Sequence record: PZ445440.1
DNA length: 64,000 nucleotides
Direction: 5' to 3' (one strand)
Origin: a phage
The position numbers were made by a program, and so were the translations under genes. The notes beneath the pieces are model-generated. The model did no database searches and was not told the origin of the DNA. It was given only the letters and a program-made list of their open reading frames with translations. Shown one piece after another: positions 1 to 64,000 of the stretch. Position 1 is the stretch's first letter. The number at the start of each line of letters is the position of its first letter.

Positions 1-315
1 TGACCAAAGATACTGAACATAATCCTGAATAGCTTTCTTCTTCCACTCAACTAGTTCTCTTTTTGAACCAGGATTTATCGTGTTGAGTGTATAGTTAAAG
101 CAAATACCTAATTCGTTACAACGTTTAACGTAATCTTCTAACATCTTTTTGTCAACGTCAGGAAGCCTAAAATCAGGTCTGGCTGCTACAAAAGCCATTT
201 CTCTTGTAGAGCCGTATACTTCATTTATCAAGCTATTAGGATAAGTTTTATTGAGCTCTACGATTTTATCAAGAAGAGCTAAATCAAAATTCGTTCCGAT
301 TTTAAAAGTATTCAT
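1..315 (-). CDS. hypothetical protein, N-terminal 105 aa only (gene runs past window start); distal member of the sugar-nucleotide cluster
   Basis: ATG at 315 on minus strand, open to position 1 (MNTFKIGTNFDLALLDKIVELNKTYPNSLINEVYGSTRE...); absent from ORF track because truncated; no family recognised. Confidence 0.4.
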   Translation of the reverse strand, partial: MNTFKIGTNFDLALLDKIVELNKTYPNSLINEVYGSTREMAFVAARPDFRLPDVDKKMLEDYVKRCNELGICFNYTLNTINPGSKRELVEWKKKAIQDYVQYLWS

Positions 316-371
316 TTTTTTGCATCTCGCGTTAATTGATGCGATGGTTTTTGCAGGTCTTACTTAAATTA

Positions 372-758
372 TTATAGATTCGGTTTATATGATTTAAATG
401 TTTCGAATTCGCCTTTATTCATAAGAGCTTTGAATTCGTCAGGACGCATAGCTTTGTCGTCGATAATCCAATCATATACTGGTTTATGTGTTAGCAAATT
501 ATGGTACTTCAATCCAATGTTTGCTAAGTTCTGAATCAGACTTGGGAGAATGTCGATTGCTATACGACCAGGACCTACTGACTTCATACCGCGAGCAGTG
601 TAAAGCGTTATGGTATGCCCTGCATCATACAGGGCATTAATGGCAGACACCATTTCGACGTCTGGTTTGAAGTTCACATAATCACGGTTGTTATTCCACT
701 CTGTTATACAATCATCGACATCAAAACAAAGATTAAGCATGTTTTCTACACGGTGCAT
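372..758 (-). CDS. small HAD-superfamily phosphatase-like protein
   Basis: LNLCFDVDDCITEW (HAD motif I DxD), TLYTARG, HKP..IIDDK; ATG at 758 overlaps upstream stop (TAATG). Confidence 0.5.
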   Translation of the reverse strand: MHRVENMLNLCFDVDDCITEWNNNRDYVNFKPDVEMVSAINALYDAGHTITLYTARGMKSVGPGRIAIDILPSLIQNLANIGLKYHNLLTHKPVYDWIIDDKAMRPDEFKALMNKGEFETFKSYKPNL

Positions 759-2443
759 TAGATTCGTTCCCATTGATGAGTGATATCGCCACCGATTGGA
801 CGATAGGAAACACCAGTTTCTTTATCAGTTAGTACCCATTTACCAGGATTTTTTGTAATAAGAGTAGCCGTTACAGGTTCTGCTACGTCATAACTAATAG
901 AGCCGTCTTGAAGTACACGGCCCATGTTACGTAATTGCTTAGTCAGAAGTTCCATACCTTTATAATATGCGGCTACCGCTTTAAGTGGATTATTCTTGAA
1001 ATAACCACCTAATGCAATCCAGATAATTGCCACCGCCAAATGATGATACTCGTTAAACGAACTCATCTTTCCATATTTGTAAATTAATGGATTGATGTTA
1101 ATAGTCACATTACAAGTTGTTTCATCAATAGTAAACTGTCCCCAGGTCGGATTAGCATTGAATTCATCATAACCTGAAACAGCGTAAAGCACTTTAGCTT
1201 CATCGTACAATTTTGGCCCGTAAATCTTGGTTTCACCAAAATATCCACGAGGGTCGATAAACTTGACTTCGCCATTATCAGTAATCATAGTATTACTGAA
1301 GTTCGGGTCACCATGAATAACAGAGTACTGTCCCTGAGAACGGTTATGATAACGAATAAGGTGTTCTAAAGCTTGTTTCAACATTGGCTTCAGACGTCCA
1401 ATCTTAGTGTAGTTCACATGTGTGATTTTACCAAATGAATCAATCAATGGTTGAATGCTTTCACAACGATCAATAACTTTCGTATAGAATTCTTTAGTGA
1501 AATCACGACGGACAGTTTCAGGACTTACAAAATAAGTGTCTGTGCTGAATTTCAGTGCATCTAAAATTGCATCAACAATTTGTGGACGAGCAAGACTTGA
1601 TTTGGATTTAATATATTCAAATGCCGGCTTACCTTTAATGCGTTCCATTTCAAAGTTATTTTCATTAACAGAAACTAACTGAGGAACTGAATCTGATTTC
1701 ACTTTCAAGTACCACGAAATCTCATCTTTCTGAAGAGCTCGACCCTGTTCGGTTAATGCGAATTTAGTTACAGTTTCTTCACCAATTTCAACTGCATTAA
1801 AACTACGATTAAGTTCACGAACTTCATGAGCTTTTTCAAGTTTAGGCATATCACCTAAATCAATTAGATTCATAAGCTCTGATTTATTGAATGCGCCGCT
1901 GTAAAGGAATTCTACGAAATCACGTCCTTTGCAGTATTCATGAATTTCCTCATCAGTAGAACCCATATAGAATTCCCAGTCTTTGAACTGATAAATTCCT
2001 ACAACATTACCGCCTGTTGCACCTACATTAGTGATATTTTCACCGTCGAAATTATATCGACATTCGTCACCCTTAACATAGATTGCGTTAACATTCCAAG
2101 ACCATGAACCAAAATCAGGAATAATATCACACCAGTTAACAATTACGTTATGGCCGTCTAAATCTTTGTGTAATTTAGCAAGAGCATAAGCAGAACCATA
2201 CGCTTCATCAACTGTACGAATAGTCACATTGAACCCTTCTTGCTCACAATAAGCTCGAACAGTTTCAGCAAATTTTGAATGAACTACTACAATAATTTCA
2301 TCTGCGCCAAGGTCAGAATAAATTGTATACAAATTGCTCAGAATAGTGTCTTGTTTATAGTTAACAAGCACCTTAGGAATATGATGCGTTATTGGATACA
2401 AACGAGTTGCCAGTCCAGCACCAAGAATAACAGCTTTTTTCAT
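758..2443 (-). CDS. bifunctional sugar-1-phosphate nucleotidyltransferase (N-term) / APH-type anomeric sugar kinase (C-term)
   Basis: N-term MKKAVILGAGLATRLYPIT matches GxGxRLxPxT of RmlA/GlmU-type pyrophosphorylases; C-term VIHGDPNFSNTMI..FIDPRG matches HGDxxxxN and DxG of aminoglycoside/choline-kinase fold. Confidence 0.75.
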   Translation of the reverse strand: MKKAVILGAGLATRLYPITHHIPKVLVNYKQDTILSNLYTIYSDLGADEIIVVVHSKFAETVRAYCEQEGFNVTIRTVDEAYGSAYALAKLHKDLDGHNVIVNWCDIIPDFGSWSWNVNAIYVKGDECRYNFDGENITNVGATGGNVVGIYQFKDWEFYMGSTDEEIHEYCKGRDFVEFLYSGAFNKSELMNLIDLGDMPKLEKAHEVRELNRSFNAVEIGEETVTKFALTEQGRALQKDEISWYLKVKSDSVPQLVSVNENNFEMERIKGKPAFEYIKSKSSLARPQIVDAILDALKFSTDTYFVSPETVRRDFTKEFYTKVIDRCESIQPLIDSFGKITHVNYTKIGRLKPMLKQALEHLIRYHNRSQGQYSVIHGDPNFSNTMITDNGEVKFIDPRGYFGETKIYGPKLYDEAKVLYAVSGYDEFNANPTWGQFTIDETTCNVTININPLIYKYGKMSSFNEYHHLAVAIIWIALGGYFKNNPLKAVAAYYKGMELLTKQLRNMGRVLQDGSISYDVAEPVTATLITKNPGKWVLTDKETGVSYRPIGGDITHQWERI

Positions 2444-2484
2444 GTTGTGGTCCTCATTGGTAAGTAGAAGTATTGTACACTATT

Positions 2485-2628
2485 CTAGTTAAAGCATTCA
2501 TACTTCGCTTGTAGTCCAATCATAATCCATCCAATTACAAGTGTTGGAATCATTACTGGAGCCGTTAAGCTCCAGTAGATAGTCATGACAAGCATCAATA
2601 GTAAAAGTCCTATTGTTATTGTTTTCAT
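2485..2628 (-). CDS. small hydrophobic protein (47 aa)
   Basis: hand translation MKTITIGLLLLMLVMTIYWSLTAPVMIPTLVIGWIMIGLQAKYECFN; ATGA overlap with upstream SIS gene stop. Confidence 0.35.
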   Translation of the reverse strand: MKTITIGLLLLMLVMTIYWSLTAPVMIPTLVIGWIMIGLQAKYECFN

Positions 2629-3260
2629 TGTTCGCCTCGTAACATGGCACCTAGTGCGCCGCCTGGATGGAACTTAAGGAAATCATTAGAGGTAAATCCA
2701 CGTTCAGACGAAAGGTTGATAGCGAACGTATCGATAAGCGCTAACAACAATGTAGTAGACATTGTCGGAGCTAAAGAGTTCTCGTCAACTTCTACCGCGA
2801 TACCGGTACAGAACGTATAATCAAAAAGAGCTTCGTATTCTTGTGGAATGTCAGGGTTACAATGTAACAGAATCTGTTTAACCTGAGGACGAATCATACG
2901 AAGATGTTTAGCAACACCTATCATTTCTTCAGTCTTACCAGAACGACTGATGTGAACTAATACATCATTAGGTGCAATAAATCCTGCGTCGCCATGAGAA
3001 TAATGCCCGGTGTTCAAGTACATACTCGGGATACCTAGTGAAGCAAAAGTCTCGGAAGCTTTAGTTGCGATATTAGCATTCTTACCAACACCTGTAATAA
3101 TTACACGACTTTCGTAATTACTCAGTCCAGGGCGACGAAGAGTTTCAAGAATAGCATTATATCGGGCAGGGTTTTGACTAATTATTTTAGCCATAGTGGC
3201 AAGAGATGAAGCTTGTTTTACGATTGCGTCAATAGCGATAGTGATTGGTGTAGTTTTCAT
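2625..3260 (-). CDS. SIS-domain sugar-phosphate isomerase, KdsD/GutQ (arabinose-5-phosphate isomerase)-like, no CBS domains
   Basis: ITGVGKNANIATKASETFASLGIPS...HGDAG...ISRSGKTEE and LAPTMSTT...FHPGGALG align with E. coli KdsD SIS domain from memory. Confidence 0.8.
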   Translation of the reverse strand: MKTTPITIAIDAIVKQASSLATMAKIISQNPARYNAILETLRRPGLSNYESRVIITGVGKNANIATKASETFASLGIPSMYLNTGHYSHGDAGFIAPNDVLVHISRSGKTEEMIGVAKHLRMIRPQVKQILLHCNPDIPQEYEALFDYTFCTGIAVEVDENSLAPTMSTTLLLALIDTFAINLSSERGFTSNDFLKFHPGGALGAMLRGEQ

Positions 3261-3300
3261 ATTTCTCTCATTTAATTAGTTGGCCATCCTTGGCATTATA

Positions 3301-6012
3301 TCAAAAATCAAACATATCGAACAGAGATGCTTTCTTCTCGTAATCGAGTTTCGCTGCTGATGTGAATCCTTCAAGTGGTTTAATAAATGTCTTCTCAAGG
3401 AGAACAGTGTAGTCCATCCAATGAAGTACATCATCTTTGATTAAATCAGTGATTTCCGTACCAGAAGGCCATGCGATACATTTATCACCGAACGGGTTTC
3501 CATCACGTAAAGGCAGAACGTATACCTTTTCGCCTTCTACAACTTGTGGAGCATCAATATTACCTTTGATAGCTCGGTTATATGTCAGAATTCCACGAAT
3601 ATGGAATGGGCATTTAGGTCCTGGATATCCACCTACATCATATTTAGCAATGTTATTCGCAGAAGATACCGACGCGATGCTAATATAATTCAATTGACGG
3701 AATTCTTTTTCAAACTCTTTAAAATATTCTTGTAATGATTCTTCACCTTCTTGAAGCATACGACGAATACATTCTTTAAGAGCTTTCTGTACTGCTTTAG
3801 GGGTCGAAGATTTCTGAGTTTCTAGACCCATGATTTTGAGTTTAGGCTCAGCGTAACGAGTACCTTCCATATCCCACACGTTTAATGCATAACGTTTCTT
3901 ACCAGTCCAGAATCCACCAATACCTTTAGAACCGAGCGGAGGACCAGCGATAGCTTCTCGGTCCATGAACATTAAGTGTTGTTTATTGTTCATGTATTCA
4001 CACATTTCACGGAAACCTCTATCAATAGCAGGTTCCATACGTTCACGTGCAAACTTATCTAAGAAGTCTACCCAATGGTTGGTATCACGGAATTTAGATT
4101 CACCAACCTTATCGATAATTTTATCAGCAGATACGTAAATAGAGTCGGTATCACCATAAAGAACGAAAGCTTCACCTTCTGTACCACAAACTTCATTCAG
4201 ATATTCATTAACTTTACGTTCAATCCACTGTAAAGCCATTTGCCCAAATGTTGTGATTGCAGTAGCATTACGCAAATCATAATAACGGAACCAAACGTTT
4301 CCAAGTGCACCATAAAGTGAGTTGATAAGCAATTTACGGTTAATTTGTGCAGTCATACCTGCAACTTCAGTACGTTGAGCTCTAAACAACATTTCATTAA
4401 GAGATTTAGCAGACAACTTTTTAATCTTTTCTTTAATCTCATCACTGAAGTCGAAACGATAATCAACATCTAATGGTTCGTCAACAGAAAGATTAGGATT
4501 ATGCAATGCCTCTTTAATTATTTCACCATTACGTTGAGCTGCAAGCATGTAACCTTTATGTTCTTTACGTTGATTAAAGACCTTAGTGATTTCAGTTGGA
4601 ACTACACCATCACGGTCTTTATAATACATCATGCCGTTAGGAGAGCAACTGTACACATCTGAAGGACGTTCAGCGATTGCGTTAATATAATCATGCAGTG
4701 GAGCTACTTTAAACGTTCCTGCTATTGTTTCCGGGCTAATATTCACTTGGCGAATAATACTTGGATACAGAGATGTAAGGTCGAAACTCATTACATATTT
4801 GTATCGATTTGGAATAGGTTCCTTAACAAAAGCGCCAGGATAAGGTTGAACCGGATGAGAACGACCTTGTGGAATCACCTTGTTCTGCTCTTTAAGGCTA
4901 TTAAAAATAATAGCATCCCATGTTTTAATTGGGCTAAACACAGATTGAATCTGTATCTTAGCATAATAACCCATGTCCAAACTCAAGTTGATGAACTGAC
5001 GCTTAGCATCAATTTGCAATACACGATACACGTCGATAATGTTATAAGAAATATATCGTTGGTGATTGCTTTCACGAAGCTTAGAAATAGGGCCGTCATA
5101 TTTCAGTTTACCGACGTTCAATTCAAATTCTGAAATGTAATCCAGAGAATACGACGGTTGATTGGTAAAAGAGAATTTTTTGTAAAGGTCAATGTAATCA
5201 AGAACAGAGATACCGAACAATGTAATGATTTCACGAGAACCATACATGTTTTCGATAACTTTAACACGAGTTTTACGATGTGGTGATAAACGTTTCGCAG
5301 TAGATTCGCCAAAAATATTCTTGATTCTGTTATACACATATGGAATATCAAATGACTCAACGTTCCATCCAGTCAAAATGACAGGAGTTTTCTGTTGCCA
5401 GAAGTTGAGATATTCCATCAACAATTCTTTTTCGTTATCGAACGGCATATAAACAATTTTGTCGATAATTTCGGATGGAACTTCATCACCGCCTTGTTCT
5501 TGAAGCTTAGCAGCGATTTCAATAGACCATTCTTCTACATTACCATATGGAGAATTCAATAGATCAAATACGTAGAACCTGTCGTCAATTGAGTCATAAT
5601 GGGTGATAGCATCAATCGGATGTTTTGCTTGTGACGGCTCAGGGAACCCATCCGGAGATGTTACTTCGATGTCGAAGTTAGCCACACGAATTTTTGTATG
5701 GTCGTATTTGATTTCATAGTTATAAGTGTCAGACAAATACGCTAATTTGAAATCGTCCATGCCAAGTGCTTCAAGTCCGATATCTTCCATGCGTTTAATC
5801 CATTGTGAGGCATCACGCATATTAGCGAACAACTTACGAGTACACGGCTTACCGTAGATATCGAAATATTTCGTAGCCTGACTTTCTGGACAATGAGCAA
5901 ACAGTGATGGTTTATATTCTACTTCACGAGTACGTTCACGGCCATTAGAATCGATGTAACGTTCAAAAATTGAATCACCAATCTGTTCAACCGTTAAGTA
6001 AAATTCTTTCAT
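3301..6012 (-). CDS. 43: DNA polymerase (family B), gp43
   Basis: 903 aa; MKEFYLTVEQIGDSIFERYIDSNGRERTREVEYKPSLFAHCPESQATKYF..., DIE exo motif, YGDTDS polymerase motif; matches RB69 gp43 from memory. Confidence 0.98.
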   Translation of the reverse strand: MKEFYLTVEQIGDSIFERYIDSNGRERTREVEYKPSLFAHCPESQATKYFDIYGKPCTRKLFANMRDASQWIKRMEDIGLEALGMDDFKLAYLSDTYNYEIKYDHTKIRVANFDIEVTSPDGFPEPSQAKHPIDAITHYDSIDDRFYVFDLLNSPYGNVEEWSIEIAAKLQEQGGDEVPSEIIDKIVYMPFDNEKELLMEYLNFWQQKTPVILTGWNVESFDIPYVYNRIKNIFGESTAKRLSPHRKTRVKVIENMYGSREIITLFGISVLDYIDLYKKFSFTNQPSYSLDYISEFELNVGKLKYDGPISKLRESNHQRYISYNIIDVYRVLQIDAKRQFINLSLDMGYYAKIQIQSVFSPIKTWDAIIFNSLKEQNKVIPQGRSHPVQPYPGAFVKEPIPNRYKYVMSFDLTSLYPSIIRQVNISPETIAGTFKVAPLHDYINAIAERPSDVYSCSPNGMMYYKDRDGVVPTEITKVFNQRKEHKGYMLAAQRNGEIIKEALHNPNLSVDEPLDVDYRFDFSDEIKEKIKKLSAKSLNEMLFRAQRTEVAGMTAQINRKLLINSLYGALGNVWFRYYDLRNATAITTFGQMALQWIERKVNEYLNEVCGTEGEAFVLYGDTDSIYVSADKIIDKVGESKFRDTNHWVDFLDKFARERMEPAIDRGFREMCEYMNNKQHLMFMDREAIAGPPLGSKGIGGFWTGKKRYALNVWDMEGTRYAEPKLKIMGLETQKSSTPKAVQKALKECIRRMLQEGEESLQEYFKEFEKEFRQLNYISIASVSSANNIAKYDVGGYPGPKCPFHIRGILTYNRAIKGNIDAPQVVEGEKVYVLPLRDGNPFGDKCIAWPSGTEITDLIKDDVLHWMDYTVLLEKTFIKPLEGFTSAAKLDYEKKASLFDMFDF

Positions 6013-6094
6013 TTAATTTCCTTTAGACGAGTTATTGTCTTTTGTTTGTTGGATGAACTTATTATACTCCAAATGGGACCGAAGTCCCATTGCT
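6013..6094 (-). promoter_or_regulatory. gene 43 leader: hairpin 6073-6090 (ATGGGAC-TTCG-GTCCCAT) after regA stop, -10-like TATAAT (6061-6066), SD AAGGAAA before ATG
   Basis: read from sequence; T4 gp43 is autogenously regulated at a leader operator (established). Confidence 0.4.
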
Positions 6095-6463
6095 TTAATT
6101 ACCAATTGTATATTTTGCTTTCAAAGTCCAGTCATCTTTCTGTTTAAAAGAGATAACACGGAAGTTATTAGTCAGGCTAAATAGATCTTCACGAGCAGAG
6201 TCTTCAATAACAATCAATCCCCAGTCTTCAAGCAACTGGGCAATCGAATCACGTCGCTGATAGTCTTCACCATCGATATCAACTTGACGTCCGTCCATAC
6301 GCAACATTTCTTTAAAGTGGACGATGTAGTATTTACCTTGCTTTTGGAGGATATGACAGGACTGATAAAGAACTTTATCCTTGTTATTAGCGATGCCCAT
6401 ACGGGTCAGAGTCTCTTTGACTTTCAGAAAATCTTCTGGGTTCTTCAATTTAATTTCGATCAT
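6095..6463 (-). CDS. regA: translational repressor RegA
   Basis: MIEIKLKNPEDFLKVKETLTRMGIANNKDKVLYQSCHILQ...NNFRVISFKQK matches T4 RegA; ATG at 6463 (track start 6472 is an upstream in-frame ATG). Confidence 0.9.
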   Translation of the reverse strand: MIEIKLKNPEDFLKVKETLTRMGIANNKDKVLYQSCHILQKQGKYYIVHFKEMLRMDGRQVDIDGEDYQRRDSIAQLLEDWGLIVIEDSAREDLFSLTNNFRVISFKQKDDWTLKAKYTIGN

Positions 6464-6465
6464 TT

Positions 6466-7029
6466 TTACCATTCCAATGCTAATTTTTTAAATTGTTTTT
6501 GTTCTTTCACATTTTTTGTAACTTCTTTGAGAAACTCATCAGTGACCATTGCCTTCAGTTCTTTAAGGACTATTGGCAGCTTGTTATTTTTTTCAAGGAG
6601 CCGTTTATACTCGGTGGCATCATTCATGTTGATTGTGTAATGTTTCATCAACAGTTTGATAACTAGTAACTCTGAAGTGTCTTCGACTAGTTTAGCCCAT
6701 TTAGAGAATCGTCGACCACGCGGAATTGCCGCCATCATATAGTTGAAGTGCGCTTCATCACTTAATTCAGAACCGACCAAGTTCATCATGTAAACTGCGG
6801 GCATACATTCTGGAAACTGGGACAATGAGTTCTCAACCATAAATTTTGAGTAGTCGACCTGAGCAATTGACATAGATTTCTTTTCATTAATAGCATTAAT
6901 GATTTTAAAGAATTCGTTCTCAGGTTTTTCTTTAAACATGTCAGCACATTTTTGAATCGCATCAGCGTCATTAGACTTCCATGCGATTTGGTGCTCGTTA
7001 AGTTGGACGTCATCATCAAATAAGTTCAT
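6466..7029 (-). CDS. 62: clamp loader small subunit gp62
   Basis: 187 aa, T4 position between 44 and regA. Confidence 0.8.
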
Positions 7030-7030
7030 A

Positions 7031-7993
7031 TTATTTCCAAGTCAATTCACAAGTCAATTGAAGAAGCATATACATAACATGTAATTCAATATTACTAGCT
7101 AGCCCATGAAACTTATTATTTTCGCCTGCAATTTCGTAAAGCGAAATAATACTTTTACCAGGTGCAACTTTGTCATAACACTCAGAAACTAATTTATCTA
7201 TGAACCATGAATAATCAGCGGCATATTTTGGAGCTAATGCACGAAGCTGTTTGATATCTTTATTTTTCATTGCTTCTATGACATCATCTACCGTGCCACG
7301 ATCATTGGTTACAATCGACAAAATACCTGCATCAAGAACACCTTTAGACGAGTACTGGTCTAATTGTCCAATTGTACGACGAAAGTCCGGGAAGTTCTTT
7401 TTAACAAGAGCTGCAACAACTTTCATATCAGCGATTTCAATATTTTCGTTCTTACAGATTTCAACCATACGATGAATCATTTTCTTCATCATCGAGATTT
7501 TATCTTCTTCGGTTGGACGTCCGAATTCGATAACTCGACAACGACTACGCAATGGTTCAATAATTCCATCGATGTTGTTAGCAGTAATAATAATAGAACA
7601 GTTACTAGAGAATTCTTCCATGAATGTACGAAGGTGTCGTTGTGATTCAGCAAGGCCACTACGGTCAAATTCATCAATAACAATAACTTTAGGCTTGCCT
7701 TCCATTGAGACTGAACGAGCAAATGCAGTTAACGGGCCGCGTACAAAATCAATCTTACAATCGGAACCGTTGACAAACATCATTTCGGCATTGATATCAT
7801 TACATAATGCTTTTGCTACGGTTGTTTTACCTGTGCCAGGAGAAGGAGAGTGCAAAATAATATGAGGAAGTTTTCCTTTAGATACTAAAGACTTGAATGT
7901 TTCATGGTCATACGCAGGCAGAATACATTCGTCAATGGAAGAAGGACGATATTTCTGTTCTAGAATGTGTTCTTTGGAATTGATAGTAATCAT
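7031..7993 (-). CDS. 44: clamp loader ATPase gp44 (AAA+)
   Basis: 320 aa, Walker [11 protein letters not shown], Walker B VIVIDEFD. Confidence 0.9.
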
Positions 7994-8019
7994 GTAATTT
8001 TCCTCATTATCATTAAACT

Positions 8020-8064
8020 GGAGGATTTCTCCTCCATAATCGTATCACAATAAACGTAAAGCTT
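8020..8064 (-). promoter_or_regulatory. gene 44 upstream: MotA-box-like AAGCTTTAC (8056-8064), -10-like (8039-8044), leader hairpin GGAGGA-TTTC-TCCTCC (8020-8035)
   Basis: read from sequence; middle-promoter architecture by analogy to T4. Confidence 0.35.
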
Positions 8065-8068
8065 TGAC

Positions 8069-8755
8069 TTAGAAGTCGTGGGTAGAATCGGCTTCCATCG
8101 CAATAACATAACTTACTTGAGAGCTTTCAAACTTGGCTGCAACTTTATCACCAGCTCCCCACAACATTACTTTATAGTTACCTGGCTGGATTTTCATATT
8201 AGCCATATTGATTACGAAGTTAAAGTTGTTAGAACCATCATAATCGGTAAGAGTCAAAGAATACTTAGGACGAGTTAGTCCAGAATCTTCAACTTTATTA
8301 TAGCCATTGATAACAATTTTACCATCTTTATTTGTAATAGCAATTGTATCAATCTGAAGACCACGTGAAACTCGAAGCAATTGTTGAAGGTCTTCGGCTT
8401 TAATTTCAGTAATCACAGAAGCCACTGGGAATTGAATTGGCTTATTAGGAAAAACAATGGTGCTCTTGTCAGCGGCAGGCCAATAAACTGTGGAACGTGT
8501 ATCTGCAATTTTAATATTGCCATCAGTGTGCATTGAAATTTCAGCATCATCAGACACTAGACTCAAAATGCTTAAGAAGCTATTCAAATCATAAAGTGCT
8601 ACGTCAAAATCAATTTCATCAGAGATATTTGCTTCCGCATAAGTGGTGCCATTAACTGCACGAGTCATAATAAATTTACCTTGACTCAGCAGAATACCGG
8701 AGTTAATAGAGGCAAAGTTTTTCAGAATAGCGATAGTATCTTTAGACAGTTTCAT
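8069..8755 (-). CDS. 45: sliding clamp gp45
   Basis: MKLSKDTIAILKNFASINSGILL... 228 aa from ATG at 8755; matches T4 gp45. Confidence 0.95.
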   Translation of the reverse strand: MKLSKDTIAILKNFASINSGILLSQGKFIMTRAVNGTTYAEANISDEIDFDVALYDLNSFLSILSLVSDDAEISMHTDGNIKIADTRSTVYWPAADKSTIVFPNKPIQFPVASVITEIKAEDLQQLLRVSRGLQIDTIAITNKDGKIVINGYNKVEDSGLTRPKYSLTLTDYDGSNNFNFVINMANMKIQPGNYKVMLWGAGDKVAAKFESSQVSYVIAMEADSTHDF

Positions 8756-8797
8756 TTTATTTCCTTTCAAGACAATTCAAAGTTTATAACAAATTTA

Positions 8798-9214
8798 TTA
8801 TGCAGCAACCATCTGCTTTTTAATAGCTTCAGGCAGCGATTCAATATATTCTGGAATTTTAGAAGCAACAATTTCGCCAGCTGCAATTAGTTGTTCGTCG
8901 GCATCAACACAGTAAAAATCTTCAAGGCGTTCAGAACCGTCTTTATCAAGAACGATTTTAGCACCTGCTTCGATAGAATCTTTATAGTGCTTACGCATCA
9001 AATGAATCCACATATCAGACACATCGTTATCAATAAAACCATAAATCATAAAACGAGTTTCTTGTGGCAAAGATTGGAGTTTTTTAGCACTTGCGTCATC
9101 ACAATGCAGGACCCATGCTTTACGAACACGATTATGGTTATGTGGGTTAGCGTCAGTACGGATAGAAGTAACTTTCAGATCAGCAGCAGTGAAACCTTTA
9201 GCAGTAGTAAACAT
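8798..9214 (-). CDS. rpbA: RNA polymerase-binding protein RpbA-like
   Basis: position between 45 and 45.2/46 as in T4; size 138 aa; no motif check possible. Confidence 0.5.
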   Translation of the reverse strand: MFTTAKGFTAADLKVTSIRTDANPHNHNRVRKAWVLHCDDASAKKLQSLPQETRFMIYGFIDNDVSDMWIHLMRKHYKDSIEAGAKIVLDKDGSERLEDFYCVDADEQLIAAGEIVASKIPEYIESLPEAIKKQMVAA

Positions 9215-9226
9215 ATTATTTCTCTC

Positions 9227-9415
9227 TTATTCGTAGAAGTCGGTAACTGTCCATGCGGAATTGCGATTAGACATTATTTTATTATACTCATCTTTAAAAG
9301 CAGATTTGAGCATTTGTTCAGTAACAATATGTTCTTCACCTGAAAACGTATTGGTCAAAACATATTTTTTAATTTCAGGGACAACGAGAAGATGTTGGCC
9401 GGTTGAATACTCCAT
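9227..9415 (-). CDS. hypothetical protein (45.2-like, 62 aa from MEYSTGQ)
   Basis: track ORF; start chosen at ATG preceded by GGAGAA. Confidence 0.5.
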   Translation of the reverse strand: MEYSTGQHLLVVPEIKKYVLTNTFSGEEHIVTEQMLKSAFKDEYNKIMSNRNSAWTVTDFYE

Positions 9416-9433
9416 GTTGTTCTCCATTTAATT

Positions 9434-9470
9434 TGATGTGGTCATTATAACCACATCATGTTAAAGCGTT
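9434..9470 (-). promoter_or_regulatory. middle-type promoter: MotA-box-like AACGCTTTAAC, -10 TATAAT (9444-9449) inside inverted repeat TGATGTGG/CCACATCA
   Basis: read from sequence. Confidence 0.45.
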
Positions 9471-11158
9471 TATGAAACAGTCATTACAGTAAATCGTCCA
9501 ACTTTGCTCATCTGAAGATGTTGTCCATAAGCTTGTGGGTCATGGTCTCTGTGACTAATTATAAACACGTTTGCATTGGTTAGAGAGTTAAGAATTGTTG
9601 AAATAGCTTTAATACCTTCAGAATCAGTCGCGGAATCCATGACTTCGTCCATAATTAATGTATTGATTCTAACACCAGAAACCTTTTCAGCAATATCTCG
9701 CCATGTAAACAACAACGCGATATCGATACGTGCTTTTTCACCTTGACTAAATGAAGCATAACTGAACTCTTCACGACCACGTGATTTTATAGATTCATTG
9801 AATTCTTCGTCAATAGAAAACACGTAATCGGCTTCCATGATTTTAAGATAATGGTTAATCTGCTTATTGAACAAAGGCACGTATTTTTTAATGATAGCAC
9901 CTTTAATACCAGAATCTTTTAACATATCTGTGATAATACCACGGTGGTATTTTTCAAGAACGATGTCTGATTTTGTTTTAATGATTTTATCAAGTTCTTT
10001 TTGAAGCAAAGCTATCTCATCGGCATGGTCGATAAATTCCGCCGAGGCTTGTTCTATTGCAGCTTTAACTTTCTTAGCTTTATCAATAGTGGCAATCATT
10101 GCTTGTTTCTTGGTACGAATATCAGATGCAAGGTCCTGTTTAGTCTTAACATTAGCTCTGTATTCGTCCACTAGGACACTCAGATTATCTCTGTGACATG
10201 TAAGTTGCTCGAATGAGTGATTACATTCGTGAAGCTTATCGGTAATCTTAGAGACAATAGGATCACCCTGGTGCAACTGTGATGCGCAAGTAGGACACGT
10301 ACCGCCATCATGATACATCTTAATAACTTTGTTATATGAGTCGATTTTAGATTTAATCAAGAATGCTTCTTGTCCTATCTTGTTGAATGCCTCAGTAGGG
10401 TCTTCATCAAGAACGATATTAAGTAGTCGCTCATTAGCTTCTTCGATTTCTGCTTTTAATGAACGAGCTTCTTTGGCTAGGTCGTCATACATATTCTGTA
10501 GACGCGCTACATTATCGCCAGATAATTTCTTTTGACGTTCGATATTCTCGTTATAAATCTTAATTTGTTGGATAACACCATCTTTCTTGGCATCGAGAAC
10601 TTGCCCTTGGGAATTAAGTTCTCGAACTTGAGACTTATTGATTTTATCCATTTCAGCGAGTGTGCCAACTTCTAAAAGGTCTTCGACAAGTTTTCTACGA
10701 GCAGGGGTGCTAAGAGCCATGAAAGGGGTATACCCTGCCGTCCCAAGCACAACGATTTGTTTAAAAGACGCGTATGACATTCCGATGCTACGTTCAAATT
10801 CTTCTTGGAAGTCACGACTGCTGGCAGATTCATCGAGACGAACACCGTCAACGGAGATTTCGAAAATATTGGGCTTTTGGCCACGTCTAATGAAGTATTT
10901 TTTATCATCGAATTCCATCCAAAGCTCAACTAAGAGCTCTTTCTTGTTCGTGCTATTAATGATTTGTCCTTTCTTAACATCACGAAATGGTTTACCGAAA
11001 AGTCCGAAAGTAATGGCTTCTAACATCGTAGATTTACCACCGCCATTTTTACCAGTGATTAATGTCTTTTGGACTTTATCTAATTGGATATCAATAGGAT
11101 TCCCACCTACCGACATGATGTTTTGATAACGAACACGATTTAATTTAAATGATTTCAT
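9470..11158 (-). CDS. 46: recombination endonuclease subunit gp46 (Rad50/SbcC-like ATPase)
   Basis: 562 aa, Walker A GKNGGGKST, long coiled coil, C-terminal ATPase half. Confidence 0.9.
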   Translation of the reverse strand: MKSFKLNRVRYQNIMSVGGNPIDIQLDKVQKTLITGKNGGGKSTMLEAITFGLFGKPFRDVKKGQIINSTNKKELLVELWMEFDDKKYFIRRGQKPNIFEISVDGVRLDESASSRDFQEEFERSIGMSYASFKQIVVLGTAGYTPFMALSTPARRKLVEDLLEVGTLAEMDKINKSQVRELNSQGQVLDAKKDGVIQQIKIYNENIERQKKLSGDNVARLQNMYDDLAKEARSLKAEIEEANERLLNIVLDEDPTEAFNKIGQEAFLIKSKIDSYNKVIKMYHDGGTCPTCASQLHQGDPIVSKITDKLHECNHSFEQLTCHRDNLSVLVDEYRANVKTKQDLASDIRTKKQAMIATIDKAKKVKAAIEQASAEFIDHADEIALLQKELDKIIKTKSDIVLEKYHRGIITDMLKDSGIKGAIIKKYVPLFNKQINHYLKIMEADYVFSIDEEFNESIKSRGREEFSYASFSQGEKARIDIALLFTWRDIAEKVSGVRINTLIMDEVMDSATDSEGIKAISTILNSLTNANVFIISHRDHDPQAYGQHLQMSKVGRFTVMTVS

Positions 11159-11409
11159 ATGTATTCTCTTCGAATGAAGTCCTCTACATATTTTAACATG
11201 TCATCTCTATCAGCAAAATATTCATCTAGTTCTGCATACATAACAACACCTGGTGCGTACTCACAGGTAACATACATTGTTCCAAAGAAACGAGGAGTTG
11301 ATTCCTCGTAATTCTCAGTCCATTCAACGATACCAATATAACCGTCACCAATACTAAATTCATGACGATGGATTTCATAATCAGTCTTCGTCATTATACG
11401 CATCCTCAA
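11155..11409 (-). CDS. hypothetical protein
   Basis: track ORF, translationally coupled between 46 and 47. Confidence 0.5.
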   Translation of the reverse strand: MRMRIMTKTDYEIHRHEFSIGDGYIGIVEWTENYEESTPRFFGTMYVTCEYAPGVVMYAELDEYFADRDDMLKYVEDFIRREYI

Positions 11410-11638
11410 TACACGCTTCAGCCATTTTAAGAATAGAGCCGGGAGTATCGTTGTCCATTATATTAAAGCTAAATTCAATAGCCCAGTCGGTGCAGACATG
11501 AACTGCTTTAACTTCATTGCCTTCAACGCGTAATGGCTCAATCCAATACTTGATAGTGTTCTCGAATCCATCATCATCTTTAACGTCTATTTCAACTTCA
11601 AGCCTGAGTCCAGCATTGTTAAATTCATCTAAAGTCAT
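11381..11638 (-). CDS. hypothetical protein
   Basis: track ORF, acidic small protein. Confidence 0.5.
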   Translation of the reverse strand: MTLDEFNNAGLRLEVEIDVKDDDGFENTIKYWIEPLRVEGNEVKAVHVCTDWAIEFSFNIMDNDTPGSILKMAEACIEDAYNDED

Positions 11639-12654
11639 TGTGTTGCCTCAATATAAAGTTCGTTGGAATATTTGACCAGCGCTTCTCTGTCTTCGTCTGA
11701 GATATCTGGAATCGCGTCAATATATTCTTTAATGATATCTTGAAGTGATTTAATCTCGATTTCCTGGTCGTCATCAGATTCAACACTGTTATCAACTTTA
11801 GAAACCATACGAAGAGAGTGAACTACTTTTTCAAGTTCAGATTCAAACTTAGTCAACTCTGAATCAATTTCTGATACTATAACACGTACGGCTAGATTGG
11901 TATAATCAGAATAATTGATTTTGCCTTTAAACGGATAAGTGATTCGTCGATGCCATGTTGTTTCATTAGGAATAAATTCCATACGTTCAACATCAGTGTC
12001 AAATACCCAGAATCCACGAGGATCATTCTCATCGCCTGCAGTAAGGGTCCATGGTGTCCCAATATATTTGACGTTAGCAGCTTCAGAGATTGTGTGGAAG
12101 TGGCCAGACCAGACTTGTTTATAGGTCTTTAAGAAATCAGGTTCAAGCCCATGAGACTTCATTCCTTTATAGAAATAAAAACCATTCAGTTCCCAGTGCC
12201 CAACACAATACGCTGCAGAAGAAGTCTTGATGTGCTCTAAGATTTCACCTGTATTTTCTTCACACATCCATGGAACGATATCAATCAGACATCCGTCAAA
12301 ATCTACAGTAGTTGGATGCTCGTAAATAGTAAAGTTTTCAAATTGAGTTAACAATTCAGAAACAGTGTTAGGTGTTATGGTATTCTTAAACGCCATGTCA
12401 TGATTTCCTATCGTGACATGAACGTGAATGCCTGCTTTAGAAATCATATCAACGATTTCACGATTGAATTCCATTGTACGATGTGTTATTGCTTTACGGA
12501 CGTCAAACCAATCACCGTACTGAATCCAAGTTTTAATCCCGTGTTTCTTAGAGTATTCAATTGCTTGACGAATACCATCACGTTGAATATCTTGAACCCA
12601 TGGGTCGTCTTGTTTGACTCCGATATGGAAGTCGCCTAAGTGCAAAATTTTCAT
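11635..12654 (-). CDS. 47: recombination endonuclease subunit gp47 (Mre11/SbcD-like phosphoesterase)
   Basis: 339 aa, MKILHLGDFHIG...GNHD calcineurin-like motifs. Confidence 0.9.
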   Translation of the reverse strand: MKILHLGDFHIGVKQDDPWVQDIQRDGIRQAIEYSKKHGIKTWIQYGDWFDVRKAITHRTMEFNREIVDMISKAGIHVHVTIGNHDMAFKNTITPNTVSELLTQFENFTIYEHPTTVDFDGCLIDIVPWMCEENTGEILEHIKTSSAAYCVGHWELNGFYFYKGMKSHGLEPDFLKTYKQVWSGHFHTISEAANVKYIGTPWTLTAGDENDPRGFWVFDTDVERMEFIPNETTWHRRITYPFKGKINYSDYTNLAVRVIVSEIDSELTKFESELEKVVHSLRMVSKVDNSVESDDDQEIEIKSLQDIIKEYIDAIPDISDEDREALVKYSNELYIEATQ

Positions 12655-12677
12655 ATTATTTCCTCATTAGTTAATTC

Positions 12678-12724
12678 ATTCTATCATCCGTTTATAAAGC
12701 AAAAAAGGAACTCCGAAGAGTTCC
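12678..12724 (-). promoter_or_regulatory. terminator hairpin (12707-12724, GGAACTC-TTCG-GAGTTCC + U-tract) overlapping MotA box TTTGCTTTA (12695-12703) and -10 TAGAAT (12678-12683) upstream of gene 47
   Basis: read from sequence; MotA box matches T4 middle-promoter consensus. Confidence 0.5.
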
Positions 12725-12936
12725 TATCCACATAGTACACCGTACAGAGGCTCATTTGAACTTTTAAATCGAATGGGCTTGTATGTAATAGTTCCTTCGG
12801 CTTTAGCTTTATCATAAGACTCTTTAAAACGTCTCATTCTTTCTGCTTTGCCTTTACGGATTTTATCGAAATTTTCAGAAGTCGGGATGTTCGTCATGCA
12901 TAAGCACCTCTCAGAAAATGCCTAAATCAATTTCTC

Positions 12937-13158
12937 TCATCGTTTCCACCATTTCTTAACTTGAAATGAATCGACCCACACGAGTTGTTTTGGGTCTGCC
13001 TTTACAATAGGCGGACAAATTTCTGTAATAGAACCGTCGTGATATTCCTTTTCAGAAATTTTAACACAAAGAGGACCTCCCAATTTAAGGGTGAACCCTG
13101 CGTTCAGCTTCAGACGTTTAAACTTTATTTGAACTAGCGCCATTAATGATGTCCTCAA
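12937..13158 (-). CDS. hypothetical protein
   Basis: track ORF at the position where T4 has alpha-gt; no glycosyltransferase features. Confidence 0.4.
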   Translation of the reverse strand: MRTSLMALVQIKFKRLKLNAGFTLKLGGPLCVKISEKEYHDGSITEICPPIVKADPKQLVWVDSFQVKKWWKR

Positions 13159-13441
13159 TAGCCTGACGAGTAGTAACCCACTGGATTTTAATTAACTTGT
13201 CATTGTATGGTTGTCGTAGAATATCCCGAGATTTCTTAATAGCATATTCGTAAGCTTCGAAGTTGTTTTGAATTGCTGCTTCTTGAGCATGAGCATAAAG
13301 ACGGTTTAGTTCAAAACGATTCTTTTTAAGAATCTTTTCGGATTTTTTACGTGCTTCAGCTTCATTTTTCTTTTGGATTTCTTGTAGCATTTTAGCTACT
13401 GCATCTTCTGCTTCTTTATTTTCAATAATCTCGGTAGTCAT
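13118..13441 (-). CDS. hypothetical coiled-coil protein
   Basis: track ORF. Confidence 0.5.
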   Translation of the reverse strand: MTTEIIENKEAEDAVAKMLQEIQKKNEAEARKKSEKILKKNRFELNRLYAHAQEAAIQNNFEAYEYAIKKSRDILRQPYNDKLIKIQWVTTRQAIEDIINGASSNKV

Positions 13442-13442
13442 A

Positions 13443-13658
13443 TTATCTCATTAAATTAAAATAAAAACGTCCATCCTCTTCAATACAGAACTCGTACTCA
13501 ACTGGAGTTCCATTTATCGAAAATGACACGTCATGTGGGTTCAAAGGGTCGATGTCAAAATTAATTTTAAATTCTCGACCCAACAGTTTTACCAAATAAG
13601 GGATTGCTTCGTCAAAAGGTTCTTCTAAGTAGTTAGAGATGTCAATTGTCATCCTCAT
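13443..13658 (-). CDS. hypothetical protein
   Basis: track ORF trimmed to internal ATG to limit overlap with gene 55. Confidence 0.45.
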
Positions 13659-14199
13659 ATAAAAAATCCAAACTAGGCGAATCGCTAACAACTTCCTTCT
13701 TTTCAGCCCCAGGAGCTTTATAAGCGGATTCTTCATAATGCGTCATTTTATCGTAGATGTCTTGAATAAACGTTTCATCTACCAACGCTACCATATCATC
13801 GTCATGACTGTCGTAGACATTATGAACGAAGTAACTATATTTCTTTGCAACTTCCTTACGTTCTTTTTTGATACGTTGGACAAAAGCATTAAAACAAGCT
13901 CGAGTTATGTATGCATGTGGGTTATTGTACTTAGTTTCGTCGAAATTATGAAGTCCCTTAATAGAGGCTTCAATCCCATCTGCAATCATCTCCTGCTTCC
14001 AAGACTGGGTATATCCTGAAAAGTTGAAACGTTTGGACAGGCCTTCGGCGATAAGCATAATTGCTAAACCGATGGTATCATTCTGACGAATAATTTTGTT
14101 TGGGTCTTTATTATTTAAGAGCTCCTTTTTCCACTCGATTATAGCGGCGAGAAGCTCTTTATTATTCACATAGTTATTTTTAGGTTTTTGTTCAGTCAT
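13642..14199 (-). CDS. 55: late-transcription sigma factor gp55
   Basis: 185 aa; [67 protein letters not shown] matches T4 gp55. Confidence 0.95.
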
Positions 14200-14220
14200 A
14201 AGTACCTCTTAGCTCAATTC

Positions 14221-14265
14221 ATAGGTCTATTATATCATAATATTTAGAGACCTATCTTAAAGCAC
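14221..14265 (-). promoter_or_regulatory. gene 55 promoter region: MotA-box-like TGCTTTAAG, -10 inside inverted repeat ATAGGTCT/AGACCTAT
   Basis: read from sequence. Confidence 0.4.
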
Positions 14266-14274
14266 GAGATACTA

Positions 14275-14541
14275 TCAGAGCAAACAATAAGCCTGAAACA
14301 CTTTTTCCATTAAACGTTTGAACTCATGGATATCGATATAAAGCTCAGTAAGACCGGCATTATAAAGAAAATCTAAAAAGTTCTCATGTGTTTCGTTATA
14401 GACGCCTTCGTTTAATTGAGATACATGAGTTTCCCAAAAACCAACACCTTTAACGAATGGAAAATACGTGACTTTCATGTATTCGTCAACATAAAATTCG
14501 CCCAGCTTTTCTTCAGTTATACTGATTCGAGTTAATTTCAT
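14275..14541 (-). CDS. hypothetical protein
   Basis: track ORF. Confidence 0.5.
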   Translation of the reverse strand: MKLTRISITEEKLGEFYVDEYMKVTYFPFVKGVGFWETHVSQLNEGVYNETHENFLDFLYNAGLTELYIDIHEFKRLMEKVFQAYCLL

Positions 14542-14765
14542 TCTAGTTCCTTTGCTGCTTCAAGAGCAGCATCCAGCGAATCAAATTGGTCAACGAAATC
14601 AATATTCAACGCATCGTCAACCGTAGCATATAACCACCATTGTTTGAATTCGTATTCTAGAATAAATCCAGGACCTTCAATCTGAGGAAGACCTAGGCTA
14701 TTTGTACCAACTTCGTAACCAGCTAGACGCAGGTCATTAATCAAAGTTTCTGTTAATACGCTCAT
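14538..14765 (-). CDS. hypothetical protein
   Basis: track ORF, ATGA-coupled. Confidence 0.5.
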   Translation of the reverse strand: MSVLTETLINDLRLAGYEVGTNSLGLPQIEGPGFILEYEFKQWWLYATVDDALNIDFVDQFDSLDAALEAAKELE

Positions 14766-15142
14766 TTTACCGCCTTAACAATTTTCAGATCAACGAATTT
14801 TTTCTTACGTTGATTTTTCATACGACGGATAGTCTTTTCAGAGATTTCATGTTTCTGATAAGCTTTAGATTCAACACCAAATGCAGCAACGTCAAATTCA
14901 GAAAGAATATATTGTACTAGAATTTCGCGAATAGAATTACGTCCAATTTTCTGGTCGTGTTTTTGCATGATTTCATAAAGACGGAATTCCCACGCGTCAA
15001 GAACTTGAGGAGTAACAATATTGCCGGATTCCAGAAGAGCAACAACTTTATCGAAAGCGAAAGAATTAACTACGTTTTTGATTTTAGTAGACATATTATT
15101 TTCCTCGGTTATTTTATTATCCAACGAGAGAATTATATTCAT
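14762..15142 (-). CDS. hypothetical protein
   Basis: track ORF. Confidence 0.5.
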   Translation of the reverse strand: MNIILSLDNKITEENNMSTKIKNVVNSFAFDKVVALLESGNIVTPQVLDAWEFRLYEIMQKHDQKIGRNSIREILVQYILSEFDVAAFGVESKAYQKHEISEKTIRRMKNQRKKKFVDLKIVKAVK

Positions 15143-15160
15143 CTCTCAAGAGTTTGTATA

Positions 15161-15400
15161 CTATTTTTTAAGCATGAAAAGTAAGTAATTTGTATCACGT
15201 GGAGTAATATCAACACCCATATCAAAGATGCCTTTATAGATTGGGTATTTGTTTTCGGTTGTATCGAAGCTGAAACTATTTCCATCACAACTAACAGTAA
15301 TAGCATCTGTTAAAATGTCATACTCAATCCTAACAATTGAATCCCCAATTTTAACGTCGAGGTGTTTTTTGAATTTGATAAAATCTAATTCTTGGGCCAT
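15161..15400 (-). CDS. hypothetical protein
   Basis: track ORF. Confidence 0.5.
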   Translation of the reverse strand: MAQELDFIKFKKHLDVKIGDSIVRIEYDILTDAITVSCDGNSFSFDTTENKYPIYKGIFDMGVDITPRDTNYLLFMLKK

Positions 15401-15423
15401 GATATTTTCCTCATTTTAAGACG

Positions 15424-15460
15424 ATAGGAAGATAATAACATGTCTTCCTATCGTTGTACA
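15424..15460 (-). promoter_or_regulatory. early-type promoter with -10 TTATTAT flanked by perfect inverted repeat GATAGGAAGA/TCTTCCTATC
   Basis: read from sequence. Confidence 0.45.
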
Positions 15461-15463
15461 TTA

Positions 15464-15664
15464 TTAACCGAACTTTTTAGCGCCTTTCCAGCCTTCGTAC
15501 ATAACTGCACAAGTCAATAGCACAGCATGTTGGCATTCTTTGTATTTGTAAATCCAGAACCAGCGTAAGAAGTCTTCATCCTCAACACCGTTGAGTTTCA
15601 TATTGGCAAAGAATTCGGCACGTTCTTCACGAAGCTTTTGCGATAACATAGTTTCAGGATTCAT
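15464..15664 (-). CDS. hypothetical protein
   Basis: track ORF. Confidence 0.5.
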   Translation of the reverse strand: MNPETMLSQKLREERAEFFANMKLNGVEDEDFLRWFWIYKYKECQHAVLLTCAVMYEGWKGAKKFG

Positions 15665-15889
15665 TTAAATTTCCCAATTGCCATTTTCATCAATAAATTT
15701 AATCCAGTCAGTTACTGACCACTTAGTTGTATCGCCTTTTGGAGTAGCATTTAAAGTGTAGAACCCTTGCTTAAAAAGCCAGCGTTTGATATTCATAATT
15801 TCCTCAACTGTAACGATAACATTCGTTAGCTTTACGTTTGGCTTCAGTATGAGAAGTATTATAATCATAATCTTCTTTACTGTAAACAT
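15665..15889 (-). CDS. hypothetical protein
   Basis: track ORF. Confidence 0.5.
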   Translation of the reverse strand: MFTVKKIMIIILLILKPNVKLTNVIVTVEEIMNIKRWLFKQGFYTLNATPKGDTTKWSVTDWIKFIDENGNWEI

Positions 15890-16125
15890 CTTTTTTTCAA
15901 CTTACGAACTTCTTTGCGGAGTTGTCGATTCATTTCATTCTTGACTTCAGAATCAACGCCTTTCATACGTTTCCATTTATCTGAGCGGAAAATGTTTTCA
16001 ACCATGTCTTTGTGGCTAACACCGTCAGGAGCTTTACGCTTACCAAAATAGTCGTAATCGCGAACTTTCAAATCTTTACGACGATATGTTTTACCCATAA
16101 GTACCTCAGAGGTTGATTGATACAA
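15877..16125 (-). CDS. hypothetical basic protein
   Basis: track ORF; start uncertain. Confidence 0.45.
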   Translation of the reverse strand: MYQSTSEVLMGKTYRRKDLKVRDYDYFGKRKAPDGVSHKDMVENIFRSDKWKRMKGVDSEVKNEMNRQLRKEVRKLKKRCLQ

Positions 16126-16354
16126 TGCGTTTGATAAAATTCACTTCACTTACTGAAAGGTCTTTAAGACCGATTGATTCTAAACGCTGAGTAAGCGTCA
16201 ACATCGGGATATAATCCCAATGAGTTTTATTTGCTTGATAAGTACGAACGCCGTTAGCAATTTCAACATGCAAATCGGAAATGGTAATGAATATCGGACG
16301 TTCGTCATTAACTTTAAGGGTTAGAACAACTTTCTTTGAATCTAAACTAATCAT
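16106..16354 (-). CDS. hypothetical protein
   Basis: track ORF. Confidence 0.5.
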   Translation of the reverse strand: MISLDSKKVVLTLKVNDERPIFITISDLHVEIANGVRTYQANKTHWDYIPMLTLTQRLESIGLKDLSVSEVNFIKRIVSINL

Positions 16355-16533
16355 GGCTTAATTTCCTTCGCAATTGAACAGAAGATACCACGGTCACAAA
16401 GCATTTCACCAATTTCTGGATATTTGATTGAACGGTACCAAACATCCAGGCTTGAAACTCTGGTTATCTGTACTGCGTTACCGTTGACAGAATAGTACTG
16501 GTCAACCTTAATTTCTTTATCTTCAATTGTCAT
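16351..16533 (-). CDS. hypothetical protein
   Basis: track ORF. Confidence 0.45.
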   Translation of the reverse strand: MTIEDKEIKVDQYYSVNGNAVQITRVSSLDVWYRSIKYPEIGEMLCDRGIFCSIAKEIKP

Positions 16534-16681
16534 TTTATTTTCCTCTATAGTAGATGGTTTAATCTTAACACATCTATTGAGGATGTAAACTGTTTTATGA
16601 AAATATTTTCAATTTGAGAGGGGCACAAGGAGATAGTGAAGTGAAGATTCCAATGGATTATATTAGAAACGAGATAAAGAA

Positions 16682-16700
16682 GACCAGGCGGCACCTGGTC
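16682..16700 (-). terminator. hairpin GACCAGG-CGGCA-CCTGGTC overlapping nrdH stop, followed by U-rich tract
   Basis: read from sequence. Confidence 0.45.
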
Positions 16701-16992
16701 AATCTTCTATGATATCAGAGTCATATCCTAATGAAATCAAGGACTTTTTAAACTCTGCAATATTCTTTTGTTTCTTATCATTTAAAAATATGACAGGATA
16801 ACGAATATTAAGTGAAGTGAATCCTGCACGTTTAGCAAGAGATACGATTAAAGGACGGTCATATTCAATCTTACCATTATTAGTGAGGACTTTATAAAAT
16901 GTATAAGGAGCATTGAGCTCCTTTAAAAGTTTTGTAACAGTATAACATCCTGGACAACGTCCAACTTCTTCAGGGATGCCATAAACTTCAAT
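16699..16992 (-). CDS. nrdH: glutaredoxin/NrdH-like redoxin (CPGC); start codon uncertain (no in-frame ATG, possibly GTG/ATT)
   Basis: C-terminal part of track ORF 16699..17196: KIEVYGIPEEVGRCPGCYTVTKLL... thioredoxin-fold CxxC; N-terminal part of the track ORF overlaps a better ORF in another frame. Confidence 0.55.
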   Translation of the reverse strand: MEVYGIPEEVGRCPGCYTVTKLLKELNAPYTFYKVLTNNGKIEYDRPLIVSLAKRAGFTSLNIRYPVIFLNDKKQKNIAEFKKSLISLGYDSDIIED

Positions 16993-16993
16993 T

Positions 16994-17305
16994 TTATTCT
17001 TTGGGTTCGAGTTTTGTTCCACGAGAAATAATTCCTTGATAAGCCCAGTACGGCGGGTTAACAGAATCATCACCAGAATTTTCTTCAGGGAAATAAACCT
17101 GAATAACGAATCCGGATTCGTCAAAGGTAAAATACACTGTAGGCAGTTCACCAAGCAATTCGGAACGAGCGTTAATTTCTTCGAGGTCTTGCTCACGTCC
17201 AGCCCAAAAACTAGGATTTAAACTACATTCGTAAAAATAATAGTCATTACCGAACATATCAAAACCCTTCCAACTCTCTACCACGTACCGCTCAAAACTA
17301 ATCAT
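16994..17305 (-). CDS. hypothetical protein
   Basis: track ORF. Confidence 0.55.
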   Translation of the reverse strand: MISFERYVVESWKGFDMFGNDYYFYECSLNPSFWAGREQDLEEINARSELLGELPTVYFTFDESGFVIQVYFPEENSGDDSVNPPYWAYQGIISRGTKLEPKE

Positions 17306-17307
17306 AA

Positions 17308-17523
17308 TTAAGCCTTTTTATCAAGAACAGAATTCAGTTTATTAGTAATTTTGTCCAAACGTTCATTGAATTCGCTGGAGGATAAACCCTTTTCTGGAGA
17401 AATTAAACTAATCACGAAAAATACACCAGTAAAAGGAATAAGAAAAATAGCTCCAACTGCCATAAACAAAAAGAACGTTACAGTTGTAAGAAAATCAGCT
17501 AAACCTTTACGAAATTTGTACAT
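17308..17523 (-). CDS. small membrane protein
   Basis: track ORF, one long hydrophobic segment. Confidence 0.5.
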   Translation of the reverse strand: MYKFRKGLADFLTTVTFFLFMAVGAIFLIPFTGVFFVISLISPEKGLSSSEFNERLDKITNKLNSVLDKKA

Positions 17524-17633
17524 ATTTACCCTTAATTAACTAAGCATTGATAATCATTAAACTATATTGCGAATAAAATTCTGGACCAAAACGAAAAATC
17601 ATATCATTTATAGTATCCATAATGTAATTCAAT

Positions 17634-18104
17634 TTAATCATGTTTCCACACCCCATCGGTATTTGACCAAAGTCGCTGATTATCTGATCCTCGCCACAGC
17701 TTTTTAGTCGGAAGATTTTTCTCATACTTCCCATCAATAATAACATCAACATATTTAAGCATTTCTAGTTGTTTAATATCTTCAAACTTATATCCTGTCC
17801 ACAACCAAATGCTTTTATTGGGATAAAGATTTTTTACTGTTTGAGCAATGCGATGAATAACATCTCGGTTATCAGGATAGAGAGGGTCACCTCCGGTTAT
17901 AGTTAATCCTTCTATATAATCATTATTCAAACATTCAATTAATTGTTCTAGTGTTTCACCGGTGAATGGAACACCATTTCTAGCATTCCATGTTGATTTA
18001 TTATAACACCCTTCACATTTATGCAAACAACCTGTAACGAAAAGAACGACCCTGCAACCAGGGCCATTCACAAAATCGCAAGGATAAAATCTATCATAAT
18101 TCAT
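17634..18104 (-). CDS. nrdG: anaerobic ribonucleotide reductase activating protein NrdG (radical SAM)
   Basis: CDFVNGPGCRVVLFVTGCLHKCEGCYN cysteine cluster. Confidence 0.9.
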   Translation of the reverse strand: MNYDRFYPCDFVNGPGCRVVLFVTGCLHKCEGCYNKSTWNARNGVPFTGETLEQLIECLNNDYIEGLTITGGDPLYPDNRDVIHRIAQTVKNLYPNKSIWLWTGYKFEDIKQLEMLKYVDVIIDGKYEKNLPTKKLWRGSDNQRLWSNTDGVWKHD

Positions 18105-19918
18105 TGGTGTTTAACCCTATGCATGATTTCTTTATTTTTGCCTAGATTAAATCCGCGTTCGTTTGGATTTCCCAAATAACCGCATGTTCTTCTTATTGTG
18201 TTCATCTTTTTAGGATCAGTTTCTCCGCAAACTGAACAAACAAATCCATTTTCAGTAGGAGTCATTTCATGAGTACTTCCGCATGTAAAACATTTATCTA
18301 CTGGCATATTAACACCAAAATAATCTAAATGTTGTGCAGCATAATCCCAGACAGCCTCAAGTCCTTTTAAGTTATTTTTCATATCAGGAAGTTCAACATA
18401 AGAAATGTGACCACCTGTCGCAATGAAATGATATGGCGCTTCACGAGAAATCTTTTCAAACGGAGTAATATTTTCTTCTACTGAAACATGGAAACTATTA
18501 GTGTACCAGCCTTTATCGGTAACATCTTTTACGCTTCCATATTTTTCTGTATCGAGTTTACAAAAGCGATAACAAAGGTTTTCAGCAGGAGTAGAATATA
18601 AACTAAAAGCAAATCCGGTTCTTTCAGTCCACTGTTTAAGATGAGCATTCATTTTAGTTAAAATTTCTTGTCCAATATCACGACCGACAAGAATATTCAA
18701 TTCGTGAATACCGATGTATCCCAAAGACACTGAACTTCTACCATTTTTAAATAACTCAATTATGTCATCATCAGGTTTAAGACGAACCCCGAATGCACCT
18801 TCTTGGTAAAGAATAGGAGCAACAGTAGCTTTAACTCCTTTTAAGGAACTAATTCTACACATCAAGGCTTCAAAACACAGGTCCATTCGCTCGTCGAACA
18901 ATTCAGTAAATTTCTGTTCATTGAACTGTGTTCCAATATAAGAATCTAATGCGATACGAGGAAGATTCAGTGTTACAACACCGAGATTATTACGTCCATC
19001 AAGAATTTCATTACCAGTCGAATCTTTCCATACGCTCAAGAAACTACGGCAGCCCATTGGAGAAACTGGAACTGAAGAACCGGTAATAGCTTTATTATTC
19101 TTAACCGAAATAATGTCAGGATACATTCTTTTGCTTGCACATTCTAACGCAAGTTGTTTAATATCATAGTTCGGATCATCTTTATAAAGATTAACACCTT
19201 CTTCAACAAACATAACAAGCTTAGGGAAAATAGGAGTTATTCCATCACGACCAAGACCTTTAATGCGGTTTTTAAGAATTGCCTTCTGAATCATTCGTTC
19301 AGTCCAATCGGTTCCCGTACCAAATGTAATTGTTACAAAAGGAGTTTGTCCGTTTGAACTAAAGAGAGTATTTACTTCATATTCATAAGCTTGGAATGCG
19401 TCATAGACATCTTTTTCTGTTTTAGATTGAGCATAATTCAGAATGTCTGGTATTTGCCATTTTTCTGCATCTTCAACATGTTTAGCGTATGTGCGTTTAA
19501 CATAAGGAGAAAGAACTTTATCGACATTCGCAAATGTAGTTCCGCCATACTGGTGTGAAGCAACTTGCGCGGTAATTTGTGCCATAATTGCAGTAGCAAC
19601 GCCAATTGATTTAGGAGTTTCAATCTGTGCATTACCAAGCTTAAATCCGTTCTCAAGCATTCCTTTTAAATCTACTAAACAGCAATTAGTAAATGGAAGA
19701 GCAGGAGAATAATCAATATCATGCATGTGAATGATTCCGCTTTCATGCGCATTCATAATAAAAGACGGGACCATATTTTTGGCAATGTGCTTAGACACAA
19801 TACCAGCCATAAGGTCCCGTTGAGTTGGAAAAACACGAGAATCTTTATTAGCATTCTCGTTCAAAAGATCTTTATTAGTTTTATGAATTAATCCTTCAAT
19901 TTCTTTTTCAATTTTCAT
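18101..19918 (-). CDS. nrdD: anaerobic ribonucleotide reductase NrdD (glycyl radical enzyme), uninterrupted
   Basis: 605 aa, C-terminal RRTCGYLG glycyl-radical motif and CxxC zinc ribbon. Confidence 0.95.
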   Translation of the reverse strand: MKIEKEIEGLIHKTNKDLLNENANKDSRVFPTQRDLMAGIVSKHIAKNMVPSFIMNAHESGIIHMHDIDYSPALPFTNCCLVDLKGMLENGFKLGNAQIETPKSIGVATAIMAQITAQVASHQYGGTTFANVDKVLSPYVKRTYAKHVEDAEKWQIPDILNYAQSKTEKDVYDAFQAYEYEVNTLFSSNGQTPFVTITFGTGTDWTERMIQKAILKNRIKGLGRDGITPIFPKLVMFVEEGVNLYKDDPNYDIKQLALECASKRMYPDIISVKNNKAITGSSVPVSPMGCRSFLSVWKDSTGNEILDGRNNLGVVTLNLPRIALDSYIGTQFNEQKFTELFDERMDLCFEALMCRISSLKGVKATVAPILYQEGAFGVRLKPDDDIIELFKNGRSSVSLGYIGIHELNILVGRDIGQEILTKMNAHLKQWTERTGFAFSLYSTPAENLCYRFCKLDTEKYGSVKDVTDKGWYTNSFHVSVEENITPFEKISREAPYHFIATGGHISYVELPDMKNNLKGLEAVWDYAAQHLDYFGVNMPVDKCFTCGSTHEMTPTENGFVCSVCGETDPKKMNTIRRTCGYLGNPNERGFNLGKNKEIMHRVKHQ

Positions 19919-20388
19919 TTTAAACTCTTTCTAAGCTGCTTTTTGAATGAAGCTATTAATTGTGTTTTAGTATCAGATTCATTATATTCAAATCCTCTTT
20001 GAAGCATCTCGACCATCATTTCCTCTTTACCTAGTCTTGAGAACTCTTTAGTTTTGTCTGGAACAAAATTAGGATGGATATTATTAGCAGAATAATCTTG
20101 TTTCAAATAAGCAAGAAGAGCTTCAAGCCATTCGAGGTAGTCGACATCACGTCCTTTAAGACCAGAACGGTTGAACTTATGCTTCATTTGGCCTTCTGCT
20201 GCGTTGCACAGAGAACAGAGTAACCCACGAACCTTACCAGCTTTTGGCCCGTTTAATTCATGGTCGTGGTCAAGATGGTTACCTTGAACATCAGGGTCTA
20301 ATTCACGGTGGCAAATAGGACACTTACCGTTCTGTGCATCATAAAATTTTTGTTTTTCTTCTTTATATTTTGCGCCTGATAATAACAT
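19915..20388 (-). CDS. 49: endonuclease VII (Holliday junction resolvase) gp49
   Basis: 157 aa, QNGKCPICHREL...HLDHDHELNGPKAGKVRGLLC matches T4 endo VII. Confidence 0.95.
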   Translation of the reverse strand: MLLSGAKYKEEKQKFYDAQNGKCPICHRELDPDVQGNHLDHDHELNGPKAGKVRGLLCSLCNAAEGQMKHKFNRSGLKGRDVDYLEWLEALLAYLKQDYSANNIHPNFVPDKTKEFSRLGKEEMMVEMLQRGFEYNESDTKTQLIASFKKQLRKSLK

Positions 20389-20423
20389 GATAAACCCTTA
20401 CCTTAAATAGATAAGGGTATTTA

Positions 20424-20849
20424 TTAACTTAAACGTCTTTCTAAATATTCAATGTATTCCGCTGCGGCTTGCATCAGATTACCTTCATAACCATCATTAT
20501 TTTCTTGACCGGCTAATTTAGCTAATGCATAAGAAATTCGTTCACCTTCGAATTCGCCAAGTTTACTACCTAGCACATCCGCAATATCAGCCGAATCAAT
20601 TTCTTCGAGTTCATCTATTGAATGAGATTCCCAGAAGCACCAAAGAGAAGTATCACGGTCATAGATGCAAAGTTTCTCACCTGTGTTCAACATCACTTCG
20701 TTAATGCCATGGTCGCCATAACCATCTTCGGTAGTAGTACCAATTACCTTGATGATTGTTCCTTTCTTTAATTCAGGAAACTTGACTTGTAGTTCTTCAT
20801 CTTCTTTAACAATCTTGAACCATTTACCGCGAGTTTCAGAAATATTCAT
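20424..20849 (-). CDS. hypothetical protein
   Basis: track ORF trimmed to internal ATG (MNISETRGKW...). Confidence 0.5.
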   Translation of the reverse strand: MNISETRGKWFKIVKEDEELQVKFPELKKGTIIKVIGTTTEDGYGDHGINEVMLNTGEKLCIYDRDTSLWCFWESHSIDELEEIDSADIADVLGSKLGEFEGERISYALAKLAGQENNDGYEGNLMQAAAEYIEYLERRLS

Positions 20850-20850
20850 A

Positions 20851-21048
20851 TCAATATTCTCTATAAAAGTTACGATGAGAACGTTTAGCTTTGCGAAGCT
20901 GACGTTTAGTAGGACGAACTGTAAATGGTTGTCCAGAGAAAAAATTCGGATCGGTTTTAATAAGCAAATACCAATCATGTTTGCCATTTTTTAATAAACG
21001 GTACAATAATTTAACTTGCATAATAATCTCTTCCCATTTCCATATCAA
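20851..21048 (-). CDS. hypothetical basic protein
   Basis: track ORF. Confidence 0.45.
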   Translation of the reverse strand: MIWKWEEIIMQVKLLYRLLKNGKHDWYLLIKTDPNFFSGQPFTVRPTKRQLRKAKRSHRNFYREY

Positions 21049-21149
21049 TTAATTCATTTATTGAAGGTTCATCATAACATGGTTCTTCGTCGTTGTAAAC
21101 TGTTTCGACGTCTGGCTCGACTGTCTCCCATCGAGCAGAATACCACGGT

Positions 21150-21506
21150 TTAACCCCGGAGTTTATTGAGCTCTTCATAATCAATCCAGGATTCTAGCCC
21201 TGATGGCAGGTCACATTCAATGTTCCACAGAAGCTCTTCAATGGCTTGCAGGCGATTATATTCTTCAACGGTAATGGTAACCATTGGTGCAACCGGTTCT
21301 GCCTTTTTAACCATCATATCGTTCATCAGGACGTAAAGGTCATCACGAACGACAGTGTCGTTCCATCCCCATGATTTGGCTTCGTAAGCTAATGATGAAG
21401 GGAGCACATTTAAAACTTCAATAATAGTTGGAGCATCAGGACCAAGTTCATTGGCACAAACTTCGTATACATCTTGGAAATCTTTAAGATTTAATGAATA
21501 TGTCAT
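21150..21506 (-). CDS. hypothetical protein
   Basis: track ORF. Confidence 0.5.
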   Translation of the reverse strand: MTYSLNLKDFQDVYEVCANELGPDAPTIIEVLNVLPSSLAYEAKSWGWNDTVVRDDLYVLMNDMMVKKAEPVAPMVTITVEEYNRLQAIEELLWNIECDLPSGLESWIDYEELNKLRG

Positions 21507-21524
21507 TTAAAATTTTCTCGCAGG

Positions 21525-21821
21525 TTATTGTTCTACCCATGAACAAGAGACTTCAAAATCAGGACCACCGTATTCCCAGTGATATTCACCAACAGGAATC
21601 CAGTCACCGTGCTCGTTTTCTTCATAGTCCTCAGGCTCAAGGCCAACGAATCGCCATTGGACACCGATGATTCGATTACCCATCATTACTCGAAATTCGC
21701 CCCATGGATTATCGATAGCATACTGAATATCGTTCTTGGCACGAGAGCACATTTCTTGATATAATAAAGCTTCTAATTCACCCTGGTCATAAGGGCCAGG
21801 GAAAGTTAAATCAATACTCAT
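21525..21821 (-). CDS. hypothetical protein
   Basis: track ORF. Confidence 0.5.
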   Translation of the reverse strand: MSIDLTFPGPYDQGELEALLYQEMCSRAKNDIQYAIDNPWGEFRVMMGNRIIGVQWRFVGLEPEDYEENEHGDWIPVGEYHWEYGGPDFEVSCSWVEQ

Positions 21822-22081
21822 TTAAAATATTCTCGTAGTTGGTCAAATCCACCAATGTGACTTCCATCAGGAGCAAACACTTGAGGCATAGTCAATCCGA
21901 CTTGTGATTCACGTCCAAGCTTAACCAGAAGCTCAGCAATTTTCTCATCATCAAAAACACCTTTTTCTGGCATAACATTAATGAATTCGAACGGCTGTTT
22001 CTTAACAGTCAGCAATCGTTTCGCATTATCACAATAAATGCATTTATGAATAGTAGAGTCATACCCGTACACTTTAAACAT
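21818..22081 (-). CDS. nrdC: thioredoxin NrdC
   Basis: MFKVYGYDSTIHKCIYCDNAKRLL...GGFDQLREYFK matches T4 NrdC. Confidence 0.9.
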   Translation of the reverse strand: MFKVYGYDSTIHKCIYCDNAKRLLTVKKQPFEFINVMPEKGVFDDEKIAELLVKLGRESQVGLTMPQVFAPDGSHIGGFDQLREYFK

Positions 22082-22487
22082 TATTTTTCCTTTCATCGAT
22101 TAAATATGCAATGCCAAATACAATACATGTAATAAAACCTGTGATACAGATAGAAACCAACAACACCGTACCAAAGAACCAAATCAAGTTATCTTTAGTA
22201 GTTTGTTTGATATCCATCTCACGAATTTCTATAGCTATCGTATCACCTTTATTCAGAAGCGTATAAAACGACGGTGATACACGCCTGTCAAAAACTCGTC
22301 CTTGTTCATCTTTATAAACTGCAATAAATTCTAATTTAGAATATTTTCCTGTAGATTGGCCTGAGATTAATTCCACTACCTCCACAGGAATTACTTTAGT
22401 TTCCATGTAAGTATTCTGGCTGTTCCAAATGAATGGAATGATGGCAAAAACTAAAGCTGCAATAAAACAACGAAGGCTATATCTCAT
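22074..22487 (-). CDS. membrane protein (N- and C-terminal TM segments)
   Basis: track ORF. Confidence 0.5.
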   Translation of the reverse strand: MRYSLRCFIAALVFAIIPFIWNSQNTYMETKVIPVEVVELISGQSTGKYSKLEFIAVYKDEQGRVFDRRVSPSFYTLLNKGDTIAIEIREMDIKQTTKDNLIWFFGTVLLVSICITGFITCIVFGIAYLIDERKNNV

Positions 22488-22792
22488 TATAATGTTCTCT
22501 CAAATTTGTGGAAGCATTTACGGCATTTCAATTTCAAGTTATCAGTGGTCCAGTTAACCAGTTGGACTTGGATAGTTCCACATTCCGGACATGGATGTTT
22601 TGCTGCCGATTTGGCAGCATTTTCACGTCGTTCAACCATTTTCATGATTTCGTTCCATGCCGGAGGAACGAACTCTTCTTCACTATGAATTTTATCTCGT
22701 TGAACAAATTCAATCTTTGAACTATCGTCAATAAACTTAACCAAGCGGTGATTAGTGTTCATATCAATATCTTCTAAAAGACGTAGTTTCAT
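22487..22792 (-). CDS. zinc-ribbon protein
   Basis: CPECG...CRKC. Confidence 0.5.
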   Translation of the reverse strand: MKLRLLEDIDMNTNHRLVKFIDDSSKIEFVQRDKIHSEEEFVPPAWNEIMKMVERRENAAKSAAKHPCPECGTIQVQLVNWTTDNLKLKCRKCFHKFERTL

Positions 22793-23742
22793 TATAACAC
22801 CTCAATGGCATTTCGTAAACCATCCGCTTTAGCATTCAGAGCTTTTAACGATTTAGTTTGTTCTGCAATCTGGGCTTCGACTTCTTTCAGACGAGATTTG
22901 AGATATTCGCGTTCTTCTCTTAAGTTATCAACTTTTTCTGCTTTAGGCTCTTTAATAGACTTAGGTTTATATGTATTAGGGTTCTTCAACTTAATTTGAA
23001 TGCGAGAACTGAATAACATCGAACCGTTATCTTCGGTTTCACTGTGCATTTCTACCACATCCATGATTCTTAACATCATGCGAAGTTTATAAGACAGCGA
23101 ACGAACGGTTTTATTGTGCTTCTTAATTTCTTCAGCTTTCATGGTGCCGAGATTACGTGAGTAGTAATAAGGAACCTGGATATCAATTGATAATGATGCG
23201 TTACCATTACCAGTTGGTTTGAATACTGCAGTAACCCAATCTTTAACATGAACTTTATTTGTACGATCATCGCCGCCTGTGAATAATTTACAAGAATGTT
23301 TAAAAAGCATATTCACTTGGTTATTGAATTCACAAGCAAATTTATCAGCAAATTTAGTTTCAGGAATGGTAGTTAACCATTCAGCCAAATGAGTCTTTTT
23401 AACATCATTAACAATAGTGAATTCAACCAAATCGGTTTTAGTTGTCACAGATTTAATAAAGCTCGGCTTCATAAAGTTTTTAATGTTATCGCGAGCTACA
23501 GTAGAAGATAATAAACGAGAACGTTTGAACCATTGAAGCAACGTCCCTAACGAATGAGAATACGCATTTTGAGTATCTTTACAGATATGATTTTCTTGGC
23601 CTATGTATGTACCAAAATCGCGAAGAATACCACTTACTACATCTCGGTGTGGAACATCAAATCCTAGTGCACCAGAAGCACGTTGGGCATGAACGTTAGC
23701 GATAAGACCTGCAAAGTATTCAATGTAATGTGAACGTGTCAT
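22792..23742 (-). CDS. hypothetical protein, 316 aa, C-terminal coiled coil
   Basis: track ORF; preceded by promoter cassette 23770-23799. Confidence 0.55.
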   Translation of the reverse strand: MTRSHYIEYFAGLIANVHAQRASGALGFDVPHRDVVSGILRDFGTYIGQENHICKDTQNAYSHSLGTLLQWFKRSRLLSSTVARDNIKNFMKPSFIKSVTTKTDLVEFTIVNDVKKTHLAEWLTTIPETKFADKFACEFNNQVNMLFKHSCKLFTGGDDRTNKVHVKDWVTAVFKPTGNGNASLSIDIQVPYYYSRNLGTMKAEEIKKHNKTVRSLSYKLRMMLRIMDVVEMHSETEDNGSMLFSSRIQIKLKNPNTYKPKSIKEPKAEKVDNLREEREYLKSRLKEVEAQIAEQTKSLKALNAKADGLRNAIEVL

Positions 23743-23769
23743 AATATTTTCCTCTCGTTAAGATAGATT

Positions 23770-23799
23770 CATTATACTCCAACCATCCTTGGTTGTAAA
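23770..23799 (-). promoter_or_regulatory. early promoter GTTTAC-N18-TATAAT with palindrome AACCAAGGATGGTT in the spacer
   Basis: read from sequence; near-identical copy at 24783-24811. Confidence 0.5.
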
Positions 23800-23804
23800 C
23801 TATT

Positions 23805-24764
23805 TTATGATTTTAATGCATTCATTGCGTTAAAAAGTTTAGAATACTGCAACTGGAGATTCGTTACAACACTTTGAGCATCACGAAGCTTAGCTTGTGC
23901 TTTGTCAAGTTCAACAGACAGTTGGTCTACAGTAGCCTTGATTTGGTTGTAATGATAATCTTCGGCTGGAAGAAGGTCATTAGAAACATTTAGTTTTACT
24001 GCAGACAGTTTGCACACATTTGGTAAACCTTTAAACATTGATTTACCTGAAGTAGAATAAGCACTTAGGACTTCAGCCTGTTCAATTGGGGTCCCAGTAA
24101 GCGATGCTTCGAACGTTGCATTTTCCTTTTTAAGATTTTGATAGTATTCAGAGTCTTTGTGCCACCATGGCGCAGGAACCTTTTTACCAATAGATACACG
24201 AGCCTGGATAGCGATATGGCCCTTATTCTTGATAGGGTCGATAATATTAAGCTCACGAGAATAAATTGCTTTAATCTCATGGATATTATCGCCTAACACT
24301 TCTAGCGCTTGGTGGAATACACGAGCAACGTTATCATTCTTAGGTTTATACGTAAGAGTGAACTCGTTCTCACTGATAACCATGATTTCTAACTTATCGT
24401 AAGTGTACTTAAGATGCTTCATGTTAACCGCTTGAGGACGAATACGAGAAGCAATGGCCATCAGATTGTTAAGGTTATTCCGGAACTGCTTAGCGAAATA
24501 TTGTCCTTCACCACCAATACAAAAATTACGAAGTTTCTGTTTGGCTAATAAACGGCTGAACTCACCATTTTTAATGAACTCTTTAACGGGTGTGTTAGTA
24601 ACGCATTCAAATTGAGTAAACTTACGAGAATTAATCCCATAATACGAACAGATTTCCTCAATCTCTTCAGGAGTCTTTACAGGCATACGGATAGGATTAG
24701 GTCCTGGAGTATATGCGTTCGAGGTAAATTCTTTGATAAGTTCTTTACGTGTAATAAAAGCCAT
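23805..24764 (-). CDS. hypothetical protein, 319 aa, C-terminal coiled coil
   Basis: track ORF. Confidence 0.55.
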   Translation of the reverse strand: MAFITRKELIKEFTSNAYTPGPNPIRMPVKTPEEIEEICSYYGINSRKFTQFECVTNTPVKEFIKNGEFSRLLAKQKLRNFCIGGEGQYFAKQFRNNLNNLMAIASRIRPQAVNMKHLKYTYDKLEIMVISENEFTLTYKPKNDNVARVFHQALEVLGDNIHEIKAIYSRELNIIDPIKNKGHIAIQARVSIGKKVPAPWWHKDSEYYQNLKKENATFEASLTGTPIEQAEVLSAYSTSGKSMFKGLPNVCKLSAVKLNVSNDLLPAEDYHYNQIKATVDQLSVELDKAQAKLRDAQSVVTNLQLQYSKLFNAMNALKS

Positions 24765-24782
24765 TTTATATTCCTCATGTTG

Positions 24783-24811
24783 AAAAATTTATTATACTCC
24801 AACCATCCTTG
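24783..24811 (-). promoter_or_regulatory. early-type promoter (TGTACA -35-like, TATAAT) with spacer palindrome AACCAAGGATGGTT
   Basis: read from sequence. Confidence 0.45.
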
Positions 24812-24819
24812 GTTGTACA

Positions 24820-25656
24820 TCATTCCTTAAGAAGTTTTACTACCTGAATAAGATTAGCTCGTTCTGTTTTATTTTTACCGTTTAAGCCTGCTAATCGTGA
24901 GATTTCATCGTCAGTCTGTTGAATAGTTACATTAAGTTCGTTAATCAAAGCTTCAAAGTATTTGATTTGCTCAGCATGTTTTGATTCAAATTTCTGAACC
25001 GGAATAACGTCTTGGTTTAGTTCATCAATAAGGTCTTTAAGAGCATCTTCTTGGTTGATATCATATTCAACTTCTTTTATTTCTTCAACGAGCTCGTCTT
25101 TATATCTAACGTCTTTTAGTCCTGGTGCTGGTCCTGAAATCTCTTCTTTAAGAGTACAAACATATCCAATACGGTATCCAATGCCGGCTCGCTTGATATC
25201 AACTTCGTCGATAAATCCACAATGTTTAAGCCCGGAGCCGATTAGGTCAAAATATCCTTGACGTCGTCCTTCAAACGTTACATGAACTACTAAGACAGTT
25301 TTACCTGCAACCTTTTGAAGCTCACATTTATAAAAGTCAGTTGAACCTGAATAACGTGGATGAGTTTTAAAGTTCATCTGACGATCTAGGCCCATTTGTA
25401 AACGCGCTGTTACGGCCAGAAAACGTGTTTGGTTCTCGTTAAGATGAGCAACAATCCATTTCAAAGGCATTTTACATTGGTCACGACAGAACAAATCAAC
25501 ATATCCAAGATTACGAAGGATATTGTTAGAGTTAATCATCGACAGAACGTTAAGTTTATTCAGCGCGCTGAAGATTCCATCAGCCATTGATTTTCCGTAA
25601 CCTTTACACGCTTTAATAAGTGCTCGCGGCAGATTAGTATAGATTTCAGACGGCAT
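24820..25656 (-). CDS. hypothetical protein, 278 aa, C-terminal coiled coil
   Basis: track ORF. Confidence 0.55.
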   Translation of the reverse strand: MPSEIYTNLPRALIKACKGYGKSMADGIFSALNKLNVLSMINSNNILRNLGYVDLFCRDQCKMPLKWIVAHLNENQTRFLAVTARLQMGLDRQMNFKTHPRYSGSTDFYKCELQKVAGKTVLVVHVTFEGRRQGYFDLIGSGLKHCGFIDEVDIKRAGIGYRIGYVCTLKEEISGPAPGLKDVRYKDELVEEIKEVEYDINQEDALKDLIDELNQDVIPVQKFESKHAEQIKYFEALINELNVTIQQTDDEISRLAGLNGKNKTERANLIQVVKLLKE

Positions 25657-25853
25657 ATGAAAATCAAATTTACTCTAACCAGTAATTGATGAACTTGGAT
25701 AGCAATTTGTTCATAATTAAGTGCTCTGCGATCATTATGGTCTTTAAACCACACTTTAATCTGTGAAGCACATAAACCGTTAATTTCATGTTTTACCGCA
25801 TCAGATGTAATGCTCATAACTATTTCCTCAGATTGAATTGGAACTCAAAACCA

Positions 25854-25880
25854 TTATAACCCGTCCTTGGGTAAAGCGTT
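25854..25880 (-). promoter_or_regulatory. middle-type promoter: MotA-box-like ACGCTTTAC, 13-nt spacer, TATAAT
   Basis: read from sequence. Confidence 0.4.
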
Positions 25881-26407
25881 TATGCGTGAACCGTCTTTAA
25901 ACGTTCTTCAAATTTCCGAAGAGTACTAATACGTTCTGCTTTCTGTTTTGTATAGTTTGCAATACGTTCTGAAGTGAGAGCGTATCGTTCGTTTACTGTT
26001 TCTTTCATGAAGTCAGTGATTTCACGAGAAGCTTTAATTTCATCAAACTTATCGAGTACTGCCTGATCTTCAGCAATTAAATTTTCGTACATCTCGATAT
26101 CTTTCTTGATGAAGTCGATATCTTCCTGGGTTACTTTGGATAAACGAGATGCTTTATCCTTTTTGTATTGCTCGTTAGTTTCACGAGACCAGAATAATGT
26201 ACGGTTTTTGTTGGTGTTTTTGTAGACTTCCACAATTCCAACTGAATCGATGATAACAATCCAATTCCAGCGAGATTTGAAAATCTGACCTCCGTCCACG
26301 GTAATCTCGTTACCATAAGCAACATCATTAAAGAACTTGCTTTGTGCTTCAGATTTAAATTTACCGTCGTTATAATTTACCAGGTTGAAAATATCTTTAG
26401 CGTTCAT
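25880..26407 (-). CDS. hypothetical protein
   Basis: track ORF. Confidence 0.55.
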   Translation of the reverse strand: MNAKDIFNLVNYNDGKFKSEAQSKFFNDVAYGNEITVDGGQIFKSRWNWIVIIDSVGIVEVYKNTNKNRTLFWSRETNEQYKKDKASRLSKVTQEDIDFIKKDIEMYENLIAEDQAVLDKFDEIKASREITDFMKETVNERYALTSERIANYTKQKAERISTLRKFEERLKTVHA

Positions 26408-26426
26408 GTTTTACCTCCAGTAGTTG

Positions 26427-26463
26427 ATAGGTCTATAATAACATAACCATAGACCTTGTAAAC
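26427..26463 (-). promoter_or_regulatory. early promoter GTTTAC/TTATTAT with inverted repeat ATAGGTCTAT/ATAGACCT around -10
   Basis: read from sequence. Confidence 0.5.
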
Positions 26464-26465
26464 AA

Positions 26466-26753
26466 CTAAAAGAAACTTTTTTCGGTATTTTTTCCACTGA
26501 ACCAAACCGACTTCGGGATTTTTTGTAATTTTTCAGATTTAAGTTTCTCTTCCTGTTCTTTCTTATATACACCCTTGTCGTACTGGAGCATCTCTATGGC
26601 ATTCTTTTGCAAACGATCTAAGGTAATTAAGGCTTTAGTTTTTCCTTTCAAGGAAGAGTCCTGGCGAACCTCCTCACTATATTGCATCGTAGAACTAACC
26701 ATACGATGAGCATACAGTTCGACTGCGGCTTTAATTTTTTGCATAAAATCCAT
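26466..26753 (-). CDS. hypothetical protein
   Basis: track ORF. Confidence 0.45.
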   Translation of the reverse strand: MDFMQKIKAAVELYAHRMVSSTMQYSEEVRQDSSLKGKTKALITLDRLQKNAIEMLQYDKGVYKKEQEEKLKSEKLQKIPKSVWFSGKNTEKSFF

Positions 26754-26891
26754 AACATATCCTCTTTGATTTGTACATCATTATTTTTAAATATTTCTAT
26801 GCCCTCAGTAGGTTCCTGGTGTCCTTCTTTGAGGTAAGCCATATGATTATTCATCTTTATGGCTTTTGTTACCTCAGAACTTCCTATAAGC

Positions 26892-27872
26892 TTATTTCAG
26901 TAAAGTTACTTCAGAGATTTCCTCCCAACCATCTTTATCAGTTGAAATAAAATCTGCTACATAAAGAGCCGTACGTAATGATACATTGCGAAGACGAGAT
27001 ACGTTAGCCTTCATCCAAGATAATGCTTTATACGTTTCTGCATCAGTCAGACCACGTTTCTGCATCATGTCAGTAGATAATATTACATCTTCAACTCGAA
27101 CCATAATCTCTTCATTAGAGTGTACTCCAAGGTCAAGATACACTGAACGAGATACTAAAGCTTGAAGGTGTGGAGCAAGTTTAGAACCGCGTTCTAACTC
27201 TTTATCGATATCAACGTTTGTAATGAAAACGATAGTACCTTCAAACTCAAATTCTTTATCGATACCCTTATCATCAAGATAAGATGATGCAGTGCTCCAA
27301 CAAACTTTGCGTTTATCACCGGTATCTAATGCGGCTTTAAGAAGGTTCAAGATGTCCATATCTGAGAATACGTCAACGTCGTCGATTAAGAGAACGCTGT
27401 CTGCATCACGGTTGAGCCAAAGTTGTTCGTAAAGGCCAATACCAGAGATTTTACCATTAATACTTTTGTATTTGATGAAACCATTATCATTAGCATTATT
27501 AAGTGCTTTATCCAGAGAATACGTCTTACCAATACCTGCTGCACCTGAAATAATGAGTGAACGAATTTTGCCATCGATAATGCCATTCGTCATCATGTTC
27601 ATTACTTTAAAGCGTTTGTTGATACGAGTTTTCATATCTTCAGTGCTTTCAATAACTGCAACTGGTGACGTCTCAACTCCTTCCATTACGATGTCTGATT
27701 TGAAGACCCATACTCCACGTTCAGAGCCATCAATCATAACGAAAATTTTACCATCACCTAAGTGGGAACATTCAGGATTAAGCTTTGCCGGGAACCATGT
27801 CTTTGTGGCAACATAAGAACCAGAGATTTCGTTATTACGATAGATACCTTTTTTGATTTGAACGTTGAACAT
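26892..27872 (-). CDS. AAA+/P-loop ATPase of unknown function
   Basis: Walker A SGAAGIGKT, Walker B VLLIDDVD, IVFITN; start at ATG preceded by GGAGAA. Confidence 0.65.
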   Translation of the reverse strand: MFNVQIKKGIYRNNEISGSYVATKTWFPAKLNPECSHLGDGKIFVMIDGSERGVWVFKSDIVMEGVETSPVAVIESTEDMKTRINKRFKVMNMMTNGIIDGKIRSLIISGAAGIGKTYSLDKALNNANDNGFIKYKSINGKISGIGLYEQLWLNRDADSVLLIDDVDVFSDMDILNLLKAALDTGDKRKVCWSTASSYLDDKGIDKEFEFEGTIVFITNVDIDKELERGSKLAPHLQALVSRSVYLDLGVHSNEEIMVRVEDVILSTDMMQKRGLTDAETYKALSWMKANVSRLRNVSLRTALYVADFISTDKDGWEEISEVTLLK

Positions 27873-27903
27873 TTTATTCTCCAAATTTACTCATTTCGTT
27901 TCG

Positions 27904-27939
27904 ATAGGTCTATAATAACATATCCTAAAAGCATGTACA
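27904..27939 (-). promoter_or_regulatory. early-type promoter (TGTACA, TTATTAT) with GATAGGTCTA element
   Basis: read from sequence. Confidence 0.4.
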
Positions 27940-27968
27940 CTACTTTTTAAAAATATTTTGACCCCCTA

Positions 27969-27986
27969 AAGGGCCCGAAGGCCCTT
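27969..27986 (-). terminator. hairpin AAGGGCC-TTCG-GGCCCTT downstream of 27988 gene
   Basis: read from sequence; U-tract not immediately adjacent. Confidence 0.35.
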
Positions 27987-27987
27987 A

Positions 27988-28977
27988 TCATTTATAGTAC
28001 GAATTGTGGTTTTCTAAGTAGACTTGTTCAAGGAAGTCATCCCAGAAACTCATATCTACTTTTTGTTGCATACCATTCTTAGCAGCTTGTTCTGCTGCAT
28101 GTTCAACTTGGTCAACGATATCTTCTAGGAATTCCTGTATGGTTTTAAACGTATGTTTACCAAGCTTAACATCGAGAATAAATGGAGCATCCTGAAGCGG
28201 GTAAACCAGGTCGCCGGTTTTGTAAATTTCTAGGAGCTGAAGTCCACCACGGCATGCATGACTCAATGCTTTCCAATCAATACCTTCATTGGCTTCTGCC
28301 TTACGAGCACGTTCACCGTAGTTCTCTTCAAGTTTAACCAGGATGGCATTGAACTCTTTATTGGTTAACGTGTCTTGGAATTTACGGTCCAACAGACTAT
28401 AGAATGTTTGCTTACCTGTTTTCTCATTTTCGGTTTCAACCCACGAAGCAAATTCACCTACAGGCAGAACATTCTTCATATGTGATAAACGAATTACTGC
28501 ACCATTATCAAAGTATCGTCCCCATTCATTAGAACGTTTAAGGGCTTGACGAAGAACAGCCAGTCGAGAACCCTTGACACCGTATTTAGAAGCTTGCTTA
28601 CGGACATACCCTAAATAAGATTTCATGTTAGTGGTATAGAAACGAGACCTGTTATCTTGAATATACTTCCATACATCAGGCAAATCAGATTTAACTACTA
28701 GACTTTGTGGAGTGTGAAGCATATCTAATGCGACGGTTTCACCATCAGCAGCTAGTTTAAAGAAATATTTGAGACTATACAACTCATGGTCCACGTCGTC
28801 TTTTGTGTTCTTAGAAGATGTGTTATTCGTGTTCTTGCTCATGTGTTCTTTAACGTTACCGGTCAAGATATCACGAGCATGAGGGACATAAATTTCTTTA
28901 AAATCGACGTCAGATTCAGGAGTAGACGTTCCATAAAGGTGGCTACCAAAGTAAGCCTTAACAATCGTTTTCATCAT
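27988..28977 (-). CDS. polymerase-beta-superfamily nucleotidyltransferase-like protein
   Basis: FGSHLYGTSTPESDVDF matches hG[GS]x9-13Dh[DE]h nucleotidyltransferase-fold signature (MNT/OAS/cGAS class); C-terminal helical region. Confidence 0.55.
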   Translation of the reverse strand: MMKTIVKAYFGSHLYGTSTPESDVDFKEIYVPHARDILTGNVKEHMSKNTNNTSSKNTKDDVDHELYSLKYFFKLAADGETVALDMLHTPQSLVVKSDLPDVWKYIQDNRSRFYTTNMKSYLGYVRKQASKYGVKGSRLAVLRQALKRSNEWGRYFDNGAVIRLSHMKNVLPVGEFASWVETENEKTGKQTFYSLLDRKFQDTLTNKEFNAILVKLEENYGERARKAEANEGIDWKALSHACRGGLQLLEIYKTGDLVYPLQDAPFILDVKLGKHTFKTIQEFLEDIVDQVEHAAEQAAKNGMQQKVDMSFWDDFLEQVYLENHNSYYK

Positions 28978-29447
28978 TTAGCCTTATATTCAAGAGTAGG
29001 ACAGACTTTTTCTTTACGAGCTTTAAGGTATCCACCTATTAATGATTTCTTACGTTCAATAGGCTCAAGTCCATTTTTAATTCGTTCTTGGTTTTGCGCA
29101 ATGAGCTCAATTTCTTTATAATATTTTCTGTCGTTATATTTGTCTAACAGCCAAGACGGACCAATTACTAACCCGGTAGCAATAAAAGCCATGACTGCTA
29201 CAATTAAAATGCCTACACCAATTGAGGCTGGAACTAATGTCCATAGACTGCTAAAAACAAAGAATTTAGTTAAAATTTCCTGGCCAATGATTGTGACTGC
29301 TGCTAAAATCGCAAATCCAATAATTGAAGCAGCCAATACCGGGATTAACGTTTTCCAAAAATAAGCACACAACGTTTTCGGACGATTCCATGTACTATTG
29401 AACGCGGCATAAATTTTAAAGTGCCAAGAGTTTTCATTGATAATCAT
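28974..29447 (-). CDS. membrane protein (3-4 TM)
   Basis: track ORF. Confidence 0.55.
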   Translation of the reverse strand: MIINENSWHFKIYAAFNSTWNRPKTLCAYFWKTLIPVLAASIIGFAILAAVTIIGQEILTKFFVFSSLWTLVPASIGVGILIVAVMAFIATGLVIGPSWLLDKYNDRKYYKEIELIAQNQERIKNGLEPIERKKSLIGGYLKARKEKVCPTLEYKAK

Positions 29448-29456
29448 AATAATTCC

Positions 29457-29987
29457 TTATTTCAAAGTTGGGATAATGGAATCGAGATAAGCTTTAAGAG
29501 CTACAGCTTCGTCTTTGGTAAATGTAGTAACATGTGAACGTAAATCATCATTTTGGCGAATAGTTACTACATCACCATCTTCATAAGAATTCATGACAGC
29601 CAAAGTCGTGGTATAGTTTGGAGCTATTGGATTAATAATGTAAGCACCACGACTGATACCCCATTTAAGTTTAGCCTTTTCAGGTGGTTCGGATTCCAAG
29701 AATTCTTTCACCTTAGCAACGAATGTTTTCCAGTTATCGATAGAAAGGCATTTGTCTTCAGTTTCGATATTAGCACCGTTATAAAGCCCATGATAAAAAC
29801 GAGCCTGAAGGTCTCCACCAATATTAATTGCCGATGCATGACCAGGCGGATTGAGTTTCAAAATCTCGTCTAGTTCCATAGGACAAATAGTAATACCATC
29901 ATCTTCCTGAGTCAGAACGTATACATTACCACGTTTTTCGATAGTCAAATCACCGAACAGTTCGGTTGTTTCAATTACAGTTTTCAT
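29457..29987 (-). CDS. hypothetical protein
   Basis: track ORF trimmed to ATG (MKTVIETTELFGD...). Confidence 0.55.
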   Translation of the reverse strand: MKTVIETTELFGDLTIEKRGNVYVLTQEDDGITICPMELDEILKLNPPGHASAINIGGDLQARFYHGLYNGANIETEDKCLSIDNWKTFVAKVKEFLESEPPEKAKLKWGISRGAYIINPIAPNYTTTLAVMNSYEDGDVVTIRQNDDLRSHVTTFTKDEAVALKAYLDSIIPTLK

Positions 29988-29988
29988 A

Positions 29989-30168
29989 TTATTCACCAAT
30001 TAAAGTTTCAACAAAATTCACCAAATCATTCTGACGAGCATCAACTTGTTTTTCATAAAAGTCTCCACAGTCATTTACTGCATGATAAGCTACATCATTT
30101 AAATCTGAATCAGCTTCACGTAAGTCATGGATAAGGTCCATCAATTTATTAGCTTGTTCACGGGTCAT
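29989..30168 (-). CDS. hypothetical small acidic protein (59 aa)
   Basis: hand translation MTREQANKLMDLIHDLREADSDLNDVAYHAVNDCGDFYEKQVDARQNDLVNFVETLIGE, codon-by-codon checked. Confidence 0.4.
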   Translation of the reverse strand: MTREQANKLMDLIHDLREADSDLNDVAYHAVNDCGDFYEKQVDARQNDLVNFVETLIGE

Positions 30169-30275
30169 TTTACCATACTCGTTTCAATAAGATTCACTAT
30201 GCCGTTTACCATGTTATAAGTAAACATCGGATAATTGTATTGTATCACAACGTATACGATAAGCAAAAGTTTCAT
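30165..30275 (-). CDS. hypothetical small hydrophobic protein (36 aa from MKLLLIVY)
   Basis: hand translation; ATGA coupling to downstream ORF; SD GGAGAA. Confidence 0.3.
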   Translation of the reverse strand: MKLLLIVYVVIQYNYPMFTYNMVNGIVNLIETSMVK

Positions 30276-30294
30276 TTTGTTCTCCATTTGTTTT

Positions 30295-30333
30295 GGTAGG
30301 ACTACTATAACATAGTCCTACCAAGATGTAAAC
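30295..30333 (-). promoter_or_regulatory. early promoter GTTTAC-N17-TTATAGT with perfect 10-bp inverted repeat GGTAGGACTA/TAGTCCTACC around -10
   Basis: read from sequence. Confidence 0.5.
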
Positions 30334-30566
30334 TACCGATTGTGTTTTAAATGTTGATAAAGTTCTTCAACTTGTTTAGGGTCCAAAACAATTAGGTCAT
30401 TTTCTTGGCGAAGATAAATCCATCCCTTATCCCCAGGACCATTTTTACAAAACATCACCACCATATCATCATCTTCAGCGCTTTCAGGTAAAAGTTCAAG
30501 TACGCCGTCTTCAGATTTTTCAGTATAATCGTAAAGCATAATATCCTCACATAATCTCGTTAACAT
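30333..30566 (-). CDS. hypothetical acidic protein
   Basis: track ORF. Confidence 0.5.
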   Translation of the reverse strand: MLTRLCEDIMLYDYTEKSEDGVLELLPESAEDDDMVVMFCKNGPGDKGWIYLRQENDLIVLDPKQVEELYQHLKHNR

Positions 30567-30726
30567 ACATTTGCAATTCGGTGTGGGCGTCAGCCATCTT
30601 TTTCATAGCTCTGTTAATGTCGATGTCTCCATCTTCGCAACCATGAGCATTTTCCCAATCAGATACCGCATTAGCGTACTCTTCAATCAAAAACATTAAC
30701 TTAGAAATTTTTTCTTTACGTGACAT
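30547..30726 (-). CDS. hypothetical protein
   Basis: track ORF trimmed to ATG downstream of promoter 30731-30782. Confidence 0.5.
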   Translation of the reverse strand: MSRKEKISKLMFLIEEYANAVSDWENAHGCEDGDIDINRAMKKMADAHTELQMYVNEIM

Positions 30727-30730
30727 AACG

Positions 30731-30782
30731 TTCTCCTCTAGTAAGTAAGGTTTACTATAACACAACCTGAGGAGAAGTAAAC
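30731..30782 (-). promoter_or_regulatory. early promoter GTTTAC/TTATAGT; spacer arm TTCTCCTC complementary to downstream arm GAGGAGAA that is the SD of the 30726 gene
   Basis: read from sequence. Confidence 0.5.
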
Positions 30783-30793
30783 TGATAGATGCC

Positions 30794-30820
30794 AAAAAGC
30801 CCCGACCTTTCGGAAGGGGC
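30794..30820 (-). terminator. rho-independent terminator (GCCCC...GGGGC hairpin + UUUUU) after rI
   Basis: read from sequence; near-identical architecture to 47475-47501. Confidence 0.6.
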
Positions 30821-30827
30821 TAGTAAA

Positions 30828-31130
30828 TTAGATAGATGTAGGCTCTAATTTTATTTTCATGAACTCGGCAAATTGTCTGGCAGTTTTTATGCCTTGTTCA
30901 TGACATTCAAATGCATCATCACAGGGGCTATTTTTGTAATGCTTTGCCATATACTTATAGAATTTTTCAGAATTCTCGACATTTTGAATTTCAAACAAAG
31001 TATATACGTTTTTAATCCCTGATTCCATAAAGTTATCAAAGTATGGGTCAACATATGCAGTGCCAACAATAGGAGTCGTTGCTGCAAAAAACCCCAGCAT
31101 CGCCACAATGACTATCGCTCTTAAGGCCAT
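30828..31130 (-). CDS. rI: lysis-inhibition antiholin RI (signal-anchored periplasmic)
   Basis: MALRAIVIVAMLGFFA...DPYFDNFMESGIKNVYTLFE...CDDAFEC resembles T4 RI. Confidence 0.8.
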   Translation of the reverse strand: MALRAIVIVAMLGFFAATTPIVGTAYVDPYFDNFMESGIKNVYTLFEIQNVENSEKFYKYMAKHYKNSPCDDAFECHEQGIKTARQFAEFMKIKLEPTSI

Positions 31131-31142
31131 ATAGGCCTCCTG

Positions 31143-31355
31143 TTAATTTTGGCCAGTATTTATTTTTCGCCTTTGGACGGCATTAACATCTGCGAGGTAT
31201 TTTTCCAGCTTGCGCTTGCGTGTATAATCAGCTTTAGAACCAGTTTGACGGATATCCTCGTTTAAATGAGAAATAGAATGTCCTAATTCTCTTCGGATTT
31301 CATCCAATTGGGTTACAGTAAGATTACGAAGTTGTCTTTCGTTTAATTGCTGCAT
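31143..31355 (-). CDS. hypothetical protein
   Basis: track ORF. Confidence 0.5.
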
Positions 31356-31382
31356 ATATACCTCTTGGTTAGATATTAGTAT

Positions 31383-31964
31383 TTATAACAACCCTGTCAA
31401 ATCGTTCCAATGCTTCCGGCATAATGACACATATCTATCGGTATCACCAATTTCAATTTGACTGCCATCTGTAATTGGAAGTCCGTCTTCCGTGACTCTA
31501 GCTACCATTGTGGCCTTTTTACCACAATGACAGACACCTTTAAGTTCAACAAGCTTATCGGCAATAGCCATTAATGCTTGAGAACCTTCAAATAGATTAC
31601 CTTTAAAATCTGTTCGTAGTCCGTATGCCATTACCGGCACATTGTATACGTCAACAATACGACTAAGTTGATACACCTTTTCAGTAGTTAAGAACTGAGC
31701 TTCGTCAACAAATACACAGTGAATATCCTTTTGTGCTGCAGCCCATTTATAGAATTCAAAGATATCCATGTCTTTTGTAATTATATTGGCGTCCTGACGA
31801 ATACCAATACGAGAGACTATTTCACCTTTTGAATCACGAGTATCAATAGCCGGTTTAAGAACTAATACACCCATGCCACGTTCTTTATAGTTATGTGCGG
31901 CAGTAAGTAATGAAGCAGACTTACCAGCGTTCATAGCGGCATATGTAAAAATTAAACTAGCCAT
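31383..31964 (-). CDS. tk: thymidine kinase
   Basis: 193 aa, P-loop MNAGKS, VDEAQF, C-terminal CxxC...C...H zinc site. Confidence 0.95.
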   Translation of the reverse strand: MASLIFTYAAMNAGKSASLLTAAHNYKERGMGVLVLKPAIDTRDSKGEIVSRIGIRQDANIITKDMDIFEFYKWAAAQKDIHCVFVDEAQFLTTEKVYQLSRIVDVYNVPVMAYGLRTDFKGNLFEGSQALMAIADKLVELKGVCHCGKKATMVARVTEDGLPITDGSQIEIGDTDRYVSLCRKHWNDLTGLL

Positions 31965-31973
31965 AAGAGTCCC

Positions 31974-32156
31974 TTATAGTGAATTCACGTAGTCAATGAG
32001 TTCTTGTTCTTTCCTGTCAAATGATTCCAACAATGCTTGATATTCTTCATCTGTTAAAGGAGCATATTCATCATACGCATTGGTGGCCGCTTGCTCATCC
32101 AATAGGTCGTGGATAAGTTCGAACAGTTTAGTTTTCTCTTCTTTAGTCAATTTCAT
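31974..32156 (-). CDS. hypothetical acidic protein
   Basis: track ORF. Confidence 0.5.
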   Translation of the reverse strand: MKLTKEEKTKLFELIHDLLDEQAATNAYDEYAPLTDEEYQALLESFDRKEQELIDYVNSL

Positions 32157-32647
32157 TTAGGTTCCCAATCAACAATCACAATTTCTAGTTTAGTGGAATA
32201 CGTATCTAAAATCTCTTCGATGACATCCCAGTTTCCACCACCAATACCTGCACCAATTCTTGGCATATAAATTACAGGCTTTGTTATCTTATTCTTTCCG
32301 AATTCATTTAATTCTATTATACAATTCATTAAAGCATAGTACTCAAAATTAGGTCCAGGCTCAAACTGTGTATAAAGATTAAAGCAATAAGCTTTATGGG
32401 TCTTAAAATATTTTTCATAAACCGAATAAGTCCCGAGTTTAGACTCGTCTCCGAATTCGGTTTGAAGTTTATCGGCTTCCAGAATTTTTGGATAAGCCTT
32501 TGCTAATTGTCCTGCTACACCGGCACCCATTGTATGAAAACAATTACACCCATGAGCAATATTATTACCTTTAGAAAACAGGGCGACAATATCGCCCTTG
32601 ATATAGTTTTTAATCACTTGCTGCAAGTCCTCTAGTATAAGAGTCAA
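32153..32647 (-). CDS. macrodomain protein, TARG1/OARD1/DarG-like
   Basis: KGDIVALFSKGNNIAHGCNCFHTMGAGVAGQ and YMPRIGAGIGGGNW parallel human OARD1 GDLF..SLAHCISEDCRMGAGIA and SMPRIGCGLDRLQW from memory. Confidence 0.6.
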   Translation of the reverse strand: MTLILEDLQQVIKNYIKGDIVALFSKGNNIAHGCNCFHTMGAGVAGQLAKAYPKILEADKLQTEFGDESKLGTYSVYEKYFKTHKAYCFNLYTQFEPGPNFEYYALMNCIIELNEFGKNKITKPVIYMPRIGAGIGGGNWDVIEEILDTYSTKLEIVIVDWEPK

Positions 32648-32957
32648 CTAGACGGTCCACCATAGAATTGCATGCTGCCTTATCTTTAGGTTCCGCCACC
32701 GAGCATTCTAATATTTGCCATTTTTTATGATATCGTTTAATTAAGGTAGACGCCTTGAACCTACTAGACGCCCCATCTTTTTCTCCGTCTTTATATGCGT
32801 ATAACAATTTTTGTGAAAAATCTACTTTACACTCTTGACTTTTACCACAATAATCAGACGCCGTTCTGTTTGTATACTCCGTTACATCAGTATATGTAGT
32901 ATTAGCAAGAGCGTTAAATGAAACCAAGCCAACTATTAAAGCCAACATTTTGGTCAT
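32610..32957 (-). CDS. secreted small protein (signal peptide, 4 Cys)
   Basis: N-terminal hydrophobic leader MTKMLALIVGLVSFNALA; overlaps macro gene 3' end by 38 nt. Confidence 0.5.
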   Translation of the reverse strand: MTKMLALIVGLVSFNALANTTYTDVTEYTNRTASDYCGKSQECKVDFSQKLLYAYKDGEKDGASSRFKASTLIKRYHKKWQILECSVAEPKDKAACNSMVDRLVDSYTRGLAASD

Positions 32958-33496
32958 TCTTTTATTTCCAGTAGTTTATTTGATTTAAGGTAATTAGCCT
33001 TTTCTAGGACTTCAGAAGCATATTTACTTCCAGCACTTGTCTTCCATCCAGCATTATATGAGGATATAGCTTTTCTTATATCCCCGTTATGTATATTTAA
33101 CCAATAAGAAAATTCGATATAAGCCCATCTGGCTGAATTAGACCGCTTAGATAGCATTTTCTTAATTTGGGCATCAGTCATATTATAACCAAGCTGGTTA
33201 ATTCTTGCCCTCATTGTTGGTAGATAATTTTGGAACATTCCATACGCATGGTGACCTTTCTTATCTTTAAGATTAATACCGGCAGATGATTCCTGCCATA
33301 GTATTGCGGCCATTATGTATCCAAGTCCTTTCTTATGCATATTTTCATGCGTTTTAAATTTTCCGTCCTTAGAAAACTGTTCCCCAAACTGATAAGCATA
33401 ATTCAAGTTATCGAGTTGGACATTACTAAAAGTATGCTCGGAGCTATGTGCTGATAATGAAAGAGCAAATAGACCAGCGAGTAGTGCTTTTCTCAT
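32954..33496 (-). CDS. periplasmic lytic-transglycosylase-like protein (signal peptide + SLT-like)
   Basis: signal peptide MRKALLAGLFALSLSAHS; WQESSAG...YGMFQ resembles SLT catalytic E-S and GLMQ motifs. Confidence 0.5.
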   Translation of the reverse strand: MRKALLAGLFALSLSAHSSEHTFSNVQLDNLNYAYQFGEQFSKDGKFKTHENMHKKGLGYIMAAILWQESSAGINLKDKKGHHAYGMFQNYLPTMRARINQLGYNMTDAQIKKMLSKRSNSARWAYIEFSYWLNIHNGDIRKAISSYNAGWKTSAGSKYASEVLEKANYLKSNKLLEIKE

Positions 33497-33504
33497 GTTT
33501 ACCT

Positions 33505-33963
33505 CTAGATTTTAATCACTGCTTTAGAAGCTTTTCCTGGTAGTCGTTTACTGTTAATAATAGCCATTCTGCATTGAAGAGTCTTCATTTTGAATGCTGG
33601 ATTTTCGCGACAAACTGTAAGTCCTAACCAAAGATTTCCATCGGTTATTTCTAAACGGCCTGGACGGTATTCGACGCCTTCGACAAAATCTTCATCAACG
33701 TCCGGACGAGCCGGCATTGATAAAAATTCTGCAACTTCTTTAACATGATTTTTTACTTTATGAAATAATTCAAAAACGTAATTCTCATCTATTTCTCTCT
33801 GGATGGCACGATCTAAGAGATGCTGAGAATACTTGATATGAAAGCCTGGTAGTCCAAGAGACTTTGCAGCATCTTTTATACCGGCATTTATTTTGCGGAA
33901 CTCCGTTTCAAAGATTCGACGGAGTTTATTACGGCGGATAAAAACTTCCGAATTGATAGTCAT
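33505..33963 (-). CDS. regB: endoribonuclease RegB
   Basis: MTINSEVFIRRNKLRR...HLLDRAIQREIDENYVFELFHK...RLPGKASKAVIK matches T4 RegB. Confidence 0.9.
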   Translation of the reverse strand: MTINSEVFIRRNKLRRIFETEFRKINAGIKDAAKSLGLPGFHIKYSQHLLDRAIQREIDENYVFELFHKVKNHVKEVAEFLSMPARPDVDEDFVEGVEYRPGRLEITDGNLWLGLTVCRENPAFKMKTLQCRMAIINSKRLPGKASKAVIKI

Positions 33964-33970
33964 TTTGATT

Positions 33971-34020
33971 TCTCCTCTAGTTGACAAGTCTATAGTAACA
34001 CAACTAGAGGAGAAGTAAAC
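33971..34020 (-). promoter_or_regulatory. early promoter GTTTAC/TTACTAT with 13-bp inverted repeat TCTCCTCTAGTTG/CAACTAGAGGAGA; downstream arm contains regB SD
   Basis: read from sequence. Confidence 0.55.
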
Positions 34021-34024
34021 TACT

Positions 34025-34240
34025 TTATTGATAAAACGGAGTTAAAGCCCAAGATTCTTTAGATACCATATTGGCGAAATGCCTCATCTCTTCGATTTGG
34101 CGACGACGCTGGTCAGCATAGTCTTCTTCGCCTTCTTCCTTACAATCTTCAAGGTCTTCTTCAAGATACTTTAAGTATTCACTACAAATTTTGTTGACCT
34201 TTTCTTGGAAGTCCAATAACCCAGTAATAGTAGAAGCCAT
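34025..34240 (-). CDS. hypothetical acidic protein
   Basis: track ORF. Confidence 0.5.
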   Translation of the reverse strand: MASTITGLLDFQEKVNKICSEYLKYLEEDLEDCKEEGEEDYADQRRRQIEEMRHFANMVSKESWALTPFYQ

Positions 34241-34506
34241 TAGTATTTTTCCTCAGGACGAAATACTGCACGACATGCCCACATGCTGGCTTCTTTTAGA
34301 TGTTGCTTAGCATACTTAAGAGCCTGCACTGCATCCATATCTTCTTTGGTTTGTTGCTCTGTTTCGTTTTCTTTCAAGATATATGCTTCTTCAATCAGAG
34401 CATCAAACAACAATCCAAGACGGACTTCGGCATCTTTAATAGCGTTCACTTTACTGATTTTATCATCGGTATGCGGCTTGTAGCCTTTGATGTCTTCAAT
34501 CGACAT
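34240..34506 (-). CDS. hypothetical protein (88 aa from MSIEDIKGYKPH)
   Basis: track ORF trimmed to internal ATG. Confidence 0.45.
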   Translation of the reverse strand: MSIEDIKGYKPHTDDKISKVNAIKDAEVRLGLLFDALIEEAYILKENETEQQTKEDMDAVQALKYAKQHLKEASMWACRAVFRPEEKY

Positions 34507-34720
34507 AAGGAATTTCCTCATCGGTGGCAAGGTCGTATTCGACCAATTGGATAGGCTCATTAATACCATATCCACGTACAGTGATATCAGTTGTCGGATA
34601 GTTTCCAGTAATATCACCCATTCTAAATGATTCAATGAATGATTGCTCGCCTGAGCAACTAAACCAGGCGGCAAAACATTTTAAAACATCTTCAGACCCT
34701 TCTATAATCAATTTAGCCAT
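34496..34720 (-). CDS. hypothetical protein
   Basis: track ORF. Confidence 0.45.
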   Translation of the reverse strand: MAKLIIEGSEDVLKCFAAWFSCSGEQSFIESFRMGDITGNYPTTDITVRGYGINEPIQLVEYDLATDEEIPYVD

Positions 34721-35082
34721 TATAGACTCTCAGTAAAGGTACGAGCGATAACGTCGCGCTGCTGTTCCGGAGTCAGAGAGTTAAAGCGAACTGCATAACC
34801 TGATACACGGATGGTCAGCTGCGGATATTTTTCTGGATGCTTAACTGCATCTTCCAGAGTTTCGCGACGCAGAACGTTAACGTTCAGGTGTTGACCACCT
34901 TCAATTTTAACTTTAGGTTGATGTTCAATTTCAATTTCACGGGCATTCAAACCGTAGAAAATTTCCGGGTCTACAATAGCGTCTTCTTTAAAAGTCTTAG
35001 AGACGATAATCCTGGCTTGAGTACCGTCTTCAAAATAAATAGTGCCTTTATGTGCACCTTCAAGAATTTGATATGCTTTCAT
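34720..35082 (-). CDS. autonomous glycyl-radical cofactor (GrcA/YfiD-like)
   Basis: C-terminal [55 protein letters not shown] matches E. coli YfiD C-terminus. Confidence 0.85.
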
Positions 35083-35088
35083 ATAACC

Positions 35089-35397
35089 TCAATTAGAAAA
35101 TAAATTTATCCAAGTTTTTTCTTTAATCAAAAATGGGTCGGAATTAAACGCCATTAAACTTTGAGTGATTAATCCCTTAAATGGCCCATCAATAAATTCC
35201 ATTTTGAAATGCGGAATACTAGTCATCAACCGTGCATTAGGAGCAGTACAAAGAACCTGCTGCCCTGCGAACGGACCTTTAGTCAAACGGTATCGTTTAG
35301 GTTTAAAATGGTAAATCTCGTAATTTTCTACAAGGGCCCTTTTATTGCATACTGGGCTGTTATAACAATATTCAAAAACTTCAATAGTGGTCATCAT
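35089..35397 (-). CDS. hypothetical protein
   Basis: track ORF. Confidence 0.5.
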   Translation of the reverse strand: MMTTIEVFEYCYNSPVCNKRALVENYEIYHFKPKRYRLTKGPFAGQQVLCTAPNARLMTSIPHFKMEFIDGPFKGLITQSLMAFNSDPFLIKEKTWINLFSN

Positions 35398-35936
35398 TGC
35401 ATTCCAATCACAAAAAATTGAGGACGAACCGTTTCACCTGTGTCCGCGTTATGGCTTCGACAACAGTGTTGTATTGTTTTGATATGGATGTCGTAAATCT
35501 TATCCATATCAGGAGCTTTAATAGGTTCATCAATTATATACAAGATACGAGAAAGCGATAATCCACGGAATTTATGACCTTCATTACCGATAAAGCTACG
35601 TAACGAATCGTGCCACAGACGGAATCGGATATCTTCGTCACTAAAACGAATAAAATCATTTTTGATAGAATCGGCTGAAATTCTCGCATACGCCGAGGTA
35701 TTAGACAGGACAATTACTGTACCACCGTCATAAAGCCAATTAGCCGCAAAATTAATTACTGCGGTAGATTTGCCTGATTGACGTCCACCGTCTATACGAA
35801 GCGTACAGTACTGCTTGAGCAAGTCTTCAATCGGTGGGACATAACCGTTCTTACAAATTTCTTCTACTCTAGCATCAGAATGGTGTGTAAAAGCATTCAT
35901 CAGGGATAGATAAGGCCCAGTTAAAAATGTTCTCAT
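35394..35936 (-). CDS. P-loop NTPase of unknown function
   Basis: Walker A GGRQSGKST, Walker B LYIIDE. Confidence 0.55.
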   Translation of the reverse strand: MRTFLTGPYLSLMNAFTHHSDARVEEICKNGYVPPIEDLLKQYCTLRIDGGRQSGKSTAVINFAANWLYDGGTVIVLSNTSAYARISADSIKNDFIRFSDEDIRFRLWHDSLRSFIGNEGHKFRGLSLSRILYIIDEPIKAPDMDKIYDIHIKTIQHCCRSHNADTGETVRPQFFVIGMQ

Positions 35937-36114
35937 ATTATTTCTCTTAAGGTTTGGGCCATTCCGTGGCACATGAATTGTCCATTTCTGTATTTACCCA
36001 TTACCGCACTTGGGCTCGACCTTATTACAGGTTGGCGGGAATCCCTCATAGAATCATGAGGTCCAGGTTGTTCCCATTTTATTTGAAGGTAAATAGGCCT
36101 AAGTATAGGCCTAT

Positions 36115-36693
36115 TTAATTACCACGGGCTGCATTAGCAACGGCGTAAGCGTACTGAACATTAGCGTCTTTAAACGTACCTTTAGAGGTATCTATTTCCG
36201 CCTTAAAGCCACCTTTAGCCATAACATCGGCAAATTCTTTACGGAAAGCCATTGCATCAAGACCTTTCCATGATGATTTATGCTTGGCAAATTCAAGACC
36301 GGCGTAGTTGACAGCCTTAGCTAATTTATTATCAATAACCCATTTACCTGCTTTAGGCACAAACTTCGGGCCTTTTTGTTTAGAGAACAGTTTTAAATTC
36401 CAGCGACGAAGGTCACTGTCGGCTTTAACAAAAGCTGCGTCTAAGTTACTAGCAACAACATCTTCAATATGAGCAAATTTAAGTCCGTCAACTTCAATAT
36501 TTAGATCGTTACGCCAGCGTAGTCCTTCCCAAGCGAAGGCTTTAAAATCAGAAGCTTTTGTGGCTAGATATCGTTCAAGTGGAGCAGTTTTAGGGTCAAA
36601 GCCGTTTCCGCCACGATAATTCCACTCGTCCTTATTAATGCCTTGAGCTTTTCCTGCAAAGGCCTCGGCGATAAATTCTTTATATGTTTTCAT
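36115..36693 (-). CDS. internal-protein-like capsid-targeted protein (CTS MKTYKEFIAEA)
   Basis: N-terminus matches T4 internal protein capsid targeting sequence. Confidence 0.65.
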   Translation of the reverse strand: MKTYKEFIAEAFAGKAQGINKDEWNYRGGNGFDPKTAPLERYLATKASDFKAFAWEGLRWRNDLNIEVDGLKFAHIEDVVASNLDAAFVKADSDLRRWNLKLFSKQKGPKFVPKAGKWVIDNKLAKAVNYAGLEFAKHKSSWKGLDAMAFRKEFADVMAKGGFKAEIDTSKGTFKDANVQYAYAVANAARGN

Positions 36694-36718
36694 TTTGTTC
36701 CTATTGATTTAATTTATG

Positions 36719-37033
36719 TTATTCTTTAGGGAAGTTTTTAGAGTATGCATCATAAAGTTTATTACCAATACGGCGGAAGACTTTAGCTGCAAAACGGTTT
36801 TCAGGGTTTTTAATCATGATTTGCATCATGTAAGTTCCTGCATCCGAAAGAGCTTCTTCGTAGTACCCATTAATTTCTTTAAGAGTCCTACGTTTACCGC
36901 CAGGACCATCAACAGTAATTTTCCATTTACCAGTAGAAGTGCGGCTCGGTGGTTCAACTTGTTCAATCCAAATATAACCACCTTCAACGCGTTGGTTGGC
37001 GGATTCTGCAATAAATTCTTTATACGTTTTCAT
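36719..37033 (-). CDS. internal-protein-like capsid-targeted protein (CTS MKTYKEFIAES)
   Basis: CTS N-terminus. Confidence 0.65.
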   Translation of the reverse strand: MKTYKEFIAESANQRVEGGYIWIEQVEPPSRTSTGKWKITVDGPGGKRRTLKEINGYYEEALSDAGTYMMQIMIKNPENRFAAKVFRRIGNKLYDAYSKNFPKE

Positions 37034-37096
37034 TTTTGTTTCCTTGTTTGTTTTGATAGAGTAATTATACCATATTAATACTTAAGCGTAAACAAT

Positions 37097-37357
37097 TTAA
37101 GCTTGACCGCCAGAAATAATTCCGAAGTTGTTAAAATCATGTCCAATATCGTCAACATCTACTTTAGGACTTGCTACAACATAAGCAATTTCACTACGTT
37201 TTGCATAGGTGTTGATTTCTTTACCATCGCCACCTAAAAAAGAATACCCATTACGTTTTAATGAGCCAAAGTCTTCGGCATCACCAACGAAAGCTTTAAC
37301 TTTAAATTTAGGACCTTTGGCAACTGCTTCAGCGATAAATTCTTGATACATTTTCAT
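37097..37357 (-). CDS. internal-protein-like capsid-targeted protein (CTS MKMYQEFIAEA)
   Basis: CTS at internal ATG with SD AAGGGAAAA; track start is upstream extension. Confidence 0.6.
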   Translation of the reverse strand: MKMYQEFIAEAVAKGPKFKVKAFVGDAEDFGSLKRNGYSFLGGDGKEINTYAKRSEIAYVVASPKVDVDDIGHDFNNFGIISGGQA

Positions 37358-37364
37358 TTTTCCC

Positions 37365-37778
37365 TTAGTAAATTGATTTACCATAGTATTTGTACCAAGT
37401 CGGACGTTGAGCAATTTTTTCATCTAAGCGTGCTTGACTTATCGCGATGGATGCTTCGGACGGGACGTAATTATTACGAAATTCTACAGGGATGTCGGAA
37501 ATATCCTGGACTGTCGTGTCCTTGATTTTGAAACCACGTTTCAAACATTCAGCGATTAGCTCGATTTGACGTAAACGTAAAAATTCGAGTTTGTCGTAAA
37601 AGAATGTTACGTGACCTGTGCCTAAGATAAATGTTGGAGAGATTTTAAAATCCTTTACACGTTTACCGTTTTGAACATGTTTACGGACTGCACCAAATAT
37701 GCGTGGTAATTCACGATACTCAGCCATAAGATGTTGGTCGGTCAGTTCAGAAACAAGTGTTAAATTGATACGGGTCAT
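37365..37778 (-). CDS. denV: endonuclease V (pyrimidine dimer DNA glycosylase) DenV
   Basis: [35 protein letters not shown]... matches T4 DenV. Confidence 0.95.
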
Positions 37779-37781
37779 AAT

Positions 37782-37835
37782 TTCCTCCAAGTAGTTGATG
37801 AATGTATAGTATCAAAACCCTTGGAGGAAGTAAAC
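37782..37835 (-). promoter_or_regulatory. early promoter GTTTAC/TACTAT; spacer arm TTCCTCCAAG complementary to downstream arm CTTGGAGGAA that contains denV SD
   Basis: read from sequence. Confidence 0.5.
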
Positions 37836-37836
37836 A

Positions 37837-38118
37837 CTATTTTTCTGAAGCGCCTGAAATATATTTTTCAAGACGTTGTTTCATCAACGAGCCGTTCTTA
37901 GCGATTTCTTCCGGTTTATCGCACATACGCAACAATGCTTCAAGCTTAGCGATATCGCTGGTACGTTCAAATTTGCGAGTATCTATCTTACTAGCAAGTT
38001 CAGAAATACGTGCTAGTAGACTTTCGGCTTCAACCAAAGCTGCACCTAGCTTAGTTGCAAATGTGTCAGTAGCTTCGTTAAGAATAGATTCTGATAAAAA
38101 TTCACTATATGTTTTCAT
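37837..38118 (-). CDS. internal-protein-like capsid-targeted protein ([14 protein letters not shown])
   Basis: CTS N-terminus; position denV-e as T4 ipII/ipIII. Confidence 0.6.
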
Positions 38119-38603
38119 ATATACGCTTTCCAAGTTCCTGTTTTAAATGTTGAGATTACGCGTTTCGCGCGATTAGGTGTCTGACGATACCATTTAGATT
38201 GGGCTAGATTTACTGCCGCTTCATCCCAACGTTTCTGTTGAAGCATACGAAGAGAATTAGTAAAACCAGCGACGCCTGCTACACCCATTTGGAAGACCAT
38301 ATTGACCAATGCACATCGACGAACCGCATCTAAAGAATCATATACCGGTTTAAGTTTAGCATTACCCAAGATTCCGCGAACGGCTTTATCAACGTCTTCA
38401 TTAAATAGCTTTTCAGCCTCATCAAGGGTAATTGTACCGTTGCATTTACGTCCGATCATTCTGTCAAGTTCAGCTTTAGCTACGGCTAAAGACGGGTTCT
38501 TTGTTACTAAATGGCCTATGCCAATCGTCCAAAAGCCTTCGGTGTCTTTGTATAAAGTCAGTCTAAGACCTTCGTCATTACGAAGCATTTCAAATATATT
38601 CAT
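38115..38603 (-). CDS. e: lysozyme (endolysin) e
   Basis: [35 protein letters not shown]... matches T4 lysozyme; catalytic E11, D20, T26 present. Confidence 0.97.
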
Positions 38604-38606
38604 AAT

Positions 38607-38628
38607 ACCTCCCACGTTTATAGGAGGT
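38607..38628 (-). promoter_or_regulatory. lysozyme leader hairpin (ACCTCC-TATAAACGT-GGGAGGT) sequestering the e SD; late-promoter-like TATAAA in loop
   Basis: read from sequence; same arrangement as described for T4 gene e. Confidence 0.6.
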
Positions 38629-38637
38629 ATTTATTAC

Positions 38638-39096
38638 TTATAGGAGGGTAGTGAGCACCTTATATAATGATTTACCCATTACATATTCCCATTGAGAAGG
38701 TTTAATTAAAGCGAATGCATCAAATTCAGGAATCTGTCGTCCGTCCGGGAATGTATGATAGGAATTACAAACACTGTTTCTGAATTGCTCGTGCTCTACA
38801 GGAATGGTATATTGGAACAGATGAATATTCTTATTGTCTGAGTAATGATGTTCGCCTAGGTCTTTCAGGAAGGCAGGGTCATATTGTGTAAACCCAGTTT
38901 CTTCTTCGCATTCACGAATAGCGGCTTCAATAGGAGATTCGCCGGGTTCGACACGACCTTTAGGAATATCCCACCGATGAGCTAATGCACCTTTAGGACG
39001 AGAACCAGTTACACGCCCCATGAATAATTCTTTATCTTCGGTAAGGAAAATAATACCGGCTGATAGTTCTTTCACTTTATTTTTCTTACTCATCAT
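38638..39096 (-). CDS. nudE: Nudix hydrolase NudE
   Basis: Nudix box GRVEPGESPIEAAIRECEEETGF. Confidence 0.9.
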   Translation of the reverse strand: MMSKKNKVKELSAGIIFLTEDKELFMGRVTGSRPKGALAHRWDIPKGRVEPGESPIEAAIRECEEETGFTQYDPAFLKDLGEHHYSDNKNIHLFQYTIPVEHEQFRNSVCNSYHTFPDGRQIPEFDAFALIKPSQWEYVMGKSLYKVLTTLL

Positions 39097-39337
39097 CTCG
39101 GTCCCATGATTTGGCCATTAATTCGGACATAAATTCTTCAATGCGCGTTTCTTTAGATGGACTTTCACTATTAGAGACCGCAAGTTTGTAATCTGCAATA
39201 GGACAAAACATATCAAGGTCCATATTAAGATCGTCTTTGATTTTTTCTTCTGACACATCTTTATCGTATGTGTACAGATAACTATCACATGATTCTGATT
39301 TAATGTAAATTGCTATACTCATCTCAAATTCCTGCAT
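39086..39337 (-). CDS. hypothetical protein
   Basis: track ORF. Confidence 0.5.
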   Translation of the reverse strand: MQEFEMSIAIYIKSESCDSYLYTYDKDVSEEKIKDDLNMDLDMFCPIADYKLAVSNSESPSKETRIEEFMSELMAKSWDRDDE

Positions 39338-39810
39338 TCGGTAATAAAACGTTCAACTTCATTATTCTTGGCCTTTATCTTGTCTTTACGTTCCTGTAAA
39401 CTACTTTTAACAAGATTAATAATGATGCCTACAGTACCTCCACCAATGATGCCACCAACAACACTTATGATACTAGATGCTAATAAGATAGCAATAATAT
39501 CAACAAAACCGAAAGAACTCACCTTAGTACTAAAAAACCACACTGACGGTACAAATATAATCCATCCTGTTATCCATTGGCACTTATTGAAAAACTTTTC
39601 AAGCTCAGCTTGAGTTGTTCGTATTACTTCATCGATAGGTTGATATCCATTAATGTATCTGTTCACGATAATACCTGCTGGCTGGTTGATTTTAAATTCT
39701 TGGCAAATATGTTTCACTAAGTAGGACGGACATCCTGTCCAATCTACTGAATAATACGAAATACCTTCGTTGCCATCGTCTATATTAGACCAATATGTTT
39801 TGTTAATCAT
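39319..39810 (-). CDS. membrane protein with C-terminal ERFITECR tail
   Basis: track ORF; two TM segments; shared C-terminal motif family. Confidence 0.55.
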   Translation of the reverse strand: MINKTYWSNIDDGNEGISYYSVDWTGCPSYLVKHICQEFKINQPAGIIVNRYINGYQPIDEVIRTTQAELEKFFNKCQWITGWIIFVPSVWFFSTKVSSFGFVDIIAILLASSIISVVGGIIGGGTVGIIINLVKSSLQERKDKIKAKNNEVERFITECRNLR

Positions 39811-40496
39811 TACCAGCCTTCCATAGGGAATTCCAGATAAACTTGGGCATTGACACGAATTTCATTGGTAATCTTTTTAACTCGGTCTGTATTACGAGAT
39901 ACACGTCCGAACCAACGCCATCCGTTACTAATTGCACGAGAACCAGTGTGCCATGTTTGCCAATCAAACTGAAGAAGAGTACGGTCTGGAGCTTCCCATT
40001 TCTCTAGTTCACCTTTTTCGATTTTTTCGAGGACTTCTTTGTGCCACTGGCGATAGATAAGTTCGCCATCAGGAATCTGACTGAACTCTGCAGTTCCTGT
40101 TGCAAAATGAGTAGGACACACATCAGAGTTAACAAGACCAAGAATATGTTCAGAATGGTAACGAGGGTTGTCATAGTCAGGTTGTCCTGCAGTAATAAAG
40201 TGTTGACCAACTGGAATATCCGGGCGTGGTACATCGTCATGGTGATAACCTGGGATAGCAGGGTACCAACCAGGCATCAGCATGTGGACTCGTGAATCAA
40301 ATACAACCTGGTCGGTGTTCCAATCATCCGGCAAGTTCATGATGAAGCTGCGAGTAATAGGACCGCCGTTATTATAAGCAAATTCTAAACTACAGTTAAA
40401 GAACATCGGTTCGTTCTTGATTTTATCATTAGAAATGCTACCGGCAAAACCACCTACTGCACGAGCTTGGCTATTAAACACTTTAGAACTATTCAT
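39810..40496 (-). CDS. hypothetical protein (228 aa)
   Basis: track ORF. Confidence 0.55.
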   Translation of the reverse strand: MNSSKVFNSQARAVGGFAGSISNDKIKNEPMFFNCSLEFAYNNGGPITRSFIMNLPDDWNTDQVVFDSRVHMLMPGWYPAIPGYHHDDVPRPDIPVGQHFITAGQPDYDNPRYHSEHILGLVNSDVCPTHFATGTAEFSQIPDGELIYRQWHKEVLEKIEKGELEKWEAPDRTLLQFDWQTWHTGSRAISNGWRWFGRVSRNTDRVKKITNEIRVNAQVYLEFPMEGW

Positions 40497-40497
40497 A

Positions 40498-40803
40498 TTA
40501 TTTTCCTCGACATTCTTTAATGAAATTTTCTAGATTGGTAGATTCAATAGCTTTTTTACGAGCTTCTGCGTGTTCTTCTTCGGACAATTTACGTTTATAA
40601 TTGACCCAGACATTATGGTCTAAACCGGTCGTGGCATATAATATCAAAGCTCCGACGAATAATAAAAACGGTGATAAAAATATACAACCAGGAACACCAT
40701 CCATACTGTAAGCCTTTTGTAATACTGCAACAGAAAGAGCTGCGTAAAAAAGCGATGCAAATATTGTAAAAAGACCGATTCGGTTGGTTTCGCCTAATTT
40801 CAT
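40498..40803 (-). CDS. membrane protein with C-terminal ENFIKECRGK tail
   Basis: track ORF. Confidence 0.55.
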   Translation of the reverse strand: MKLGETNRIGLFTIFASLFYAALSVAVLQKAYSMDGVPGCIFLSPFLLFVGALILYATTGLDHNVWVNYKRKLSEEEHAEARKKAIESTNLENFIKECRGK

Positions 40804-40823
40804 AATATTCTCCTCATGTTTTA

Positions 40824-40861
40824 ATAGGACTACTATAACATAGCCCTATAATTGTGTAAAC
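40824..40861 (-). promoter_or_regulatory. early promoter GTTTAC/TTATAGT with inverted repeat ATAGGACTA/TAGCCCTAT
   Basis: read from sequence. Confidence 0.5.
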
Positions 40862-40873
40862 AGTTTTGTGAAG

Positions 40874-41830
40874 TTATTTGAAAGGTTTTACCATATGGAA
40901 ATTTTGTTTGAAACGTTTGACGTAATCGTCGTGTCCTAAGCTTTGGTACATACTTACTACTTTGCTGTAGTTTTCCCAGGCATACTCACGGAACCAACCA
41001 GAGGTGATGCTTGTACAGACCTTTTCCAATGCCATCATGAAACTGGCTTCAGGGTTAATTTTAAAGTCATTAGGAATTTGAGAACGTTCTAATGCTAGTA
41101 CACATGATTCTTCGTATACACCGGCCAGTTTAATCATTTCTGGTAACGATTCGAACTTCTCGCGTGAGGTCATGACTTCAGAACCGTCTTTCATGTAAAA
41201 CGTATAAGCCGGACGGTCTGTTAGTGCAATGGCTTCATGAATAGTATCATGGTCATATGTATAGATGTCATCTTTAAAGAACGCACTTTTAGAAGTGTCA
41301 AGAACCGGGTGAGCATAGTTCAAAGTTTCTTTCTGGCGTTTCAGCATAATTTCAGTAAGTTCATCGTTCAGTGTAACACCTTTACCACGAAGATACTGAA
41401 TATGGTTCATAGTCTTTAAAAAGAATGGATTATTTTTCTTGAAACGGTGAGACATCTTAATTGCAAGACATATCTCAGGAGTTGCCCAGTAAAACCCGGT
41501 CAAACGGTCTTTAGTCAAATTTTTCTTGGCGTATTTTAAAAGGTCATAAGAAGACGTGAAATCTTCAGGAGTGAGTTCACCGACTAGTTCACGGACATTA
41601 GTGATTGCCGGAACAATATACGCTTCAAAATGAGTTTCGCGTCCATTATGGAAGCATTTGAAAACTTGGACATCAGGGTTATCTTGGTGGACATATACAC
41701 CCATCATTTGATTTTTGAATGCATTCCAAGAACATTGGTCCGCAATAAAGTCCCAATCACTATTTTTGATAGCGCTAGAATCAATAAGACCGTGATAGTG
41801 AAGTGCACGAGAACCAATAACTAACAACAT
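40874..41830 (-). CDS. hypothetical protein, possible nucleotidyltransferase fold (weak)
   Basis: N-terminal VIGSRALHYHG...SDWDF loosely fits GSx..Dx[DE] pattern; uncertain. Confidence 0.45.
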   Translation of the reverse strand: MLLVIGSRALHYHGLIDSSAIKNSDWDFIADQCSWNAFKNQMMGVYVHQDNPDVQVFKCFHNGRETHFEAYIVPAITNVRELVGELTPEDFTSSYDLLKYAKKNLTKDRLTGFYWATPEICLAIKMSHRFKKNNPFFLKTMNHIQYLRGKGVTLNDELTEIMLKRQKETLNYAHPVLDTSKSAFFKDDIYTYDHDTIHEAIALTDRPAYTFYMKDGSEVMTSREKFESLPEMIKLAGVYEESCVLALERSQIPNDFKINPEASFMMALEKVCTSITSGWFREYAWENYSKVVSMYQSLGHDDYVKRFKQNFHMVKPFK

Positions 41831-41858
41831 AATATTTTCCTCGGATTAATTCATTAAC

Positions 41859-42110
41859 TTAAATTTCACGACATGCGATATCATATTCATCCCAGAGGTC
41901 ATCATGTGAAGCCTCTACCAATGGAACGATTGTACCATTTATGTCTTCATTATAAGGGCAAATTGTACAGTGCGCATCTTCGAATCGGATGCCTTTGTGT
42001 TCAGATTTTTTATAACGCATATCGAATATCTTTGCAAACTTTTCACGAGTAATGGTTTTACCAACCACTTTGGTTCCGATACTTTCGTAATAAATCATTT
42101 TGTTCTCCAT
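41859..42110 (-). CDS. hypothetical protein
   Basis: track ORF. Confidence 0.5.
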   Translation of the reverse strand: MENKMIYYESIGTKVVGKTITREKFAKIFDMRYKKSEHKGIRFEDAHCTICPYNEDINGTIVPLVEASHDDLWDEYDIACREI

Positions 42111-42117
42111 TTGTTTT

Positions 42118-42156
42118 GATAGGACTACTATAACATAGCCCTATCTTGTTGTAAAC
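42118..42156 (-). promoter_or_regulatory. early promoter GTTTAC/TTATAGT with inverted repeat GATAGGACTA/TAGCCCTATC
   Basis: read from sequence. Confidence 0.5.
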
Positions 42157-42160
42157 TGTT

Positions 42161-42358
42161 TTAGCAAGAATAACTAGATGATACCCAGCCTTGAACAGTG
42201 ATACTATTGTGGGATAATGAGATCGCGTCCTGGAGATTCAGACCTGCGTTATCTTCAATCCATAATGTAACTTCTTCGCGTTCTTCTGTTGCAATTTGGA
42301 ACAGGTTTTCTAGAGCAGCTACTGCGGTACGTACAGCACAATCTAATTCACGAGACAT
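42161..42358 (-). CDS. small protein, paralogue family ending GWVSSSYSC
   Basis: track ORF; C-terminal motif shared with next two ORFs. Confidence 0.5.
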   Translation of the reverse strand: MSRELDCAVRTAVAALENLFQIATEEREEVTLWIEDNAGLNLQDAISLSHNSITVQGWVSSSYSC

Positions 42359-42367
42359 ATGGTTTCC

Positions 42368-42640
42368 TTAGCAAGTGTGAGAAGATGCAACCCAACCGCC
42401 ATCTTCAAGGCTCAGGTTGTAGTCGTATTGGTAAACGTCAGCCCATTCAGCATAGCCGTTTTTTGTACAACGTTCAAGATCGGCTTTAAGATGTCCGGGT
42501 GAATGATAGGTTCCACCCATACCATAAGCTGGATACAAGTCGAATGTTGTGTTTTGTTTATCAGCAATTTCTTTGGCAGCCTCAATAGCTGCATAGATTT
42601 TTGCTACAGCTTCGGCCAGTTCGGTTTGTTCTTTAGACAT
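42368..42640 (-). CDS. small protein, paralogue family ending GGWVASSHTC
   Basis: track ORF; YGMGGTYHSPG and C-terminus shared with 42650..42955. Confidence 0.55.
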   Translation of the reverse strand: MSKEQTELAEAVAKIYAAIEAAKEIADKQNTTFDLYPAYGMGGTYHSPGHLKADLERCTKNGYAEWADVYQYDYNLSLEDGGWVASSHTC

Positions 42641-42649
42641 AATGATTCC

Positions 42650-42955
42650 TTAGCACAACGCAGAAGACGAAACCCAAGCACCTTCAGTAATAACGTAACC
42701 ATTACCTTCACGCTTAACATCACCACCATTATTTTCAATTTCATCTTTCATCCACTGGGATACGATTTCACCCTTAGGATAATAAGTACGTCCGCTACCA
42801 TAATCACCTACAGAAAATGATACGGCATATTGGTCTGCGATCTTTGTTGCTTCTTCTTCGATACGTTCAGCTTGATTCAGAAGTTTATAAATTGCATCTG
42901 AAGCGGATTTGGCATCATTAAACTCTGGTACTTTAATTTCAATAATCTTACTCAT
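42650..42955 (-). CDS. small protein, paralogue family ending GAWVSSSALC
   Basis: track ORF; YGSGRTYYPKG. Confidence 0.55.
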   Translation of the reverse strand: MSKIIEIKVPEFNDAKSASDAIYKLLNQAERIEEEATKIADQYAVSFSVGDYGSGRTYYPKGEIVSQWMKDEIENNGGDVKREGNGYVITEGAWVSSSALC

Positions 42956-43311
42956 TTTCTACATTCCTTAATAAAGTTTTCGATTGTTTCATTTTCACGT
43001 TTAGCTAGAAGTTCATTATAACTAATCATTTGAGAAGCGTAAACCTTTTTATTTTTCTTGTTATGGTTTATAAAATCGTAGTAAAAATAGACTACAGTAC
43101 AAAATGATGCGATGGATGCAAAGGCTTGGGTATACCGTAAGTCCTGCCATTGGTCTGTGAATCCACCGGTATTCCCTATAAATCCTAACACAACTCCGTC
43201 AATAAGAAATCCAACTAATCCAAAGGCAAATCCCATGCCAATACTCATAATAAAAATTAAAATATTCTCACCAAGAGAAGGCCATACGGTTAAGAGTTGA
43301 GGCTTTTGCAT
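42952..43311 (-). CDS. membrane protein with C-terminal ENFIKECRK tail
   Basis: track ORF. Confidence 0.55.
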   Translation of the reverse strand: MQKPQLLTVWPSLGENILIFIMSIGMGFAFGLVGFLIDGVVLGFIGNTGGFTDQWQDLRYTQAFASIASFCTVVYFYYDFINHNKKNKKVYASQMISYNELLAKRENETIENFIKECRK

Positions 43312-43664
43312 CTTATTTCCTTAACGAATTCCATAGCTTCTTCATATTCATACTTTTTAACAGCTTCATCATACTGAGCTTGGGCTTTTGCGCACTGAAC
43401 TTTCCACTCGCGAACTCGAGCTCTGTGATGACGGCCTTGGTGCCAATATCCTGCCCAATTAATAGGCATTAATAAAAACGGTACAATAAGTGGTGCGACG
43501 AACATTAATGAAAACGCTGCATCAGACGATATAACTTTATTGGAATCTAAAATAGCTCCTATAATCATAAAGATTAAAAATGCTAAAGCTAAAATAGGGC
43601 CAAATAGTACTTCGTTTGGGATTAATTTACGTTTGTATTCGTATGCCCAGGGCTTAATTGGCAT
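43290..43664 (-). CDS. membrane protein (C-terminus EFVKEIRCKSLNS)
   Basis: track ORF trimmed to internal ATG. Confidence 0.5.
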   Translation of the reverse strand: MPIKPWAYEYKRKLIPNEVLFGPILALAFLIFMIIGAILDSNKVISSDAAFSLMFVAPLIVPFLLMPINWAGYWHQGRHHRARVREWKVQCAKAQAQYDEAVKKYEYEEAMEFVKEIRCKSLNS

Positions 43665-44277
43665 GTACAGGGTTGGCTTTGACATATTCTCTACATTCCA
43701 TAATAAATTGCTCAAGGATTAAATTGTTAGTGAAATTAGGACTAACAACCATAGTTTCATAAAGCGCATCAATAGCACTTAAAGCATCAACTCTTTTAAG
43801 CAAAGGCTTGCCTTCATACATAGTTTCAGAATCGACGATTAACGTAAAGTAATATTTTTTATTATCGACTAGAACTTCTGTGTCGATATAAAACATATTA
43901 GACCTCAGAAGCTTATCTCTAAAACCATAATAATCTTCTGAACGTTCGCTGATATATTCCCATTCAGTGTTTAAACAACAAACAGACCACGTAGGAGCAA
44001 CGAAATCAGTGAATCTAATATCATGGTCTGCAACTAGTTTAGCAATAGCTCCGATATCATGAATCATAATACCTGGGGCTAATAAAGATTTTCTGCTATG
44101 GCTAGCCGTTTTCTCAGTGGTCTCATAAGAAGCCGACCAGTACCATTTACGTCCGGTTGCAACATATCGTAATGAATCAACTAAAGACGTAGGTGGATTT
44201 ACCTTATCTCGGAACTCTTCGAACATTGAGTCAATATCATTATTTTGGTTTCGCATGTTAACTCCTTTATCATCCAA
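43654..44277 (-). CDS. hypothetical protein (207 aa) with EQFIMECREY near C-terminus
   Basis: track ORF. Confidence 0.55.
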   Translation of the reverse strand: MDDKGVNMRNQNNDIDSMFEEFRDKVNPPTSLVDSLRYVATGRKWYWSASYETTEKTASHSRKSLLAPGIMIHDIGAIAKLVADHDIRFTDFVAPTWSVCCLNTEWEYISERSEDYYGFRDKLLRSNMFYIDTEVLVDNKKYYFTLIVDSETMYEGKPLLKRVDALSAIDALYETMVVSPNFTNNLILEQFIMECREYVKANPVHAN

Positions 44278-44305
44278 AAGGAGGACCGGAGTCCTCCGTA
44301 TTATT

Positions 44306-44899
44306 TTATTTCAAAGAGTTAATATATTCTTGTACATCAGCAGAAGTGGTTTCGACACCGGCTGGAGTGCCATTGAACGTTTCAACACGAGTCAGAGTGT
44401 CTTCGATATCAACCTTAGTCAGTGCAGCGATTTCAATTACATCATCGGCCGTAGAGATACCAAGGGCATTGGCTGCTCGAGTTTCACGAATGTATTCGAG
44501 TTTGATTGCCAGGTTCTGACGAGCATCATCAAGTTCAACCACCTTACGAGCAATTTCAATTCGCATAGCGGCATACCCGTCAGCTTTTGTATTAAGTTGT
44601 TCTGCAGTTCGACGATACAGAAGACCAAGCTTAGCATGCATGGTAACATCTTGTCCTTCAGCCAAGAGCTTACGAATTTCACGTTCCTTAGAAGCGGCTT
44701 GCTTATTCTTTTCAATAACAAGTTCGCGAATACGTTTTTCTTCATTAATAGATTTAACAGAAGCCGTTTTTAGTTCTTTGATTTGGGTAATCAACTTATC
44801 TGCAGCTGCGTTATACTGTTCTTCGACAGTCAGATTTTTAGCCATAGCAGTACCCAGTTTAGTGCGGATGAATTCAACAAGTTTCTTCAGTGTGTTCAT
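44306..44899 (-). CDS. hypothetical coiled-coil protein
   Basis: track ORF trimmed to MNTLKKLV. Confidence 0.55.
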
Positions 44900-44969
44900 A
44901 TTATTACCTTTCAATTGGTGGTTTATTATCCAATGAGAGCATTATACTCTGCTCTCAAGAGTTTGTAAA

Positions 44970-45197
44970 TTATTTTTTAATCAAATTGACATAAAACTTG
45001 GCGTCTTCCGGGTGCATGCCTTCACAGTATTCTTCAACCATGAACTTCTTAACAGCTTCATAAGGACCACTCAGATTAAGCTCAGTTGTCCAGAACTTGG
45101 AATCTTGGACTGAATCGATACGAACTTCAGGGTGACGGTTGCGAATAACTTCTTCGGTATATTCATAATCAACGACATCAATACTAACTTTAGCCAT
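44970..45197 (-). CDS. hypothetical protein
   Basis: track ORF. Confidence 0.5.
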   Translation of the reverse strand: MAKVSIDVVDYEYTEEVIRNRHPEVRIDSVQDSKFWTTELNLSGPYEAVKKFMVEEYCEGMHPEDAKFYVNLIKK

Positions 45198-45243
45198 TTT
45201 GTTTTCCTCTTGATTTGATGTGATTACTATAACATAAACTTAC

Positions 45244-45408
45244 TTAGATGTAAATTATTTCAACGTCACCTTTAGCGGCTTTATAACCTTCAGCCCAAGA
45301 TACAACAGAGTTTTTATCTGAGGATTCAAATTCAGGCATTGGACTTTCACCAATATTCACACAGTATGTTTCTTCATTTTCATCGAACCAAATAATTAAA
45401 GTAGTCAT
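45244..45408 (-). CDS. hypothetical small acidic protein (54 aa)
   Basis: hand translation MTTLIIWFDENEETYCVNIGESPMPEFESSDKNLVVSWAEGYKAAKGDVEIIYI. Confidence 0.3.
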   Translation of the reverse strand: MTTLIIWFDENEETYCVNIGESPMPEFESSDKNSVVSWAEGYKAAKGDVEIIYI

Positions 45409-45437
45409 TTTGTTTACTCCTCTGTAGTTAATAAGTC

Positions 45438-45466
45438 TATAGTATCACCATCCTTGGTGCTTGTAC
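45438..45466 (-). promoter_or_regulatory. early-type promoter (TGTACA, TACTAT) with spacer palindrome CACCAAGGATGGTG
   Basis: read from sequence; related to 23770-23799 cassette. Confidence 0.4.
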
Positions 45467-45476
45467 ATCATTATTT

Positions 45477-45782
45477 TTAATTTTTCCAACTTAACAACTT
45501 GTAGTGTCCTTCATTCATACGTGGTTTATCCCAAGAAATACTAATATATGATTCACCACCAATAGAAGTCGCCGGGTTTTTCTCTACCGTAAGACCTTCA
45601 CTTTCCAGCCATTCAATAGTATTTGCGCATAAATCAGAAGAACACCTCATCGGGAACCGGCAAGATTTTTCACCTTTATCTGCAGTGTTATACATCTTTT
45701 CTAAAATGCGCTTTTGCACATTTTTAAAAATAGTTTCAGCAGATTCTTCAGATTTTTTATTCAGTTCAGTATAAAGATTCAT
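45477..45782 (-). CDS. hypothetical protein
   Basis: track ORF. Confidence 0.5.
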   Translation of the reverse strand: MNLYTELNKKSEESAETIFKNVQKRILEKMYNTADKGEKSCRFPMRCSSDLCANTIEWLESEGLTVEKNPATSIGGESYISISWDKPRMNEGHYKLLSWKN

Positions 45783-45839
45783 AATATTCTTCTCATTAAT
45801 AGGGCTCGTAATATCTCAATCATAAGCCCATGTACGCGT

Positions 45840-46115
45840 TTATTTCATATTATCGAAATATTCTTCAGCGATTTCGTCATTATCATGGTAAACTTTAGAA
45901 GACAGTTTAACATAACCTTCTGCCGTGAACATATTAATCACAACCTTTATAGTATACCACTGTCCGTCTTCATTACCCATTACTGCGTAAGTTTCAAACA
46001 TCGGATGCTCAGGTCCAATAACTTTAATATCATTCACCGTACGACTGAAATCTTCTGGAACGCATTTCATAAAGAAGTTGAACAGTTCACCGTAATTATC
46101 CATTTCATTCTCCAA
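45840..46115 (-). CDS. hypothetical acidic protein
   Basis: track ORF. Confidence 0.5.
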   Translation of the reverse strand: MENEMDNYGELFNFFMKCVPEDFSRTVNDIKVIGPEHPMFETYAVMGNEDGQWYTIKVVINMFTAEGYVKLSSKVYHDNDEIAEEYFDNMK

Positions 46116-46143
46116 GTTTTTTCTGTATCGGTAGTTGATAGTT

Positions 46144-46175
46144 GTATAGTACCACGGAAGAACAGGGATGTAAAC
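46144..46175 (-). promoter_or_regulatory. early promoter GTTTAC-N17-ACTATAC
   Basis: read from sequence. Confidence 0.4.
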
Positions 46176-46246
46176 AGTTTTGTGAAAAAAAAATTTTAAA
46201 AAAGTTTTGTGGAATTCTAGGGCAGGGAGAGGAAAGGCCTAGATAC

Positions 46247-46274
46247 CAAAAAGCCCTATCTAAATGATAGGGCT
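46247..46274 (-). terminator. rho-independent terminator (AGCCCTATC-ATTTA-GATAGGGCT + UUUUU)
   Basis: read from sequence. Confidence 0.6.
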
Positions 46275-46281
46275 TAAAAAA

Positions 46282-46845
46282 TTATTTACCTAGTTTAGTT
46301 ATTATAGCTTCGGCAGCAGCTTTTAGCTTAGATGCAGTGTTAATACGATTTTTAATTTCAGTATACGCATCGCCAAGAACATCAAGGCTATCAGAATAAA
46401 CACTTACACTATTGCGTTCGCTATTTGAAATAGAACCTTTAGTTTTACGATCAAAATCAGTGTACACGTCTTGAAGATCACGGGCTGCCTTCTTTGCATC
46501 ATCCAATGCATCAAGAGCTTTATTCAAAGCATTGACATATTTTTTAGTGTCAAACATATTCTTAGAAATTTTAACAGGTGCACGTTCAGGAGTAGCTAAG
46601 GCGGATTTAGGAACCTGCGCGCCAGATGCCAGTTTCTTAGAAATTTTGAAAAACGCTTTATTGAAACTATTTTCTTGACTCATCGTAAAAGAACTAGTAT
46701 CGATGTTATACATTTCAATAGCTTTGGCTTTCCACTTAAGAAAATCGCTACGGTCTTTTGGGTCTAAGTGGAAGAATACTTTAGTAAGATCTGCTTCAGA
46801 TGGTAATTTTGCTGCTTCGGTTAAAAATTCGGCGTAGGTTTTCAT
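46282..46845 (-). CDS. internal-protein-like capsid-targeted protein (CTS MKTYAEFLTEA)
   Basis: CTS N-terminus. Confidence 0.6.
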   Translation of the reverse strand: MKTYAEFLTEAAKLPSEADLTKVFFHLDPKDRSDFLKWKAKAIEMYNIDTSSFTMSQENSFNKAFFKISKKLASGAQVPKSALATPERAPVKISKNMFDTKKYVNALNKALDALDDAKKAARDLQDVYTDFDRKTKGSISNSERNSVSVYSDSLDVLGDAYTEIKNRINTASKLKAAAEAIITKLGK

Positions 46846-46931
46846 TTAAAATCCTTGAAATAATTTATCGGTTGGTTATTAATTATTTATCACATTGTTA
46901 TATGTAACAGCATTCTCTGAGCGATTCAAAC

Positions 46932-46959
46932 TAAAAAGCCCCAACAGAAAGGTTTGGGC
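46932..46959 (-). terminator. rho-independent terminator (hairpin + UUUUU)
   Basis: read from sequence. Confidence 0.55.
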
Positions 46960-46967
46960 TAAGAATG

Positions 46968-47432
46968 TTATTTGATTTGTTTAGCAGACCAAATGCGGTC
47001 TTTAATAAGTTTTTGGATATCTTCAACATACTCAAGGCTATGAGCGTGAGGATTATCTTTGAAACTATGTGCTCGTGCCAGTTTCTGGCCTTCTGTTTTG
47101 ATTACTAAAAGCTCTTTAAGAATTGCTTCATACTTAGAAATAATTCCTTTGGCGATATTTTTTTCTTGAGCTGTTTTATGGTCCGCTTTTGGCACAGGTG
47201 CTTTACCTGTAGCTTTCTGGAACAATTCACCTGATGCAGCTAGGCTTTTAAAAACTCGGCTAACAGTATTAGCATTAGTAAAACCTTCGGCTTTAAAATC
47301 TCTAATAAAACGGAAACGTTCTTCATCGGAGGCGTCTTTGTAAGAATATTTACCTGCTTGAATTGCTGCAATCGCAGCGGCTTTTACATCTGAACTAGAT
47401 TGTTCAGTCAAAAATTCAGCGTATGATTTCAT
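46968..47432 (-). CDS. internal-protein-like capsid-targeted protein (CTS MKSYAEFLTEQ)
   Basis: CTS N-terminus. Confidence 0.6.
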   Translation of the reverse strand: MKSYAEFLTEQSSSDVKAAAIAAIQAGKYSYKDASDEERFRFIRDFKAEGFTNANTVSRVFKSLAASGELFQKATGKAPVPKADHKTAQEKNIAKGIISKYEAILKELLVIKTEGQKLARAHSFKDNPHAHSLEYVEDIQKLIKDRIWSAKQIK

Positions 47433-47474
47433 GTTGCTTTTCCTAAGTTAATTAACTTATCTATTTATTATGCC

Positions 47475-47501
47475 AAAAAGCCCCAACCGTAAGGAAGGGG
47501 C
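47475..47501 (-). terminator. rho-independent terminator (GCCCC...GGGGC hairpin + UUUUU) ending the tRNA/small-RNA unit
   Basis: read from sequence. Confidence 0.6.
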
Positions 47502-47504
47502 TAA

Positions 47505-47813
47505 GCCTTGCGGCAACCTTGTCGGGGTTCCACCTGCTAAGGCAAGTGTTTGTACGAAACGCCGGGATTTGAACCCGGTTATCAAGCAGTTGACGCTACT
47601 CAATATTTTTAAAAGGCCATATCTCGACCATATCCGAACGTTCCGTCAAAAACGCTACTCGGCTTACGGCAAAGATATTTCCTCGAATCGATAATTCTGT
47701 GCGCCGTTTCTGCTGTGATGTAAGGGGATATTAACAAATCATAAAGATTTATTAAGACCAGTCCTTACTCAGGGAACATCAGTCCGACGACTTGCCGGTA
47801 GCGACCCGGCTTC
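47505..47813 (-). ncRNA. non-coding structured region downstream of the tRNAs; possible stable small RNA(s) analogous to T4 species 1/2 RNAs; contains a tRNA-like T-arm (47561-47580)
   Basis: no ORF; CCGGGTTCAAATCCCGG T-arm-like element and several stems; between tRNAs and terminator. Confidence 0.3.
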
Positions 47814-48158
47814 TTATTTTGACATATCATCAATTTGTTCTCTACGTCTACGCCATAGATTAATTACTTCATCAACACATTCGGCGTTTGATATATGACG
47901 GCAATAATATAATGATTCGCGTTTCTGGAACCGATGTTGCAATGGGATTTCGTTTAAAAGGTCTTTACGGTCAAAGTATTCAAAACTAGTTAACCCGGAA
48001 CGGTTTTTAATGAACTTCCAATGTCCAAATTCATTTTGAACATAGATGTAATCGGCATGCTGATACAGCGAATTAATCAATCGATGAGAAATAACTGTAT
48101 CATATTCGTTAAAATAAAACGTTAAATCATGAACTACTAGATAAATATTGCCTTTCAT
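47814..48158 (-). CDS. hypothetical protein (115 aa)
   Basis: track ORF trimmed to ATG with SD GAGGAAAA; track start would overlap tRNA-Arg. Confidence 0.55.
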   Translation of the reverse strand: MKGNIYLVVHDLTFYFNEYDTVISHRLINSLYQHADYIYVQNEFGHWKFIKNRSGLTSFEYFDRKDLLNEIPLQHRFQKRESLYYCRHISNAECVDEVINLWRRRREQIDDMSK

Positions 48159-48176
48159 ATTTTCCTCACTTAAAGT

Positions 48177-48253
<77 letters not shown>

Positions 48254-48259
48254 AATATA

Positions 48260-48333
48260 TGACCCAGACCAGATTCGAACTGGTAACCTTTCCCTTATGA
48301 GGGGACTGCTGCTAACCATTGAGCTACAGGGCC
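48260..48333 (-). tRNA. tRNA with CAU anticodon (Met or lysidine-modified Ile)
   Basis: T-arm ACCAG-TTCGAAT-CTGGT, anticodon loop CTCATAA; acceptor has one mismatch, D-arm pairing weak. Confidence 0.55.
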
Positions 48334-48412
48334 TAAATAACTTTCTATTATGAAAGGCACTTTAGAGCACCTTTGGTAATAGAGGGTATGAATTAATAAT
48401 AACACATAATTC

Positions 48413-48928
48413 TTAAAGCAAATCAATCATTTTAACAGTTGGCAAAACGATTTCTTCTTCAATATAAGCAAATTCAACACATTCAACTACACGCAAGAAA
48501 TCATAATCATAATATTCAGAAGCATGGCCAAGAATACCAACGAGACCTTCTGATACTAAATATCCATTCTCACGGAACAGGTCGAATACACGCGATTCGT
48601 CTTCTTCAGATTTATTACCAAGGTCGACTTCAATATCAAAGACCTTTTTAATGAATTCTGGATAAAGCTGGTCTGAGAACAGTCCTTCAACCAAGTATTC
48701 ATAAATTAAAAGCGAGCAATCACTGAATGGTGTATTACCACAGTAACGTTCAGCTTTAGTGCTAGAATGACTGCTCTTAAATTTCTTCAAGAGATATTTA
48801 AACTGTTGGAGCTCATGCTCTTCCACTTCAAACAATGTTTTGGTTTTATAGTTGTCACCATCATTTTCATAGGTAGTGACATCAATTACGTAGCCCTTAG
48901 GAATTGTACTGCCTAAACAAATATTCAT
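48413..48928 (-). CDS. hypothetical protein
   Basis: track ORF. Confidence 0.55.
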   Translation of the reverse strand: MNICLGSTIPKGYVIDVTTYENDGDNYKTKTLFEVEEHELQQFKYLLKKFKSSHSSTKAERYCGNTPFSDCSLLIYEYLVEGLFSDQLYPEFIKKVFDIEVDLGNKSEEDESRVFDLFRENGYLVSEGLVGILGHASEYYDYDFLRVVECVEFAYIEEEIVLPTVKMIDLL

Positions 48929-48932
48929 TTAC

Positions 48933-49223
48933 TCACCGTACCATATTAATGTAATTATATTCAATGCAACGTAATTTCAAAGGATTCTTGAAAATATCAT
49001 ATTCAAGAGGGCCTTTTTCTGTTTCAATAAAGAAATCAAAGTTAACTGTGTTAAATTTATCGTCTTCACAGAGTAATTTAACTTGCGAAGATGAACGGTC
49101 GATGTAAACCTTTTCAACTTCAAAATTAGTTAGAATACCGTAGTCATTAACTAGTGCTTTAGCTGCACGTTGATCGCTTTCATATCCATTCTCGACAGAT
49201 TTTACTTTAGCATAAAGAATCAT
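48933..49223 (-). CDS. hypothetical protein
   Basis: track ORF. Confidence 0.5.
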   Translation of the reverse strand: MILYAKVKSVENGYESDQRAAKALVNDYGILTNFEVEKVYIDRSSSQVKLLCEDDKFNTVNFDFFIETEKGPLEYDIFKNPLKLRCIEYNYINMVR

Positions 49224-49600
49224 GAGTGTTCCACCACTTCAAAGGTATGAGCATCAACAATATGATACCAGTCAAAATTTTCTTCCGCGTTTTTATAAAT
49301 TTCGCGAAGAGCTTCAACAGTTTTTCCTGTAGCAACAAGATCATCAATACCACCAAGAGGATAACAGTCATAACCAGCAAACAGAAGGAAATTAATAGTT
49401 TCTGTAGGGGCCGGATGCAGTGTACCATTGTCATCGACTACTTCAAAGAACATATAACCAGGCGATTTAGATTTAATCCAAGCCCATGCTTGAGCTGCTG
49501 AATCAAATGGTCTGCGTATCAAACGACAATCAGGGTCTTTAGAAGGATTTGCTTCAAAATCCGCGTATACGTGATATTTCATTTTACTCACCTTTTGCAA
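49220..49600 (-). CDS. hypothetical protein
   Basis: track ORF. Confidence 0.55.
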   Translation of the reverse strand: MQKVSKMKYHVYADFEANPSKDPDCRLIRRPFDSAAQAWAWIKSKSPGYMFFEVVDDNGTLHPAPTETINFLLFAGYDCYPLGGIDDLVATGKTVEALREIYKNAEENFDWYHIVDAHTFEVVEHS

Positions 49601-49790
49601 TTTTATCCATAACGATAGCGATTAAGCCGATTAGAAATGCTACTACCAATGAGATAGAGTTTTCAGTTGTTGTCAGTAGTCCGCAAATGAATCCTACAAA
49701 CATCGAAAAACTAAAAGCCATTGAAGCAATTACTACAGCAACATTACGAATCAGTTCAGCGCGTTTCATTTTATTTCTCCATTTACTCAT
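49584..49790 (-). CDS. small membrane protein
   Basis: track ORF. Confidence 0.5.
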   Translation of the reverse strand: MSKWRNKMKRAELIRNVAVVIASMAFSFSMFVGFICGLLTTTENSISLVVAFLIGLIAIVMDKIAKGE

Positions 49791-49798
49791 TTTGTTCT

Positions 49799-49837
49799 GA
49801 TAGGACTACTATAACATAGTCCTATCAGCATGTAAAC
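49799..49837 (-). promoter_or_regulatory. early promoter GTTTAC/TTATAGT with perfect inverted repeat GATAGGACTA/TAGTCCTATC
   Basis: read from sequence. Confidence 0.5.
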
Positions 49838-49840
49838 TAC

Positions 49841-50128
49841 TTACAGAAGAGTTTTTGCAATAATTTTAAGCTGAGCTACAGAAATATGCTTAGCTTTAAA
49901 CAGTGCAGTCTCTTCAGCGGGAGAGATAACAATAGTAGCGCCATCTTTCTTAGCGGACCACCCGTCTCCTAAGTAAACAGTACCTTTTACTTCTTCGCCG
50001 TCAACCAGACTAATCATTGGTTTACCCTCACGTCCTTTATTTGCTTTAATAACTTCGGAAGTAAGGGTTGCTTCGGTCAGAGTAGAAACGTTAGCAACAG
50101 GTGATATAAATTCTTTATAGGTTTTCAT
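49841..50128 (-). CDS. internal protein I-like capsid-targeted protein (CTS MKTYKEFISP), 95 aa
   Basis: CTS N-terminus; position between tRNAs and 57B as T4 ipI; same length as T4 IPI precursor (from memory). Confidence 0.6.
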   Translation of the reverse strand: MKTYKEFISPVANVSTLTEATLTSEVIKANKGREGKPMISLVDGEEVKGTVYLGDGWSAKKDGATIVISPAEETALFKAKHISVAQLKIIAKTLL

Positions 50129-50156
50129 TTTATTTCCTTGAGGTTGTTTATTTGAT

Positions 50157-50192
50157 AGGATGATAGTATCACACCATCATCCTTATGTAAAC
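50157..50192 (-). promoter_or_regulatory. early promoter GTTTAC/TACTAT with inverted repeat AGGATGAT/ATCATCCT
   Basis: read from sequence. Confidence 0.45.
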
Positions 50193-50205
50193 TGTTTTGT
50201 GAAAA

Positions 50206-50891
<686 letters not shown>

Positions 50892-50895
50892 TTTA

Positions 50896-51630
50896 TTACC
50901 TTAAGATTTTTTCAATTTTAGAATAAAGCTCTTCTAAAGAGCCGTCGTTTGTAATAACTAAATCGCCTTCTTCAATAGGCAACCCAGCTTCTGTAATATG
51001 TTTATCAGTGGATTCCGTACCAGAGCGAACCACATGAATAACTGTAGCACCCATCGCTCTAGCGGTTTCCATTTCATGGACTTGGCGTGTATCGGTCACA
51101 ACGTAGTAATCGAAATCACTTCCAATATAATCCATATAGTTTAATGCAAAAAGCTTAACCCAATACATACGGTCAAATAAATTAACGACAACATCCGTAC
51201 CGAGGGCTTGCATAAGACGGCGGATTGACCACGTGTCGTTGTTATTATTTATAGCTTCACGCAGGGCTTCGTACGGTTTAATATCTAGATATGAGTATCC
51301 ACCTTCTAACGATGATAATACTTTAACATTATTAATTGGTAAATATTGACTTTGTAAATAAATTAGCGCTTCTTCCATTAATTCAATAACATCCAACTTA
51401 TTGAGATTTAATGGTGTTTCACGGTCGTATCCAATGCCTTCAAAGTATTCGTATTTCAACTCAGTGAATACATCCGGGTTTTCGGCATGTTTACGCTCCC
51501 AAGCTATTGCTAGAGCGTCTTTAATTGGATATGCTAATTGGTATTTTACGGATTTAAAGTTTGAATTAATGTAATCAGCAGTAGTGTCTTTACCACTACG
51601 TTTGATGCCGCTTAAAAAGATTAGCTCCAT
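50896..51630 (-). CDS. 1: deoxynucleoside monophosphate kinase gp1
   Basis: FLSGIKRSGKDTTADYI, DRMYWVKLFALNYMDY, ARAMGATVIHVVR match T4 gp1. Confidence 0.9.
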   Translation of the reverse strand: MELIFLSGIKRSGKDTTADYINSNFKSVKYQLAYPIKDALAIAWERKHAENPDVFTELKYEYFEGIGYDRETPLNLNKLDVIELMEEALIYLQSQYLPINNVKVLSSLEGGYSYLDIKPYEALREAINNNNDTWSIRRLMQALGTDVVVNLFDRMYWVKLFALNYMDYIGSDFDYYVVTDTRQVHEMETARAMGATVIHVVRSGTESTDKHITEAGLPIEEGDLVITNDGSLEELYSKIEKILR

Positions 51631-51684
51631 AGGTTTTTCCTCATATAATTTATGAACGATTATAACATATGGAGCTAGAAGCGA

Positions 51685-52269
51685 TTAGCGCAAGGAAGGG
51701 TGTCTAGAAATGGATTTAGATTCGGCAGCCTGACGTGGTTGTTGAGATACAATGACTTCGCCATCCTTTTCTATCGTCATATACGCGTAGTGAATAGTTG
51801 CTACGCAAGTAACGGCAGGGTCAGAGTCTTCAGTGTAACTAAATTCAATTTCGCTCAAATCGGAAATCCATGGTTTATAGAAATTTGCTGTCAAAACTAC
51901 TTCTGTCTTATTGTTGTTTAAAATGTGCAAAGTAACAAACTCAGGACCATCGGCATGGGCTGTATTATGACCAGTTATATAGTTATTAGTGCTGAGCATC
52001 CATTTATACATGTTCATCCAGGACGTCATGTCTTCATCAACTATAAATCGTACAACAAAAGGGTCATATTCAAATGTGGTGCCTGCACGCATTGCACGCC
52101 CTAGCCCCATTGTGCCAGTCACAGTTTCAACAACAGGAATTCTCACACCTGGCAATGGAGCCGTTTGGGCATTGAGCACAAAACCTGAAGTTCGTGTACT
52201 ATCCGGGATATCCACAACAAAGTTTGTTATATTTGTTTGGTTAAAAATCTGTCTCGTTGGACGAGTCAT
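51685..52269 (-). CDS. 3: tail completion / sheath stabiliser gp3
   Basis: position between 1 and 2 as in T4; start at ATG. Confidence 0.6.
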   Translation of the reverse strand: MTRPTRQIFNQTNITNFVVDIPDSTRTSGFVLNAQTAPLPGVRIPVVETVTGTMGLGRAMRAGTTFEYDPFVVRFIVDEDMTSWMNMYKWMLSTNNYITGHNTAHADGPEFVTLHILNNNKTEVVLTANFYKPWISDLSEIEFSYTEDSDPAVTCVATIHYAYMTIEKDGEVIVSQQPRQAAESKSISRHPSLR

Positions 52270-52371
52270 AAGCACCTCAAAAACGCTTTAATAAAAATGC
52301 AGTATAATGGTTTTAGGTCTCTTCCATTAATCTGGTTCAACAGAATATCAGAAGAACGGAAGAGAATAGAA

Positions 52372-53193
52372 TTAAGATTTCCAAACAGTATTCGCAGAGA
52401 AACGTTTTCCTTTTGACATAAACTGCTGAGTAGGTAACATGATTATGTTAGCCCAGTCTTTAGGAGCTATTTCTGTTATTGTTCCTCTAATGTGGCCTGG
52501 CAGGTATGCTTTAATCATTTTGTCAGCACCTTGAAATCCTTTCACCTTGCTCCAGTCTATCTTCAACTTTGTGTTATTAGTAATAGTAGTTGTGCTAGCA
52601 TATTGCTTCAGCAATTCTTCAAGAAACTGTTGACGTGCTTTAGGCGGGATATAGTGCAAGTTTAACCCATACATCAAATTATGTTTACCTAATCCTAAAT
52701 AAATAATCAAAGGATATCGGTCCCAATATGGCAGAGTATCTTTATGTTTAGCATCATACATGTAAGTATAAATTTTGCCTGGCGTAGGCTTGACTACTTT
52801 ATGACCTTTTACACTTTTCTTAATTGTTTCAACAAACCACTTAGATGATTTGTTGTTTACTGCTGCGCCTTCATTTCTAATCTTTTCTCGTATTGAACTG
52901 CGAAACGAGTTTATCATCAGAAGTTGACGTTCTTGCTTATTGAGTTTATTTTTAGGTTTAGATTCAAGCGTTTCAATTTTCTGTGCAGTCTTAATAGATG
53001 ATGCATATCTAGACATTGCAGATGTAAACGACGAGTATTTTATTCCTTTTGATTCTGCAAATGCTTTTGCAGTGATTCCTTTCTCTTTAGCTTTCTTGTA
53101 TTCTAATCCTATCTCAATCCATTTTCTTTCATTCATAGACTGAGCAATCTTAGGGGCTTGTACGCCTTCAGATATAATTTGGAATATGCTCAT
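52372..53193 (-). CDS. 2: DNA end protector protein gp2
   Basis: 273 aa basic protein at T4 gene 2 position. Confidence 0.65.
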
Positions 53194-53840
53194 TCAACTT
53201 TCCTCATTTTACAATTATCACCATGCCAACGTTTATAAGGCGCAGGTTTACATTCTATACCGCAGTATTGGCATATCTTATTAGGAGTATTTAAGTATCC
53301 TAATCTCATGTTTTCCTTTTCTTCAGGAGTTCTATTTCGTCCCGTAAGAGTATTTTTTATTTTGTCTCTAATCTCTTTAGGCATTATCCTGCCTCGGCCT
53401 GCTTTACCTATTTTAGCTTTATGCTCTTCGGATAATTTCTTACCCTTCTTAGCTAAACTCATTTTCTTTTTAGATTCTTCGGAAATAGGACCTAATTTTC
53501 TACCTCTGGATGAATCGCCTATTCTTTTTCGCACATCGATAGAACGGCCTCGTCCTCCCTTTCCTCCTAGGTCTATATTATATGTATCTTCTCTATCCAC
53601 AAAAGATTGATCAACTAATTCTGCTTCCTTTTGGAAAGCCATTTCTTCATTTAGTAATTCGTCACCGGTATCATACACATATAATACTTCTTTTACAAAA
53701 TTATCTAATCCGTATTTAGCATGGGCTTTTAAGATAATTTTACCTGTTCCTTTATAAGAATCATCCGGGTTATTAGTTTTATGAACACCTATATAAATTT
53801 TATTATTTACGATGTTAGTTATTTTATATACAGTATACAT
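53190..53840 (-). mobile_element. free-standing GIY-YIG homing endonuclease (Seg/I-TevI-like) with NUMOD3 repeats, inserted between genes 2 and 4
   Basis: MYTVYKITNIVNNKIYIGVHKTNN...YKGTGKII (GIY-YIG), repeated G+xxSEE.K.K motifs. Confidence 0.8.
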
Positions 53841-53841
53841 A

Positions 53842-54291
53842 TCATCCCTTATATCCTAAACGACGTAAACCGTCTTCTGTGAGAATTCTGAATTTAATAT
53901 TTCTTTTAGCCGCTAATGCTGACGCAGCTTTCCATTTGTCGCAGTTCACAGACCACACGTAGATCTCGTTCATATAACGTTTCTTTGCTGCAGTCGTAAG
54001 ATTTGCAGGCTTAATAGGTGGTTGAGTTTCTTTCTTTGGTTTTATTTCTACAAAGAACTCTTGACCTGATGCATCTTTCATCCATATATCCATAAAGTAT
54101 CTACGTTTTTTACCTTCTGCGTTACAGAAATATGGAATTACTGCTGTTTCGCTGCCCCATGCAATAATTTCTGGATTTTTATCTAACCATTCGAAAAAGA
54201 ATTTTTCCCAGTTTGAACGATACGTTATTTTGGTATGGTCTCCACGGTATTTTTTTAAATTTTTTGGGACCCATTTACCAGAGTAGGCCAT
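53842..54291 (-). CDS. 4: head completion protein gp4
   Basis: MAYSGKWVPKNLKKYRGD...YRSNWEKFFFEWLDKNPEIIAWGSE matches T4 gp4. Confidence 0.9.
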   Translation of the reverse strand: MAYSGKWVPKNLKKYRGDHTKITYRSNWEKFFFEWLDKNPEIIAWGSETAVIPYFCNAEGKKRRYFMDIWMKDASGQEFFVEIKPKKETQPPIKPANLTTAAKKRYMNEIYVWSVNCDKWKAASALAAKRNIKFRILTEDGLRRLGYKG

Positions 54292-54302
54292 GTTGTCCTC
54301 CT

Positions 54303-54325
54303 TATAAATAGTATTATTATTTATA
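54303..54325. promoter_or_regulatory. divergent late promoter pair: TATAAATA on plus (54303-54310, gene 53) and on minus (54318-54325, gene 4)
   Basis: exact T4 late-promoter consensus on both strands. Confidence 0.7.
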
Positions 54326-54352
54326 CCAATTTCATATTGGAAGGAGACTATC

Positions 54353-54928
54353 TTGTTATTTACATTCTTCGACCCAATAGGATATAGTGCTAAAACCATT
54401 AATAAGAATGCACCTACTATTCCTATGACAGACATATTTCGTAACTATAAAGAGTACTTTAAGCGTGTTGCTGCCAATTATAGATTACGTTCTTATTATA
54501 TTAAAGGCTCTCCGCGTCCTGAAGAACTAGCAAACATAATTTATGGCAACCCTCAATTATACTGGGTCCTTTTGATGTGCAACGATAACTACGACCCGTA
54601 TTATGGTTGGATTACATCTCAGGAAGCAGCGTATCAAGCTTCTATTCAGAAATATGCAAATGCAGGTGGAGACCAAATTCTTTATCATATTAACGAAAAA
54701 CGCGAGAAATTTTATAACTTAGTTTCATATCCAGATGAGCCATTAGTATGGTATGATAAAGGCGATAAAGCTCGTAAGTATCCACAATATAAAGGACCTT
54801 TAGCTGCAGTAGATACTTATGAAGCGGCAGTATTAGATAATGAAAAACTTCGTAAAATAAAAATTGTTGCAAAAGAAGATATAAACTCGTTTATCACAGA
54901 TTTGATTCGTGAGATGGAGATTGCATAA
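54353..54928 (+). CDS. 53: baseplate wedge protein gp53
   Basis: MLFTFFDPIGYSAKTINKNAPTIPMTDIF matches T4 gp53; apparent TTG start 6 nt after SD AAGGAG. Confidence 0.9.
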   Translation: MLFTFFDPIGYSAKTINKNAPTIPMTDIFRNYKEYFKRVAANYRLRSYYIKGSPRPEELANIIYGNPQLYWVLLMCNDNYDPYYGWITSQEAAYQASIQKYANAGGDQILYHINEKREKFYNLVSYPDEPLVWYDKGDKARKYPQYKGPLAAVDTYEAAVLDNEKLRKIKIVAKEDINSFITDLIREMEIA

Positions 54929-56661
54929 TGGAAATGATTAGCAGTAGCCTTAATTGGTTCGTGGGTGTTGTCGAGGACAGAATGGACCCATTAAAACAAG
55001 GGCGAGTTCGAGTGCGAGTAGTTGGTCTTCATCCGGCACAGAGAGCACAAGGTGATGTACAAGGTATTCCTACAGAAAAACTTCCATGGATGACTGTTAT
55101 TCAACCTATTACGTCTGCATCAATGTCAGGTATTGGTGGTTCTGTTACAGGTCCTGTTGAAGGAACTCGAGTATATGGTCATTTCTTAGACAAATGGAAA
55201 ACAAACGGGATTGTACTTGGTACATACGGCGGAATCGTACGTGAAAAGCCTAATAGACTTGAAGGTTTTTCAGACCCGACAGGCCAGTACCCGCGACGTT
55301 TAGGTAATGATACGAACGTATTAAACCAAGGTGGTGAAGCTGGTTATTATTCAAACTCTAATGTAATTCAAGATAACAACTTGGATTATGGTATAAACCC
55401 AGATGATACAGATTTAGCAAATATTCCAGAAGATGATGACCCTAATTTTACAATAACAGAAATGTTACGTCGTGACGAAGGTCTTCGTGATAAAGTGTAT
55501 TGGGACCATCTCGGGTATCCTACAGTAGGTATTGGACACCTTATCGTAATGGAAAAGACCCGAGATATGTCTCGAATTAATAAATTGTTATCCGATCAAG
55601 TAGGGCGTGAAGTAACAGGAAATCCGGGAACTATTACATTAGAAGAAGCAACAGCGTTATTTGAGAAGGACCTTGCTAAGATGCAGAAAGACATTCGTTC
55701 TAATTCTAAAGTAGGTCCTGTTTATGCTAAAATGAACAGATCTCGCCAAATGGCATTAGAAAACATGTGCTTCCAAATGGGCGTTGGTGGTGTAGCAAAA
55801 TTCAATACTATGCTTAAAGCAATGGCCACAGGTGATTGGAAAACCGCATACAAATCTGGACGCGATTCGTTATGGTTCCAGCAGACTAAAGGGCGTGCTT
55901 CACGTGTAACAACAATTATTTTAACCGGTAACATGGAATCATACGGTGTTCCTGTTAAAACACCACCTTCACCAGGAGTTGGTGCTGATTTAGTTACTAG
56001 AAATACCGATCCAGAAGACCCGGCTGGTCCTCCTGTTCCATTAGATTCACGCATCCTTTTTAAAGAACCGGAATCAAGTTATCGTGGTGAGTACCCATAT
56101 GTTCATGCTATGGAAACAGAAAGTGGTCATATCCAAGAATTTGACGATACTCCAGGTAATGAACGTTATCGCTTAGTTCATCCAACAGGGTCATATGAGG
56201 AAGTTTCTCCATCTGGGCGTCGTACTCGTAAAACTGTAGAAGACCTTTTTGACATCACTAATGGTGATGGGAACTTCTTGATTTCCGGTGATAAGCTTGT
56301 TAACGTTGGTGCTAATGAAATATATTATAACATGGCGGACCGCCTCCATCAAATAGACGGCAATGACACAATCTTTATTCGTGGCAACCAAGTTAAAACT
56401 GTTGAAGGTGATGGAACTCTTTACGTTAAGGGCAATATCAAAATAGTCGTTGACGGGAATGCAGATATTCTTGTTAAAGGTGATGCTAAGACTCAAGTTG
56501 AAGGGAATCATGACTACACTGTCAATGGTAATGTTAAATGGACTGTCAATGGTAATGTTGATATGACTGTTGCTGGCAATTGGTCGGAGACAATGACTAC
56601 AATGAGCTCAATAGCTTCAGGACAATACACTGTTGACGGATCTCGTATTGATATTGGGTAA
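54928..56661 (+). CDS. 5: baseplate hub spike protein gp5 with lysozyme domain
   Basis: 577 aa; N-terminal OB domain, central T4-lysozyme-like domain, C-terminal VxGxxxxx beta-helix repeats. Confidence 0.97.
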   Translation: MEMISSSLNWFVGVVEDRMDPLKQGRVRVRVVGLHPAQRAQGDVQGIPTEKLPWMTVIQPITSASMSGIGGSVTGPVEGTRVYGHFLDKWKTNGIVLGTYGGIVREKPNRLEGFSDPTGQYPRRLGNDTNVLNQGGEAGYYSNSNVIQDNNLDYGINPDDTDLANIPEDDDPNFTITEMLRRDEGLRDKVYWDHLGYPTVGIGHLIVMEKTRDMSRINKLLSDQVGREVTGNPGTITLEEATALFEKDLAKMQKDIRSNSKVGPVYAKMNRSRQMALENMCFQMGVGGVAKFNTMLKAMATGDWKTAYKSGRDSLWFQQTKGRASRVTTIILTGNMESYGVPVKTPPSPGVGADLVTRNTDPEDPAGPPVPLDSRILFKEPESSYRGEYPYVHAMETESGHIQEFDDTPGNERYRLVHPTGSYEEVSPSGRRTRKTVEDLFDITNGDGNFLISGDKLVNVGANEIYYNMADRLHQIDGNDTIFIRGNQVKTVEGDGTLYVKGNIKIVVDGNADILVKGDAKTQVEGNHDYTVNGNVKWTVNGNVDMTVAGNWSETMTTMSSIASGQYTVDGSRIDIG

Positions 56662-56664
56662 TAT

Positions 56665-57180
56665 ATGGCACAAATACTTCCTTTAAATACCGACTTAGGA
56701 GAAGACATGGAAGGGGCGTCTATTGACGTCCTTTTTACTCCACAGTTAGAAACAACCGAAACTTTAGTGTCAATAAATATAACAGATTATGAGCCGACAC
56801 AAGGCATTACGGTAGATGGTAATCGTTTATATGGAACATATGAAAGTGTGTTTAGCTTTTCTTCGGATGCATTGAAATACCGATTAAATGATGATTTTGA
56901 AACCGCATCTTCATGGGATGATTTACCAAAAGATGAGTCCACACAGTTATATTTGTGGAGAGCTCCTCAGAATCTTCGTAAAGTGTTTAGTTATACGGTT
57001 GAAATGATTTATAACTACCAAGAAGAAAGTTCATCAGGCGGTTCTAGAAGTGACTCTGGTACAGAACCTCCGCCAGCTCCGATACAAAAAACTCTTACTA
57101 AGGTTTATACAAAAACTATAGTAGGAAATTGGAGCAAATGGGCTCAACAATTACGAAACTATGTTTATGCGAGGCCGTGA
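56665..57180 (+). CDS. 5.1: gp5.1-like protein
   Basis: position after gene 5. Confidence 0.6.
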
Positions 57181-57182
57181 AA

Positions 57183-57476
57183 ATGTCTGGCTTAAGTTAC
57201 GACAAGTGCGTTACAGCAGGTCATGAAGCATGGCCTCCTACTGTAATAAATGCTTCCCAATCTAAAGTGTTCACCGGCGGTATTCCTGTTCTTGTGGCAG
57301 GAGACCAAATAACACCTCATACAGAAATTAAAAAACCATACGAGACTCATGGAGGTGTTACTGAACCTCGTACATCTAAAGTATACGTCACCGGTAAAAA
57401 GGCCGTTCAAATGGCTGACCCAATTTCATGCGGGGATACTGTTTCTCAGGCCTCGTCAAAAGTCTTTATAAAATAG
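57183..57476 (+). CDS. 5.4: PAAR-repeat spike-tip protein gp5.4
   Basis: 97 aa from MSGLSYDKC; length and position as T4 gp5.4. Confidence 0.7.
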
Positions 57477-57484
57477 GAATTAAA

Positions 57485-59455
57485 ATGGCAAACACTCCTG
57501 TAAATTATCAGTTAGTCAGAACAGCGAATGCTATTCCCGAGATTTTTATCGGGGGCACATTTGCCGAAATCAAACAAAACATTATCGAATGGCTCAATGG
57601 GCAGAATGAATTTCTTGATTATGATTTTGAAGGTTCACGCTTAAATGTATTGTGCGACCTTTTAGCATATAACACTCTTTACATCCAACAGTTCAGTAAT
57701 AGTGCGGTGTATGAAAGCTTTATGCGTACTGCTAACTTGCGCAGTTCCGTTGTACAAGCGGCTCAGGATAATGGATATCTGCCTGCATCTAAATCGGCAG
57801 CACAAACAGAAATTATGCTCACATGTACGGATGCATTAAATAGAAACTATATCACTATTCCACGTGGTACTCGTTTCCTGGCGTATGCTAAAGGTACTTC
57901 TGTAAATCCATATAACTTTGTTTCCACCGAAGACGTCATTGTAGTTAAAGACAAAAATAATCAATATTTCCCACGTCTTAGGTTAGCTCAGGGACGTATT
58001 GTTCGCACTGAATTAACATTTGATAAATTAAAACCTATCATTATTCGTGATAAGAACATCGACCGTAATTTGGTTAAATTGTATGTTGACGGAGCAGAAT
58101 GGATTAACTGGACTCGCAAATCGATGGTTCATGCTGGTTCTACTTCAACCATTTATTATATGCGAGAAACTGTTGACGGGAACACTGAATTTTATTTTGG
58201 TGAAGGTGAAATCTCTATTAGCACATCAGAAGGTGCTTTAACATCCAACTACATTGGTGGCCTTAAACCTGTCCAGGGTTCTAAAATCGTAATTGAATAC
58301 ATTTCTACTAATGGTGCTGAAGCAAATGGTGCAGTAGGATTCTCTTATGCTGATACATTAGCTAATATCACAGTTATTGGAATTAATGAAAACCCAAGTA
58401 ATAACCCTGACTTCGTTGGTGCGGATGGTGGTGGCGACCCTGAAGATATTGAACGTATCCGTGAATTAGGTACAATTAAACGCGAAACTCAACAACGATG
58501 TGTGACTGCGACTGATTACGACACATTCGTCTCTGAACGATTTGGTTCTATTATTCAAGCGGTTCAGACATTTACAGATTCATCTAAGCCTGGATACGCA
58601 TTTATTGCTGCTAAACCTAAGTCTGGGTTATATTTGACTTCCGTCCAACGAGATGATATTAAAAATTATCTTAATGAGTATAACTTAGGGACGATAACTC
58701 CTGTTGTTATTTCTCCTGATTATTTGTTTATTAAAATGAATATTCGCGTTACGTATGCATTGAACAAATTACAGGAATCTGAACAATGGTTAGAAGGCCA
58801 AATTATTAATAAAATCGACCGGTATTATATTGAAGACGTGGAAATTTTTAACTCGTCATTCGCAAAATCTAAAATGCTAACGTATGTCGATGACGCAGAT
58901 ATTTCTATCATTGGTTCGTCTGCGACTATTCAAATGGTTCGCGAGGTACAGAACTTCTACAAAACACCTGAAACAGGTATTAAATACAATAACCAGATTA
59001 AAGATAGAACATTAGAATCTAACGTGTTTTCATTTGATAGTTTACGCGTTGACCCTGAAACGGAAGCTACTATTAAATACGACGTTCGCATTGTAGGTTC
59101 AGATAGAAATGACCGCGGCATTGGACAAGTTATTATTGGTCCGTTTGCAGATGGCGACGTTATAGAAAACGCTTATATTCAACCATATACTGGTGACGAT
59201 TTTAATAAACTTCATGTTACGGACGGAAGAAACAAATATTACTCTATAGGTGAAGTAAATTATCCGGCTGATTCAATTTATTGGAATATAGCTAAAATTG
59301 ATTTAACTTCTGATAGGTTTGAAGTTCAAACTATTGAACTCTATTCAGACCCAGCTGATGATGTTATCTTTACTAAAGACGGGTCATTAATTGTATTTGA
59401 AAATGACTTACGTCCACAATATTTAACCATAGATTTGGAGCCTATTTCACAATGA
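57485..59455 (+). CDS. 6: baseplate wedge protein gp6
   Basis: MANTPVNYQLVRTANAIPEIFIGGTFAEIKQNIIEWLNGQNEFLDYDFEG matches T4 gp6. Confidence 0.95.
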   Translation: MANTPVNYQLVRTANAIPEIFIGGTFAEIKQNIIEWLNGQNEFLDYDFEGSRLNVLCDLLAYNTLYIQQFSNSAVYESFMRTANLRSSVVQAAQDNGYLPASKSAAQTEIMLTCTDALNRNYITIPRGTRFLAYAKGTSVNPYNFVSTEDVIVVKDKNNQYFPRLRLAQGRIVRTELTFDKLKPIIIRDKNIDRNLVKLYVDGAEWINWTRKSMVHAGSTSTIYYMRETVDGNTEFYFGEGEISISTSEGALTSNYIGGLKPVQGSKIVIEYISTNGAEANGAVGFSYADTLANITVIGINENPSNNPDFVGADGGGDPEDIERIRELGTIKRETQQRCVTATDYDTFVSERFGSIIQAVQTFTDSSKPGYAFIAAKPKSGLYLTSVQRDDIKNYLNEYNLGTITPVVISPDYLFIKMNIRVTYALNKLQESEQWLEGQIINKIDRYYIEDVEIFNSSFAKSKMLTYVDDADISIIGSSATIQMVREVQNFYKTPETGIKYNNQIKDRTLESNVFSFDSLRVDPETEATIKYDVRIVGSDRNDRGIGQVIIGPFADGDVIENAYIQPYTGDDFNKLHVTDGRNKYYSIGEVNYPADSIYWNIAKIDLTSDRFEVQTIELYSDPADDVIFTKDGSLIVFENDLRPQYLTIDLEPISQ

Positions 59456-62400
59456 CAGTAAAAGCGCCAGCAGTCACGAGTCTCAGATTATCTAAATTGT
59501 CCGCAAACCAAGTTCAAATTCGCTGGGATGAGGTTGGCGCTAATTTCTACTATTTTGTGGAAATAGCTGAGACCAAAACAGCTAATGGGGAAGCAATTCC
59601 CCGTAATAGCTATAGATGGACTAATTTAGGATATACCGCTGATAACAATTTCTTTGAGTCTGGTTTAAATTCATTAACAACATATATGATGCGTGTGGCT
59701 ACAGCAGCGGAGGGATTTGAGCAGTCTGATTGGAGATATACCGAAGAGTTTGAAACATTTGAAATAAACGCTTATACATTCCAACATATGATTGAAATGC
59801 AATTAGCTAACGAGTTTATTTCTGAAAAATTTACAAAAAATAATACCAACTACGTTGATTTTAATAATGACACGATCATGGCAGCACTGATGAGCGAGTC
59901 GTTCCAATTTAGTCCTGCATACACCGATGTGTCATCGATTAGAAATTTTATAATTGGCGAAAATCAGTATCATGAAATCCAGGGGCATATCCAGGACGTA
60001 TGTAAAGATATAAATCGAGTATATCTAATGGAATCTGAAGGAATTCTTTACCTTTTTGAAAGATTCCAACCTATTGTAAAAGTGTCTAATGATAAAGGCC
60101 AAACATGGAAAGCGGTTAAATTGCTTAATGACCGTGTAGGATATCCACTTTCACGAACCGTATATTACCAATCAGAATATACGACGTATTTGCTCGGCTA
60201 TGATAAGATTTTTTACGGGCGTAAATCATCCGATATTCGTTGGTCTGCTAATGATGTTCGTTTCAGTTCACAAGATGTAACATTTGCTAAAATCGGGGAC
60301 CATTTAAATTTAGGTTTTGATGTAGAGATTTTCGGTACATACGCGTCATTACCAGGAAACGTATCACGTATTGCAGAAGCTATTACTTGTAATGATGACT
60401 ATGTTTATATTGCGGCCAGAGATAAAGTTCGCTTCGTTAAAACCAGTAACGCTCCTATTGATTCAAATCCATTATCTCCGACCTATTCCGAACGGTTGTT
60501 TGAACCTGAGACGTTTACAATAACAGGCAACCCTAAAGCAGTTTGTTATAAAATGGATTCTGTTGGTGGAAGAATATTCGCTCTTATTATTGGTGAAGTC
60601 GAAAACGTTAATGACGACCCAAGAACAAAGCCTATTTTGGATTCCGTTGATAAAGGTGTATACGTTTTAGACCATGACGCTGGAACATTTAAAAGGATAT
60701 TTGGTAACACAGAAGAAGAACGCCATCGTATAGAACCGGCTTTCACCAATATGTCTACTGATGGTGTTGAGCTTTATATCTCTTCTAGTAATTTTAAATT
60801 TTTAGAATCTGATATTGTTGACGACCCAGAAACGCAATCTAAGTATGGACTTTTAGGAGCAGTTAAGTATGAATATCCTAGAGAATGGCTCGCAGATAAA
60901 CATTACCATATGATGATTTTCGCATCAAACGAAGAAAGTAATTGGGAAACTTTTTCACCAACTCCTATGCAGTATTATGCAGAACCTTTCTTTAGTTATT
61001 CTAGAAAATCAGGCACACGTTCTTGGATTAATAACTCTGATAGAGCGGTAGTGATTTATTCTGATTTGCTTTACACAAAGGTAGTGGAAGGCCACCCTAG
61101 CACTTCACCTGATCGTAAAGTTCATGAATACTGGAATGATGGTGATTGTAAGATTGTTATGCCGAATATAGAATTCACCGGATTTAAAAAATACGCATCT
61201 GGTATGTTGTTTTATAAATCATCAGGTGAAATAATTTCATATTACGATTTTAGTTATCGTGTTAGAGATAACGTTTCTATAATTTGGAAGCCCACTAACG
61301 TATTCTTGACCGCCTCATTACAAAACCAAGAAAAAGAAACTTCTTGGGTTCCTGTTGAAGAGACAGGTCTAGCTGACCCGGATTTACGCCCATTACTCAC
61401 TACAATGATGCCAGAGTCTTATCTGTTGGATAATACAAACTTTGAAGCATTTTGTGAAGCGTATATTCAATATCTTTCTGATGGATACGGGACTCATTAT
61501 AATAACTTATTGAATTTGATTAAAAATAAATACCCACGAGAAGAACACGCATGGGAATATCTTTGGTCCGAAATTTATAAACGGAACATTTATTTGAATG
61601 CTGAGAAACGTGATTTAGTTTCTAGGTTCTTTGAGTCCAGAAGTTATGATTTTTATTCTACTAAAGGAACTGAAGCGTCGTATAAGTTTTTGTTTAAAGT
61701 TCTTTATAACGAAGACGTTGAAGTGGAAATTGAGTCATCTGCTGGAACAGAGTACGATATCATAATTCAATCTGATTCTATAAGTGAAGATTTGGTTGGG
61801 CAAACTATATACACCGCTACAGGTAGATGTAATGTTACATATTTAGAAAGAAGCTATTCTAAAGGTAAATTACAATGGACTGTGACTATTCATAACCTTT
61901 TAGGTAGGCTTTTAGTCGGTCAAGAAGTAAAAGCCGAAAGACTAGCAGATTTTGAAGGTGAAATAGTTCGCGGTATTAAAGGTAAAGAACTTGCCCAAAA
62001 CACTATCGATTATTTTAATCGTGGTAGAGCTTATTACGTCATGAAAATAAAGTCAAATCTTCCGTCCTCTCGTTGGAAATCTGACGTACTACGTTTTGTA
62101 CATCCGGTAGGATTTGGATTTATTGCAATAACCTTATTAACAATGTTTATTAATACAGGATTAACGCTTAAACATGTTGAAACTATTATTAATAAATATA
62201 AAAATTATAAGTGGGATTCCGGACTGCCTACGGAATATGCAGACCGCGTCGCTCGTTTAGACCCTCAAGGTAATGTAGAATTCAATCCTGTTACAGGTGA
62301 AGTAATTTATGATGCTGGTCCTTATGCTGGTATCGAATACCCTTTACCTGCAAATTATAACGAAGAAAATGATAACTCTATTTTCCAAGGACAATTACCG

Positions 62401-62550
62401 TCTGAACGACGCAAGCCAATGAGCCCATTATTTGATGCATCAGGTACAACGTTCTCTAGATTTAGAGAGCTTGTTAATGAAAGATTGTTAGATAACGTGG
62501 GAAATCCTAGAGACCCGATTAATCCACCACAGGTTAAATTAGATGAATGA
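59452..62550 (+). CDS. 7: baseplate wedge protein gp7
   Basis: 1032 aa, same length and position as T4 gp7. Confidence 0.9.
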   Translation: MTVKAPAVTSLRLSKLSANQVQIRWDEVGANFYYFVEIAETKTANGEAIPRNSYRWTNLGYTADNNFFESGLNSLTTYMMRVATAAEGFEQSDWRYTEEFETFEINAYTFQHMIEMQLANEFISEKFTKNNTNYVDFNNDTIMAALMSESFQFSPAYTDVSSIRNFIIGENQYHEIQGHIQDVCKDINRVYLMESEGILYLFERFQPIVKVSNDKGQTWKAVKLLNDRVGYPLSRTVYYQSEYTTYLLGYDKIFYGRKSSDIRWSANDVRFSSQDVTFAKIGDHLNLGFDVEIFGTYASLPGNVSRIAEAITCNDDYVYIAARDKVRFVKTSNAPIDSNPLSPTYSERLFEPETFTITGNPKAVCYKMDSVGGRIFALIIGEVENVNDDPRTKPILDSVDKGVYVLDHDAGTFKRIFGNTEEERHRIEPAFTNMSTDGVELYISSSNFKFLESDIVDDPETQSKYGLLGAVKYEYPREWLADKHYHMMIFASNEESNWETFSPTPMQYYAEPFFSYSRKSGTRSWINNSDRAVVIYSDLLYTKVVEGHPSTSPDRKVHEYWNDGDCKIVMPNIEFTGFKKYASGMLFYKSSGEIISYYDFSYRVRDNVSIIWKPTNVFLTASLQNQEKETSWVPVEETGLADPDLRPLLTTMMPESYLLDNTNFEAFCEAYIQYLSDGYGTHYNNLLNLIKNKYPREEHAWEYLWSEIYKRNIYLNAEKRDLVSRFFESRSYDFYSTKGTEASYKFLFKVLYNEDVEVEIESSAGTEYDIIIQSDSISEDLVGQTIYTATGRCNVTYLERSYSKGKLQWTVTIHNLLGRLLVGQEVKAERLADFEGEIVRGIKGKELAQNTIDYFNRGRAYYVMKIKSNLPSSRWKSDVLRFVHPVGFGFIAITLLTMFINTGLTLKHVETIINKYKNYKWDSGLPTEYADRVARLDPQGNVEFNPVTGEVIYDAGPYAGIEYPLPANYNEENDNSIFQGQLPSERRKPMSPLFDASGTTFSRFRELVNERLLDNVGNPRDPINPPQVKLDE

Positions 62551-63547
62551 TTCAAGTGTTGTCTATCGTTCGATAGTTACTTCAAAATTTAGAACTGAAA
62601 AAATGTTGAATTTCTACAATTCAATAGGTGATGGTGATAATAAAAACACCATCTTTATAACGTTTGGTCGGTCTGAACCATGGGCTGCTAATGAAAATGA
62701 GGTGGGCTTCGCCCCGCCGTATCCAACAGACTCGGTTTTAGGCGTAACAGATATGTGGACTAACATGATGGGTTTAGTTAAAGTTATCCCATCTATGTTA
62801 GACTCGGTTATTCCTAGACGTGACTGGGGAGATATTCGTTATCCGGACCCTTATACATTCAAAATAAATGATATAGTCGTATGTAATACAGCCCCTTATA
62901 ATGCTACTGAAGTCGGGGCTGGATGGTTAGTATATCGTTGCGTAGATGTTCCTGATGTTGGGATGTGTTCTATTGAGTCTCTCGACAACAAAGAAGAATG
63001 TCTTAAATTAGGTGGTAAATGGACTCCATCTGTTAGGTCTTTAACCCCTCCTGAAGGCCGTGGAGATGCTGAAGGGATTATCGAAGTTGGTGATGGATAT
63101 ATATGGGAGTATCTTTATGAGATTCCACCTGATGTGTCTATAAACCGATGTACTAATGAATATATAGTCGTTCCATGGCCGGAAGAAGTTAAAGAAGACC
63201 CTGCTCGTTGGGGATATGAAAACAATCTAACCTGGCAACAAGATGATTTTGGCCTTGTGTATAGAGTTAAAGCAAACATAATTCGTTTTAAAGCCTATTT
63301 AGACTCAGTTTATTTCCCTAATGCAGCACTGCCTGGTAATAAAGGATTTAGACAAATTTCTATTATCACAAACCCGTTGGAAGCTAAACTCCGTCCTAAT
63401 GACCCTAATATAAAAGCTGAAAAGGATTATTATGACCCTAGAGATTTACAGCGTCATTCTGGTGAAATGATTTATATGGAAAACCGTCCACCTATTATTA
63501 TGGCAATGGACCAAACCGAAGAGATCAATATTTTGTTTATGTTCTAA
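62543..63547 (+). CDS. 8: baseplate wedge protein gp8
   Basis: 334 aa, same length and position as T4 gp8. Confidence 0.9.
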   Translation: MNDSSVVYRSIVTSKFRTEKMLNFYNSIGDGDNKNTIFITFGRSEPWAANENEVGFAPPYPTDSVLGVTDMWTNMMGLVKVIPSMLDSVIPRRDWGDIRYPDPYTFKINDIVVCNTAPYNATEVGAGWLVYRCVDVPDVGMCSIESLDNKEECLKLGGKWTPSVRSLTPPEGRGDAEGIIEVGDGYIWEYLYEIPPDVSINRCTNEYIVVPWPEEVKEDPARWGYENNLTWQQDDFGLVYRVKANIIRFKAYLDSVYFPNAALPGNKGFRQISIITNPLEAKLRPNDPNIKAEKDYYDPRDLQRHSGEMIYMENRPPIIMAMDQTEEINILFMF

Positions 63548-63551
63548 TTTA

Positions 63552-63574
63552 GGGAGACTTCGGTCTCCCTTTCG
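63552..63574 (+). terminator. hairpin GGGAGAC-TTCG-GTCTCCC + UUU after gene 8
   Basis: read from sequence. Confidence 0.55.
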
Positions 63575-63576
63575 TG

Positions 63577-63584
63577 TATAAATA
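63577..63584 (+). promoter_or_regulatory. late promoter TATAAATA for gene 9
   Basis: exact consensus 26 nt upstream of gene 9 ATG. Confidence 0.7.
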
Positions 63585-63609
63585 GTATAAACTATTAAGG
63601 ATTAGCCAC

Positions 63610-64000
63610 ATGTATATTCAAACTCCAAAACAATTGATTGACGTTGGCGAAATTGGTAACGCTTCTACAGGCGATATCCTTTTTGACGGCGGTGTTAAAA
63701 TAAACAATGATATAAATGCTATTTACAATGCGTTTGGTGACCAACGAAAAATGGCAACTGCTAATGGGACAGGACCAAATGGACAAATAATCCATGCCAC
63801 TGGATACTACCAAAAAGGAGGCCCTACTGATTATTTCACCCCTGTTCCAGTAGGAAGTAGACACGACATAGATGCTTCTACCGGTGGTGTTATTGTTACT
63901 GTTGCTAGAGGTGAACTCGGCGATTCCGTGGAATTTATAAATTCAAACGGGTCAATTTCTGTAAACAACCCATTAAGTATCCAAGCATTAGATTCTATTA
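63610..64000 (+). CDS. 9: baseplate wedge / long-tail-fibre attachment protein gp9, N-terminal 130 aa (continues past window end)
   Basis: hand translation MYIQTPKQLIDVGEIGNASTGDILFDGGVKINNDINAIYNAFGDQRKMATANG matches T4 gp9 N-terminus. Confidence 0.9.
   Translation, partial: MYIQTPKQLIDVGEIGNASTGDILFDGGVKINNDINAIYNAFGDQRKMATANGTGPNGQIIHATGYYQKGGPTDYFTPVPVGSRHDIDASTGGVIVTVARGELGDSVEFINSNGSISVNNPLSIQALDSI

Follow-up and report, generated by a model that had tools for sequence, protein, structure and literature searches.

Small phage proteins with a conserved Cys-terminated tail are syntenic with a DUF7277+DUF7275 gene, which points to a two-part phage module

The three small genes at 42161-42955 of the window (the whole stretch of 64,000 nucleotides of phage DNA that was analysed) encode proteins with a Trp/Ser-rich tail and a terminal Cys. 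Genes for such proteins are restricted to phages and almost always lie, in conserved order and on the same strand, upstream of a gene for an uncharacterised protein with DUF7277 and DUF7275 domains. This synteny is new here and points to an undescribed two-part module. The window is 100% identical to GenBank MZ501056 (Escherichia phage ChristianSchoenbein, Bas46, a T4-like Mosigvirus), in which all three small ORFs are annotated CDS with the product 'hypothetical protein'. Literature searches found no paper on these genes, the tail motif or the synteny, and full-text searches for DUF7275/DUF7277 and for the RB69 ORF names returned nothing. Papers on cytosine glycosylation in RB69 and Thanatos deal with other loci. 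The label 'sulfurtransferase' carried by some GenBank records belongs to the neighbouring membrane-protein ORF and not to the three small genes.

On the minus strand the genes follow one another head-to-tail in the transcription order ORF3, ORF2, ORF1, in a single shared reading frame. ORF3 (42650..42955, minus strand; 101 aa; bas46_0231; an 'A-type' family member) comprises an N-terminal helix, the sequence IADQY, a DYGSGRTYYP hairpin and the tail GAWVSSSALC-COOH, and its ATG overlaps the stop codon of the upstream membrane-protein ORF (ATGA). ORF2 (42368..42640, minus strand; 90 aa; bas46_0230; 'B-type') contains IADKQ, AYGMGGTYHSP and the tail GGWVASSHTC-COOH. ORF1 (42161..42358, minus strand; 65 aa; bas46_0229; the short 'D-type') has a strongly conserved N-terminal helix (MSRELDCAVRTA.AALENLFQ) and the tail QGWVSSSYSC-COOH, and the YGxG loop is absent. 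The two minus-strand spacers, read from the sequence, are 9 nt each, TAA-GGAATCATT-ATG between ORF3 and ORF2 (42641..42649) and TAA-GGAAACCAT-ATG between ORF2 and ORF1 (42359..42367); together with the preceding TAA stop, each forms the Shine-Dalgarno sequence TAAGGAA, which overlaps the stop codon. The MS(K/R) starts, the YG.G.TY motif in ORF2 and ORF3 and their IADKQ and IADQY sequences are present as the earlier note had quoted them. Each of the three tails directly precedes a stop codon, and of all stop-to-stop ORFs in the window with 35 aa or more (734), no others end in it.

The earlier note had read the three genes as tandem paralogues, a reading that by its own account would fail if the C-terminal similarity were not significant. 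By sequence comparison, ORF2 and ORF3 are clear paralogues (BLASTP E=1e-6), and both give full-length matches to a local HMM built from 145 sequences (ORF3 E=2.4e-21, ORF2 E=3.3e-22) as well as matches to phrog_899 (E=1.3e-22 and E=4.8e-19, respectively). For ORF1 the paralogy is weaker: its BLASTP similarity to ORF2 or ORF3 reaches E=1e-3 only and is limited to the tail, its score against the broad local family HMM is not significant (E=0.32), and it belongs over its full length to a separate family, phrog_4882 (E=7.7e-37), with orthologues in other genera that are 57-66% identical and nearly unchanged over residues 1-21. A profile-profile comparison (hhalign) of the long type with the short type is significant (E=4.7e-5), across the last 16 residues and thus in the tail only. 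The (A/C)E.IAD helix followed by the Y-G-x-G-x-T-Y-Y hairpin occurs in ORF3 (KIADQY...DYGSGRTYY) and ORF2 (EIADKQ...AYGMGGTYH); the combination was not found in ORF1, where the helix alone is kept. ORF1 is tied to the other two by its tail, its position in the array and its N-terminal helix only.

A profile search returned 567 family representatives at E<=1e-3, and in every match listed the protein ends no more than 3 residues beyond the domain end, with no long sequence after it. The consensus tail is G-x-W-x-[S/A]-S-S-x-x-C-COOH (a wider form of the motif, based on the 145-sequence logo, also admits P at the S/A position), with W(-8) and S(-5) in 145/145 aligned members, S(-4) in 143/145 (99%) and Ser common at -6. 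The last residue is Cys in 136/146 new profile matches and Cys is followed by a single residue in 8 more, so that the Trp/Ser-rich tail with a terminal Cys, by which the earlier note had defined the group, holds for the family at large (Cys last or next-to-last in 144/146). The terminal Cys is the sole Cys in 89/145 members, and the proteins are acidic (median pI 4.5). The earlier note had not recognised the family, and indeed it is without a Pfam family and corresponds only to PHROG families of unknown function. When the three ORFs and their neighbours were scanned against Pfam, NCBIfam and PADLOC, no meaningful match emerged, the strongest of the weak ones (Peptidase_S78_2, E=0.007; PDC-S49, E=0.01; MscS C-terminal domain, E=0.099) all falling under the curated cut-offs, and the N-terminal extensions of longer family members contain no known domains. 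Cluster members are all 'hypothetical' save for automatic labels, i.e., the UniRef 'Ig-like domain-containing protein' in the ORF1 cluster and the NCBI 'DUF7275 domain-containing protein' on one member of the enzyme cluster. Paralogues have the same tail and divergent bodies. Truncated orthologues without a tail occur in RB69 and mar005P1, which indicates that individual copies are dispensable.

The AF2 model of ORF3 (pLDDT 88.7) predicts a helix followed by a small sheet, that is, an alpha/beta protein with a confident new fold; comparison of this fold with the PDB gave no match, and no similarity was found to the folds of solved phage sponge or DNA-mimic proteins or of acyl-carrier proteins. 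In the model the tail is built into the protein body, with a strand at 93-96 and a helix at 97-100 (pLDDT about 83), and is not a free peptide, and therefore a purely structural role of the tail is possible. The ORF1 model is poor (pLDDT 68.6).

The syntenic partner is bas46_0227 (40874..41830, minus strand), a 318-aa protein with DUF7277 and DUF7275 domains (Pfam E-values 3.8e-79 and 6.7e-27, respectively), hereafter the enzyme. When 80 viral loci were fetched with the enzyme alone and then scanned for tail-bearing ORFs, 79 contained between 1 and 5 of them; the copy number of the array, which the earlier note had proposed to compare among related phages, thus varies. All 229 tail ORFs in the 80 loci are on the enzyme's strand (0 on the opposite strand) and 226 are upstream of it. 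The same arrangement was seen in 5/5 loci of the genome collection and in Pseudomonas phiPsa374, Klebsiella ZCKP1, Acinetobacter Abraxas, Stenotrophomonas Ps15, Shewanella Thanatos-1 and a Variovorax phage, and the reverse fetch with the small protein recovered loci that carry the enzyme gene, one of them on a 371-kb jumbo-phage contig. Order and strand are kept in T4-like and jumbo phages, Phapecoctavirus, Otagovirus, Menderavirus and MAG contigs, with enzyme identity down to ~40%, and in distant loci the small gene often overlaps the enzyme gene or stands 1-50 nt off. Among 31 enzyme lineages less than 60% identical, the sole conserved neighbour is the small family, with no third gene; the link to tRNA genes is weak, with one or more within 5 kb in 6 of the 31 diverse lineages. 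The window fits the rule, its small ORFs lying upstream of the enzyme gene on the minus strand. Both components occur in virulent phages and are essentially absent from bacterial genomes, and the enzyme itself occurs in 734 phage genome records.

The N-terminal domain of bas46_0227 contains the pattern G6-S7...D25-x-D27...E69, invariant or nearly so in 11 diverse sequences, which resembles that of Pol-beta nucleotidyltransferases and may mark the enzyme as a candidate nucleotidyltransferase; we infer this from the short motif and from other annotators' labels ('putative nucleotidyltransferase'). Profile matches in support of the assignment were obtained from none of Pfam, NCBIfam, PADLOC and the PDB: a Pfam scan of 11 enzyme members at E<=10 gave no nucleotidyltransferase match, and PDB searches by phmmer and by profile, with the full-length enzyme and with a 28-sequence alignment of the N-domain, gave no match. 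In the C-terminal domain H128, H174, D193-H194-D195, H198, E240-E241, E248 and the motif KVCTSITSGWFRE are unchanging. Conservation of KVCTSITSGWFRE was examined across 114 loci, and all enzymes with KVCTSITSG... (114 loci) fall in the partner-linked group. In five partner-less homologues (Gordonia, Streptomyces, KVP40, Vibrio 1.081.O and K470) I or V replaces the Cys of KVCTSITSGWFRE, and the GS/DxD and HD..H residues are retained, so that the small proteins cannot be the enzyme's only substrate; a common alternative small partner beside these homologues was looked for and none was found. The correlation between the Cys and the partner may stem from a single evolutionary split rather than from many independent events.

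In the window an 83-aa ORF (bas46_0228; 41859..42110, minus strand; phrog_3723, unknown function) stands between the array and the enzyme gene. It is found only in T4-like loci and lies outside the conserved neighbour clusters; because it is absent from distant loci, it probably does not belong to the core of the module. Directly after the ORF1 stop there is a promoter-like site on the minus strand (42127..42155; TTTACA-17-TATAGT with an upstream TG, a consensus match), which we take to be a putative early promoter of the T4 type and which would start the next unit, the 83-aa ORF and the enzyme gene. Because this ORF and this site intervene in Mosigvirus, the array and the enzyme gene are probably not co-translated there. 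The site lies within one copy of a 66-nt repeat, with further copies at 40801-40866 and 45195-45260. A candidate sigma-70-type promoter inside the upstream ORF (43015..43043, minus strand; TTTACG-17-TATAAT, likewise a consensus match) could drive the three-gene array, and stronger promoter-like sites stand further upstream (44941-44969 and 45226-45254); such sites are not clearly more frequent in the region than expected from shuffled sequence.

We propose that the small proteins and the DUF7277+DUF7275 enzyme form a two-component phage module in which the small proteins are tail-docked partners, a reading to which we give about an even chance. The enzyme would be perhaps a Pol-beta-type nucleotidyltransferase fused to a His/Asp-rich domain, and the Cys-ended tail of each small protein would dock on it near KVCTSITSGWFRE or near the residues that resemble a metal site. 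The docked protein might be a regulatory or adaptor subunit, an inhibitor or a substrate; if it is a substrate, the enzyme would modify the tail at a Ser hydroxyl, the Cys thiol or the terminal carboxylate. Since the paralogues keep the tail and diversify the body, one enzyme would be coupled to several different partners, probably early in infection and in the service of host takeover or counter-defence. The earlier note had suggested that the tail is an interaction or modification site, and the syntenic enzyme now provides a candidate for the other side of that contact. Several observations tell against this proposal, i.e., a predicted fold that incorporates the tail instead of leaving it free to dock, the ORF and promoter-like site that separate the array from the enzyme gene in Mosigvirus, the catalytic-looking residues that persist in partner-less homologues and the tail-less orthologues in RB69 and mar005P1; the synteny itself might be mere co-regulation in a variable ('hyperplastic') genome region. 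An extended form of the proposal, in which the pair is a protein-activation or tagging system, seems unlikely: the paralogues would be carriers charged for host or phage targets by nucleotidyl transfer to the Cys tail, either through Ser/Cys nucleotidylylation or through adenylation of the terminal carboxylate, which would then be passed to Cys272 of the enzyme. Its logic is analogous to that of ubiquitin-like and carrier-protein systems, from which it differs in its unrelated folds and its Cys terminus.

The small proteins might instead be independent effectors, acidic inhibitors, decoys or ligand/metal binders directed against host or defence proteins, with the tail serving as a structural cap or binding a host target, a metal or a small molecule, and with the synteny reflecting a shared accessory neighbourhood. 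We regard this as a serious but distinctly minority possibility. It accounts well for a modelled tail that packs in a compact fold beside the conserved aromatic and Gly-rich YGxGxTYY, for the apparently separate transcription units of array and enzyme in this phage, and for acidic, paralogue-expanded proteins in a region bounded by early-promoter-like repeats (acidity, an early-promoter region and paralogue expansion are typical of phage counter-defence genes). However, the same-strand upstream order persists in phage groups with almost nothing else in common, and the loss of the partner coincides with the loss of the enzyme Cys, neither of which is predicted by neighbourhood drift alone. Antitoxin-like inhibition, which overlaps with the two-component proposal, appears rather unlikely; here the C-terminal Cys, by thiol and carboxylate, would plug the metal or active site of the enzyme, as in type II or type VII toxin-antitoxin pairs and in protein inhibitors that plug a site with a chain terminus. 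A small acidic gene directly upstream of a larger enzyme gene (overlapping or 1-50 nt away in distant loci), an enzyme with unchanging His/Asp/Glu clusters and a Cys, and the requirement for a free C-terminus all fit, but 1-5 copies per enzyme are unusual for antitoxins, the hosts of the module are virulent phages and essentially no bacterial genomes, PADLOC and toxin-antitoxin family matches were not obtained, and the partner-less homologues have no obvious replacement inhibitor.

It is very unlikely that the small genes encode RiPP-like precursors whose tail is rewritten (to a lanthionine by dehydration of Ser and addition of Cys, or by oxidative decarboxylation of the terminal Cys) by the enzyme as a tailoring enzyme. 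Several tandem small ORFs do adjoin one enzyme gene, and Ser is unchanging at -5 and -4 and frequent at -6. Together with the terminal Cys this gives an S-x-x-C-COOH spacing that may resemble that of AviCys-forming peptides; yet the proteins are predicted folded domains and not leader-plus-core peptides, the would-be core is unchanging and the body variable (the reverse of typical RiPPs), eight local ORFs scanned gave no Pfam family beyond DUF7275/DUF7277, and no third gene is conserved beside the module. Lastly, the ORFs could be unexpressed and the shared tail the mark of a DNA repeat, for example a cassette for translation initiation. A direct repeat of 51 nt (73% identity) does run from the tail across the spacer to the start codon at both ORF3/ORF2 and ORF2/ORF1, and there is overlap between each stop codon and the Shine-Dalgarno sequence of the gene that follows. 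The Ser codons of the tail nevertheless differ between copies (TCG/TCA/TCT/AGT), which argues that the constraint is on the protein and not on a DNA repeat, and the tail is also kept in ORF1, which is followed by a promoter-like site and no gene. Relative to phage LF82-16, the changes are all synonymous (5 synonymous and 0 non-synonymous in ORF3, 2 and 0 in ORF1), hundreds of divergent phages carry intact copies of the ORFs, and the structure prediction is confident. This non-coding reading was rejected on the codon evidence and is effectively refuted.

If the partnership is real, it would be a two-gene module that is widespread among large virulent phages, neither part of which is like anything characterised, with an obligatory free C-terminal Cys after an unchanging Trp and Ser-Ser as its chemical signature. 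Given the early-promoter-like flanks and the copy-number variation, host takeover or counter-defence is a reasonable candidate role for it, which would bear on phage-host biology and on strains for phage therapy, the BASEL collection among them. Three 'hypothetical proteins' become a testable system of one enzyme and a few natural partners, with the tail and Cys272 as the mutational handle and the partner-less homologues without the Cys as natural controls. If there is no partnership, a very large orphan family with a confidently predicted new fold still stands.

Direct membership links the module only to catalogue entries of unknown function, namely phrog_899 (ORF2 and ORF3), phrog_4882 (ORF1) and Pfam DUF7277/DUF7275. 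A like working logic is possible for MntA-HepT, GlnD-PII and CitX/MdcG, since here too an enzyme with a G-S...D-x-D...E pattern stands beside small acidic proteins that bear unchanging hydroxyl residues. MntA-HepT is a type VII toxin-antitoxin pair that works by AMPylation, GlnD, which combines a nucleotidyltransferase with an HD domain, uridylylates PII, and CitX/MdcG act on a Ser of small acidic acyl-carrier proteins; the transferase-like N-terminal domain of the enzyme, joined to a His/Asp-rich domain, is reminiscent of GlnD. Neither component showed detectable similarity to these systems in sequence or in fold. The small proteins are without the HEPN Rx4-6H motif (R-x(4-6)-H is in none of the three ORFs as read, and there were no meaningful PADLOC and no Pfam matches), the PII fold and the helical bundle of acyl-carrier proteins, their conserved element being the C-terminal Cys end, and the module differs further in having 1-5 partners per enzyme and in being confined to phages. 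RiPP arrays (lanthipeptides, AviCys peptides) are alike in their tandem small ORFs by one enzyme gene and in Ser-x-x-Cys-COOH, and differ in that the proteins here are folded, the tail is unchanging and not hypervariable, and no third gene is conserved. ThiS/MoaD with ThiF/MoeB share, in logic only, a free conserved C-terminus, a possible nucleotidyl-transfer enzyme and an unchanging Cys; they end in Gly-Gly whereas the proteins here end in Cys, there is no beta-grasp in the small-protein model, and the enzyme has no detectable ThiF/E1 similarity. With Tad1, Tad2, Acb2, Ocr and Arn, the small proteins have in common that they are small and acidic, have early-promoter-like flanks and vary in copy number among related phages.

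The three ORFs lie on the minus strand of a region that matches Escherichia phage ChristianSchoenbein (Bas46, MZ501056; a T4-like Mosigvirus) at 100% identity, in a variable segment with lysozyme and NudE genes on one side and tRNA genes on the other. ORF3 (42650-42955; 101 aa; bas46_0231), ORF2 (42368-42640; 90 aa; bas46_0230) and ORF1 (42161-42358; 65 aa; bas46_0229), all annotated as hypothetical proteins, are transcribed in this order and share a single reading frame; a 9-nt spacer lies between each gene and the next, with TAA-GGAA as the Shine-Dalgarno sequence of the latter, and ORF3 begins with an ATG that overlaps the stop of an upstream membrane-protein ORF. The sequence features quoted for them in the earlier note were all found, and the shared tail (C-terminal G-x-W-x-[S/A]-S-S-x-x-C) is confined to these three among the 734 stop-to-stop ORFs of the 64-kb window. 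The claim of three tandem paralogues held for ORF2 and ORF3 (BLASTP E=1e-6, 73 residues at 30% identity) and was weaker for ORF1, which matches the other two in the tail only (E=1e-3). The C-terminal similarity is significant (E=4.7e-5 for the final 16 columns in a profile-profile comparison of 10 long-type and 9 short-type sequences). The Ser codons of the tail differ among the three ORFs, and ORF3 and ORF1 differ from their counterparts in phage LF82-16 by synonymous changes only (five and two, respectively, with no non-synonymous change), which rules out a DNA repeat as the source of the shared tail. Given this and the significant paralogy, ORF1-ORF3 are protein-coding paralogues, with the caveat that ORF1 represents a short type of its own, and the array is genuine and far from random.

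Relatives turned up by word-indexed search in many T4-like genera, Aeromonas phage CC2 and jumbo-phage contigs of ~370 kb, and 567 of 1.84 billion cluster representatives matched in an exhaustive profile search at E<=1e-3 (53 at E<=1e-10). The family match reaches to within 3 residues of the protein end in every match listed; Cys is terminal in 136 of the 146 new matches and followed by one residue in 8 more. The consensus of 145 aligned tails is G(-10), G(-9), W(-8, 100%), x, S/A/P(-6), S(-5, 100%), S(-4, 99%), x, x, C(-1). These members have medians of 87 aa and pI 4.5, the terminal Cys is the sole Cys in 89 of them, and in about one in four an acidic linker holds additional internal W-x-S-S motifs; an N-terminal helix bearing (A/C)E-x-IAD-E-x-G, followed by a Y-G-M-G-G-T-Y-Y hairpin, makes up the body. 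The earlier note did not recognise the family, and neither Pfam, NCBIfam nor PADLOC has an entry for it; PHROG families 899 and 4882 were matched, both without known function, and cluster members are named hypothetical save for automatic labels (e.g., “Ig-like domain-containing protein”, “DUF7275 domain-containing protein”). A Foldseek search of the PDB with the confident AlphaFold2 model of ORF3 (pLDDT 88.7, pTM 0.73, from only 10 input sequences) gave a best E of only 0.64, and uncharacterised relatives were the sole matches among predicted viral structures (the ORF1 model was poor, pLDDT 68.6). Overall, this is a large, uncharacterised and structurally novel family restricted to phages.

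The copy-number comparison proposed earlier showed that the array varies among related phages, from a single copy to five paralogue types in conserved order: A (the ORF3 type, DYGSGRTYYP), B (the ORF2 type, AYGMGGTYYSP), D (the ORF1 type, 65 aa, MSRELDCA), C (...EYIP...GFWFSSSMSC) and E (internal W-x-N-S-S-C-Y-G-E and terminal W-x-P-S-S-C). Mosigviruses have A-B-D, and other genera A-B-D-C-E, A-B-C-E, A-E, B-C or one copy. Single copies are lost or truncated in some phages, e.g., the database orthologues of ORF3 and ORF2, P0002 (RB69ORF139c, 71 aa) and P0018 (75 aa, reported for vB_Eco_mar005P1), neither of which has the Cys tail; the truncations are natural loss-of-function alleles or else errors of sequencing, and whichever the cause, single copies appear dispensable in the laboratory. 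In LF82-16, the ORF2 orthologue (2501-2773 of locus L120, against 42368-42640 here) is a mosaic: residues 1-45 are identical, the C-terminal half corresponds to the B-type paralogue found in Enterobacter/Klebsiella-type phages, and the overall dN/dS is 0.42 (about 0 for ORF1 and ORF3), which indicates recombination inside the gene.

A 66-nt repeat occurs in three copies (40801-40866, 42096-42161 and 45195-45260; minus-strand sense; 76-82% identical), one starting directly after the ORF1 stop, and each carries a TTTACA-17-TATAGT promoter-like site with an upstream TG, then a ribosome-binding site and start codon. We read the site as being of the T4 early type, and the repeats would split the region into short transcription units. 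Between two minus-strand ORFs lies a perfect hairpin rich in GC (GGAGGAC-CGGA-GTCCTCC, 44280-44297), with a terminator-like score on both strands. A second shared ending, (E/Q)-x-F-I-x-E-C-R, is found on several otherwise unrelated small minus-strand ORFs, mostly predicted membrane proteins (39319-39861, 40498-40803, 42952-43311, 43654-44277; weaker in 43290-43715), as ERFITECRNLR, ENFIKECRGK, ENFIKECRK or EQFIMECREY..., and, in the corresponding part of other T4-like loci (e.g., L005, L013, L019, L061), on many small ORFs; some copies overlap the ribosome-binding site of the next gene, and variants without one exist.

Downstream of the array, beyond an 83-aa ORF and a promoter-like site, a 318-aa protein is encoded (40874-41830, minus strand; bas46_0227) with the domains DUF7277 (E=6.7e-27) and DUF7275 (E=3.8e-79), here called the enzyme. 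In distant loci fetched with the small protein (among them a 371-kb jumbo contig, Aeromonas CC2, small metagenomic contigs), the enzyme gene directly follows the small gene. A search with the enzyme gave 734 phage records, but 185,579 species genomes gave just 5 contigs, all from metagenome-assembled or bin-derived genomes. When 80 viral loci were fetched by the enzyme alone, 79 had one to five tail-bearing copies, and the remaining one has tRNA genes inserted there and retains a ...YTSSC fragment; all 229 tail-bearing ORFs were on the enzyme strand (none opposite) and 226 of them upstream. The rule was kept in 5/5 genome-collection loci and in Pseudomonas phiPsa374, Klebsiella ZCKP1, Acinetobacter Abraxas, Shewanella Thanatos-1 and a Variovorax phage; in Stenotrophomonas Ps15 the small gene is linked too, but downstream. 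Across 31 enzyme lineages (mutual identity <60%) no neighbour other than the small family is conserved. The obligatory Cys terminus and this near-universal linkage appear to be undescribed so far.

tRNA genes also occur near the DUF7275 gene in some lineages (L027 4959-5109; L061 3615-4567; L037 7544-9629, with a tmRNA-like gene beside the cluster; L033 5850-8011), directly adjoin it in Thanatos-1, and in this phage precede the array by ~5 kb in the direction of transcription (L001 12378-12534); the association is weak because only 6 of the 31 lineages have a tRNA within 5 kb.

Eleven diverse enzymes share the pattern G6-S7, D25-x-D27 and E69, which resembles a Pol-beta nucleotidyltransferase signature (some GenBank records are labelled “putative nucleotidyltransferase”), as well as K125, S127-H128, K139-T140, R165, Y172-x-H174-P175, D193-H194-D195, H198, E240-E241, E248-R249 and the block KVCTSITSGWFR, which is identical or changed at one position in 114/114 partner-linked loci examined. 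Profile searches with the enzyme found no related solved structure and no further Pfam family. Five shorter DUF7275 homologues (about 250-265 aa) have no Cys-tail genes nearby: Gordonia Toniann gp16 (L033 3809-4600), KVP40.0037 (L034 3656-4417) and, among L032 3929-4678, L121 3818-4603 and L122 3623-4372, Streptomyces Ankus, Vibrio 1.081.O and K470. They keep the GS/DxD and HD..H residues, Ile or Val replaces the Cys of KVCTSITSGWFRE, the block is degraded (e.g., RTITSLTKG, KTITRLTKNW), and their upstream ORFs have no alternative partner type in common. The best-conserved block of the enzyme, C-T-S-I-T-S-G-W (within residues 270-281), reads in reverse as W-G-S-T-I-S-T-C, like the tail W-x-S-S-S-x-x-C, and antiparallel pairing of the two would set Cys against Cys and Trp against Trp; the likeness may be coincidence.

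Four features suggest a two-component module, with the small protein engaging the enzyme through its tail: the tail is strictly C-terminal, it stays constant as the rest of the protein diverges, synteny and gene order are fixed, and the partners and the Cys of the enzyme are lost together. As the catalytic-looking residues persist in the homologues that have no small partner, the primary substrate of the enzyme is probably something else; for enzymes of the partner-linked clade, the small proteins may be regulators, adaptors, inhibitors or additional substrates. A serious rival is that the small proteins are independent effectors, because the ORF3 model (helix 15-43, a small sheet, helix 67-75, strands 79-96 and a short terminal helix 97-100) buries the tail, which is thus predicted to be integrated in the fold. 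RiPP-like processing of the tail is unlikely, as the proteins are predicted to be folded, it is the tail that stays constant, and Pfam recognised no other tailoring gene among the eight local ORFs scanned. Our guess at the biological role, from location, acidity and paralogue turnover, is host takeover or counter-defence early in infection. Neither component has detectable sequence or fold similarity to GlnD-PII, MntA-HepT or CitX/MdcG with acyl-carrier proteins, and the features that define those systems were not found here, but the logic of a small protein paired with an enzyme is similar.

Follow-up and report, generated by a model that had tools for sequence, protein, structure and literature searches.

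In the window, by which we mean the whole 64,000-nucleotide stretch of phage DNA analysed here (PZ445440.1), an open reading frame of 216 codons (hereafter the ORF) lies between genes 4 and 2, in the same gene context as in T4, as a preliminary description of this DNA had reported. The gene order across the locus, 1, 3, 2, ORF, 4, 53 and 5, is T4-like, with genes 53 and 5 on the plus strand and divergent from gene 4, the ORF and gene 2 (Table 1). The 2,064 nt queried from the window are 100% identical to Escherichia phage ChristianSchoenbein (BASEL phage Bas46, MZ501056.1), which is assigned to Mosigvirus, species phapec2. The ORF is thus already annotated: in MZ501056.1 it appears as bas46_0255, 'putative homing endonuclease', and its relatives in RB16 and KARL-1 are labelled 'Seg-like'. 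Genes 4 and 2 have one nucleotide in common in T4 and are 2 nt apart in RB69, and the net insertion between them amounts to 646 bp. Overlapping stop and start codons, which the preliminary description had noted, are present where the ORF meets gene 2 (ATGA); at its other end the stop of gene 4 and the start of the ORF are one base apart (TGAtATG). A mechanical list of reading frames gives gene 4 as 197 aa (53842-54435, ATG at 54435). The annotated homologues have 149 aa and correspond to a start at 54291 (MAYSGKW...), and a late-promoter motif falls inside the longer form's extension, so the 149-aa version is almost certainly the real gene. Its product, gp4, matches the Pfam TnsA-like endonuclease N-terminal domain (PF08722, 4.9e-20, 72 bits) and is named 'head completion nuclease' in some database records; the gene predicted below to be the endonuclease target would therefore itself encode a nuclease-fold protein.

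Table 1. Features of the gene 4/gene 2 locus, in window coordinates.
Feature	Position	Strand	Remark
Gene 1, dNMP kinase	50896-51630	-	
Gene 3	51685-52275	-	
Gene 2, DNA end protector, 273 aa	52372..53193	-	Downstream neighbour of the ORF
Block without a variable site at either edge	53135..53937	-	Nearest variable sites among the four carriers: 53134 (gene 2), 53938 (gene 4)
ORF, Seg-like free-standing homing endonuclease gene (probable), 216 aa	53190..53840	-	ATG-to-TGA reading frame; 216 codons
ORF 3' end: putative new Shine-Dalgarno (GAGGAAAG) and ATGA stop/start overlap for gene 2	53190..53205	-	Read from the sequence
CCHC zinc-knuckle-like module (C190, C193, H206, C210; 'CxxCG.ECKPAPYKRWHGDNCK')	53211..53273	-	Putative specificity element
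Linker and DNA-binding region, five helices	53283..53549	-	Three clear NUMOD3-like repeats and two degenerate copies
GIY-YIG catalytic domain, aa 1-95 (Y5, Y16-I17-G18, H20, E72, N88)	53556..53840	-	
Gene 4, head completion, 149 aa	53842..54291	-	Upstream neighbour of the ORF; predicted target gene
Recoded gene-4 3' end, strictly linked to the ORF	53842..53923	-	Predicted to replace, hence remove, the endonuclease target
T4-type late promoter TATAAATA upstream of gene 4	54318..54325	-	Consensus match alone; motif not enriched in the window

The insertion appears to have been accommodated within an existing expression unit. The only T4-type late-promoter motifs nearby form a divergent pair in the 4/53 intergenic region, the minus-strand copy listed in Table 1 and a plus-strand copy at 54303-54310. 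A search for TATAAATA within the ORF and the gene-4 tail returned none, so that the ORF has the appearance of a cassette without a promoter of its own, carried on a late transcript running from gene 4 to gene 2. Seven free-standing endonuclease genes of T4 are described as likewise lacking promoters of their own and residing in the transcripts of their neighbours (PMC2988022). General-purpose searches for promoters and terminators, and RNA folding, produced no signal above background. The ORF is preceded by AAGGGA at the end of gene 4, the counterpart of the AAGGGG that precedes gene 2 in RB69; AAGGGA and GAGGAAAG would presumably act as the Shine-Dalgarno sites of the ORF and of gene 2, respectively.

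Several results agree that the N-terminal domain of the ORF protein is a GIY-YIG nuclease, as judged from sequence and a structural model, although the Pfam result taken alone is weak. The protein matches PHROG 314 ('homing endonuclease') at 1.7e-50 and the Pfam family SegE_GIY-YIG at 21.1 bits, below the cut-off of 25. BLASTP against T4 retrieves SegB (2e-28), SegD (5e-28), SegC (5e-24), SegE (8e-19) and SegA (8e-16), with 36-48% identity over the N-terminal ~95-150 residues. The 'GIY' and 'YIG' motifs are represented by V4-Y5 and Y16-I17-G18, with the two catalytic tyrosines at the spacing of about 10-11 residues that is usual for the superfamily. When 43 homologues are aligned, Y5, Y16, G18, E72 (the position of the metal-binding glutamate) and N88 do not vary. 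A profile built from these homologues matches the catalytic domain of I-TevI (1LN0, E 5e-4) and aligns Y5, Y16, E72 and N88 with I-TevI Y6, Y17, E75 and N90. The AlphaFold2 model (mean pLDDT 91) has a beta-beta-alpha-beta-alpha core in which a three-stranded sheet is flanked by helices, and Foldseek returned I-TevI as its only confident matches (probability 0.97-1.0). The segment containing the I-TevI arginine R27 is a gap in the 43-homologue profile, and it is deleted likewise in an alignment of T4 SegA-E. Near this gap H20 is at least 90% conserved, and K21 and K30 lie close by; these three residues are candidates for an R27 substitute.

The missing arginine and the sub-threshold Pfam score could both be taken as signs that the ORF product no longer cleaves, whether as an inactive relic or after domestication, for example as a DNA-binding regulator, and that its patchy distribution reflects ordinary recombination and not homing. 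The reading frame is nonetheless intact, and the catalytic positions Y5, Y16, E72 and N88 have been kept without exception across the homologues. Moreover, SegA, SegB, SegC and SegE, which have the same arginine-less motif, are listed as active enzymes (PMC2988022), and we therefore read the loss of the R27 segment as a trait of the Seg clade, not as decay.

Downstream of the catalytic domain the model places five helices (residues 101-184), and the sequence contains three clear NUMOD3-like repeats of ~17 aa at positions 120-133, 137-150 and 154-167. The Pfam match to NUMOD3 (PF07460) at residues 133-150 only just exceeds the cut-off (20.7 vs 20.4 bits), and relatives residing at the gene 4/gene 2 junction score 26-57 bits. 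The extreme C-terminus carries a CCHC arrangement with the spacing C190-x2-C193-x12-H206-x3-C210, which is kept in seven of seven junction-resident proteins and is absent from T4 SegA-E; by its sequence it would be expected to bind metal, and its function as a specificity element is presumptive. The preliminary description had recognized the N-terminal GIY-YIG module and the C-terminal NUMOD3-like repeats, and both assignments stand: the former on PHROG 314, T4 Seg similarity, the invariant catalytic residues and the I-TevI fold match, and the latter on the marginal PF07460 match together with three regular repeats. What it did not mention are the zinc-knuckle module at the C-terminus and the recoding of the end of gene 4 that is described below.

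The ORF is rare among Mosigvirus phages. Only four carriers were found, ChristianSchoenbein, HX01, GADS24 and p000v, and their proteins are 100% identical even though the phages represent three or more species of Mosigvirus and were obtained in Switzerland, China and Saudi Arabia, with the origin of one unstated. An uninterrupted RB69-type 4/2 junction is present in about 145 records (at least 90% identity), PhAPEC2 and AlbertHofmann among them, and RB69 and mobillu likewise have the empty site. These empty junctions are uniform, and no remnants of the ORF were found in them. PhAPEC2 and AlbertHofmann belong to the same species as ChristianSchoenbein, and AlbertHofmann (Bas47) comes from the same Basel sewage plant. 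The insertion is thus a strain-specific indel, as had been proposed at the outset: comparison with RB69 and other relatives finds empty-site alleles in abundance, and the gene is clearly not a fixture of this position in all relatives. The carrier frequency is low, at about 4% of Mosigvirus records, which counts against presumed drive and is a further point for regarding the ORF as a relic.

Variation among the four carriers argues for recent movement of a discrete unit. The block that spans the ORF and its borders (803 nt) contains only five variable sites. The ORF and the recoded tail have 5 variable sites in 742 nt, and the flanks have 226 in 4322 nt, a rate that predicts 38.8 sites in the ORF and tail (Poisson P = 1.2e-11 for the five observed). 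Since the four carrier proteins are identical, the 4 variable sites inside the ORF are all synonymous. The flanks of the carriers differ by 3-6% while the ORF-plus-tail block is nearly identical, and in genes 1 and 3 the window has 52-56 differences to the other carriers as compared to 38-44 to empty-site phages. Because the flanks of the window are no nearer to carriers than to empty-site phages, the block behaves as a discrete unit in unrelated backgrounds, and its minimal extent is the ORF with 96 nt of gene 4 and 55-60 nt of gene 2. As far as can be judged from the sequences, this is the pattern of homing; neither vertical inheritance by itself nor precise loss on repeated occasions would leave it.

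An inactive or domesticated ORF is difficult to reconcile with these data, since the carrier proteins are identical with synonymous changes only, and the trough of diversity together with the placement of the block in unrelated backgrounds is hard to explain without drive or a very recent transfer. In favour of the relic, T4 SegD reportedly (Sokolov et al., 2018) cleaves but does not home. On balance we regard it as improbable that the ORF is an inactive or domesticated remnant, and we think it likely that the ORF is an intact and recently mobile homing endonuclease gene of the Seg type. The initial classification as a typical free-standing homing endonuclease insertion is supported by the data, and the identical ORF-plus-tail block in unrelated backgrounds adds to this support.

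The 3' end of gene 4 that travels with the ORF differs sharply from its surroundings. When the window is compared to RB69 with the ORF removed, 28 positions differ in the 100 nt just upstream of the insertion, which is the gene 4 3' end, as against none in the first 400 nt of gene 2 and 1-2 per 50 nt elsewhere. The recoded tail shows 0/82 differences among the four carriers, and 27/82 relative to each of RB69, PhAPEC2, mobillu and AlbertHofmann, and also relative to phage ECO111 5-P. Among the last 30 codons of gene 4, 18 differ, 14 of them synonymously and 4 conservatively. The tail is 68-70% identical to RB69, and the remaining gene 4 is 98-99% RB69-like. Beyond the four carriers the tail was not found in phage records, the next best match being ~76%. 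The metagenomic contig that encodes the closest relative of the ORF (73% aa identity) has a gene-4 tail that is marginally nearest to the recoded tail (76% vs 70% for RB69), with the A-L-A and R-I-L residues (two amino acid changes) in common. These comparisons hint that the tail was imported together with the ORF; the search for a donor of the tail found none, with 76% as the best match. Two smaller peaks of divergence from RB69, with 10 and 8 mismatches per 50 nt over a background of 1-2, lie at approximately 51290-51340 in gene 1, about 1,850-1,900 nt downstream of the junction in the coding orientation, and at approximately 54990-55040 at the start of gene 5, about 1,150-1,200 nt upstream of it. 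Both could reflect further patches of mosaicism or conversion.

The proposed mechanism follows the general scheme for intronless homing. The ORF would have entered the late gene 4-gene 2 unit of an RB69-like phage as a promoter-less cassette. During mixed infection, the enzyme would bind the empty 4/2 junction through its NUMOD3 helices and the C-terminal CCHC module, and introduce a double-strand break in or beside the last ~80-100 bp of gene 4 of the empty allele. Repair from the carrier genome would then transfer the ORF and, obligatorily co-converted with it, the neighbouring recoded end of gene 4. The carrier genome would itself escape cutting through the recoding of its gene-4 tail (27/82 nt, most changes synonymous) and through the insertion, which splits the junction. 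For its own translation the ORF presumably relies on the Shine-Dalgarno sequence that closes gene 4 and was originally used by gene 2. In turn it would supply a new Shine-Dalgarno sequence and the ATGA overlap for gene 2, so that expression of the essential neighbours would be kept. We infer cleavage activity, the position of the target, homing itself and late expression of the ORF from these features.

The placement of the target in the gene-4 tail or at the junction is a part of this scheme that we hold with less assurance, and we favour it only slightly. Cleavage sites of Seg enzymes are often hundreds of bp from the insertion, and the T4 free-standing endonucleases cut hundreds to thousands of bp from their genes (2010 review, PMC2988022). 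Consequently the target need not be the gene-4 tail, and the tail could be donor DNA that accompanied the ORF. An active Seg-type enzyme might instead cut further into gene 4, in gene 2 or at 53/5, with the tail a hitch-hiker and not an immunity determinant. In its divergence the tail resembles an orthologue from another genus (68-70% identity to RB69, 76% to the closest-relative contig), the A-L-A and R-I-L residues common with that contig point the same way, and in Gaprivervirus the divergent tract spans all of gene 4. On the other hand, outside the tail there has been free exchange of sequence with local backgrounds, and a peak of divergence sits directly beside the insertion in two independent genera. 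The tail and the ORF are never apart in about 150 genomes, which is expected if recombinants that combine the ORF with its target are selected against, but their tight physical linkage (82 nt) could equally account for this. A distant target with a passively carried tail is accordingly possible but doubtful.

In the last ~40 nt of gene 4 the empty-site phage mobillu has three substitutions within the putative target region, two of which match the state in ECO111 5-P; these could represent natural target-site variation relevant to susceptibility. ECO111 5-P (Mosigvirus, OR844765.1) itself has a different allele at the 4/2 junction, a protein of 245 aa (240 aa if started at the methionine aligned with the start of the window ORF) with about 45% aa identity to the ORF product and three strong NUMOD3 matches. 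At the nucleotide level the first ~30 and last ~15 codons of the two genes are 80-89% identical and the middle is 33-64% identical, and most of the linked divergence in ECO111 5-P gene 4 falls within the last ~35 nt. The pattern points to competing or recombining endonuclease alleles at one address.

By sequence, modelled fold, genomic habit and population pattern the ORF belongs to the Seg group of free-standing GIY-YIG homing endonucleases. Like T4 SegB, D, C, E and A, it has an N-terminal GIY-YIG domain with the motif 'YIG.H...DD.Y.G(S/T)G' and lacks the I-TevI R27 segment. Like the T4 genes it is free-standing between conserved genes, has the orientation of its neighbours, is promoter-less and occurs sporadically alongside empty sites, and it adjoins a divergent flank of the kind expected from co-conversion and target immunity. 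It differs in that none of the seven seg insertion sites of T4 (PMC2988022, Table 1) is at gene 4/gene 2, and in that its C-terminal half, with NUMOD3 repeats and a CCHC module, is unrelated to the C-termini of SegA-E. Its divergent tract also abuts the insertion, where the review places targets typically hundreds of bp away (PMC2988022), and the target is therefore probably close by. The relationship to I-TevI (PDB 1LN0/1MK0) is more remote. That enzyme is encoded in the T4 td intron, whereas the ORF is not intron-encoded, and the two proteins have about 20% identity with the R27 segment deleted from the ORF protein; phmmer found no match between them. The ORF protein lacks the C-terminal helix-turn-helix of I-TevI, and its zinc-knuckle-like module is at the extreme C-terminus, unlike the zinc finger of I-TevI, which is in the linker. 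Conceptually, nothing about the ORF departs from the established Seg paradigm. A literature search found no paper describing the ORF or the 4/2 site, nor any biochemistry or genetics of the protein or its clade.

The locus bears on the use of these phages in several ways. The insertion marks a hot spot of mosaicism, a source of distortion in phylogenies and in strain comparisons of the RB69-like phages that serve as therapeutics and models, and the authors of the BASEL collection warn of such distortion in general terms. From the sequence data, inheritance of the gene 4/2 region is predicted to be biased when carriers and empty-site phages infect together. Bas46, a carrier, and Bas47, with an empty site, are of the same species and sewage plant and have the same K-12 host, and so form a natural pair for the study of intronless homing, for which the sharply bounded recoded tail provides a specific and testable target prediction. 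If active, the enzyme would add a GIY-YIG nuclease with a long recognition site and an unusual NUMOD3-plus-CCHC DNA-binding region.

Related genes occupy the same address in other genera. Proteins with 41-66% identity are encoded between genes 4 and 2 in P479 and PSD2001 (Gaprivervirus), Yersinia phage vB_YenM_P8, vB_EluP_RZH (Karamvirus), RB16 and GAP161 (Pseudotevenvirus), and KARL-1 and relatives (Lazarusvirus, Twarogvirinae). Metagenomic homologues at 73%, 62% and 50% identity have genes 4 and 2 as neighbours as well, and a more distant relative, at 33%, does not. Those annotated as 'Seg-like' include RB16p187, KARL1_127, P479 QWQ55980, vB_YenM_P8 ORF043 and RZH XFC52740. The junction genes, known from database annotations alone, resemble the ORF in address and in architecture, including the CCHC tail, with 41-100% identity (100% in HX01, GADS24 and p000v). 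In Gaprivervirus, where 3 phages carry the gene and about 30 do not, comparison of P479 (carrier) with VR7 (empty) shows about 27% divergence over the whole of gene 4, with a peak of 23 mismatches per 50 nt beside the insertion, and 0-2 mismatches per 50 nt in gene 2, the same asymmetry as in Mosigvirus. The gene-4 tails linked to the junction relatives vary by genus and are 54-64% identical to the window tail; hence there is no common 'immune' sequence.

Relatives at one junction in many genera and two subfamilies could also be read as vertical inheritance of an ORF that was ancestral at the 4/2 position in T4-like phages and was precisely deleted in most lineages. We consider this very improbable. 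Carriers are a small minority in each genus examined (4 vs about 145 in Mosigvirus, 3 vs about 30 in Gaprivervirus), and the empty junctions are uniform and free of remnants. The ORF-plus-tail block is nearly identical despite flanks that differ by 3-6%, and the linked tail is foreign (68%) in a gene 4 that is otherwise 98-99% RB69-like. With about even confidence we propose that, instead, a deep Seg-like clade defined by the CCHC module has held on to the 4/2 address in no fewer than six genera and two subfamilies of straboviruses because it targets the conserved 3' coding end of gene 4, that each invasion would bring a recoded gene end as a built-in immunity cassette, and that the junction would serve as a shared landing pad for competing alleles of the ECO111 5-P type and for unrelated mobile ORFs of the type present in phage fPSFA.

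Shigella phage fPSFA (OR670333.1), which is P479-like, has at its 4/2 junction an unrelated Cys-rich ORF of 242 aa (2299-3027 of the compared region) with a weak, sub-threshold match to the DUF4379 treble-clef zinc finger (20.8 bits vs 24.5); it may be a different mobile gene that uses the same landing site. In P479 another Seg-like ORF of the GIY-YIG/NUMOD3 kind separates genes 53 and 5, and a 'MobB-like' ORF lies between genes 2 and 3 in P479, VR7 and fPSFA. In coordinates of the compared region, these mobile-endonuclease genes are at 763-1398 (minus strand) and 3969-4628 (plus strand) in P479 and at 3832-4488 in VR7. Their presence in Gaprivervirus indicates that genes of this kind insert preferentially in the 1-3-2-4-53-5 block, which is thus a hot spot for them. 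Between genes 2 and 3 of RB16 lies a 'conserved hypothetical' ORF on the opposite strand (4070-4855 of the compared region) that is absent from T4 and RB69, another indel within the same gene block.
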